Assembly: GCA_037447605.1 (NCBI GenBank)
Contig: CM074819.1
Coordinates: 824,744 to 888,743 of the forward strand
Direction: 5' to 3'
From: Zygnema circumcarinatum SAG 698-1b
Lineage: Eukaryota; Plantae; Zygnematophyceae
Length of the DNA stretch: 64,000 bases
Of the stretch, positions 1 through 64,000 are shown piece by piece. The translations under genes and the position numbers were made by a program. Positions within the stretch are counted from its first letter, which is position 1; the number at the start of each line of letters is the position of its first letter. The notes beneath the pieces were generated by a model, which worked only from the letters and a program-made list of their open reading frames with translations, did not search any database and was not told the origin of the DNA.

Positions 1-287
1 CCGGTAAGCGCACACTAGAAATCATCTCCTTCTTTCTCTCCTTCCAATTCTTTCAGAAAGAACAAGCTGCTCAGTCGTCACTGTTGCTCTCCCGCTCTCC
101 TTTCCCCTGCCCTTCCCCCTCCTTCTCTCTCACTCCCATTCCATCGCATTCTCCAAGACGATCCCTTGCTCCGATCCATCTCTTGATTCCCTCTCTCGTG
201 CTCCTCTCTCGCTCTCTCTCCCTCTCTCATCCCTCTCTCATCCCTCTCTCTCCCTTCACTCTAAACACCATTGTTTCCATTGTTCAG

Positions 288-704
288 GTTCAGCGGGCTT
301 TATTAGCTAATCCGGATGTTCGCCGAGCTTTAGGAGAGGTGGAGATCAGAGGCAGAGGGGCAGAGGGTGGAGACAGGCCTCTTTCTCTGACTTCTGAAAC
401 CACGAGCAGTGACTCCTCTCCCAACACTCAAAGGAATGCAGAGGCGACCTCCTCTCTGTTTGAAACGATAGTGCTGCGTGCCAAGCTGCTTCTCGAGGGA
501 GTATTCAGATCCGCTCAAAGGATTATGGATGCAGTTTTGAGGAGCCATGGGTTAGACTCCTCTCATGGAGGGCATGAAGGGGGACAAAAGATGGAGAGTG
601 GGAGCAGCCATGCTGATGATGATGGTGCCATGGGACTGCCATCACTGATTCTTGCTATAGGGAGCACGCTGTTGCTGGCTAGATTGGATGTAGTGACGGA
701 GTGA
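288..704 (+). CDS. Terminal coding exon of an unidentified gene (5' part outside the window)
   Basis: A CT-rich intron ends in TTCAG at 287, followed by an open frame VQRALLANPDVRRAL...LILAIGSTLLLARLDVVTE* with a hydrophobic C-terminus. Family not recognised. Confidence 0.5.
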   Translation, partial: VQRALLANPDVRRALGEVEIRGRGAEGGDRPLSLTSETTSSDSSPNTQRNAEATSSLFETIVLRAKLLLEGVFRSAQRIMDAVLRSHGLDSSHGGHEGGQKMESGSSHADDDGAMGLPSLILAIGSTLLLARLDVVTE

Positions 705-1606
705 ACAGAAATCCCAGTTCTAGTTTTTAGGGTTATCCAGAGGATGGGTATTTTGGGATGTAATTTTAGGGTTTGGTGCTGCGTTCAATTTTTGAAACCT
801 ATGAAGAGCTTGGTTTGGATCAGTCTCTGCCTCCTTGCGGGAGGCTTTGTTTCATGCCGCGTTGTTTTGAATATGTGTCTCAATCCGATGCCCTCAACAA
901 TTGTTCTCTCTCCCTCTCCCTCTCCCTCTCCCTCTCCCTCTCCCTCTCCCTCTAAGTCACGCAGACGAATAAGCCACTGCTTTGTCAAACGAATCAAAGA
1001 TTTTTTATCACGTCAGTCATGTGAATAATCATGTGTAAATCGATGTTCTTGAAGCAAAATGTTTTCCTGGCGTGATTTTGCACCGGCTTGAGACCGTCAG
1101 TAATTTCTAGCAAAGCAGGGTCCTCAATTACCGCGTAAGCGTAACGAAAAAAGTTAGCCAAAACTAATTGAGTTATTTCTTCTCCTTGATCATTTTGGTC
1201 AATATCCAGGTCAATATTTTTTCTTTCACTGCTTCCTAGGCGTTGACGGCGAGCAAAACTTTTTTGTCCCATCAATTCCTGCAATAACCTTTCCGCTTCC
1301 TGTAGGCAAGAAAATTTTAAACAAAAAAGACGACGTGTGGACTCTTTCATCGTACTTTCGTAACGTTCGGCTGTTCGGCCCTCTCCCTCTCCCTCTATGT
1401 TGGATGCGGATAATGGAACTCGTTTCATGCATGTGCAACGGGATACAAACAATAAGGGCCTTGCGAGCATGGCCGTTTTGAGAAATATGTTAGGCAATTA
1501 GAGTGGCATTCTTCAAGCTGAAGCTTTTACAAAGACCCGCGAGAGACGAGGGATGGGTGAATGGTCCAGAATATGGAGAACAAAAATTCAATGACTTGTA
1601 TTTATT

Positions 1607-1614
1607 TATATAAA
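1607..1614 (+). promoter_or_regulatory. TATA-like element upstream of the tRNA gene
   Basis: TATATAAA lies ~25-32 nt upstream of the tRNA 5' end, as is typical of plant nuclear tRNA genes. Confidence 0.5.
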
Positions 1615-1638
1615 TTACATTTCTACTGTCTTTCATCC

Positions 1639-1710
1639 GCCTCTATAGCACAGTGGTAGTGCGTTCCCTTCGTAAGGGAAAGGTCCGGAGTTCAATCCTC
1701 CGTGGAGGCA
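1639..1710 (+). tRNA. trnT-CGU: tRNA-Thr(CGT)
   Basis: Folds into a 72-nt cloverleaf: acceptor GCCTCTA/TGGAGGC, D stem GCAC/GTGC, anticodon stem TTCCC/GGGAA with loop TTCGTAA, T stem CGGAG/CTCCG with loop TTCAATC, discriminator A. Downstream T-runs could act as a Pol III terminator. Confidence 0.96.
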
Positions 1711-1908
1711 GCATTTTCCTTTTTCTTTTCTCTCCCACTTCCAGCTTCTGCTACACTCTGGTTGAGTGCCCTTCCCTTCCTCCCCTTTTTTCCTTCTCCC
1801 CTTTTCACAAACAGAGCGCTGCTGCCACCTCCGGAGCCGTCCGCCATACATCTCTCCGCTGCTTCACCCCTCCCTCCTAGCTTCCTTTTGCCGCGCTCTC
1901 TCGCAGAG

Positions 1909-4900
1909 ATGTCAGGCCGGCAAGCGAAGCGCTTGCTGAAGGAGTTGGAGAAAAGGAGGGAGTCGGCCGCACAGGGGGAGGGAAAGGAGGAGGAGGAGGA
2001 GGAGGAGGGAGGAGAGGAGGAAGGAGAGCAGGCGGGGGGAGGAGCAGCAGGAAAATTGAACCTCTTTGACCTATTGTTGCCGGAGGAGGTGAATTCGTTC
2101 ATCCTGCTCCTGGTTTTAGGGTTGCAATTTTCTCTCGTTTCCCTTAGTCCCCTCTCTCTTATTCTTCCTCTCACTCATTCATGGTATTTTCTCTTCACTC
2201 CACCCACCCTCCCCTTCACCCCCTTCTTCTCTCTCACTCCCAGCCACCCCCTTGTTCTCCCGTTTTGAAATGCTAGGGTTGTAATCCTCTGTCTTCCCCC
2301 ATTCTTTCGCTCTCTCTCTCTCGCTCTCGCTCCCTTTCTTTCTCTCTGCCACTCCCACTCTTATTTTCTCGCCTTTTCCCGACCACCCCAACCTCTCTGA
2401 CTCTAAGCTGTTTTGAGATTTTAAGGTTGTAATCCTCTGTCTCTCCCCCCCTCCTCTCTCTCTCTCCCCCTCTCTCTCTCCCTCCCTCCCTCCCAGCCCC
2501 CTTCCTCTCCCACGGCTGCTTCCTGCTTCAGTTTTTAGGGTTGCAACGCTCTCTCTTTCTGTTCGACTTTCTATTTCTCTCTCCTCCTCTCTCTGTCTCT
2601 CTCTCCCTCACCCTCTGTCTCTCTCTCTGCCTCTCACTCCCTCCCTCAAGCTAACTGCGGCTTAAGCCCCCTTCCAGGATGATGAAATCGACGATACCGA
2701 GACGGCCTCTCAGGAAGTTAGAGATTCAGAAACTGCAGCACAAAAGCAAACAGCTTCGGCCACTTCAGGAAGAACAAAGAAAGGCAAAGGAAAAAGTAAA
2801 GGGAAAAGTAAAGGAAAATCTGAAGCTTTGGGAGAGAAGAGGAATGCTCCAGCAACAGCGACTTCCGCTGCATCCGACGACATCCACTCGCTCGATCGAA
2901 TTTTAAAAGAGTTGGCGATAAATGACAAAGCCCACGAAGAAACTAATGAAGAAAATGAAGCGAATAACGAAAACGATTCGGTAGATGAAAGAAATTCAAC
3001 TGAATCTGGCCGAGCTGCTGTTCTTGGAGTAGATGTGCGGTATCTTCGGGCAGACGACGAATTGAGGCGAATTTTTGGGTCTAAAGTGATCGACTCGGCT
3101 GGGAGGAGAGAGGAGATGGAGGGAGGAGGAGCGGGAGGGAGGAGGAGGATGGGAGGAGTAGGAATAGGAGGGAGGAGAGTGGGAGGTTTAAGAGGAGGGG
3201 CAATTTTGAAAAAGCATTTGCTTGTTCAACCAATGGATCACTGGCCGAGATGGGATGGAGGATTGTCTATGGAGTGCTCAGGAACTAAATTAGGGTTTCA
3301 GTACTTCAAGTATGTGCAGTCATATGATTATCTCATAGTTCAAAAACTGTATGAGCAGTGTGTGGCTACGCATGATCCGGGAACTATAGGACAGCTTTTG
3401 GGGAATCACCCGTTCCATGTGGATTCTCTGTTGGCGTTAGCGGACGTGTACCGTTCTATGGGCGAATATCAAACTGCGGCGGATTTGCTAGAACGGTGTC
3501 TCTATGCGTTGGAGTGTGCGTGGCACCCGTGGTTCAATCCGAGACTGGGGACTTGCAGGTGAGGGAGAATACAGGGTTCAGGTTTTTGGCTTTTGGGCTC
3601 TTTTGATTTTGGGTATTTTGAGGTTTTACTTCTTTAGTTCTTCTTGGTTTTGGGTTTTTAGCTTACCCTAAAATCTTGAAGACCCAAAAGACCCTATTTT
3701 ATCAACCTCAATTCAACACCCTTTCAACTTGGTGCAGATTGGAATATAAAATTGAAGAAAACCGGCCCTTATTTCATGCTTTGTTCCGCCACATGCAACA
3801 TCTCGGTCGAAGGGGATGCCACCGAACTGCCCTTCAAATATGCAAATTTCTTCTTTCTCTCGATGCCGAGGACCCTTTGGGAGTTCGATTCTGCATTGAT
3901 TATTATGCCATCCGGGCAGAGCAATATGAGTGGTTGGAAAGTTTTGTATCTCAATATAGTCCGGATGGATCGTTGAATCTCTTTCCCAACTTTTCTTTCT
4001 CACTTGCCCTCGCAAGATTCAGTTCGGAAACGAAGGGGAAGGAGATGAGGGAGGAGGGAGGGGGTTCAGGAAAGGGGAGAGAGGAGAGGAAGGAGGAGGA
4101 GGAGGAGAAGGGAAGGGGAGGAGGGAGGGCTTCTTCAGAAGTTTTGTCAGAAGAGCTTTTGCAGCAAGCACTCTTACTTCATCCTCTCATGTTGAAGAAA
4201 CTTGTTGATAAAGCCCCTATTAAAGTGGATGCCAAATGGGCGAAAGTTTTGAAACATAAACTTTTTGCTTTTCCTAAGGCAGGGGGACCCTCGTTAGAGC
4301 ATTTAATCGAGCTTTATATTCAAAGGAGTTCGGTTTTGTGGAGAGCTTTGGATGTTCAAAATTGGCTAAGGGATACTGCAGAGGGAGTGGTGACTATAGC
4401 GGAGCAGAAAGGAGGAGATAGAGGAGAGAGTGCGAGCTGGGCGGCTGTGAGAGAGGAAGCTTTTCCTTCGGATGTGAACGAGTAAGTATTGCAGGGGGCA
4501 TATAGTGGGTGGTAAGAGGGAGAGGAGGTGGGAGGAGGCAGCAAAAGGGTGAAAGGAGAGGCAGAGAGACAGGAGAGGAATGGGAAAGGAGGCTCTCTAT
4601 CTTTTCCTCTCTCTCTCTCTCTTTCTCTCTCTCTCTGTCGATACCCAAAATCCTTCAATCGTATCCTCGTCTAAACCACTTCAAACCCTTGAAACCCCAA
4701 CTTCTCCCTGCCCCAAAATTTCCTCAAAAAGTGATCATTTTCTTGATTTCTATCTCTCATTCTCTCCCTATTTGCCCGCCTTTTTGCTCACTCCCCCCCC
4801 CCCCCCCCCCCNNNNNNNNNNCCCCCCCCCCCCCCCCCCCTCCTCCCCCCCATTTTCTGTTAACTATAGGTATCGTCACCTTTTCCTTTCCGATTTCTCC

Positions 4901-5251
4901 GACTCTGTGGCGACTCTTCCTCCCGAGGAACTCGCCGCTATGAGAGAGGCAGCAGGAGGAGGAGGAGGAGGAGGAGGAGGAGGAGGGAGGGGAGAGATGG
5001 TGGGAGGGCCTCCCCCTCAAGCTGCAGCCATGGCGGCTCCGCCCCCTCAAGCTTTGGACCCTGCAGGGCAGAACGCTCTCATGGTGTTTGTGAGAGCCCT
5101 CCTTCCTTGGAATGATTTTGGAGTTCACGGTGAGAATAGAGAGTTGGTAGTGGAAGGAAATGTCGATCGTGACTTGAATGGAGAGAGGGAGAGGGGGAAT
5201 GAGATACCTGGGGGGGAGGGAGAGGAAGGTGTGGGAGAGGGAGCGAGGTAG
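1909..5251 (+). CDS. TCF25: TCF25/Rqc1 ribosome quality control factor; exons 1909-2088, 2678-3558, 3738-4481, 4870-5251
   Basis: GT-AG junctions keep the frame open. Motifs: HPFHVDSLLALADV, DLLERCLYALECAW, LFRHMQHLGRRGCHRTALQICKFLLSLD, DYYAIRAEQYEWL, PNFSFSLALA, EYRHLFLSDFSD, ALLPW. Confidence 0.92.
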
Positions 5252-5699
5252 GGGAGGTGGCAGGCTGGAAAGAAGGAAGGTGGGAGAGGAGCATGGGCAA
5301 GCAGAAAGAGAGGATTCGCAACTCTGTAGAACGGGTATAGGTTTAGTCGACCGATTTTTTGAAGGATGGAAAAAAAAATAATAATAAATTAGCAACTGCT
5401 CCTGTCAGAAAACTCAGTTTGCTTTCGTGTGGGGAGTCAGCTTTCTGACCTTACCTATCGCTCTCTCTCTCTCTCTCTCGTCCCTCACAAAAGCCTCCCT
5501 ATAGTAAAAAAGAAAGGCTAAGAAATTTTCCCACTCCCGCCCTCGTCCTGCGCACTCACAGCACCTCCGCCAACCGAACCCTCCCTCCTCTCCCCCGTCC
5601 CCCTCGCTTCACCCTCTCCCTCCCTCCCGCCTCTCCTCTCCCCCCTCCCCTCCCTCTCATCTGTACTGGTGGGTTTCGAAACGGTATTCGCCGATTCTT

Positions 5700-6835
5700 C
5701 CTCTTGACCGGAGGTGTGGCATAGAGTTATAGGCATATCTCTAGAAACAAACCTTTCCCAGATGTAGCTTCATTTTTGTGTTGAAAAAGACGTCGTCTGT
5801 TGCATACGCCGTCTAAAGAGTAGACATACATATTCATTTGATCTGCCAATGTTCGATGTTCCTCGGCGTGATCTGTGACGTGTTCCGTTGCGTGATTTCC
5901 ATGCGCTTCTGTTTGTGTTTGTGTTTGCGTATTGCCTGCCATTATCGGCAACTGTCGTTACACGAGGAGCTTAAAAGACGAAGGCATGGTCGGCTGCTCT
6001 GCCTCGCTCGGTCCTGTCAATTTCTTTTCTGACCAGAAATGGAAAGAAATTGCGAGGCGGTGTTCAGCGAAGATGTGCAGTTCTGCAAGGCCCTCGAAAA
6101 CCAGTAACGGCGTCTACTGCGTCTGGAGATGGTACATTCCAACCAAAACAAAGACGGAACTAGGGACTTTGATGTTGTGACTTTAGGACGAGGAGAGACA
6201 TGGAGTCTTCAATCAACGATTAAAAAGTGGCATGCAAAGCCGCGTTCACCCTTAAGCCAGGCCTGCAGACACGGGTCGTCATGCCGAATTGTGAAATTGT
6301 CGAATACATGAAATTGTTTCGGAATCTCTGTCTTAACGAGCACAAGGAAACTAAAGGAGCTTTTTCAAAGCTGCATTTGTAGCTATCCTGTCACATGACT
6401 GCGTTGAAGTCCAAGTCCTTCCTCCACTGTGAGGGAGAACTATTTCTAACGTGTGCAGAAACCTTCCTTTAGAACTCTCGTAGGAGAATAGGGCACTCAC
6501 TCACTATGGCACAACGACCGCGACATGTCCAGACACGGTCTGAGTGAGATGAAAATCAGCTCTACTGTACAGCTTTGAGGTGTGACCTCCTTTCGGTGCA
6601 CACGCCATGCACAACGATGCCTTCACGCCCACAAGCCCACTTCAACTTCATGCTCCATATAATATGGCGACGGGAAATCTAACCTAAAATTGTTGAGGAA
6701 CAAGTGGAAAATGATGCCTCACATGCAGCGCCTTAAGCTGCCCGCCTTGACTGAAGAGGGGAAGGAGGAGGAGGAGAAGAGGCGCGGCCGCTTCGCTTGG
6801 GCCATTGAGCCCCGCAGCTGGACGCTTAATAAGGG
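5700..6835 (-). repeat. Left arm of a ~1.1-kb inverted duplication (reverse-complement copy of 9171-10339)
   Basis: Base-by-base reverse-complement similarity, e.g. ATAGAGTTATAGGCATA..CTAGAAACAAACCTTTCCCAGATGTAGCTTC versus 10270-10318, and GCCATTGAGCCCCGCAGCTGGACGCT versus 9183-9208. Identity is roughly 85-90% by eye, with indels. Confidence 0.9.
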
Positions 6836-7649
6836 GGGTCAGACTAAGCGCGGGAGCGTACGAAATTTCCGAATTCAGTATACAGCACGAAAAGTCACTT
6901 TTGTCGTTTACGAATTTCGGCGAACCCAGCCGTACTGAAATGCGTACATAGCCAATGCGAAATACGCCCGGCAGGCGTACGAAATTGATTTGGCCATGTG
7001 TTAAGTCTGCCTCCCCCCCCCAAGGGGAAAGAACACTTCACCTTTTCAGTATAAGTACCCCACTCGGGCAGCGTTTGCCCGGAAGTACACCCTCACCGAT
7101 ACTAATTCCGAAATCTAAAACTCTGAAAGTCGCTTGTACGGACTTTTCGCTATTCCCTAACGACAAATCGCAGCAATCGGATGATTAATAACCGCAGTCA
7201 ACCTCATACGGTCAAAAAACATGACGTCATCAGTACATAGCGCCCTACTTGGACCAGTTAACGATTTCGGCGGTCAATGATTGCTGCGTTTTGTCGTTTG
7301 TTTGCACGGAACTGTACGAATTTCGTCCGTCACGATATATTCATATTGGTGTATCGGCGGGCGGCGGCGGATCTGCGGCCGCCGCCGACCGCCGCACCGC
7401 GCGCCGCGGCCCGCCACGTGGCGGTGGAGCCCCGTTAAAGGGGAGGGAGGGAGCGGAGACGGCACCACAGCACCGCAAGCAGAGAGAGAGAGAGAGAGAG
7501 AGATTGGAGGAGAGAGAGAGAGATTGGGAGAGAGAGAGAGAGAGAGATACTGGAAGAGGGGAGATAGGAGGCGGGAGTGAGAGGGAGAAGAAGAGCTCAG
7601 ACTGAGCGGGAAGCAGCGCAGTGAGAGAGAGAGAGAGAGTTCTGAAGCC

Positions 7650-9270
7650 ATGGCGCCATCGCTCCTTGTGCTTGTTCTCGCAGCCCTTCTTCCATGTGTC
7701 CGCAGTGCCGCACTGTACGGCCGAGTGTGGTACAACGCGACCAGCACGTGGTATCCGGGCGGGCCGGGCCAGGGTAACCCCGATGGTAAGAGGTCGCCTC
7801 TCTCCCTCCTTTCTCTCTCCCACTCTCTCTCTCCACCTCTCTCGCTCTCTACTCTCTCCCTCCCACTCTCTCGTCCCTCCCGTCCTCTGACACGTGGCAC
7901 CTCCCACTGCTGCAGGCGGAAACTGCGGGTACGGCGCGCTGGACGACACGGCGTACGGACGAATGGCCTCCGCCGGCAGCCAGGCGCTGTATGTGAAGGG
8001 AGGCGGCTGCGGGACGTGCTATCAGGTGCAGCCACGTGGCGATCCCTGACTCGCTTGCACAGCCATGCAAGGCGGCTTTTTGCAAGTGCCCACATTTCGC
8101 CTGTTCTAATGCGTGGCCGGCGGCCCCTCCCATTGGCTGCAGGTCAAGTGCACGAGCAACCCTGCATGCAGCGCGAGGCCGATCACTGTCACGATCACGG
8201 ACGTGTGTCCGAGCAACGAAAGGGCGAGCCCCAATTGGTGTGGCGACGGGAAGGTTCACTTTGACCTCACAAGGGAAGCGTTTGCCGCCATGGCTATCCC
8301 CTCGGCGAGGGAGAGCTTCCCGAGCAAAGGCTACATGAGTGGGGTACTTTACCGAAGGTGAATTTCTCCCTCTCTTCTTTTTGTTTAAGTCATTGCATTG
8401 GCGGCAGAAATGATAAGAGGACTTCTCAAGGGCACCTCTCTCTCTCTCTCCTCCCTTTACTTCTCTCCTTCACTCACTCTCCCTCCCCCTCCTCTCTCTC
8501 TCCTCCGTGCAGGGTTCCATGTACGTACGAGGAGCCCATCTCCTTCTTCTTCAATCGAGGAAGCTCCGTGTGGTGGCTCAACCTCGTCCTCCGCGATGTG
8601 GGTGGTCCCGGAAACGTGACAAATGTCTACATTCGTCCGGTGAGTCCTTGTCCTAAAACTTGTCGAGGAGAAGACATTTGATCGATCGTTTGGTTGGCCA
8701 ACACGCTGGATGGTGCTTGTGACTAACCAATCTTGGTTGCTCGTTCTTTATTTGGCGCAGACAAACTATAACGACTTCCTTCCAATGAATTTCAAATGGG
8801 GCGCGAGTTATGACCTGCAGTCGACGGGAACGCCGTTTAATCCTCCATACGAAGTCAAGCTGGTCAACAACGTGACAAGTGAGGCAAATAGTTCTTTAAC
8901 AGTCGAGAAAGAGAGAGAGAGAGAGAGAGAGTGGGAGCGGGCATGATGGTGAGAGTCGGAGTGTCCCATCTGACATGTTGATGACCTTCGCACTCTCCGT
9001 TTGCTTCTCAATCTCTGGAATGCCTATGCAGCTTCCGTACCGTTTTTTCCTGATTGGTGAGACTGCAAACGCCTGCACAAGATAGACTTGACATTATTTC
9101 ACAATGGATGCTTTCTGAATGGCTTTGCAGGGGAATCCGTGACCTGTCCGAATCTGATCAACGGTCCATTCCCTTATTACACAGCGTCCAGCTGCGGGGC
9201 TCAATGGCCCACGCGAAGCAGCCGCGCCTCTTCTCCTCCTCCTCCTCTTCAGTCAAGGCGGGCGGCTTAA
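7650..9270 (+). CDS. Expansin (DPBB plus pollen-allergen domains); exons 7650-7785, 7916-8025, 8143-8357, 8513-8639, 8761-8878, 9131-9270
   Basis: Signal peptide [19 protein letters not shown]. Motifs: [67 protein letters not shown]. All six junctions are phase-compatible GT-AG. Confidence 0.9.
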
Positions 9271-10339
9271 GGCGCTGCATATGAGGAATCATTTTCCACT
9301 TGTTCCTCAACAATTTTAGGTTAGATTTCCCGTCGCCATCTTATATGGCGCATGAAGTTGAAGTAGGCTTGTGGGCGTGAAGGCATCGCTGAGGTGCATG
9401 TTGTGTGCACCGAAAGGAGGCTACACCTCAAAGCTGTGCAGTAGAGCTGATTTTCATCTCACTCAGACTGTGTCTGGAGATGTTGCGGTCGTTGTGCCAT
9501 AGTTAGTGAGTGCCCTATTCTCCTACGAGAGGTTTAAAGGAAGGTTTCTGCACACGTTAGAAATAGTACTCCCTCACAGTGAAGGAAGGACTTGCACTTC
9601 AACGCAGTCATGTGACAGGATAGCTACAAATGCAGCTTTGAAAAAGCTTTAGTTTTTTTGTGCCCTTTAAGACAGATTTCGAAATAATTTCATGTATTCA
9701 ACAATTTCACAATGTGGCATGACGACCAGTGCCTGCAGGCTTGGTTTAACGGTGCACACAGCTTTGCATGCCACTTTTTAATCGTTGATTGAAGACTCCA
9801 TGTCTCTCTTCCTAAAACCACAACATCAAAGTCCCTAGTTCCGTTTCTGTTCGGTTTGAGTGTACCATCTCCAGACGCAGTAGACGCCGTTACTGGTTCT
9901 CGAAAGCCTTGCACAACTGCACGTCTTCGCTCAACACCGCCTCGCAATTACTTTCCTTTTCTTGTTAAAAGAAATTGACAGGACCGAGCGAGGAAGAGCA
10001 GCCGACCATGCCTTCGTCTTTTAGGCTCCTCGTGCAACGGTAGTTGCCGATAATGGCAGGCAATACGCAATACAATGCAATGGTTCCAGTGTCCTCTGAG
10101 GGACAGTCACGGCCGCGCTTGCTCTCGAAAACACAAACAGAAGCGCATAGATAACAAAAGTTGCGGACAATCACGTCCAGGAAAATCGAACATTGGCAGG
10201 TCAAATGAATATGTACGGCTACTCTTTAGACGACGTATGCAACAGATCGTCTCTTTAACACAAAAATGAAGCTACATCTGGGAAAGGTTTGTTTCTAGAA
10301 ATATGCCTATAACTCTATGCCACACCTCCGGTCCAGAGG
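9171..10339 (+). repeat. Right arm of the inverted duplication: end of the expansin last exon plus ~1 kb downstream
   Basis: Reverse complement of 5700-6835. It begins inside the last coding exon of the expansin and carries a ~50-bp insertion relative to the left arm near 10070-10125. Confidence 0.9.
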
Positions 10340-10646
10340 GAGAGTGAGAGGAGTAAGTGAGAGAGGAAGGGAAGGTGAAAAAGAGCGAGAGTATGGCAGA
10401 ATTCAAACATTGATACGTTTGTCGATGTCCGAACGGGAAAAACAAAGAGAACCCTGACCCTTGACACCTCCCTTATTTCCACTGTGTCACTGGTCATCCT
10501 TACTACTATTGAAACTTTTTAATAATCAGGGTAGCGAGAGTAAAGGGAAGTATAGTGGGAGGTTAGAGAGAGCGGGAGTAGGAACTGGACTGGGAGTAGG
10601 AACTGGAGTGGCAGATTGGGGGGGGGGGGGGGGGGGNNNNNNNNNN

Positions 10647-10677
<31 letters not shown>

Positions 10678-10807
10678 GATGTTGCGCGGAGTTGTGGGAG
10701 ATAAAACAGTAGTAGCGGGAGAGCCAAGAGTTGCGGAAGGAGTAGAGAGAGTAGAAGGAGTAGTGGGAGAGTTAAAGAATGGCGGGAGGAGTAGCAGCGG
10801 TGTCCTC

Positions 10808-25255
<14,448 letters not shown>

Positions 25256-26954
25256 GTTCAACCCTAAAATGTTTCAATCAAGCAATGCTTGATATATTGA
25301 AATGTTTGAGATATTTGAATCCTGAGATATGTGAACCTTAAGATAGCGGAACCCTAAAAAATATGTATATTCCTGATGATATCCTGACTCTGCTGCCTTT
25401 GAGTTTCACAATGTTGCAAGAGAGCTCCCACACATCTCCCCTGTAACCCTGACCATCTTCCTCTCCGTCTCCCTCCCTCCCTGTCTCTCTCCTCACCTCA
25501 CCTCTCCCTCTTCCTCACCTCCGTCCCTCTCCCCTTCCCTCTCCCTCTTCCATCTCCCTCTCCTGTTATCCCGATTGCCTTCCAAAACCGCTTGGACGTC
25601 CCCCGGGACGCTCAAGTACCCTTCCCACGGACTCCACGCGTGCGTCACAGACACTTCTGCAACTGCAGTAGAGGCGGAAAATACCTGTAAGCGACGCCAA
25701 AAATGTCGGCCAACGGCCCAAATGACATTGCCGGCCGGCAAGGGAACCTCCCCCTTCACCTCGGGACAAATACATATCCCGCGGGCGGACTCTATAGCTA
25801 TCATAGGGACACTCGGGGGACGACAGAGTCTGAGTCTACCTCCCTGCCGGCAGAAAATGCTGACTGCCGCGCAGCCGGCCGGCAAACAAGCTGCCGGTTG
25901 GAGGGCAGGGCTAACGGTACTATTGTGGGAACCGTTCGAGGGTGTGCACATATCGCTCGTACCGAGTCCAAAAGACATATCGAGATATATCTCATAATAC
26001 CGCGATATCGAGAGGCAAGAGAGAAAGATGTCGCGATACGAACGAGTCGTATCGCATATTGAATTTTCGATACCGTATCGTAATATCGATAGCAAGTGAG
26101 GGGATATATCGCGATGTTTATTCGTCGTATCGAGTAAGAAATATCCGATTCAGTATCGCAATATTGGAATTTTCAATATTCTGAATGGGCTTCCTTGTCG
26201 GTTAGCGGTATCGAATGGTCAGTATAATATCGCAATAACATTGTATCGCAATATACTCAAAATACGATACGCTATATCGTCTTACATCGGACAGTTCATG
26301 TTCGTAGTTTCTTTCGCGGTCCATGAGGCTGCCTTCCACTGTGAGTGGTGGCCTTCCTCGCAGGTTCTGAAGGAGGTGAGTCCCCACTGCCCCTCCCTCT
26401 TCCTCCCTCCCTCTCCGTTTCTCTCTCCCTCTCCTTCTCTACACCTCTCTCTCTCACACACGATATACGCATATAGAGACTGTTCTTCTCGCCCTCTCCA
26501 AGGGATGGAGCTAAGAAGAGGTTCGTCGTTAAGGAATGTGTGATAAATCTCCGTCTCTAGGACTGCAACAACCTCTGCAACTATCCCATCAACTTCGTTG
26601 TTTGTGTTTTCTGCTTCTTTAACCCAGAATAGCTTCACTCCTTAAGATGCGTACGCAATACTACCGTCCTCTGCCTCGATCCCTTCCACCTTTTTAGGGC
26701 AATCTGTAAAATATTCTGAGACGGCAAGGCCTATAATTCTGTGGGTTTTAGGGTTTGAAAAGATCGAGGCCAATCTCAAGAAATGTTTCTGGTAGGAAAG
26801 AAGAACACCACACTCCAACCTGCGCTTTTAAAAAAAGAAGGAAAAAACAAGATCGCTCAAATTAAGCATTTCCAATATGCACAGGAACCCAGGTCCCTTC
26901 TTCCACGACCCTCGTGTTCATATTATTAAAAACTGGATGTAAGCGAGTTAACAA

Positions 26955-28527
26955 ATGCCCCAAACTGGTAGTGCGAACGCTCTCGACGAGATTATTCCGG
27001 AACCTGTAACGAACGACGTCACGTATGTAACCGCCGAAGGTGATGTCATCGATGTTCAAGATGATGCTGATAAGGCCATGGATGATGTCGACAATGACGA
27101 GGCACCAGATGGCATGCTGCCAATGGTCGTCATGCGAGTAATGGGCCAATCGGAGCAACCCCGCGAATGGAGCACCAAACTTTGCGACTGTCTCGATGAT
27201 CTCCCGAGCTGTAGGTGAAATTCAGGGCATTAGGGTTTTAATTATAATTATATTTACCGAACAGTTTTATTATTGGAGGATGAAATTGTCTGGGATTTGA
27301 GGGTTCCGGGTATGTTCTTCGAGCGTAACAAGTAGGTTCGTTTATTTCGAGTTCTTGAAATCTCTTTTGGCGACTTCACGTTTTGCATCTCTTAAAATAT
27401 TGGGGTTCTGAGTTTACTCGAGGTTTTACGGGTGTTGTGGTTTTAGTCCCGCCGACCCCACCACAAAAAATCCATCAAATATTAATTCGCAAAGCCCCCT
27501 AATGCTGACTCGTGTCCCTCCCTCCCTTCCCTCCCTCCCTCCCCCCCTCCCCCTCCTCTCTCCCTCCCTCCCTCCAGGCTGCGTGGGCCTGTGCTGCCCC
27601 TGCCTCCTGCTGGGCCACAACGTGCAGACCCTGGAGGGGGGGTCCTGCTGGGGGCCGTGCTGCCTCCACTGCGCGTGCCTCTCCCTCTGCGCTGTGCTGC
27701 AATCCACGTGGTGCAGCGCCACGCCCTGCGGGTACGTGTTCCTACTCGTTCTCTGCTACAGCGGAACGGTACGGAGGGCGCTGCAGGCGAAGCTCAACAT
27801 CAAGGTCAGGAGGGAGGGGAGGGGAGGGAGGGAGGGGAGGGGAGGGGAAGGGCACATAGGAACTCTCATACGGAAAAGGGGGGGGTGGGAGAGGGCGGGG
27901 AGGAAGGGGAGGGGGGGGGGAGGCCTTTGAGTCTTAGAGGGGTTTTGGGGTTCTTGGAGATTTGGGAGTGTGGGTGGCTTGCGTTGGAAGGAGCTGGCGA
28001 CGTTTTTTTTGGTTTATGGATTGTGGGTTAGAGAAAGGGGATAGTTAGAGCAGGGAGAGAGGGAGATAGAGAGAGAGAGCGAGGCAGAGTGGGGCGATGA
28101 GATATAGGCTATGATCGTACTAGTGCACTTTTCTCTGGCCCTCTCTCTTTCTCCCTTGCTCCCTCTCTCCCTCCTTTCTCTCTCCCTCTCTCCATCTCCC
28201 TCCCTGTCCCTTTGCCCCCGTGGCGAGCTTTCGGAGTCCATCCAAAATTACGGAAAATTTCGTTCCGTTTCCGTTACAGGGACCTGACCTTCCGTTGACC
28301 GTTCTATGCAGAGGACGTATTTCTGTGGAGTGTGGTCCTGTGACGGAGCCCTCCAGCACCTCCTCTGCCACCAACTGGCTCTATGTCAGGAATACCGTGA
28401 AATGCAGAACCGTTCGGCGCCCGTAGAACTGATGTTCATGGAACCGCCTCCTCGTCAGTACATGGAGCCACACATCTCCTTCAAAAGACAGGCTTTCAGT
28501 AAAAAAAGAGGGGGGGACAATACCTAA
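26955..28527 (+). CDS. PLAC8 (Cys-rich, PCR/CNR/FW2.2-like) family protein; exons 26955-27210, 27578-27804, 28312-28527
   Basis: Motifs: [62 protein letters not shown]. An alternative extended C-terminus to 29025 is possible. Confidence 0.85.
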
Positions 28528-29664
28528 GCAAGAAGGAGGCGAAGTTGAAAAAGTTATCATTCCAACCTTACTTTATTCCTACCTCTCCAGGAGGAGAAGG
28601 TCAATACGGCCACTTCGAAACCATGTACGATAGAAAATTAGGCCAGAGTCGCTACTTCCTCTCCCGCTCCCACCTTCTCTTTCTCCTCTCCCTCCCGGCT
28701 TCCCTCTTTCTCCTTCCTCTCCTTCCCTCCTCTCTTTCCATCCCTCTCCCTCCCTCTCCCTCCCTCATTCTCTCCTCCCTCGCTCTCCCTCCCTCTCCCA
28801 CCCTCCCCTCCCCCCCTTATCCCTCTCTCTCCATCCCCCTCCCCCCTCCCTCCCTCTCTCCCTTCCCTTCCTACCTCCCTACCCCCCTTTCCCTCCCACC
28901 CTCTCCCCTTCCCCCTTCCCTCCCTCGCTCCCTCTCCCTCCTCCCCTTCCCCTCCCTCCCTCCCTTCCTCCCTCCCAGACTTGGATTATAAATCCCCGAA
29001 TTTCCCTTGTAATCTAACGTTCTGAAGTTTGTACAGGCCCCACTAACCCTCCCGCGGATAAGCCCTCCCCCCTGAACCCCCATTTCCGAAACCCTTGTAA
29101 AAGTTTGCGCTTAACTTTTGAACTCCCTCCCATTGGGCTCCTGTGAAGGCTCGGTCACGGTCCAGCTGTACTGTCCATAGCAACCACCTCCCTTTTTTTT
29201 TTTTGATTTTTTTTTTTGGTGCCAATTACCAAATGTTGGAGCGGAGCGGCAAGGAATGTCAACTGTCTACAATGGTTCCAACGGTTGGCTTCATTTGAAG
29301 ATGGTTTGGACGAATGCTGTTCTGCCATCTTGTTCTGTGGTGGCTGCACTAATGCGGTCTTCTAATTCAACGAAAGAATTTAAAAATTAAATAACTAAAT
29401 CGAAGTGTATGTGACCTCAATTCAGGAAACAATAGGTACAATTCATATCAAATAAATAAACTCAGTCGCCACTCGCCAACCATTGGCTGGAGCGAAACAG
29501 CCCGTGCCAAAGCCAGAGCAATGACGTGACGTGACGCGACGTGACGTCAAATAGCGACTTTTAGACTCGTGAGTTCAATGAAATTTCTTTTAGAATTAGA
29601 CCGAGGGTCGACCGTACATGACCGTATGAACATGACGTCTGTACGAGCACCGTGGTTTACACTA

Positions 29665-30104
29665 CAGTAACCCCCCTTAATATTTTCGCAAAGGTTTCGG
29701 CAAATATTATTCCTATTTATTATTATTATTGGGCGAAAATCTTGAAATTTGGAAATATAAGGTCCGTGTTAACAATAGTCGAAAGGTATTATGTTAGTGT
29801 TCATGTATGTCCGTACGTATCGTACCGTGCTTTTAGATACTGTACACGAGCTCCTATTGGTGCCGTACGTATACCGTACGATTTATAGATTCTATTCGTA
29901 CTTACCGTACAGCGTAATAGCGTGACACATGTTCGAAAGCCGTTTCGATTAACAGATTTTGTACTGGAAAATAGGTCAGGTTAGGTTAACACCCCTAATA
30001 CGTTAACACAGAGTTACCGTACAAAAAGGTGGTTTCGGCAAAATCGGGGCGACTTTCTTGGGGGACGCACTGTACAGGGTGGAAAATATTAATGAGGTCT
30101 ACTG
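29665..30104. mobile_element. Tc1/mariner-type MITE (440 bp, TA TSD)
   Basis: TIRs CAGTAACCCCCCTTAATATTTT and (reverse complement of right end) CAGTAGACCTCATTAATATTTT match at 18/22 positions. TA flanks both ends (29663-64, 30105-06). No internal ORF. Confidence 0.75.
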
Positions 30105-30744
30105 TAGATCTGACGATGACGCCGTACCAATGCCTGTCGCTTCAGTACAGTCCTGAAGTGAGTGTCGCGGCCCCGCGGGCCGCGCATGTACGAGGCTATA
30201 TAGAGGTACCGTACGGAACGAGTGGCAGCCTGGCAGGCAGTGACAGGCGGGCGGCGCGCGGGAACGGGTTTGACTTCTCGTGTGGTTCCGGGAAGCGGGG
30301 GGGAGGGACAGTGGGAAGAGGCGCTGCGAGAGAGAGAGGGGGAGAGGGAGAGGGAGAGAGGGAGAGGGAGAGGGAGAGGGCGAGGGAGAGGGAGAGGGAG
30401 AGGGATAGGNNNNNNNNNNTTTTTTTTTTTTTTTTTTTTTTTTTTGCACCTTTCCTACATCTTGACGGCAAGTGGTCGGTTGGGATGAAGAGAATGAATC
30501 ATATGCTCAAATTTCCGTCGACATGTGCGTGTCTTTTCTTGATGTTGATTGATGTGAAAGACAATGGACCATTTGGCATTACCTTTACTTTGTCCGTTTT
30601 ACGATTATTCAATGCAAGGCTTTTTTGTTGCGAGTGACTTTCAGTAGTGGTTTCAAGCACCTCGTCTGTCGTTGTGCCACGTGGCATTCTTGACCCTGGT
30701 AACACTGGTGAGCTTTGGGTCTATGTTTCAGCGCGTGAGCTTCT

Positions 30745-31200
30745 GTTCATGTTCATGTTCATGTTCATGTTCATGTTCATGTTCATGTTCATGTTCATGT
30801 TCATGTTCATGTTCATGTTCATGTTCATGTTCATGTTCATGTTCATGTTCATGTTCATGTTCATGTTCATGTTCATGTTCATGTTCTGCCCTGGCGTTCA
30901 TGTTCATGTTCATGTTCATGTTCATGTTCATGTTCATGTTCATGTTCATGTTCATGTTCATGTTCATGTTCATGTTCATGTTCATGCTCATGTTCATGTT
31001 CATGTTCATGTTCATGTTCAGTTCATGTTCATGTTCATGTTCATGTTCATGTTCATGTTCATGTTCATGTTCATGTTCATGTTCATGTTCATGTTCATGT
31101 TCATGCTCATGTTCATGTTCATGTTCATGTTCATGTTCATGTTCATGCTCATGCTCATGCTCATGCTCATGTTCATGTTCATGTTCATGTTCATGTTCAT
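30745..31200. repeat. (GTTCAT)n hexamer microsatellite, ~75 units, in the SKP1 copy 1 intron
   Basis: Tandem GTTCAT with occasional GCTCAT variants and two short interruptions (near 30885 and 31020). Confidence 0.95.
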
Positions 31201-31317
31201 GTCATTGATCTGACGCCGCCAATGGGTCGTTGTTGTGCGTGTTTGCAGGCCGCCAACTATTTGGACATCCCAGAGCTGTTGGACCTCACCTGTCAGACGG
31301 TGGCGGACATGGCCAAG

Positions 31318-31767
31318 TGTAGCGAAACGCTATACATGTGTTGTATGGCCTAGTATTTACATCCGCGGTTGCCTTTTAATGGTAAAGCACTGGTGTGGGT
31401 ACCGGGAGGTCTTGTGTTCGAACCCTGCCAGGGGCGGGTTTGTTACATTGGTATCATAGCCAGTGCCCGGTATTTGTAATCCACCCTAAAAACACCGTGA
31501 TCTTTGAGCATGGTACGGGTTGCTCAGTGGCCTGAGGGGCTGAGACCGTCGCGGCGCATGTGTTGAAGGAGCTTGAACGCTGCTCGTGAAAACCCTTGAG
31601 TGCGCTCGAGGACAAGCCCGGTTTAGGTGGGGAGGAATGTAGCGAAACGCTATACATGTGTTGTATGGCCTAGTATTTACATCCGCGGTTGCCTTTTAAT
31701 GGTAAAGCACTGGTGTGGGTACCGGGAGGTCTTGTGTTCGAACCCTGCCAGGGGCGGGTTTGTTACA
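31318..31767 (+). mobile_element. TRIM (non-autonomous LTR retrotransposon) with tRNA-like LTRs
   Basis: Identical 130-bp LTRs at 31318-31447 and 31638-31767 (TGTA...TACA). PBS TGGTATCATAGCC at 31449-31461 (one mismatch to the tRNA-iMet complement). PPT AGGTGGGGAGGAA at 31625-31637. TSD CCAAG at 31313-17 and 31768-72. Confidence 0.96.
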
Positions 31768-34700
31768 CCAAGGGTAAGACTGCTGCGGAAATTCGACAAA
31801 CGTTCAACATCAAGAATGATTTCATTCCAGAGGAGGAGGAACAGGTCAAGCGTGACAATCCGTGGGCATTTGAGTAAGTGCGGAGCGGCCGAACACACAC
31901 TTCTCCTTCTTCGTTGACATTCATTCGCTCATTTCGACTGTTCTGCTTGGAGTAGGACCTTCTACATGTGTTCAGTCACAGTTGTCTGGAAAGCACTTTC
32001 TCTCTATCCGTCAAGCATGGCTGCAGTAGGATTTGGCCTCCATCCTTTTCGACAAATATCCTGTGTCAAGTTTGAGCACATTGGATGCAAATGGCACTGT
32101 TTCACCTGCAGTAGTTCGCTGTCACGCAGTACAGTAACTACATGTGCAGAGGCTGCCAGGGAGGGGTCAAGACCAAATGCGTGCTCCGGTTTCATATTTC
32201 AAGCAGCAGTGAGTGAGTCTAAAAATGAAAGAACGAAGTATCGTCCTGCAGAAACATGAAACATGCACCAACAAAGTGTTGATGTATAGGTTACATCAAG
32301 GTGTTGGCACTTAGTTGCTCGCATGAATGTTGTCCGGGACATCAATGTGTTGGTGGAAAAAGTACAATGTGGTATAGGGACAATGTCCATGCATGGATGG
32401 TCATGTTTGGTGAAGGACCGAACATGGGGGGTGCCCGTATCATTAAGGCACGGTACGGCAGGTCTATGGGTGGTCTATGGTCGTAGGTTTGCGGCCTAGG
32501 CTTAGACCGCACCAAAGGGGGTGCGCGGAATGCGCCTGAACGGATGGATCGCGGCCGTACAAACGGCGCCCGACTGTACGGACGACTCGGAAGTGTACGA
32601 ACACGGAGATTTGGGCGCGAGAGGCGGATTTGCGTAAAGCGACATGATTGGTTGCGACAGTGCGGAAATCGCGGCGCATCTCCGTGACACATGGTTCGGC
32701 AATGTCGGTGGAGGAGAATTTGAGATGTCGCTGATTGGTCGGGGTGAGAGCGTGGTGTACGGAGCGCGCGACATGTGGCGCGACGGACGGACTTCAATGG
32801 TAGTGCGCGAAGCGGCGGCGCAAAGCGTCAGTGGTGCCGCTTCAGCATGTCGGTGGCGAATCAGGTGACGCCACGTGGACCATGTTGATAGTGGGTCCAC
32901 GGGTGTGCGCTGACGGCAGGATGGACGCCGGCCGGTTTGCCGAACGAGTGCACTTGCAAGGGCGGGCGTGACGTGATATCTAGTGTCACGTCACATTGTC
33001 ATGGTTGTATGAGAGGGAGCAAGCTTGGCTCTCTCACTCACTCATTCTCGCTGGATGTTATGCTGCTTGAACTTTGCTGTTTAGGAATATTATGTGAAGG
33101 CTGAGGCCTAGAGGATTCTGGCCTTGTGTAGGAAGGTCGTGAAGGAACAAGTTCTCATCATGCTAAGCTTTATTGGAGAAGTTAGGTGGTGTGTTGCCCA
33201 TGTGTTGAGGTAGAGTAGTTCTTGGAGGCATGAACTGTTTGGCTATTGGAGTTGAAGTGTAAGCTATTTATCAGAGGATAGGATAGTGCTAGGGTCGTGG
33301 GCTTTCTCCGTATTATTTTGTCCTTCGTCGTGTGGAGTCCTTGTGTTGGACTGGCGTGGTGGATGAGTGGAGGCGACCATTGTATGGGCGGTGTGTCGCT
33401 CCACACGATTGGAGGTAAAAACCCTAAAAACCCTAAAAACCCTAAAAAAGGAGCCGAGACCATGGAGGAGATGAAGAAGTGTTCATGTAGGTGGCGCGTT
33501 TAGTTTCCGCTGTGTGCGCCTAGCGAGGGGTGGATGAGAAGGTAAGGTAAGGTAAGCGGTATGTGGCCCAAGGAGAAGTGGAGGAACGTTTTGAGTGTCA
33601 TCCGGGCATGTGTTTGTGTTTATCCTGACTCGAGTCCTCCTTGCACCAACACAAAGTTCTGAACAAAATGCAGCCCCTTCAAGAAAATGGGAATTTGAGG
33701 AATTGGGTAATTATACTCGGCAAGAGAAGAAGTTTGAAACTGATTGTGGCTAATTGCCAAACATGTGAGCGCGCGCGAATGAACGTCGATGCCTCGTTGA
33801 ACAATTAAAAAACTTCTGTTGGTAAACTTGCTTTGTCTGCAAAACTGATCAATAGTGTATGATTAGTTGCTCGTGACTGGTTTGAATGAAACCATGGCGT
33901 TGTTTGGTCGACAGTTTCGTTTAGTTTTGTAAGTTGTGTGTCTATTAAGGAGGTTCCTAGGGTTGTGGGAGAGCTCTCAATGGGCATTGGTGCAGCCACA
34001 AGGCACTACCTCTGTCTATGGGGGGATCAATCAAATCAAAGTTTGATCAATCAAAGTTTTTGTCAATGGTTGTCTATGGTCGTTTTTCTGTATGGTCACT
34101 TCGTATCACGTCTTCAGATCTATTGAAATTATATTCGAAAGGCAATGAAGTGCGATGTTAATGCAGATTGCGCTTTGCTGCTACTGTAACGAATTGTTTT
34201 CCGCTAATCCCCATTTTATGTTTGGATTCTCTGGTGATCCTTGCTCAGACTCCCATCAACGAAAGGTAGAAGCACATACATCGACGAATCACTGACAAGT
34301 TTTTCAGGCTGTGATGTCTCGCAATCTCACATGTACAAATCCTTTACAGAGGTTCAATGAGACTTCCAAGTTGAGTCTAAGTTGAAAGAGAATTATCGAG
34401 GTCCTTATGGTTTTATTTCCTCCAAAATTGTAAAGTGATTATCATGCTGAATCAGCATTTTCTTGCTGAAGGGCCCACTAGCTGCATACATTGCGAAATG
34501 TTTTTTGGCGTAGCAACAAGGACACAGTTTGTATCCGCGAGTTCTACTCCTGCCTTGGCTATTCAGCTGTACACAGAGAGGAACGTTCTCAGGACAAATT
34601 ATAGACCTGACCCTTTCGTTGGTAGCCTCTCAATGTTGAAAGACTTTAAAGCGTTCCAAGGGTTGGCATGCTAAATTCTTAAAGATCAAAACCCCAACTA

Positions 34701-35869
34701 AGCAACAATGCCAATTCGAAAGCACAAACATTACCCTCCATTAGCGCTCTCCTCTCTCTCCCCAAGTCAGAGTGCTTTTATAGCAGCCACTCGAGTCTCG
34801 CTGCTTTCCACCCCAACTCGTGGTTTCTAAACCCCCCCCCCCCGGACAGTCCCCTGGGCACAGGGCCGCCCCAGCTCATCCGTACAACGAGTGCTCGTAC
34901 AACCAATAGATGCTGCGCTCAATTCCAAAGGATGGCTCCACTACAAGAGGGAGTGAAGTTCCGGCCCTGCAAGAAAAAAAAAAAAAAAGGTTCCGGCCCT
35001 TCAAAACTTACCAGCAAGTTCGAGGGGGGGGGGAGAGGGATGGGGGAAGAGGGGNNNNNNNNNNGGGAGAGGGAGGGGGGAAGGGAGAGGGAGGGGGGAA
35101 GGGAGAGGGAGGGAGTGTGGGGGGGAGAGTGGGCGGGAGGGGGACCTCCAGGAAAGGAATAAGCATGTGTAAGTTATCTCTTTTTTTGTGGGGCTGAGAC
35201 TAAATTGGGCAGTGAGTGACTTCTCCTCTCTGAATATTTCAATCTCCATTTCCATGATGTTGCCTGTGGGAGTATGGGACCCTTAAAATTTGATAAGCAG
35301 AAAAAACTTTACGAAACGTGACAGAGGAGCTTGTCCTTGTTCAACTAATGAAGCGGCAAAAAGTCAATGACGATGAGGGCATTCATAGATGACGAATAAA
35401 AAGACAGATAGACAGGGGCAATAGTGCAAAGAATTGTCCTTTCAAATTACCTCAGCACAAGCGTAGAAGCAGCTCTGAATTGAATACTGTACTGCGGCGC
35501 TGAAGTGCCTGCCGGGGAAGTGCTGCAAGCGAGGAGATATGGGGGGAGGAGAGAGGAAGGAACAGTGGGAGAGGTAGGGGAGAGATAGAGAGAGAGAGTG
35601 GGGGACGGAGGGAAAGAGGGGTAGAGAAGGGAGGGAAAGTCAAAGAGAGAGAGTTGAGAGAGAACGAGAGTCTGTAGGGAGAGCTTTTTCAACCCAGCCA
35701 CTCGTGCAAAGTGAAAAGGGATCAGAAAAGTTGACATGCAAGAAGCGGCGGTTTCGCTGCCGTGCTTTCCGTTACGGCTGTTGAATGGGGCGAGGGAAGG
35801 GGGAGAGAGAGAGAGTGAGAGAGAGTGAGAGAGAGTGTTTACCTCTCGTTTTCGAAATTAAGACTCGGG

Positions 35870-36318
35870 TTACTCTTTGGAATCGAAAACACCTTCCTTC
35901 GGAGTATCCGTCAAGTCATTGAATGTTTCGATCTGCCATTTTCCGTATTCATAAATAGTGTAATCAACAATCCCCTGCAAGCATCAATTGAAGAGATGAG
36001 TTAAGAAAAGATATTTGAGAAATCCATCAGGAAGACAGACCCTAACGTTTCTTAAAAAAACAGATTTTGAAAAGTCTTACCGCCATCATTCCGTCAAATT
36101 CCGGTTCCTTATCCTCCCCAACAATTTCCTTTGCTTCCTTCCACCACTCGCTGCTCTTTCCCCACAAGTGTGAATAATCACTCAATTGTCTGACTTGATA
36201 ATGAGCAGAAAGTGGAGAAAAAAAGCCGGGCTGCTTCTCGTTCGTAGCGATATAGATTGTGCTCCCGTTAGCTATATTTTTCTTCTTCAAAACTTCTAAC
36301 AAACTGCACCAGAGAGAA

Positions 36319-36399
<81 letters not shown>

Positions 36400-38237
36400 T
36401 GGCGCCACAAGTCAGTGACTGATCCATGACTTTGGAATTTGTGTTTTGTAAAGTCATTCAGTGTGTAAAGAGAGGTCATATTGTACGGGTGGTTGACATT
36501 CTGAGGTTATTCATATGAAGTTACAAGTTTAAGTTTAAGTGTAAGGAGAAGTTTTGGCACTCACTGAGGTGGACTGGTATCTTCATCAAGGTGGGGCCAT
36601 ATTTCTGGTTGCAGAAGTTTATCACCTCTCCGAACATGTACAGCCACAAAGTAATATTTCATACTTTCCAGAATTGTCCACACAATCTTCAAAAGGGATG
36701 GCGCAAAAAGGAACGCTTCATAGGGACGTTGAATCTTCTGCAAAGGAAAGAATAACAAGAAATAAAGAATACCTTGAGTGCTGCTTGCAAATGAGCATGA
36801 ATGTAATCGACAGTTTGCCCCTCCTGCCCTCTCTCTCTCTCTCCCATCCCTCTGTGAGTTTCCGTCCTCCCTACCTCTTCGTCTCTCTCCTCTCCTCTCC
36901 TTTCGTTCTTCTCCCCTCCTTTCCTTTCCTATCAGTCTCACTCCCTCGACTTCACACTCCCTCCCTCTCTTCTCCCCCTTTCTAGACGTTCTTGATGAAC
37001 AATACTCCAAAAGAGGTAGAATGAATAAACGATCACTTTAACGGGCAAGTGCTGAGAAACTCAAAAACATTCAAACACGAGTAAGTTTGTAGAAAAGACT
37101 GCCTCACCGGGTTCTGCAAGCAGACTTCATATGCGTAGTCGCTCTCTCCATAGGAACGGTGAACAATGGTGGCATTACTTTTCTGAATTTCTTCAAAAGG
37201 AGGACCATTTGTGATTGGAGCTTCCAAAACAGACAATTTATTTTCCGGCCGAAGAGCTTCCCATTTAGCCCATCCGTCTTGGAACACTTTCATGTCAATT
37301 ATTGGGAGGGTTCTGCATAGAAAGTATGCCCAAACACCTCCGCAAAACCCCAACTAAGAAAGCGGAAGGCCATATCTGTGGAAGAGTTGCAGCTCAAGCA
37401 GACGCTGCCTCACAATCGTACCCATCTTCATTACTAATATTTCTCCCCCCCCCCCTTTCCCCCTCTCCCCACCCCTTTCTTCCCTCCATTTCAGTTTATT
37501 CATCATCTGAGTTGCCTCAACAGACCCATAAGCCCCACTTAAACGTTTTATTCTAAAAATGCATCATCAATTTTACCCCAGTGCCAACCCATCACCTTGT
37601 TCTGGCAGCCCATCCAAACTCACTTGCGCGTCTTCTCCAAGTCAAAGTAGAGCGCGAAGGGAGTGATGGTCTCCTTGTCGTCATTGTGTTCGGCGGCAAC
37701 CCCCACTTCCAGGTCGAGCACGAAGATGCGGCGAAGCAGCACAGCCTCCCCCGCCATACATGTGTAGCTCCACCGCCGATGACTCACTCCCGCGTAAAAA
37801 TCCTTATAATCTCGCTCATAGAACAGGTACTTCTCCTCCGGGTCGAAAAAATCGTCCCCATGGCCACTCCGCCATGGAGGATTGGGGGGGGCGAGAGAGA
37901 GAGAGGGGGGGGGGGAGGGAGGGGGAGCAGTGGCAAAGTGAGGAGGGGGGGAGGGAGGAGGAGGAGGGGGACGAGGAGGAGGAGGAAGAGGAGGAGGAAG
38001 AAGAGGAGGAGGAAGAGGAGGAGAGGGAGAGGGAGAGGGAGAGAGAGGAGGAGATGCAGGAGGCGGACTGAGGGGTTTGGTTAGGGCTGCTTCTCTCTCC
38101 GCTGGACGAGGGCGCAACATTCGGCCATGTGGCCGGTGGAGGGGCAGTGCCACGTGGACCAGCCACCCCCCGAGGGCGATGACGACCACCAGCGTCATCC
38201 GCATGGGGAGCCATCGCGGCGGCCGGCCGGCAGGCAT
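35870..38237 (-). CDS. O-fucosyltransferase-like protein of the plant SUB1 (short under blue light 1) family; exons 38237-37624, 37312-37108, 36737-36565, 36303-36081, 35974-35870
   Basis: N-terminal TM helix and Pro-rich stem. Motifs KYLFY, GEAVLLRRIFVLDL, LYFDLE, AVHVRRGDKL, WPHLDEDTSP, IYIATNE, SSEWW, EFDGMM and QIETFNDLT match the family as I recall it. Junctions are phase-compatible. Confidence 0.85.
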
Positions 38238-39625
38238 AGATGGATGGGTTCAGGGGGGGGGGTCAGGATTTAGTCGGGGGTTCTGGAATGGGCTTCAGGT
38301 GGTGCATTTCGGTAGTAGTGGTGGGGTGATTGCAGGAGGGAGGAAGGAGGGAGGGAGGGACGGAGGGGACGGAGAGAGGGGGGGAGGGAGAGGGCGGGAG
38401 TGGGAGAGGGAGGGAGTGAGGGAGGGAGTGAGGGAGTGAGGAGGGAGGGCGGGAGTGGGGGAGGGAGGGCGGGAGTGGGGGAGGGAGGGAGAGACGGACG
38501 GTGGAGAGAGGGAGGGAGGGAGGGAGAGAGGGAGTGGGGGAGGGAGGGAGAGAGGTGAGGGTGGAGAGAGGGAGGGACGGAAAGAGGCTGGGGAGGGAGT
38601 GAGGGTGAGAGGTGGGGAGTGAAACCCTAAAATCAGTCGGCGGCGACGGACGTGCGTAACCGCGGTGGGCCTCGCCGCACGCTTGAAGTGTCCACGTGAC
38701 GAACACTGATTCGAGCCGCGGTTCTGGGAAAATCCGCAAAACTTTCCATCCACGTGGCGTACATCGAACCGTTAAATGGCTCCCCAACTGTCCGTTGCGC
38801 CACGTAGGATACACTCGACGACTTTTGGCTCATATGGCAATTGATCGAAACTGCGAACAGCATGGAACAAGGCACAAGGAAGCGTTGTTGTCCGTACGGC
38901 GAGACCGCCGTGGCGCGGGCAACTGCCGAAGTGCCGCGTACGCAACAAGAAATCGAGTGAGGGAGAGAGAGAGGGCGGGGGAGTGAGAGAGAGGGAGAGG
39001 AGGACGGAGGGAGAGGGGGGGAGAGTCTGTGATATTGAGATAGAAATATAGAGACGTAGTGTTGGAGAGAGGGAGAGAGAGGGGGAGTGAGAGAGTGGGA
39101 GAGGGGGGAGAGAGGGAGAGAGTGTGGGGTGGAGAGTGTCTGATATTGAGAGAGAAAGAGAGAGGGAGAGTGGGAGAGGGCGAGAGAGGGGGGAGTGAGA
39201 GAGTGGGCGAGGGGGGAGAGAGGGAGGGAGAGTGGGGTGGAGAGAGTGTAATATTGAGAGAGAAAGAGAGAGGGAGAGTTGGAGAGAGGGCGAGAGAGTG
39301 GGGAGTGAGAGAGAGGGAGAGGGTGGATTGAGATAAAGATGGGGGGGGAGTGAGAGAGTGTGGAAGAGGGGGAGAGGAGAGGGGGAGAGAGTGGGTGAGA
39401 TTGAGAGAGAGTGAGAGAGAGGGAGAGTGAAGAGAGGGAGAGAGTGTGGGAGCGGGTGTGAGAGAGGGATTGAGAGGGAGGGAGCGAGAGTAAGCCAGAG
39501 AGAGAGGGAGTGAGTGAGAGAGAAGACGAGAGAGGGAGATATAGGGAGAGAGAGAAGTAAAAAGAGTGAGACAGCAAGGGCAACTCTCTTCTGCATATCG
39601 CATACAATCGTGCCGCTGCACAGCC

Positions 39626-40502
39626 ATGGCTTCGCAGGAAAAGGTCAGGCTCAGGAGCCGCGAGGATGAAGTGTTTGAAGTGGGTAAGGAAGTTGCTCAG
39701 ATGTTTGAGGTTCTGGAAGATGTGCAGATAGATGGCGCCATGAATTTGGACGTTAGCAGCAGGGCTTTGGCGAAAGTGATTGAGTACTGCAAGAAGCATG
39801 CGAAGGCGAACAAGGCGGAGGGCAGTGAGGCAGAGGAGGACGAGGAGGAGCTTAAGGCGTGGGATGCGGATTTTGTGAAGATGGAGAATTCTGATCTCTT
39901 CGCCCTTATTGAAGTACGTAATTTCCTTTATGATGCTCCTCCCTTTACTCGACGAGGACATTTTGATGGCTAATGTTCGGTTGGGCTGAAGGGAGTTACT
40001 CATATGCTGATTTCGTAATTTTTCTTCACGTTGTAATTGCCATCGAAATGTGTTATATCTTTTTACCAATTTTGACTGTTGGGAAAGATAATAAACCTTT
40101 TGGTATTACCTTTCCCTTGAGCGTTTTGCGATTCTGCAATGCAAGATTTTTTTTTTTGGGAGTACATTTGAGTGCTGGTTTAAGGCACCTCGTCTGTCGG
40201 TGTGCCACGTGGCACTCTTGTCCCTTGGAACAAATTGGAGAGTCCTGGGTTTACTTTTTAGCGTCTAACCTTATGTTTATGTCATTCATTTGACGCTTCC
40301 AGATTGTTGCTGTTTTCTCTGTTTGCAGGCCGCCAACCTTTTGCAAATCAAGAGCCTGCTGGACCTCACATATCAGACTGTGAATGACATGATCAAGGGG
40401 AAGACTCCTGCGGAGATTCGGCGGCTGTTCAACCTTAGGAACGATTTCAGTCAAGAGGAGGAGGAAGAGTTCAGGCGTGGGAACAAGTGGGCATTTGAGT
40501 GA
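39626..40502 (+). CDS. SKP1: SKP1-like protein (intact copy 2); exons 39626-39913, 40329-40502
   Basis: Motifs: [97 protein letters not shown]. Confidence 0.93.
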
Positions 40503-42207
40503 CTGCGAAGGAGCAGAGAGCGTTCTGGCCATGAAGTTCTTTCTATCATTTCGACTTTTCAGCATGGAATGAATGAATGCCTTCTACATGCGTTCAGCCA
40601 CACTTTGTAAATGGCGCTTTCTCTATCCAGCAAGCATTGTAGTCAGCGGCGGATTCACGGATGTCTCTGGGGAGGGGGTTTAACCCGTCCTTAGATTCTG
40701 AAAAGCTGTTCGTCTTTGAAGGTTTAACAGCAGAAAATGCAGTCAGATGTTTTTTCCCAACTTATTGAGCAGCTCCACGGAAACTAGAATCCGAATTCCG
40801 CCACTGATTATAGAATTAGATTTTTGCCTCCATTTTAAGTATCTTAAGCTGAGTGATGGTCGATGCAAACGGCACTATGTTGCCGCTAATTCGCTGTCTC
40901 GCAGTACAGTACCTGTACATAGGCTACCAGGACCTAAGCGTGTGCTATATTTAAGAGATTTCCACGTTTGAAGCGGTAAGTGTGTGGTGCATGTGATTGA
41001 ATATGAGACGAATAGGAGAAAAAGAGAGAGTTAAAGCTCCCCCTGAAATCGAAAAAGAGCGAAGGGGAAGGGTGGATAAGGGGAGAGAGAAGAGAAGGGG
41101 AGGTGGGAAAGAGAGCGAGGGCAAGTGAGATAGGGAGAGAGAGGGGAAGATATGGAGGGAGAGGGTGGGAGAGGGAGGGAAGGATATGGAGAGGTGGGAA
41201 TGGGCTGTCGAGGAAACTAAAAAGAGGAGGACGAGGGGGGAGGATGGGGGAGAACGAAGATGGTAGAAGAGAGAGGGGAAGGTGAAGGGCCTCGCCATCG
41301 TGAGTTTGTTAGTGAGTGGTACATAGTTCATGAAGAGCATGTAGTTGTTTCGGAGTCTAGTTCGCATGCTAGTCTAGGATCTGCACATTGAGGAGCATGT
41401 GGCGCATTCGGATTGGCCGCTGCATTGGCGCGGAGCGCTGTCATTGGTCGAGACACGTGGCGCTCGGAGATGTACGCGATTGTACGGACGGGGAGCTCCA
41501 GAAAACTCGCGGCGTTCCTTACGCCGGAAAATCATTGGCTTGCAAGGCGCGCAGTGGCGTGACGTGACGGAGAGTGTTCCGGAAGTCACGTCACACTGTG
41601 ACTGATAAATGGCGAGGCAAATGAGCGGGCTGTAACCCTTAGTGCAGGCTGCTAGGTGCAGAGTAGAGGCTTGCCAGTGTGTGGTGAAGCTTTACAGCAT
41701 AAGGGGGACACTCTTGTAGTGGAGTAGAGAAGCGCAGGAGGGGCTCTTGTTGTGTTCTTGTACTCCGTTTTGAAGTTAAGAGTTTTCAACATTTGTGCAT
41801 TCTCTTATCATCTGAATCTTCGATCTGTTCATTCATTCTTTGCTTGGGGCAGTCTTTGCTTGTGAGTGTGATTCTGTGTTTCCGCAAGGCTGGCGTCTCC
41901 TAGTTCAAGGAGTAGAGGGATGTCATCCTCAGAGGGATCCTCTACTAGGACCGGAGGCTCCACATCTACAGAGTTCAATAAAATTTTCTTGTCCTTGAAC
42001 AAAGTCTCAATCAGTTCGGTCACACTTGTGGATTCTACTTTTTGCCACGAACGATTCAAGCAATTAGGGGGAGTCAGACCTTGTCCATCGCCAAACCAAT
42101 TCCGCGAGCCCCTCGGGCCAATTCCGCGTTGTACGGCAGGCCTTTTCCGCCAAAAGTGGACGTTCGACAGGCTCGGGCGCCGCGAATTCAAGAAAGCAAT
42201 TATTTTA

Positions 42208-43151
42208 GGGTAGTGATATTTCCACCCCTTTTTTGGATCCAAACACCCCTTCCCGGCCGGGCAGATTTCAAAAAGGATTAAAAACGGAAAATGCTTTTTC
42301 ACACCTTTTTGGAATCGATACCCACCCTCTATCGGCAGATTTTATTTTTGCGAATGAAGGAAAATGATAACCCGTCACCCCATTTTGAATATCCCGCCTA
42401 CCTGAATTTTTTTTTTCACGCGTGCGGTCAATCGCAGCCGTCGATTCCCTCGCAGATCGCAACACGGCAGATCACTATTTGCTCTGCAGCCGGGCAAGGT
42501 CACAGCGAATGGCACGTGCCCACGTATCCCGCCAAACTCGTCTCAAAAAGTTGTCCGTACAAATGTCGTATGGTTGCAACTTTGAGGAACCCAAAATACA
42601 TTGAGAGCTTGAACCAATCAAAATTTTCCACGTCGATATGTAACACGTGGTAGATGTTGATTGGTTGGAATCTGACAATGACGAGATCTCGGGCCGAGGG
42701 ACGCGCGCACTCGCACGTGCGATCCGGCTTTGACGGGACTCGTGGGCGCATTCCATTCGCTGAAATCGAGCCCGGCTCCAGATCGAACGGTGATCTGCAG
42801 TGGTGCGATCTGCGAGGGAAATCGACAGATGCGATTGACATGCACGTGTGAAGGACGGACACCCGCGAACGATCTCGTGGAGGACGGATCTTCCGCTCCG
42901 AGCGGATTCGAGCAGGCAGATATTTCTTTCCATCAAAAAAAAAATTCAGGGAGGCGGGATACAGTATTCAAAATGCGGTGACGGGGTATCATTTTCCTTG
43001 GTTAGCAAAAATAAAATCAGCCGACGGAAGAAGGTGGGTATCGATTCCAAAAAGGTGTGAAAAAACATTTTCCGTTTTTAATCCCTTTTGAAATCTGCCC
43101 GGCCGGGAAGGGGTGTTTGGATCCAAAAAAGGGGTGGAAATATCACTACCC
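42208..43151. mobile_element. PIF/Harbinger-like MITE, 944 bp, long TIRs, TTA TSD
   Basis: Ends GGGTAGTGATATTTCCACCCC...GGGGTGGAAATATCACTACCC. Inverted similarity runs for ~200 bp and resumes further inside. TTA flanks both ends (42205-07, 43152-54). Related copies lie at 59650-61343. Confidence 0.9.
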
Positions 43152-43830
43152 TTATTTTACCTTTGTACCTCCGGGCCAGGTTTGACTCCCCCCTTTTCGC
43201 GCCCCCGCGCTCCCTCCCGCCGCCCGCCGCCCGCCGCCATCCGTTTTGTCGCCACGCGCGCCTCACACGTGCGAGAGGCGCTCGCACGTGCGTGACGCGC
43301 ATGGCGACAAGGCGGGGCACGATTCCTCATCGGCGGATAGCTGGAATAACCTATTCCACCGTACGGACGTGACAGACAGGTTCGGGGGGAGCCGTGGTTT
43401 CCGATCCGAATTCAGAAATCGAAATCAATACCTTTCCGCCGGCGAAATCTTTCAATTCCGCGGGCGATGGTCAAGGTCTGACTCTCCCTAATCTGCGAGA
43501 TTTTCTTACAGTACCTCGGGCCCAATTTTTGCCGTACGACAGTTTGCGCCAGATCAACGATTTTTGTACTTTACAGAAACGGGCGAAATTTGAACGCGAG
43601 TGGACCTGGGTCCACGCGCTTTGCGATTGCCAAGATCTAGTTGTTGGTCGGTCGATGCGAAGTACTGTTTATACTTGAACACGACCGAGAGTTGATTGTT
43701 GAGGGGGTGTCAGACTTATCGAAATCTAACGAACAAGAAAAAAATCGGTACTCCGCCGAAATGGCATGGCATGGCAGCGGCATGTCATGGCATGGCATGA
43801 AAGTGTTGTACCATTTGTCCGTACGGTATA

Positions 43831-43942
43831 TGTACTGTACTGTACAGTGTACAGTACTGTACTGTACAGTGTACAGTACTGTACAGTACTGTACACTGTA
43901 CTGTACTGTACAGTGTACAGTACTGTACTGTACTGTACAGTA
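43831..43942. repeat. Self-complementary (TACTG/CAGTA/GTACA) simple repeat containing a perfect 38-bp palindrome
   Basis: 43864-43901, GTACAGTGTACAGTACTGTACAGTACTGTACACTGTAC, equals its own reverse complement. Confidence 0.9.
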
Positions 43943-44573
43943 TGAACAAAGTCGCAAAGCTGTACGGCCAATAGTTTGAATTTGGCGGTTTCCGTTTAAA
44001 AAAAATCAAAATCAACTTCCGAGTCTTGCCAAAAATATTTTCTGAATTGGTCCTTTTGGCTATGATTTTACAAAATTTTGAAATTATGGATTTCTGTTTA
44101 TTTAGTCAAGAAATTTTAGCTGTCGTCCGCCATTTCTGAGGGCGACTCTCTCTCAATTGACCGGGCCGTTCCATTCTGCGCAGTTTGACAGTTATCTGTT
44201 CCGTTTCCGCACATTTCTCGAACTTCCGTTGAGAGGCCGCGCATGTGACGGCAGTTGTTGGGAGTCAGGGCTTTGCCAGATCCGGCCTTGGGCTTCAGAG
44301 TTTTAGGGTTTGGAGTTTAGGGTTTCGGGTTTAAGAAAGTACAGGTTTAGGGTTTGTGAAGCTTCAGGGGTTTTAGACATTCGGATGGGATTGGGAGTCT
44401 CGGAGTTTTTGTTCGGCGATTTTTGAATTTTTTTACGGGTTTTCGGACTTTCGAACTTCAGGAGTTTGGAAGTAGATTGGAGGGCTCAGAATATTAGGGT
44501 TTAGGTTCTGGCGGATTTGAGGGTTTAGGGTTTTGCGGATTTAGGGTTTAGGGTTTCGCGCAGGGGACGAAAG

Positions 44574-46512
44574 ATGGCGGAGGAGGATGGAGGTTTGCCG
44601 CAAGCTGGCAAAGACAGGTGCACTGAAAACTTTCTGCTCAAACTTTTTTGGTTTCAGGGGTTAGGTTTTAAGGTTTAGGGTCTCGGTTCTAGGGCATATG
44701 GTTTAATTTTTTAGTGTTTAGGGTTGAAGAATGAGGGTTGAGGGTTGAGGGTTTAGGGGTTAGGGTTTAAAGTTTAGGGTTCAAGATAATAGGGCTTAGG
44801 CTGAAGGGTTTAGAATTTAGAGTTAGGTTTAAGGTTTAATGCTTAGGGTTCAGCGTTCAGGTTTATGATTTAAGGTTTAGCGCTTAGGCTTGAGGGTTTA
44901 GGTTTAGGGTTTAGGTGTAGGGTTCACGGTCTAGGGTTTGAGGTTCAGCGTGTAGGGCTTAAGATTTGATCCTCCATAAAAAACAAACTTGAAAGTTTCT
45001 TAGAGTTAGACTTAGGGTTAGTGTTGGGGTTAGAGTTAGGGTTAGAGTAAGGCTTAAGGTTCAGATTAGCACCAATTTTTTAATTTTAATTTAATTTATT
45101 TTTTTTATTTTTTTATTTTGAGAATTCTTTCCTCCTCCGCTAAGTTTGATCAACCCTCCCTCTCTCCCTCCCTCCCTCCCCTTGATTTTAATATTCTCTC
45201 TTTCTTAATTTTTTTCTCAAGTGTGGTTTCAGAATTTTCGAAGAAATTACTCCCAGCATTCAAGGGGGGCCCAGAAAGGAAAATAATCCTTCGAATAGGA
45301 ACGAATTTTCGAAAGAAAGATCGATTTTGAGCAGTGGCTTCGACGAGCTTCATGAACCCAGCAGAAACTCCGAAAGTTTTTCCGACGTCCAGTTTTCGAG
45401 CCGGCGACAATTCTTTGACTTACGGAAAAATTGGGCGGACTTCCCCACCCTAATATCGGGCGGCATAAAATGGTCCCAAAATTTTTACGAAACTGTCCTC
45501 AAGAAGCACGTGAATTTCTATCGACTGCATTTCCTATACTTTATAATTGTGGATTTAATCGGAACCCTTCTAATATGGCTCTCTCCTCCGACCTCTTTGG
45601 GACGAATTTCTTTCATCGATGCATTATTTAATTGCACTTCAGCTCTCTGCGTTACGGGGCTCGTGTCCGTAAAAATGAACACGTTTTCAGTATTCAACCA
45701 AGTGGTGCTTCTCTTCTTAATGCTTGTAGGGGGCCAAGTATTTACTTCCTTGCTCCCAGTATTAATTCGAAGATACTATTTTCGTAAGCATCTCTTAGAG
45801 CAAGAAAAAGAAGCGTCTCAGCGCCGCTCTCTCCCTCCCCCTCCTCCTCCTCTTCTCCCTCCTCTCCCTCCTCCTCCTCCTCCTCCCTCTCAGTTGCCTC
45901 TCCGACCCATAAATGAACAAAAATCTCTTAGCAATTTGGAGTCATGGACAATGAAGGAGGACCAGAATACTGGAAACGTTTCTGTCACTGAAAACGTTCC
46001 GATCACGAACGGAACTGACATGGAACGGGCAACGGGACCTCGAACGGAAACGGGAACTGAAACGGAAACGGAGGCAAGGAGATACTCCATGTCTGATGAA
46101 AAAGCGTCGCTTTTACTTCGCCGAACTCCGACCCAAACTTTTACGGAAAGAGGGAAGCCGCCAATTCCGCACGCTCACACGTGGGGGGGGAATACTGCCA
46201 AAGCATTGGGGCTGGAATTTCAGCAGATTCGGAAACGATACTTTTCTTCACCGGAAGGAGTGGAAGGAGAGATGCGGGAAAGTATCGATTATGCACTCGT
46301 CGATTCGTTGCAGCTCCGATCATTAGAGTACAGGTGAGGCCAAGTTCTTGCTATCTATCTAACTCTCTTTCTATCGATCTCACTCTCTCTCTCTCTCTCC
46401 CTATACCTCTCTCGTCCTCTCTCTCCCTTTGGGGTTTAGTTTATGGGCTTCCGGGGTTTGTAACAATCGAGGAATGTTGGGCTTCAAGCTTTCGAGATGT
46501 TTGGATGTTAGA

Positions 46513-46557
<45 letters not shown>

Positions 46558-49090
46558 TCTCTCTCTCAGTCGGTGGTTGTGGTTGTGGTGTGAACAGGGC
46601 CCTCCAGCTGCTGAGCTGGCTCATCCCCTCGTACCTCCTCGGAATTCAACTTTTCGCATTTTTCATTTTGCGAATAAACTTTTGGGGCGCGCCCGGACAG
46701 CGCAACCAGCTCGGAACCTATGACGTCAGCCCTACGTTCTTTTCTGCCTTCCAGGTGGGCCTCAAAATGTAATTTTTCTCTATTTAATGAATGTTGTCAT
46801 TCAAGCTTGATCAACTGTTTGGTTAAATTTTTATTTTTTTTGCATGATTTGATTATAATATTTTACTCAGCAAACTCAATAACCCTAAAAGTCTCAATGA
46901 TATGACAAACTTGCACTATGTTTGACTCGTATACAAACTTTCTTACTTTGGTGGATCCTTGGCTCTCGATTCTTTCTCGTCTCACTCTCTATGACATATC
47001 TCTCACTATCATGTTCTCTCTCTCTCTCTCTCTCTCTCTCCTTCCTGCAGACTGTCTCTGCTTTCCAAAACGCCGGCTTCTCTCTCCTCGATTTGAACCT
47101 TATCCCTTTCCAGAAAGCAATCGTGTTTCTTACTGTCATGGGAGCGCTCATCCTCCTCGGAAACACTCTCTATGCTCCCTCTCTGCGTGGAATCATCTAT
47201 TCGCTCTACTGCCTTTCTAAATATCTTGAAAAAAAGGGGAAAAAAAGGGCAATATTGCTGACGGAAACCTTGAAGTATTTGCTGGACCACCCCCGGAAAT
47301 GCTTCACACATTTGTTTCCGTGGCATCAAACGCTTTGGCTCGTCATCACCGTCATTGCTTTCAACTTTATTGAAACCTTCTTTCTCTGCTTATTCGATTG
47401 GAATCTATCCGTGTTCTACGGCCTTTCCGGTGAGTTCGAAGGAGGAACCACGAGGATGAGATGAACATTAAGAAAAATCCGAGCTTTGGGGTTCACGGAA
47501 TTCAGGGTTGCATGTACGCAGCACTGTCACAACTTTGAAATAACTTTAAGCCCTGTGGACCCCCTCTATCTTCCCTCCCTCCTCAATTCCCCTCCCCCCT
47601 CCCCTCCCCTCCCCAACTGCGTACTCTCACTGCCTGCAGGAGGGTACAAGGTGTTGGACTCGACCTTTCAGTCGCTGAACACTCGCAGCTCGGGATTTGT
47701 CGTTTTGCCGCTTTCGCTCATATCGCCGGCCATGCTTGTGCTCTATACCGGCATGATGTGAGCACGGGGTAGGGTTCAGGGGTAGGGTTCAGGGGTAGGG
47801 TTCAGGGGTAGGGTTCAGGGGTAGGGTTCAGGGGTAGGGTTCAGGGGTAGGGTTCAGGGGGTAGGGTTCAGGGGTAGGGTTCAGGGGTAGGGTTCAGGGG
47901 TAGGGTTCAGGGGTAGGGTTCAGGGGTAGGGTTCAGGGGTAGGGTTCAGGGGTAGGGTTCAGGGGTAGGGTTCAGGGGTAGGGTTCAGGGGTAGGGTTCA
48001 GGGGTAGGGTTCAGGGGTAGGGTTCAGGGGTAGGGTTCAGGGGTAGGGTTCAGGGGTAGGGTTCAGGGGTAGGGTTCAGGGGTAGGGTTCAGGGGTAGGG
48101 TTCAGGGGTAGGGTTCAGGGGTAGGGTTCAGGGGTAGGGTTCAGGGGTAGGGTTCAGGGGTAGGGTTCAGGGGTAGGGTTCAGGGGTAGGGTTCAGGGGT
48201 AGGGTCAAGGGTAGGGTTCAGGGGTAGGGTTTAGAGGTAGGGTTCAGGGGTAGGGTCAAGGGTAGGGTTCAGGGGTAGGGTCAAGGGTAGGGTTCAGGAG
48301 CGTAAGGGCTTAGGGAATTGGATGGTTGGGGTTTTTAGAAGTGGGGGTTTGGGATTTCAGGGTTCAGATTTTAAACTCGTGCGATTTAGTTTTCTCATTC
48401 TTCAAATACTTTAGTTTTTTGAAATGCATTTACATATGTATGTACTGTGTACTTACATATATATGTTCCCAACCCCCCCCCCCCTCCGTTTTGTTTACTT
48501 TTGTTCTCTCTCCCTTCCTTTCCTCCCCCCTCCCTCCTTTATCCTTTATCCATCTCCCCTGTCTTCTCTCTCCTCTCTCTCCCCCACTGCCTTCCGTTTT
48601 CTCTTTTTCTCTCTCACTCTTTCCCTTCTCTCTCTCTTCTCCCTCTCTCTCTATCCTCCTCCGCTCCTCTCTCCCTCTCTTTTGGAGGGGGAATTTTGTG
48701 CAGGTACGTTGCCGTATACCCGGTATTCCTCTCCCGCCAAACTTCAAAAGCGGACGAAGAAGTTTACGATGATACCGAAATCGGTATCACGCCAATGCTC
48801 GAAGTGAAGGACTCGCACCTTTTGGGCCAAGCGAGGCTGCTCATCGCCCGAGACTCCGCGTACTTATTCTTGGCAGTCTTTATAATCTCCGCCATTCAAG
48901 TTTCCCAAGTTCGGAAGGACCCCAATTTCTCGCTCTTCAATATCATATTTGAGGTGATAAGGTGAGGGCTTAGAGAGGGGCTGGCTTGGATGCAGGGTTT
49001 AGGGTTTAAGAAATCATGTATGGTGGTGGGGTTGTAGATTGTGTTAGACTGTCTGTGCTCATTGTGTCTAGACTGAGACTGCTTGCACAG

Positions 49091-49141
<51 letters not shown>

Positions 49142-52127
49142 ACCTCTCTTTCTCTTCCTCTCTCTCTTCTCACTCTTTGCGTTTTATTTAGTTTTGGGGG
49201 GGTTGAGGGTTGGTTCAAGGGTACAGAATTTAAGGTTTACGGGTTCCATTTTTGCTCCGCATACCTGAAAACCTTACTGTCTGCCTCTCCCTCTCACTCT
49301 CTCTCTCACACACTCCCCCTCTCTCTCTCTCTTTGTCTCCCTCAGTGCATATGGCAACGTGGGCCTCTCTCTGGGCTACACGTGTCCGCCTACCGCCCCC
49401 TCCACCTGCCAATCCCCTCCGTACAGCTTCTCCGGTGAGTCTCCAAAGGCCCAAAACCCTAACTCTTTCTAAAAACCCTAAATCTCCTTCTGCTCTTGGA
49501 CCCGGAAAACTCTGAACCCTACAATCTCTCCCAATCGCTAAAACCCTAAACTCTGAACCCTCCCTCAATCCTCGCCATAATTTAGTCCTTCAAAATGTTG
49601 CGTATCGAAAACCCTAAATTCCTCCAAAACCCCTCTTCGTGCTGCCCTTTGAGCTCTAGCAAACCCTAAACCTTGCACCCCTTGCCTGAAACCCCTTCTT
49701 GAAACACTCCAGAGTTTTGAACCCTATGCTTTTTTTTTTTTTTTTTTTTTTTCTTTTCATTTATTATGTTTTCTTTTTTCTGATGGTTTTTTTTTTTTTT
49801 TTTTCGGGATGTTGTAGGAGTTTGGAAATTTTCCGCGAAGCTGGTCTTGGTCCTGGTGATGCTGCTCGGGCGGCATCGCGGGCTGCCCGAAAGCATCGAT
49901 TCCGCCATAGCCGTCCCCCCCAAAGCTCACTTCCGCCCCGGCCTGCGCCGCGCGCTCACGCGTAAGGACAAGGGACTCGGCCCGCCAAGACAGGGGGGGA
50001 GGGCTCAGGGTTCAAGGGTTAGGGTTTTGGGCTGAGGGTTAGGGTTTAGGGTTTAGGGTTTAGGGTTTAGGGTTTGAGGGTTTAGGGTTTGAGGGTTTAG
50101 GGTTTAGGGTTTAGGGTTTAGGGTTTAGGGTTTAGGGTTTAGGGTTTAGGGGTCAGGGGTTAGGGTTTAGGGTTTAGAGTTTAGGGTTCAGGGGTCAGGG
50201 GTTAGGGTTTAGGGTTTAGAGTTTAGGGTTTAGAGTTCAGGGGTCAGGGGTTAGAATTTAGGGTTTAGAGTTTAGGGTTTAGAGTTCAGGGGTCAGGGGT
50301 TAGGGTTTAGGGTTTAGAGTTTAGGGTTTAGAGTTCAGGGGTCAGGGGTTAGAATTTAGGGTTTAGAGTTTAGGGTTTAGAGTTCAGGGGTCAGGGGTTA
50401 GAATTTAGGGTTTAGAGTTTAGGGTTTAGAGTTCAGGGGTCAGGGGTTAGAATTTAGGGTTTAGAGTTTAGGGTTTAGAGTTCAGGGGTCAGGGGTTAGG
50501 GTTAGGGTATAGAGTTTAGGGTTCAGGGGTTAAAGGTCAGGGGTTAGGATTAGGGTGTAGAGTTAAGGGTTTAGGGTTTAGGGGTCACGGGTCAGGGGAC
50601 AGGGGTTAGGGTTAAGGTTTAAGGTTTAGGGGTTAGGGGCTAAAGGTTAGGGGTTAGGTTTTAAGGTCTAGAGTGTAGGGTTTAGGGTTGAGGGTAGGGT
50701 TTAAGGTTTAGGGTGTAGGGTTAGGGTTTAGGGTTTGGAGTTTAGGGTTAGGGTTTAAGGGTTAGAGTTTAGAGGATTAGGGTTTCAGGGGCTAGGGTTT
50801 AGGTTGTAGAGTTGAGGGTTGAAGGTTTAGGGTTTAAGATTTAGGGATTAGGGTTGCAGGTTGAGTGCTTTAGGGTTAAAGATTTATGGTTCAGGGTTTA
50901 GGGTTTAAGGTTTAGGGTGTAGGGTTTAGTAGTGCACGTTTAAGTGTCAGGGTTTAGGGTTCAGTCCGGGTTTAGTGTTGCGGGTTAGGGGAGTAGGGTC
51001 TAGAGTTGAGGGTCGAGGGTTTTAAGTTTAGGTTCTGTTGAAATGAAGGGTTTATGGTTGCAGGTTCAATGTTCAGGGTTTATCGTTTAGGGTTCTGGAG
51101 CAGTTTGGAGAAGCGGTGTTGGTCTAGATTCCCAAACAAAGTTTCTTCGTCTTATCCTTTCTTCTCTCTCTCTCTCTCTCCTTCTCTCTCTCTCTCTCTC
51201 TCCCTCTCACTCCCTCTCTCTCTCTCTCACTCCCTCTCTCTCTCCCTCCCTCCCTTTCTCCCCCTCTCTCACTCCCTCTCACTCTCTCTCCCTCTCTCTC
51301 TCTCCCTCCCTCCCTCTCTCTCCCCCTCTCTCACTCCCTCTCTCCCTCTCCCACTCTCTCCCTCCCTCTCTCTCCCNNNNNNNNNNCTCTCTCCCTCTCC
51401 CACTCTCTCCCTCCCTCTCTCTCCCTCCCTCCCTCCCTCTCTCTCTCCCTCCCTCTCTCTCTCTCACTCCCTCTCTCTCTCTCCCTCCCTCTCTCTCTCA
51501 CTCCCTCTCTCTCTCCCTCACTCTCTCTCTCTCTCTCTCCCTCAGCTGCCCGAGCCAACGTGCACGCGTTGGAGGCGGCCATCTCTCGGAGGTTGTCGAG
51601 AGCCGCGTCGGAGCGCCGTCCGGAGTCCGTCTTCGAGCGAGTCAGCAGGTGGGCCCGCGGAGGGGTTTAGTTAGGGTTTAATATAAAGGAAAACTTCAAT
51701 TTCATTTGAAAATCTCATGTTAGCTGTGCAGAAGGCAGGTCCGATTTGCAAACAATTTCCAACCGAGGGAGCTTAAGATCATTTGTTTATTTTGATCCCT
51801 TTTGGGGCGGCTAGGTTTGAGTTTGTCTTCTGGTTCAAGGGGAGCTGAAATCTACCAATATTTGGAACGAGGGTAGTATCGAAATAAAAGTTGGAAATTC
51901 TTAAATTAAGGTTTTACTCTGATGTAGTAGCCTTTCTGAAATTAGGATTATGGTTTTGTTTTTTTTTTTTGTTTTTTTTTTTTTTTCAGATTTTTAATTA
52001 TAACAAGTGTTCGTATGTGTTCTGCAGTTACATGGGCGGCCGGTCTCCCTCTTCCCCTTCATCTTTTCTGAACACGCCGCAACACACCACTCATCGCCCG
52101 CCCGCCTCCCGGTCTTTGCCTTCATAA
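44574..52127 (+). CDS. TRK: Trk/HKT-family cation (K+) transporter, copy A; exons 44574-44617, 45233-46333, 46598-46754, 47051-47429, 47640-47757, 48704-48961, 49346-49434, 49818-49961, 51546-51648, 52028-52127
   Basis: Four pore loops: FNCTSALCVTGL, TVSAFQNAGFS, FQSLNTRSSGF, FEVISAYGNVGLSLG. Also NFYRLHFLYF and KLVLVLVMLLGRHRGLPESIDSAI. All junctions are phase-compatible. Confidence 0.92.
47766..48298 (+). repeat. (GGGGTAGGGTTCA)n 13-mer array, ~40 copies, at the start of Trk-A intron 5
   Basis: Nearly homogeneous tandem 13-mer beginning 8 nt into the intron, directly after the GTGAGCAC donor. Confidence 0.95.
50010..51060 (+). repeat. Interstitial telomere-like (TTTAGGG)n array with a 49-bp higher-order repeat, in Trk-A intron 8
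   Basis: Near-perfect TTTAGGG runs at ~50036-50150. TTAGAA recurs at 50349, 50398 and 50447 (49-bp period). The array is degenerate distally. Confidence 0.92.
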
Positions 52128-52930
52128 AAAAAAAAAAAAAAGGGGGAATATGATGAAACTTGTAATTCTGTACATACTGCGAAAATATCGCAAGGTTTTG
52201 ATTTTTCAGTAATCACTATTTGACCTTTTTTTTGTTGTTTTTTCCTTTTAAAGAGATGTATGTCTCTCGCTGTAACGTGTTCGTCCTTCATAATGATTGA
52301 TTTTGGCCAACGGAAGTGGTTGAAGCAGTATATCAAAATAAACCCAAAAAACAGATCTATTTTTCGATGTTGGAGATGAAGAAAAGGAGGCAGTGGGAGC
52401 GAGAGAGAGGACAGAGTGGGAGTGGTTTTTTTACCCCCCACCCATCTCCCCATCCCTCTTACCTTCCCCTCCCATCCCCTCCCATCCCCTCCCTCCCCCT
52501 ACATCCCTATCTCTTCCACTCTCACGTCTCACTCCATGAAATAATCAAAACAACCATTGGGTGATCAATACACACTTCCTTTCAAATTACAATGTTTGCC
52601 ATTTATTTGCTAATCATCATGTAAATTATTATTAATTATTATTATCACAACATATAAATTATCCGCTCTTCGCCCCTCTACTTGTCCTTGGAACACCTTT
52701 CACAACTGCAGAATTTCCACCCCCTCCTAAATAAAACACAACTCAAAAACAAAGAAAAAGGTAGCTAGTGCTAAAAAAGAACTACGGAATCTAGGTTACA
52801 AAAAGAAAGCGATTCTGTACGAATTAGAAAACTACCAGTTACACTCTTCTTCTGCCTTCCTCTTTGTTGGTTTTCGTAGTGGAAGTTCGTTTTTTTCTTT
52901 TTGTAACCTATTTTACAACAACCCCTTTTA

Positions 52931-55900
52931 TTACGCAGGAAGAGATCGGGAGTGGGGGTAGCGGGGAGATGGAGTGATCCGTGCAGATGAATGGTGGGAG
53001 GAAGGGGATCGACCTCCCAAGAAACTGCAGAAAGAAAGTCAAGCGAATAACAAAAGGTTATTCTTAAGTTAAAAAGTAATTGCATAATGGGACCTCCCAA
53101 TCTGGAACGCATCCATAATAAAATTAACTTCACCGGTGGCGCTGCCCTCAATCCAGAAATGTTTCAATTTAGCTGCCCACCCTTCAAAAACTCTTTCTTT
53201 TTAGGCCCCCAAATCCCGAACTATTCAATGTAATCCATCGTCAGTTCAAAGTTACTTCGCTTCAGCTGTTTATTCAGTGAAATTTTAGCTCTCTTTGCCA
53301 GAAAAAAGTTCATTTTTTTTCTACCCGCCATCCAAAATTATTCACACATTAGTCCCTTTCCTGCGCCTATTCGGAGCCCACCTGCTGACTTGCTCAAAAA
53401 TCGATTCTTGATCCGCCGCCCTCAATTGCCTCTGAGAGGAATCCCCCTCCGCCATGTGCCTCTTTGAGCCACCAGCTGCAGAAATGAATAAGGAAAGGGA
53501 AGGGGGATAAGATAGGGTGAGGGAGGGGGAGAGAGAGGGAGAGGGAGGGGAAGGGGCAGGGGCAGGGAGGGGAAGCGGGGGGGGAGAGGAGGGGGAGAGG
53601 GAGAGGGAGATAGAAAGAAGAGGGGTGAAAGGGAGTGGGAGAGAGTGAGGAGAGAGGAGATGGGAGGGGCGAGAGAGGGAGATAGCGGTAAGGAGCGAGC
53701 ACCAATTTACATCCTAATGAAGGCAGCGACTGGACAGCACTCTTATCGGTTTCCCATGAAACCCTTACCATCCTCAGGCCCTAAACCCTATACCCTAAGC
53801 CCTACGCCCTAAGCCCTGAACCCTAAGAGACATTCCTAGACACGGCTCGCTTACGATTCAAGGTGCGATGCAGGCCGGGCTTGAAATATTCTTTCGGAGG
53901 AATTGTGATGGCAGAATCAATGTTTTCGGGCAGCCCTCTATGTCTCCCAAGAAGCATAATAAGGCAAAGGACCAACTTCCCCAAAACTTTCCAGGTGCCT
54001 GTAAAACCAAAAAAAAAAAAAATGGAGAATTAGAAGTCGTTTTGTTTTCAGGTGGGTTTGGAGATTGTGAGAGGTTGAAGGGTTCAGAGTTTCCCGGGTC
54101 CAAGAGCAGAAGGAGATTTAGGGTTTTTAGAAAGAGTTAGGGTTTTGGGCTTTTAGAGACTCACCGGAGAAGCTGTACGGAGGGGATTGGCAAGTGGAGG
54201 GGGCGGTAGGCGGACACGTGTAGCCCAGAGAGAGGCCCACGTTGCCATATGCACTGAGGGAGACAGAGAGAGAGAGAGAGGGGGAGTGTGTGAAAGAGAG
54301 AGAGGGAGAGGGAGAGAGATAGAGAGAGATAGAGAGAAAGGGACATACAAATCCGACTGATGTGCAAAACCGCAACAAACAACCTTATAATTCTACCACA
54401 ATTTGAAGTCTTAATAAAAATTTCCAAAAATTCCGGCGAAAAAATGGGGAAGGGGAGGTAAAAAATAAGGTGGAATTGCCACACTCTACACTCACAGCAA
54501 CGACATAACGAATTCCCTCTTCACACCATTCGGATCTTTTCAAGATTGAATGCACAAGCAAAAGCTTTAAAGCTTCACACACATCTCAACTTTTCTTTCA
54601 TTTTGTACTCGTTTTCTTCTTTCTTTTCTCGTCCTTTGCTCACATCTTCTTCATTGGCTATTCCTCTCTCTCACTCCCTGAGCTCTCAGTTCCAAAATAT
54701 CTGTACACCGTTCCACCAACTCCCTTCCACTTTCTTGGACCCTTCTTGCGTTTTCATCATACATTCTCGAAAAACAATCAATTCCAAACCCCCATCCTCA
54801 TAAATAATTCCAAAACCCTCCTCCCTAGAAGCTACCATACATCCCTATCCCTTCTTAAAGCACCCAAACTCAAAAAAAGGCGCGCAATCAGTGACACACC
54901 TTATCACTTCAAATGTGATACTGAACACTGAAAAATTAGGGTCCTCCAAAATTTCATTCGATTGGATTATGCAGATTATAAAGACTGCCAAGAATAAGTA
55001 CGCGGAGTCTCGGGCGATGAGTAGCCTCGCTTGGGCCAAAAGATCCGAGTCCTTCACTTCGAGCATTGGCGTGATACCGATTTCGGTATCATCGTAAACT
55101 TCTTCGTCCGGTTTTGAAGTTTGGCGGGAGAGGAATACCGGGTATACGGCAACGTACCTGCACAAAAATCCCCTCCAAAAAAAGTGAGAAAGGAAAAGAG
55201 GAAAGGGAGAGGAGAGAGACGAAAGTGGAGATGATACAGACAAGGGAGGAGACAACCACACCATGAAAAGGACCCCACGATCCTCAAAAATAGTTCACAC
55301 TATAAGGCCAAATAAGTGGGAGGGGGGAGAGAGAGCAAGGGAACGAAAGAAAGGAAGGGGTTCTAAGTTCTGCTTGAACACTGAAAAAACATAATTCTTA
55401 AGGGGTAGGGTTGACGGGTAGGGTTGAGGGGTAGGGTTCCCTACCCCCTGAACCCTACCCTCAGAACACTACCCCCTGAACCCCTAGCCCTGAATCCTAC
55501 CCCCAGAACCCTACCCCCTGAACCCTACCCCTCAACCCTACTCTCTGAACCCTTCACCTGAACCCTTCCCCTGAATCCTACCCCCTGAATCCTACTCCCT
55601 GAACCTTACCCCCTGAACCCTACCCCCTGAACCCTACCCCCTGAACCCTACCCCTAAACCCTACTCTCTGAACCCTTCACCTGAACCCTTCCCCTGAATC
55701 CTACCCCCTGAATCCTACTCCCTGAACCTTACCCCCTGAACCCCTAGCCCTGAACCCTACCCCCAGAACCCTAAACCCTAACCCCTACCCCCTAAACCCT
55801 ACCCCCTAAACCCTACCCCTTGAACCCTACCCCTGAACCCTACCCCTGAACCCTACCCTCTGAACCCTTCCCCTGAATCATACCCCTGAACCCTACCCTT

Positions 55901-57546
55901 AAACCCTAACCCTGAACCCTTCCCCTAAACCCTACTCCTGAACCCAACCCCCTGAATCCTACTCCCTGAACCTTACTCCCTGAACCCTACCCCCTAAACC
56001 CTACCTCTGAACGCTACGCCTGAACCCTACGCCTAAAACCAACCCCTTTGCTCACATCATGCCGGTGTAGAGGACGAGCATGGAGGGAGAGGAGAGGGAG
56101 ATCGGCAAAACGAGGAATCCGGAGCTGCGAGAGTTCAGCGACTGGAAAGTCGCGTCTAACACCTTGTAACCTCCTGCGGGCAGCGGGACCACCCAGTTGG
56201 GAGGGAGGGAGGGAGGGAGGGAGGGAGGGAGGGAGGGAGGGAGGGAGGGAGGGAGGGAGGGAGGGAGGGAGGGAGGGAGGGAGGGAGGGAGGGAGGGAGG
56301 GAGGGAGGGAGGGAGGGAGGGAGGGAGGGAGGGAGGGAGGGAGGGAGGGAGGGAGGGAGGGAGGGAGGGAGGGAGGGAGGGAGGGAGGGAGGGAGGGAGG
56401 AGGGAGGGAGGGAGGGAGGGAGGGAGGGAGGGAGGGAGGGAAAGAGAGAGAGGGGGAGGGAGGGAGGAAGGCTTTCAAATTGCAGTTGTTTTAAGATCAA
56501 ACGAGAAAGATGACTTCAATCCAAAGCTTTACTTCGATTAGTTCATTTAATGTCCTTCGTGACTGTTTTCAACTCACCGGAGAGACCGTTGAAGACGGAT
56601 CCATTCCAGTCCAACAGGCAGAAAAAAAATGCTTCAATAAAGTTGAAAGCAATGACGGTGATGACGAGCCAAAGCGTTTGATGCCACGGAAACAAATGTG
56701 TGAAGCATTTCCGGGGGTGGTCCAGCAAATACTTCAAGGTTTCCGTCAGCTGTTTCGACTTTTTAATTCCCTTCTTCGTTAGATATTTAGATTGGCGGTA
56801 GAGGGAATAGATGATTCCACGCAGAGTGGGAGCATAGAGAGTATTTCCGACGAGGATGAGCGATCCCATGACAAAAAGGAACACGATTGCTTTCTGGAAA
56901 GGGAGAAGGTTCAAATCGAGGAGAGCGAAGCCGGCGTTTTGGAAAGCAGAGACAGTCTGCAGGAAGGAGAGAGAGAGAGAGAGGGCGAGAGAGGAGTAAA
57001 GGATTGTCCGAGAACTTGCTTTCAGAGGTAAAAGGGGACGAGAGAGAAAGACAGGGAGAGAGAGAGAGTGAGAGAGAAAGCGAGAGGGGGAGAGAGAGTG
57101 AGAGAAAGGTTACGATAGGGAGATGACAGACAGTGGCAGGGAGAGCTATGACAGATAGAGAGGGAGAGTCGTGAGGGAATCGTGAGCCACTAGTCCAACG
57201 ACTTTAGGGTTTTATTACTTAGAGGAAAAATTACATTTTGAGGCCCACCTGGAAGGCCGAAAAGAACGTAGGGCTGACGTCATAGGTTCCGAGCTGGTTG
57301 CGCTGTCCGGGCGCGCCCCAAAAGTTTATTCGCAAAATGAAAAATGCGAAAAGTTGAATTCCGAGGAGGTACGAGGGGATGAGCCAGCTCAGCAGCTGGA
57401 GGGCCCTGTTCACACCACAACCGCCGAGTGAGAGGGAGAGAGGGAGAGAGAGAGAGAGAAACCCTAAAATCCAAACATCTCGAAAGCTTGAATCCCAACA
57501 TTCCTCGATTGTTACAAACCCCGCAAGCCCATACACTAAACCCCAA

Positions 57547-57631
<85 letters not shown>

Positions 57632-58966
57632 CAAGAGTGATAAAGCAAGGAAGCAATAAGGCAGGCAGCGGCTGAACCTCACCGATACTCCAACAATCGG
57701 AGCTCTGACAAATCAACGACTTCGAGTTTTCCAGATTCTCGTGGTTCAAGATCCATTTCTTCTGGAGGAAAATGTCGCTTCCGAATTTGCTGAAATTTCA
57801 GTTCGGCTGATTTGGCAGTATCTCCCCCCCACGTGTGAGCGTGCTCATTCATAAAATCGGTGTGGCCCAAAAGTGGGGAACTGTTTGGGTCTGAAGCAGC
57901 GCCGTTCCTTGCATCCGTTTCAGTCTCAGTTTCCGTTTCCGTTAGTATCGCCGTTGCCCTTCCCGTTTCCTTTTCAGTAACGTTCGGGAGATTCTCCGAA
58001 AGATCGGAAATAATTTCTTTTCCGGACTCCGACAACACTGGTACTGGTTCCAAGTTTCGTCTGGACTTCATTCCAGTGATGGGTTGGAGAGTTGAGTGCG
58101 AGGGAGAAGGGGGAGGGAGAGAGAGAGGAGGGAGAGGGAGAGGAGGGGGAGAAAGAGGGCGAGGAGGGATGGCATTGGGAGCTTCATCTTTCTGCTCTGA
58201 AAGATACTTACGAAAATAGTATCGTCGAATTAAGACTGGGAGCAAGGAAGTAAAAACTTGGCCCCCTAACATGATTAAGAGGAGAAGCACCACTTGGTTG
58301 AATACTGAAAACGTGTTCATTTTTACGGACACGAGCCCCGTCACGCAGAGAGCGGAAGTGGAATTAAATAATGCATCGATGAAAGAAATTCGTCCCAAAG
58401 AGGTCGGAGGAGAGAGCCATATTAGAAGAGTTCCGATTAAATCCACAATTATAAAGTATAAGAAATGCAGTCGATAGAAATTCACGTGCTTCTTGATGTA
58501 TGGAGGGAGGTCGAGGCTGAAATTGAAATTATTTTTTGCCTTTTTTACGCCGCCGACGATCGGTTGGATGCGGGGTTCTTTCCTAGTTTCCGAACGGTCG
58601 GAAAGTTTTCGCCTGCCCCAGAAATTGAAGTCGAATTTTTTTTCCGGAATTTCGCTCCTTTCGTGAAGCTCAGTAAATCCGGAACTCAAAATGCTCTTTT
58701 CTTCCGTAGATCCGTTCGAACTCGTGGTTTTTCCTTGCCGGGCAGGAGACGGGCAGCTGGGAATGATTTCTTCCAAAACCCTAAACCCCAAAAAACCCAA
58801 AAACAAATTTACAATTCCAAAATCCTAAATCTCAAAAAAGCCAAAAGAAACATTTACAATCCTCAACAAACCCCAAAAACCCTCATCCCTAAACCCTAAA
58901 AAGGAAGTAGAAAATTTCATAGCACCTGTTTCTGCCAGCTGGCAGGGAACCTCCTCCGTCCTCCAT
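52931..58966 (-). CDS. TRK: Trk/HKT-family cation (K+) transporter, copy B (inverted paralogue); exons 58966-58926, 58780-57684, 57405-57249, 56956-56578, 56173-56056, 55157-54900, 54253-54165, 53998-53855, 53475-53382, 53024-52931
   Basis: Same 10-exon structure as copy A, with identical lengths for exons 3-8 (157, 379, 118, 258, 89, 144 nt). Pore loops: STSALCVTGL, TVSAFQNAGF, FQSLNSRSSGF, SAYGNVGLSLG. Also GRHRGLPENIDSAI. Confidence 0.92.
55395..56040 (-). repeat. Degenerate (GGGGTAGGGTTCA)-like array in Trk-B intron 5
   Basis: Seen on the + strand as TGAACCCTACCCC variants, in the intron equivalent to the one carrying the homogeneous array in copy A. Confidence 0.85.
56200..56470. repeat. 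(GGGA)n tetranucleotide tract in Trk-B intron 4
   Basis: About 65 tandem GGGA units. Confidence 0.9.
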
Positions 58967-59649
58967 AGTCCGTCACCTCCGCAAAACCAAAACAACACCC
59001 TAAAACCCTAAAACCCCAATCAATGTTCAGAACTTGAAACCTTAAACCCTTAAAACCTGAAAAGTTCAAAACAGTACTCCTAGGCCTTTTAAAAACCCCA
59101 ACAATTCAGAAACTTGAAAAAAAAAAAATCCTAATTTTCTAAACCCCTAAAAACCCCAAAATCTCAAAATTTCTGAGCCCTAGCCCCGCCCCCTCCCCCC
59201 CCCTCCCTCCCCAGCTGCTGACGTCACCGGATGACGGCGGCACTCCACGTCGGTTCGCACGCGCGACCTATGCGCGGGAATTCGTCGAAATGTGCGTTAT
59301 CTGTTAAACGGAACGGGAATGTGTCCAACGGCCAACGGAAAGGGCCTGCATAGAACGACCCCTCCTCCTCTACCAGAGGCGAGGGCGGACAGGCGAAGTG
59401 GATGGAGGGGGCGCCATTTCCTTATAAGGGCGAGGAGACGCCGGGCCAGATGGCGCCTCCCTCAAAGCGCGTTTTTTGGATTTTTTTTTTAACGCGGTTT
59501 CTAGTGAAACCGTTGGACTTTTGGCGCAATAGGGCGCGTAGGGAATTAGGGATGGCCGTGAGAGTGAAAATAAAGTTCTAGTATTTTTATGCATAGTCAA
59601 TTTTAAATGGGGTATTTTAAAGGAATAAAATTATGTTCCAAAATATTAA

Positions 59650-61343
59650 AGGTAGTGTTATTACTTATTTCCACCCCTTTTTTGGATCCAAACACCCCTT
59701 CCCGGCCGGGCAGATTTCAAAAAGGATTAAAAACGGAAATGCTTTTCTCACACTTTTTTGGAATTGATACCCACCCTCAATCGGCAGATTTTATTTTTGC
59801 GAAACAAGGAAAATGATAACCCGTCACCCCATTTTGAATATCCCGCCTACCTGAATTTTTTTTAACGCGTGCGGTCAATCGCAGCCGTCGATTCCCTAGA
59901 AGATCGCAACACGGCAGAGCACTATTTGATCTGCAGCCGGGCTCGGTCACGAATGGCACGTACCCACGTATCCCGCCAAAGTCGTCTCAAAAATTTGTTC
60001 GTACAAATGTCGTACGATCGCAACTTGAGGAACCCAAAATTTGGTACATTAAGAGCTTGGACCAATCAAAATTAAAAACCCTAAAAATGTAACACGTGGC
60101 AGATGTTGATTAGGTGGGAGCCAACAATGATGAGATCTCGGGCCAAGGGACGTGCGCACTCGCACGTGCGATCTGGCTTTGACGGGACTCGTGGGCGCTT
60201 TCCATTCGCTAAGATCGAGCCCGGCTGCAGATCGAACGGTGATCTGCAGTGGTACGATCTGCGAGGGAATCGACAGCTGCGATTGACACACACGTGTGAA
60301 GGACGGACACCCGCGAACGATCTCGTGGCGGACGGATCTTCCGCTCCGAGCGGCTTCGGGCAGTCAAATATTTCTTTCCCTCAAAAAAGAAAGGGTAGTG
60401 ATATTTCCACCCCTTTTTTGGATCCAAACACCCCTTCCCGGCCGGGCAGATTTCAAAAGGGATTAAAAACGGAAAATGTTTTTTTCACACCTTTTTGGAA
60501 TCGATACCCACCTTCTTCCGTCGGCTGATTTTATTTTTGCTAACCAAGGAAAATGATACCCCGTCACTGCATTTTGAATACTGTATCCCGCCTCCCTGAA
60601 TTTTTTTTTTTTGAGGGAAAGAAATATCTGCCTGCCCGAGTCCGCTCGGAGCGGAAGATCCGTCCGCCACGAGATCGTTCGCGGGTGTCCGTCCTTTACA
60701 CGTGTTTGTCAATCGCAGCTGTCGATTCCCTCGCAGATCGTACCACTGCAGATCACCGTTCGATCTGCAGCCGGGCTCGTCCTTCGCGAATGGAAAGCGC
60801 CCACGAGTCCCGTCCAAGCCGGATCGCACGTGCGAGTGCGCGCGTCCTCTCGGCCCGAGATCTCGTCATTGTCAGATCCCAGCCAATGAAAATTTGCCAC
60901 GTGTAACATTTTTGACGTGGAAATGTTTGATTGGTCCAAGCTCTCAATGTACCAAATTTTGGGTTCCTCAAGTTGCGACCGTACGACATTTGTACGGACA
61001 ATTTTTTGAGACGACTTTGGTGGGATACGTGGGCACTTGCCATTCGCTGTGACCGAGCCCGGCTGCAGATCAAATAGTGCTCTGCCGTGTTGCGATCTGC
61101 GAGGGAATCGACGGCTGCGATTGACCGCTCGCGTGAAAAAAAATCAGGTAGGCGGGATATTCAAAATGGGGTGACGGGTTATCATTTTCCTTGATTTCGC
61201 AAAAATAAAATCTGCCGATGGAGGGTGGGTATCAATTCCAAAAAGGTGTGAAAAAAGCATTTTCCGTTTTCAATCCTTTTGGAAATCTGCCCGGCCAGAA
61301 AGGGGTGCTTGGAACCCAAAAAGGGGTGGAAATAACACTACCC
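59650..61343. mobile_element. Composite Harbinger-like MITE: forward copy lacking its right TIR (59650-~60390) fused to a complete reverse copy (60393-61343)
   Basis: Both parts are homologous to 42208-43151. The outer ends AGGTAGTG and CACTACCC are flanked by TAA (59647-49, 61344-46). An internal GGGTAGTGATATTTCCACCCC starts at 60393. Confidence 0.85.
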
Positions 61344-62266
61344 TAAAAGAAAGTCCTATCCACTCGCTAACATCAACTTTTCAACTCAAAACAGATGCAC
61401 TCAAACATCGCTACTTAGCACAAAGGTGCAAGAAAATCTGCAAAGCAAGGCACACTGGCAATGTGGTGTTCCAGTGACCATGATCCAAACCCAAGTTTCA
61501 AACCACGACCTGATGTCGACGGACAGTAAATCTCCAACTCTCTTATGCGACACTTGCCCACTCTGTTACACTGAAGACATAGGATAGTAATGTGGGGATT
61601 GGCATAGAGAACAGTCCTTGAAGCCCAGGGAACCGAACGAGAAGCACAAATTTCACATTAGGAAGGAATGGATGGAAAAAGATTACGTCGAATTTTATTC
61701 ACCAAATAGCCCATGGCGTCAATAGGGAAAGATGGGACGAGACTAGTCCTACGTGGACAGATAGATAGGGGAGAAAGAGAAAGAGAAAGCGAGAGAGAGA
61801 GAGTGGGAAAGAGAAAGAGAACGAGAAAGAGCAAGAGAGCGGGAGAGAGATAGGGTTAGACAGTAAATGGTGCGTATGGTGGACCATCTTTATTCCTCTG
61901 AATTTTCGGAGAATGTAAGGAACCCCGAGCCAGGTACATCTCAAGAATATCTGTCAAATCTCTCGAGACTTCATGAACCTCAATCATGGCCCAAACAGCA
62001 GGCAACCCCTAAAAAGAATGAGATGAAACATGACTGATTCCCACTAATTCTATATGGCAGAGTCGTTCCCTCCCCAGCATATAGAATCCTCACTGTAACC
62101 ATCCGTCCTTCCTACCCCCAAAATACATCAAAAGGACAGTCTGCCTGCCTGCCTCCCCCGGATGCAATACTTACAGAGGTCCCATACGACTGACCATTGC
62201 CAACAACTAACATGACCCCTTAGTCGATTTCGTGGATGTGTAGGAGAACCTAAAAGCAAGCCCATG

Positions 62267-63798
62267 TCACCTGCTGAGAGGGAGAATGCCCCACTGATGC
62301 AGAATACCTTGTCCGCTGGTTACTTCTAACACAAGTAATGCCAATACCGCCAGCATGGCGGCTCTCCCGTTCCAAGTCTCCGCACTCTTGGTCCACCCCC
62401 ACTCCCACACCGCCACAGGGGGAGGGAGCTCTCTCCTCTGGATATCGTAGGTGGCAAGAAGCTCCTCAACACTACCCAAGGGTACGAGCGACTGCAAAGA
62501 TAACAAGGCTGGTTTTAGTCAAGCTTTCTTCCTGGAACGATATCTAGAGGGAAGGCAGAGATAGGATGGACGATTAGGGAAAAAAGGAAATGGGGGCAGC
62601 GAAGAGGTGGGGTGATGGGAAACAGGAAGGTGGGAATGGTGAAATGGAGGAGACGGGGTGGGCGATGAGGGAAGGGAGCAGATGGAGAAGAAGGAAAGGC
62701 AAGCTGCCACGATCTTCATGCCCCGCTCTCCCTCAACATTTTGCTTGTCCAAGGAATAGCAGCATAAATAAAAAAGCTCTTGACCCTCAAGTTTAAGGTA
62801 GCCATAGCATCCGTAAAAAGGTAACAAACAGACAGAGAAACAGAGGTAGAAGCAGAGGCAAAGATAAGAGGTAGACTCTTCATCTCCAAGAAACAGCAAA
62901 ATCGTGGCAAAGACGAGCAGAGGTCACAACTCATATTTGCTTACTAATGCTTATCGGAAGCTTGCTTTAAAATGGCATCCTCACTCAAAAGTCATGCTTT
63001 CCACACAGAACCCACACATTCAATGCTGTATGTATCCAGCATGTGCTTGAGCACAAGAACCACACAAAAGCCTACCCGACTGTAGAGATTGCTGGCGACC
63101 TGCTTGCATATGCATCCGACAGGGAAATGAGTTGATAGACTATAGAAGGGATACTATAAGACGCCATACAACATGTTTCGACATGCTCAGTGAGCTTAGA
63201 GGTGCAAGTATGATTGATTGATGACACACCAAACCATGTTTTGCAGACATCTCTCCATCCACGGAGGTTCTTCTTCCATTTTGCCGGCACATTTAAAGCG
63301 AGCCCTTCCCAAGTCTGCACTAGGAACCCCAATTCATATCAGAGCTAAAATAATGGACACCCTACATACGACAGAGTTGTCCTCCTCCTGGGCAGCCTTC
63401 TGTGTGTCTGTACCGGTCACACCAGAACAATGTCGCAGATCTGTAACAAATAGAATCCCAGTAATTCATGCACAGCAGGCCAGACCTCAAGAAAAACGGA
63501 TGCGTGGTGAAGGTGGATATGCACTTCTTACTCCCGACCATTGGCTAATCTCAGATTGATAGGGTGAGAAAAGTTAAGTGGGTGTAGAAGGCATACTTGT
63601 CGAGCTTCCAAACTGGAAGAAGCCATCGCTCCCACATATGGCAAGGCTTCCAGCACAGCATCTGCGAGGTCCTGAATGAAGCGAGGCTCACAGCCGAGTG
63701 CAGGTACACGACCCCAATTCTTAATGCCGGACACGAGAGCAAGCTCACGGTACTCCCCATCAATTTCTTCCAGGGTTTCTATGTGCTCGCTCACAAAG
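62267..63798 (-). CDS. FC2: Plastid ferrochelatase type II with C-terminal CAB/LHC motif; last two exons 63798-63597 and 62491-62267 (5' part outside the window)
   Basis: Motifs: [52 protein letters not shown], and the CAB motif [20 protein letters not shown]. Confidence 0.95.
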
Positions 63799-64000
63799 CT
63801 GCAAAGAAGACAAAAAGGGCAACAAAATCTCCTTTTTTGAGCATACTAACGACCTTTGAATATCAAAATCTGAAAAAGGCAAGCCCAAGCGTCGTAACGG
63901 AGTTGACAATAACATCTACCGCCTACGTTTCTGGCAATATATCTTGCAGTATAGGAATAATGTGGGGAGGGAGGGGAGGGAGGGGAGGGNNNNNNNNNNG

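Follow-up and report, generated by a model that had tools for sequence, protein, structure and literature searches.

A pair of short direct repeats in a gene-rich region of Zygnema circumcarinatum SAG 698-1b raises two questions: what kind of mobile element they delimit, and whether the tRNA-like sequence that they carry is a coincidence, a relic or a promoter read by RNA polymerase III (Pol III). The window is the whole stretch of 64,000 nucleotides that was analysed, and all positions are counted along it. A first-pass annotation, made from the letters alone, had proposed a very young TRIM with a tRNA-derived Pol III promoter in its LTRs, Cassandra/Helenus-like in character.

Structure of the element

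A repeat search combined with a script delimited a TRIM of 450 bp at 31318-31767, bounded by two direct LTRs of 130 nt that lie 320 nt apart, are 100% identical and have termini of the TG..CA type (TGTAGC...GTTACA). A complete, non-coding LTR element of this length had been claimed, with LTRs alike at 130/130 positions, a PBS, a PPT and a CCAAG TSD, and each of these parts was recovered at the position given for it. The features are as follows.

31313-31317, no strand: left copy of the TSD, CCAAG (from the sequence and from a 5-nt overlap of the flanks on an uninterrupted paralogue)
31318-31447, + strand: 5' LTR, 130 bp, TG..CA, with an 8-bp hairpin close to its head; same sequence as the 3' LTR
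31362-31435, + strand: tRNA-like block of the 5' LTR, decayed; A-box-like part 31369-31384, B box 31414-31425
31374-31377, + strand: TTTT within the A-box-like part; twin at 31694-31697, the element having no other run of at least four T
31448-31637, + strand: internal region, 190 bp, non-coding, no Rfam family
31449-31461, + strand: PBS-like TGGTATCATAGCC, starting one base past the 5' LTR
31625-31637, + strand: PPT AGGTGGGGAGGAA, adjoining the 3' LTR
31638-31767, + strand: 3' LTR, 130 bp; tRNA-like block repeated at 31682-31755
31768-31772, no strand: right copy of the TSD, CCAAG (from the sequence and from the paralogue alignment)

The PBS-like sequence TGGTATCATAGCC has one mismatch to TGGTATCAGAGC, the common plant initiator-tRNA-Met PBS, and its type is consistent with the initiator-tRNA priming that had been suggested. 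The longest open reading frame lying fully within the element is of 67 aa, and an exact look-up of this internal frame among recorded called genes gave no match; the internal 190 nt hold no meaningful reading frame. Short TG..CA LTRs, a non-coding interior, a PBS, a PPT, a TSD and a length below about 1 kb together define a TRIM, and all are found here.

The small motifs reported for the LTR are also present, namely CTTT-TAATGGT-AAAG at 31373-31387, the pair CTGGT/ACCGG at 31390-31394 and 31401-31405, and AGGTC at 31407-31411. The B box GTTCGAACC was located at 31416-31424 and again at 31736-31744, and the spacing from GG to TTC within the LTR is 36 nt, the same as in the real tRNA-Thr of the window (1639-1710).

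Insertion into an SKP1-like gene

The element lies within the second exon of an SKP1-like gene, which has an intact tandem relative in the window. The first-pass annotation had made no mention of this coding exon. The relevant features are the following.

30410-30419, no strand: assembly gap of 10 N, at the expected place of exon 1 of the interrupted gene
31249-31317, + strand: left half of SKP1-like exon 2, Skp1 profile positions 2-16, encoding AANYLDIPELLDLTCQTVADMAK
31773-31877, + strand: right half of SKP1-like exon 2, Skp1 profile positions 17-48, then a stop codon
39626-40502, + strand: intact tandem SKP1-like paralogue with one intron; exon 1 at 39626-39913 (Skp1_POZ), exon 2 at 40329-40502 (Skp1)

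Pfam was run on each half of the exon on its own, while the exon minus the element was only translated. The halves match Skp1 (PF01466) at positions 2-16 and 17-48, and because these are contiguous the element cuts the domain between two neighbouring profile columns. Its orientation relative to exon 2 is sense, and it is the Skp1 dimerisation domain that is split. Translation continued from the exon into the LTR meets a stop at 31351-31353 after 11 added codons, so that the predicted protein would be without the final 34 residues of the Skp1 domain.

The paralogue, 9 kb downstream and uninterrupted, serves as a proxy for the empty site. It is colinear with the interrupted locus through a GA-rich upstream repeat, the intron, exon 2 and the 3' region, and the colinear alignment breaks exactly at 31317|31768. 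A three-way alignment showed that both flanks share precisely 5 nt on the paralogue. An empty site with a 5-nt overlap shows that the element did insert here and duplicated 5 bp of its target. A third, more distant SKP1 paralogue (16/114 positions differ; ..ADMIKGKT..), situated elsewhere in the genome, is more conserved and is about 10x deeper in the RNA runs. The interrupted gene is thus one of at least three that are SKP1-like, and the alga probably tolerates losing it.

The interrupted locus has no counterpart to some 400 bp of the paralogue, which comprise exon 1 and the beginning of the intron, and the break coincides with the gap at 30410-30419. The gap, within the region 30303-30460, has a (GAGGGA)n repeat on one side and a poly-T run on the other. 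A microsatellite of some 450 bp, (CATGTT/CATGCT)n at 30748-31197, fills the intron of the interrupted gene and has no counterpart in the intron of the paralogue, where the alignment skips from 30752 to 31193.

The neighbourhood is rich in genes, including TCF25, an expansin, an EH-domain gene, the two SKP1-like genes and two Trk/HKT genes. No retroelement genes were found in it, and no autonomous partner was seen in the window. The best match of an HKT/Trk exon, at 42% identity and in a database that lacks the window's own proteins, is to Mesotaenium endlicherianum, which favours a streptophyte alga as the host. Other features of the window include a tract of 3,775 bp that is purine-only on the + strand (13332-17106; GC skew = AT skew = 1.0) and a second purine tract of 273 bp (56199-56471). 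CCGTAC/GTACGG occurs 40 times in the whole window; nine of these sites cluster in 29612-30211, a stretch of 600 bp upstream of the interrupted SKP1-like gene, and another six in 43001-44000. GTAC cores are binding sites of the SBP-domain/CRR1 type.

Transcripts across the insertion

Parts of the stretch are contained in 20 runs from 6 studies, all under one species label, and four of these (X1, X3, X9 and X20) were compared with the 781 letters of 31210-31990. The run data are assembled contigs, from which transcript starts, transcript ends and the polymerase are not readable.

In X1 and in X3, which come from two studies, one contig matches 31248-31347 with 0 differences. Upstream it goes on for another 375 nt or so of non-intronic sequence, and depth in the intron bin 31210-31236 is zero. 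The last 30 letters of the upstream sequence encode ..KNNDLFDVIM, in frame with AANYLDI, and correspond to the Skp1 motif found ahead of the paralogue's intron (..NSDLFALIE). Spliced upstream sequence together with an empty intron identifies X1 and X3 as RNA, and the spliced mRNA of the gene thus enters the LTR. Exon 1 itself (about 290 nt of coding sequence) was found in the window neither with the RNA-contig sequence nor by motif searches, and its 30-mer from the RNA contig had no match in the window at up to 3 mismatches. This absence fits an exon 1 that falls in the assembly gap.

A second contig covers 31738-31990, again with 0 differences and at similar depth, so the RNA continues past the 3' LTR through what remains of the exon and on into the 3' UTR. 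The junction contigs hold 30 LTR letters against a bridging rule of 31. Thirty letters is the unitig overlap of k-1 expected at a repeat, and the junctions are accordingly taken as present in the X1 and X3 samples. Neither run gave a joint bypassing the element. This copy is carried within a spliced Pol II mRNA whose predicted protein is truncated.

Run X9 is DNA-like and covers the flanks at a depth of only 3-7x. One of its contigs fits the right flank perfectly from 31772 to 31990 and is preceded by 20 unlike letters that match neither LTR end nor the predicted empty site; these could come from another allele or from a chimeric unitig. Nextera adaptor sequence appears in X9 after 31395 and after 31659.

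Is the block in the LTR derived from a tRNA?

Attempts to detect a tRNA in the block with standard tools were negative. The Infernal-type check that the first-pass annotation had named for the LTR found none, as a cmscan search of Rfam (E<=10), made with 601 nt and again with 98 nt, matched no tRNA and no other family. ARAGORN made no tRNA call in the block with default settings, -ps or -ps90. At -ps80 a cloverleaf was drawn at 31362-31435, with an anticodon loop of 6 nt and broken stems, at a threshold that gives 29 calls in 64 kb. Smith-Waterman local alignment of the block with tRNA-Thr did not score above shuffles, and folding of the LTR and of the 74-nt block produced no cloverleaf, with unremarkable z-scores (+0.43 for the block). 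The block is certainly no tRNA gene.

A different picture emerged from the invariant positions. An alignment of block and tRNA-Thr with MAFFT gave 36/72 identical columns; the D region of the block has 3 additional bases, and from G18G19 onwards the alignment is ungapped to the 3' end. A pattern of invariants was then defined as A14, G18G19, A21, 30-31 nt, G53 T54 T55 C56 R57 A58.. C61, U8 having been taken out after its misfit was seen. In 128 kb this pattern matched only the real tRNA, both LTRs and one other site, and in shuffled LTRs it arose 7 times in 20,000. The other match (18498-18500, - strand) adjoins a purine tract and is probably due to chance. When the block was compared with tRNA-Thr over 57 nt without gaps, 29/57 positions agreed (window mean 14.2, sd 3.1; z about 4.7), a score reached by only one further non-tRNA site in 128 kb. 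All of the B-box invariants (G53 T54 T55 C56 R57 A58 C61) are accompanied by G18G19 and A21 at exact tRNA spacing, and the stems are decayed.

The block is very probably tRNA-derived, being either a decayed tRNA or the head of a tRNA-SINE. The earlier claim of tRNA derivation is therefore upheld by the invariants, their spacing and the 29/57 agreement, but not by Rfam, default ARAGORN or the fold. It could instead be argued that the resemblance to a tRNA is coincidental, in a TRIM LTR of the ordinary sort that carries a Pol II promoter. The silence of the detectors, an ARAGORN match at noise level, a local alignment that is not significant and the absence of a cloverleaf fold would all suit such an origin, as would the TATA-like TATACA and TATTTA further upstream in the LTR. 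The rarity of the invariant pattern among shuffles and the single other non-tRNA site at 29/57 speak against it. So does comparison by eye with the published, tRNA-bearing LTR of Helenus-1_SMo, which agrees with the block without gaps at 33/57 positions from TGGTA to the acceptor end, and at 31/43 when the anticodon arm is left out (PMC10886601). The register is, moreover, kept in a diverged subfamily described below. Coincidence is on this evidence improbable.

Relationship to known elements

Helenus elements are TRIMs with tRNA-like sequence in their LTRs and, in their fungal and plant members, a 5-bp TSD (PMC10886601). Their hosts are fungi and animals and, among plants, Selaginella moellendorffii only (Kojima 2024, PMC10886601). 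Box A of the form TRGCY plus YGG and box B of the form GGTTC are given for 'most' Helenus families (PMC10886601). The present element has both the tRNA-like LTR sequence and a 5-bp TSD (CCAAG). Its boxes are each one base off the consensus (TTGCC against TRGCY, TGTTC against GGTTC), with 3 extra nt before A14 and with TGG present.

The likeness to Helenus-1_SMo extends beyond the matches already given. By eye, the spacing from A21 to G53 is equal in the two, and a 15-mer of the Helenus-1_SMo LTR matches both LTRs with 2 mismatches, where about 0.3 such matches are expected per window. The PBS of Helenus-1_SMo, tggtatcggagc (tggtatc..agc), stands at the place matching TGGTATCATAGCC, and both are iMet-type. 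The two elements further share a G-rich PPT, a 5-bp TSD, a tRNA-like block in the 3' two-thirds of the LTR and an LTR of similar size (130 bp here, 120 bp in Helenus-1_SMo). They differ in the internal region (190 bp against 85 bp), and the heads and tails of their LTRs are unrelated. The tRNA block of the present element is also far more decayed than that of Helenus-1_SMo, with broken acceptor and T stems and with an insertion of 3 nt and a run of four T in the D region. The host, a streptophyte alga, belongs to a lineage outside Kojima's list for Helenus.

Cassandra elements have a 5-bp TSD and an iMet-type PBS. They resemble the present element in being TRIMs of the plant lineage whose LTRs hold a block from a small-RNA gene with Pol III promoter boxes (PMC10853983, PMC10886601). 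The element differs from them in having no 5S similarity, the search of 601 nt with cmscan giving no Rfam match to 5S rRNA at E<=10, and in boxes of type 2 (A/B) where those of Cassandra are type 1 (A/IE/C). The description 'Cassandra/Helenus-like' consequently holds for its Helenus half, through the tRNA-like LTR block, and fails for Cassandra on the missing 5S match.

SINE2 elements are likewise comparable, with a decayed tRNA head, a retained B box and spacing, a short non-coding body and a high copy number; the present element differs in lacking an A-rich or LINE-derived tail. Its LTRs, PBS, PPT and 5-bp TSD point to the machinery of LTR retrotransposons and not that of LINEs. Canonical TRIMs (TRIMp2, of the Katydid/Wukong type) and retrozymes are like it in size, architecture and insertion in or near genes. 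Canonical TRIMs, however, have no block derived from a small RNA, and the LTRs of retrozymes carry hammerhead ribozymes, whereas those of the element do not (no Rfam match to a hammerhead or other ribozyme at E<=10, 601 nt). A full-text literature search returned neither a report of TRIMs in Zygnema nor any TRIMp3 paper besides Kojima's.

An assembly artefact, or a Cassandra or retrozyme element in place of a tRNA-type TRIM, would have to be considered at a locus with a long microsatellite and a 10-N gap 900 bp upstream. Yet both junctions occur in RNA contigs with 0 differences in two independent studies, and matches to 5S rRNA and to hammerheads are absent at E<=10, which leaves either possibility extremely remote.

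The locus is thus best described, with good confidence, as a complete non-autonomous TRIM of the Helenus kind, inserted in sense orientation in exon 2 of one member of an SKP1-like tandem pair of a streptophyte alga. Since the definitions of both TRIM and Helenus apply and plant Helenus is reported only from Selaginella, it would represent a new family within the known Helenus/TRIMp3 kind, from a host lineage not reported for it before. The class of element is not new. The earlier suggestion of a family possibly new in this lineage is therefore plausible as far as the family goes, but the kind had already been published (PMC10886601).

Family, copies and age

It is clear from the four runs that the element is multi-copy, with between 36 and 506 contigs per run at a likeness of at least 85%. 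Many family contigs fit both LTRs and many continue into unlike flanks. Depth of the family in X9 is three to four orders of magnitude above that of the flanks (1,000-10,000x), although summed contig depth is not copy number. Other copies within the window were sought by BLAST of the element and none was found; two metagenome scans with conserved LTR patterns also gave no match.

Variation within the family was taken from one contig comparison (copies at least 85% alike, variants with a share of at least 10%). The variant sites among those listed fall at LTR coordinates 22, 36, 39, 76, 77, 95, 108, 112-114 and 119. None of the listed variants lies within 31369-31389 or 31416-31424, and only the final position of the B box (31425) varies. 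With 11 variable sites among those listed, about 2.7 would be expected in the 32 nt of the boxes, and the distribution of variants therefore offers weak support for conservation of the boxes.

A diverged subfamily, seen at a loose contig end, has GGGAGGTC...GTTCGA in register (21/30 without gaps, by eye) and differs in the anticodon-like part. Contigs in X3 and X20 match only LTR positions of about 76-112 (31713-31749, from the anticodon-like part to the B box), with unrelated sequence of about 100 to more than 250 nt on both sides. These core-only contigs suggest that related elements bear the same tRNA-like core in another LTR context. The present copy has minority letters at 31356 and 31676 (one LTR position, in both LTRs), 31504 and 31614, and would accordingly descend from a variant source copy.

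The age of the insertion had been put as very young. With 0 differences in 130 bp, assumed plant rates of 1.3e-8 and 7e-9 substitutions per site per year, which may not be those of this alga, give 95% upper bounds of about 0.9 My and 1.6 My respectively. A recent insertion is consistent with the identical LTRs, and identity alone bounds the age below roughly 0.9-1.6 My. The intact TSD and the still-open downstream half of the exon fit a recent event and are weak evidence for one.

Does the block act as a Pol III promoter?

Pol III transcription of Cassandra is credited to Kalendar et al. 2008 by two later papers (PMC10853983, PMC10886601). The use of Pol III by Helenus is unvalidated, as Kojima himself states (PMC10886601). 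As far as its sequence goes, the block may recruit TFIIIC and Pol III as a working promoter, and the balance leans somewhat against it.

Under the functional TRIMp3 interpretation the block would be a working internal Pol III promoter and the uncapped RNA would be the template for transposition. Transcription would start about 10 nt upstream of the A-box-like part (approximately 31355-31362), read through a leaky run of four T in the 5' LTR and stop at the corresponding run in the 3' LTR. This would give a short R of about 15-20 nt and a template of the sort proposed for Cassandra, Helenus and Ajax. The retention of the B-box invariants, of G18G19 and A21 and of exact spacing in spite of stem decay is the pattern expected under selection on promoter boxes, and Kojima argues likewise from the conservation of boxes. 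The diverged subfamily retains the B box and the register while its anticodon region differs. A length of 450 bp fits the range of Pol III, and the run of four T occurs once per LTR and is absent from the internal region.

Several observations sit badly with a working promoter. Three additional nt lengthen the A box, which reads TTGCC for TRGCY, with T at the R position. The run of four T (31374-31377) lies inside the A-box-like part, some 10-15 nt past any tRNA-type start, and would abort many transcripts. Family RNA contigs often continue into unlike flanks (share 0.18-0.49). Such contigs, together with the presence of this copy inside an mRNA, indicate that Pol II read-through exists, and the sole RNA seen for this copy is Pol II read-through from the host gene. 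The Pol III promoter of the first-pass annotation, and Pol III templating with it, can on this evidence be put forward only tentatively.

A bolder proposal, which we consider unlikely, combines a live type-2 Pol III promoter in a very-high-copy algal TRIM with a run of four T in the A box acting as a leaky terminator that sets a minimal R, the whole module being common to coding chromoviruses of this genome. If true, it would run counter to what has been published on TRIMp3 elements and their autonomous partners, which are expected to be unable to have LTR sequence in common. A further function of TFIIIC binding within LTRs, such as that of a chromatin barrier, would also be implied.

Proposed mode of transposition and significance

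New copies would arise from RNA spanning R-U5-PBS...PPT-U3-R that is packaged and reverse transcribed, presumably with initiator tRNA-Met as the primer, its 3' end being paired to the PBS. Because the element encodes nothing, it presumably relies on the proteins of an autonomous LTR retrotransposon, which would also carry out integration with a 5-bp stagger.

The finding would extend Helenus-type TRIMs from Selaginella, the sole report from the plant lineage, to a streptophyte alga. As the family is apparently abundant and recently active, it may offer a tractable system for the Pol III question on Helenus LTRs. The copy described here is in addition a clean natural knock-in: it is exonic and in sense orientation, its sequence is transcribed as part of a spliced mRNA, and one of several SKP1-like paralogues is truncated by it. 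It can serve as a strain marker and illustrates how a TRIM disrupts a gene in a gene-rich region.
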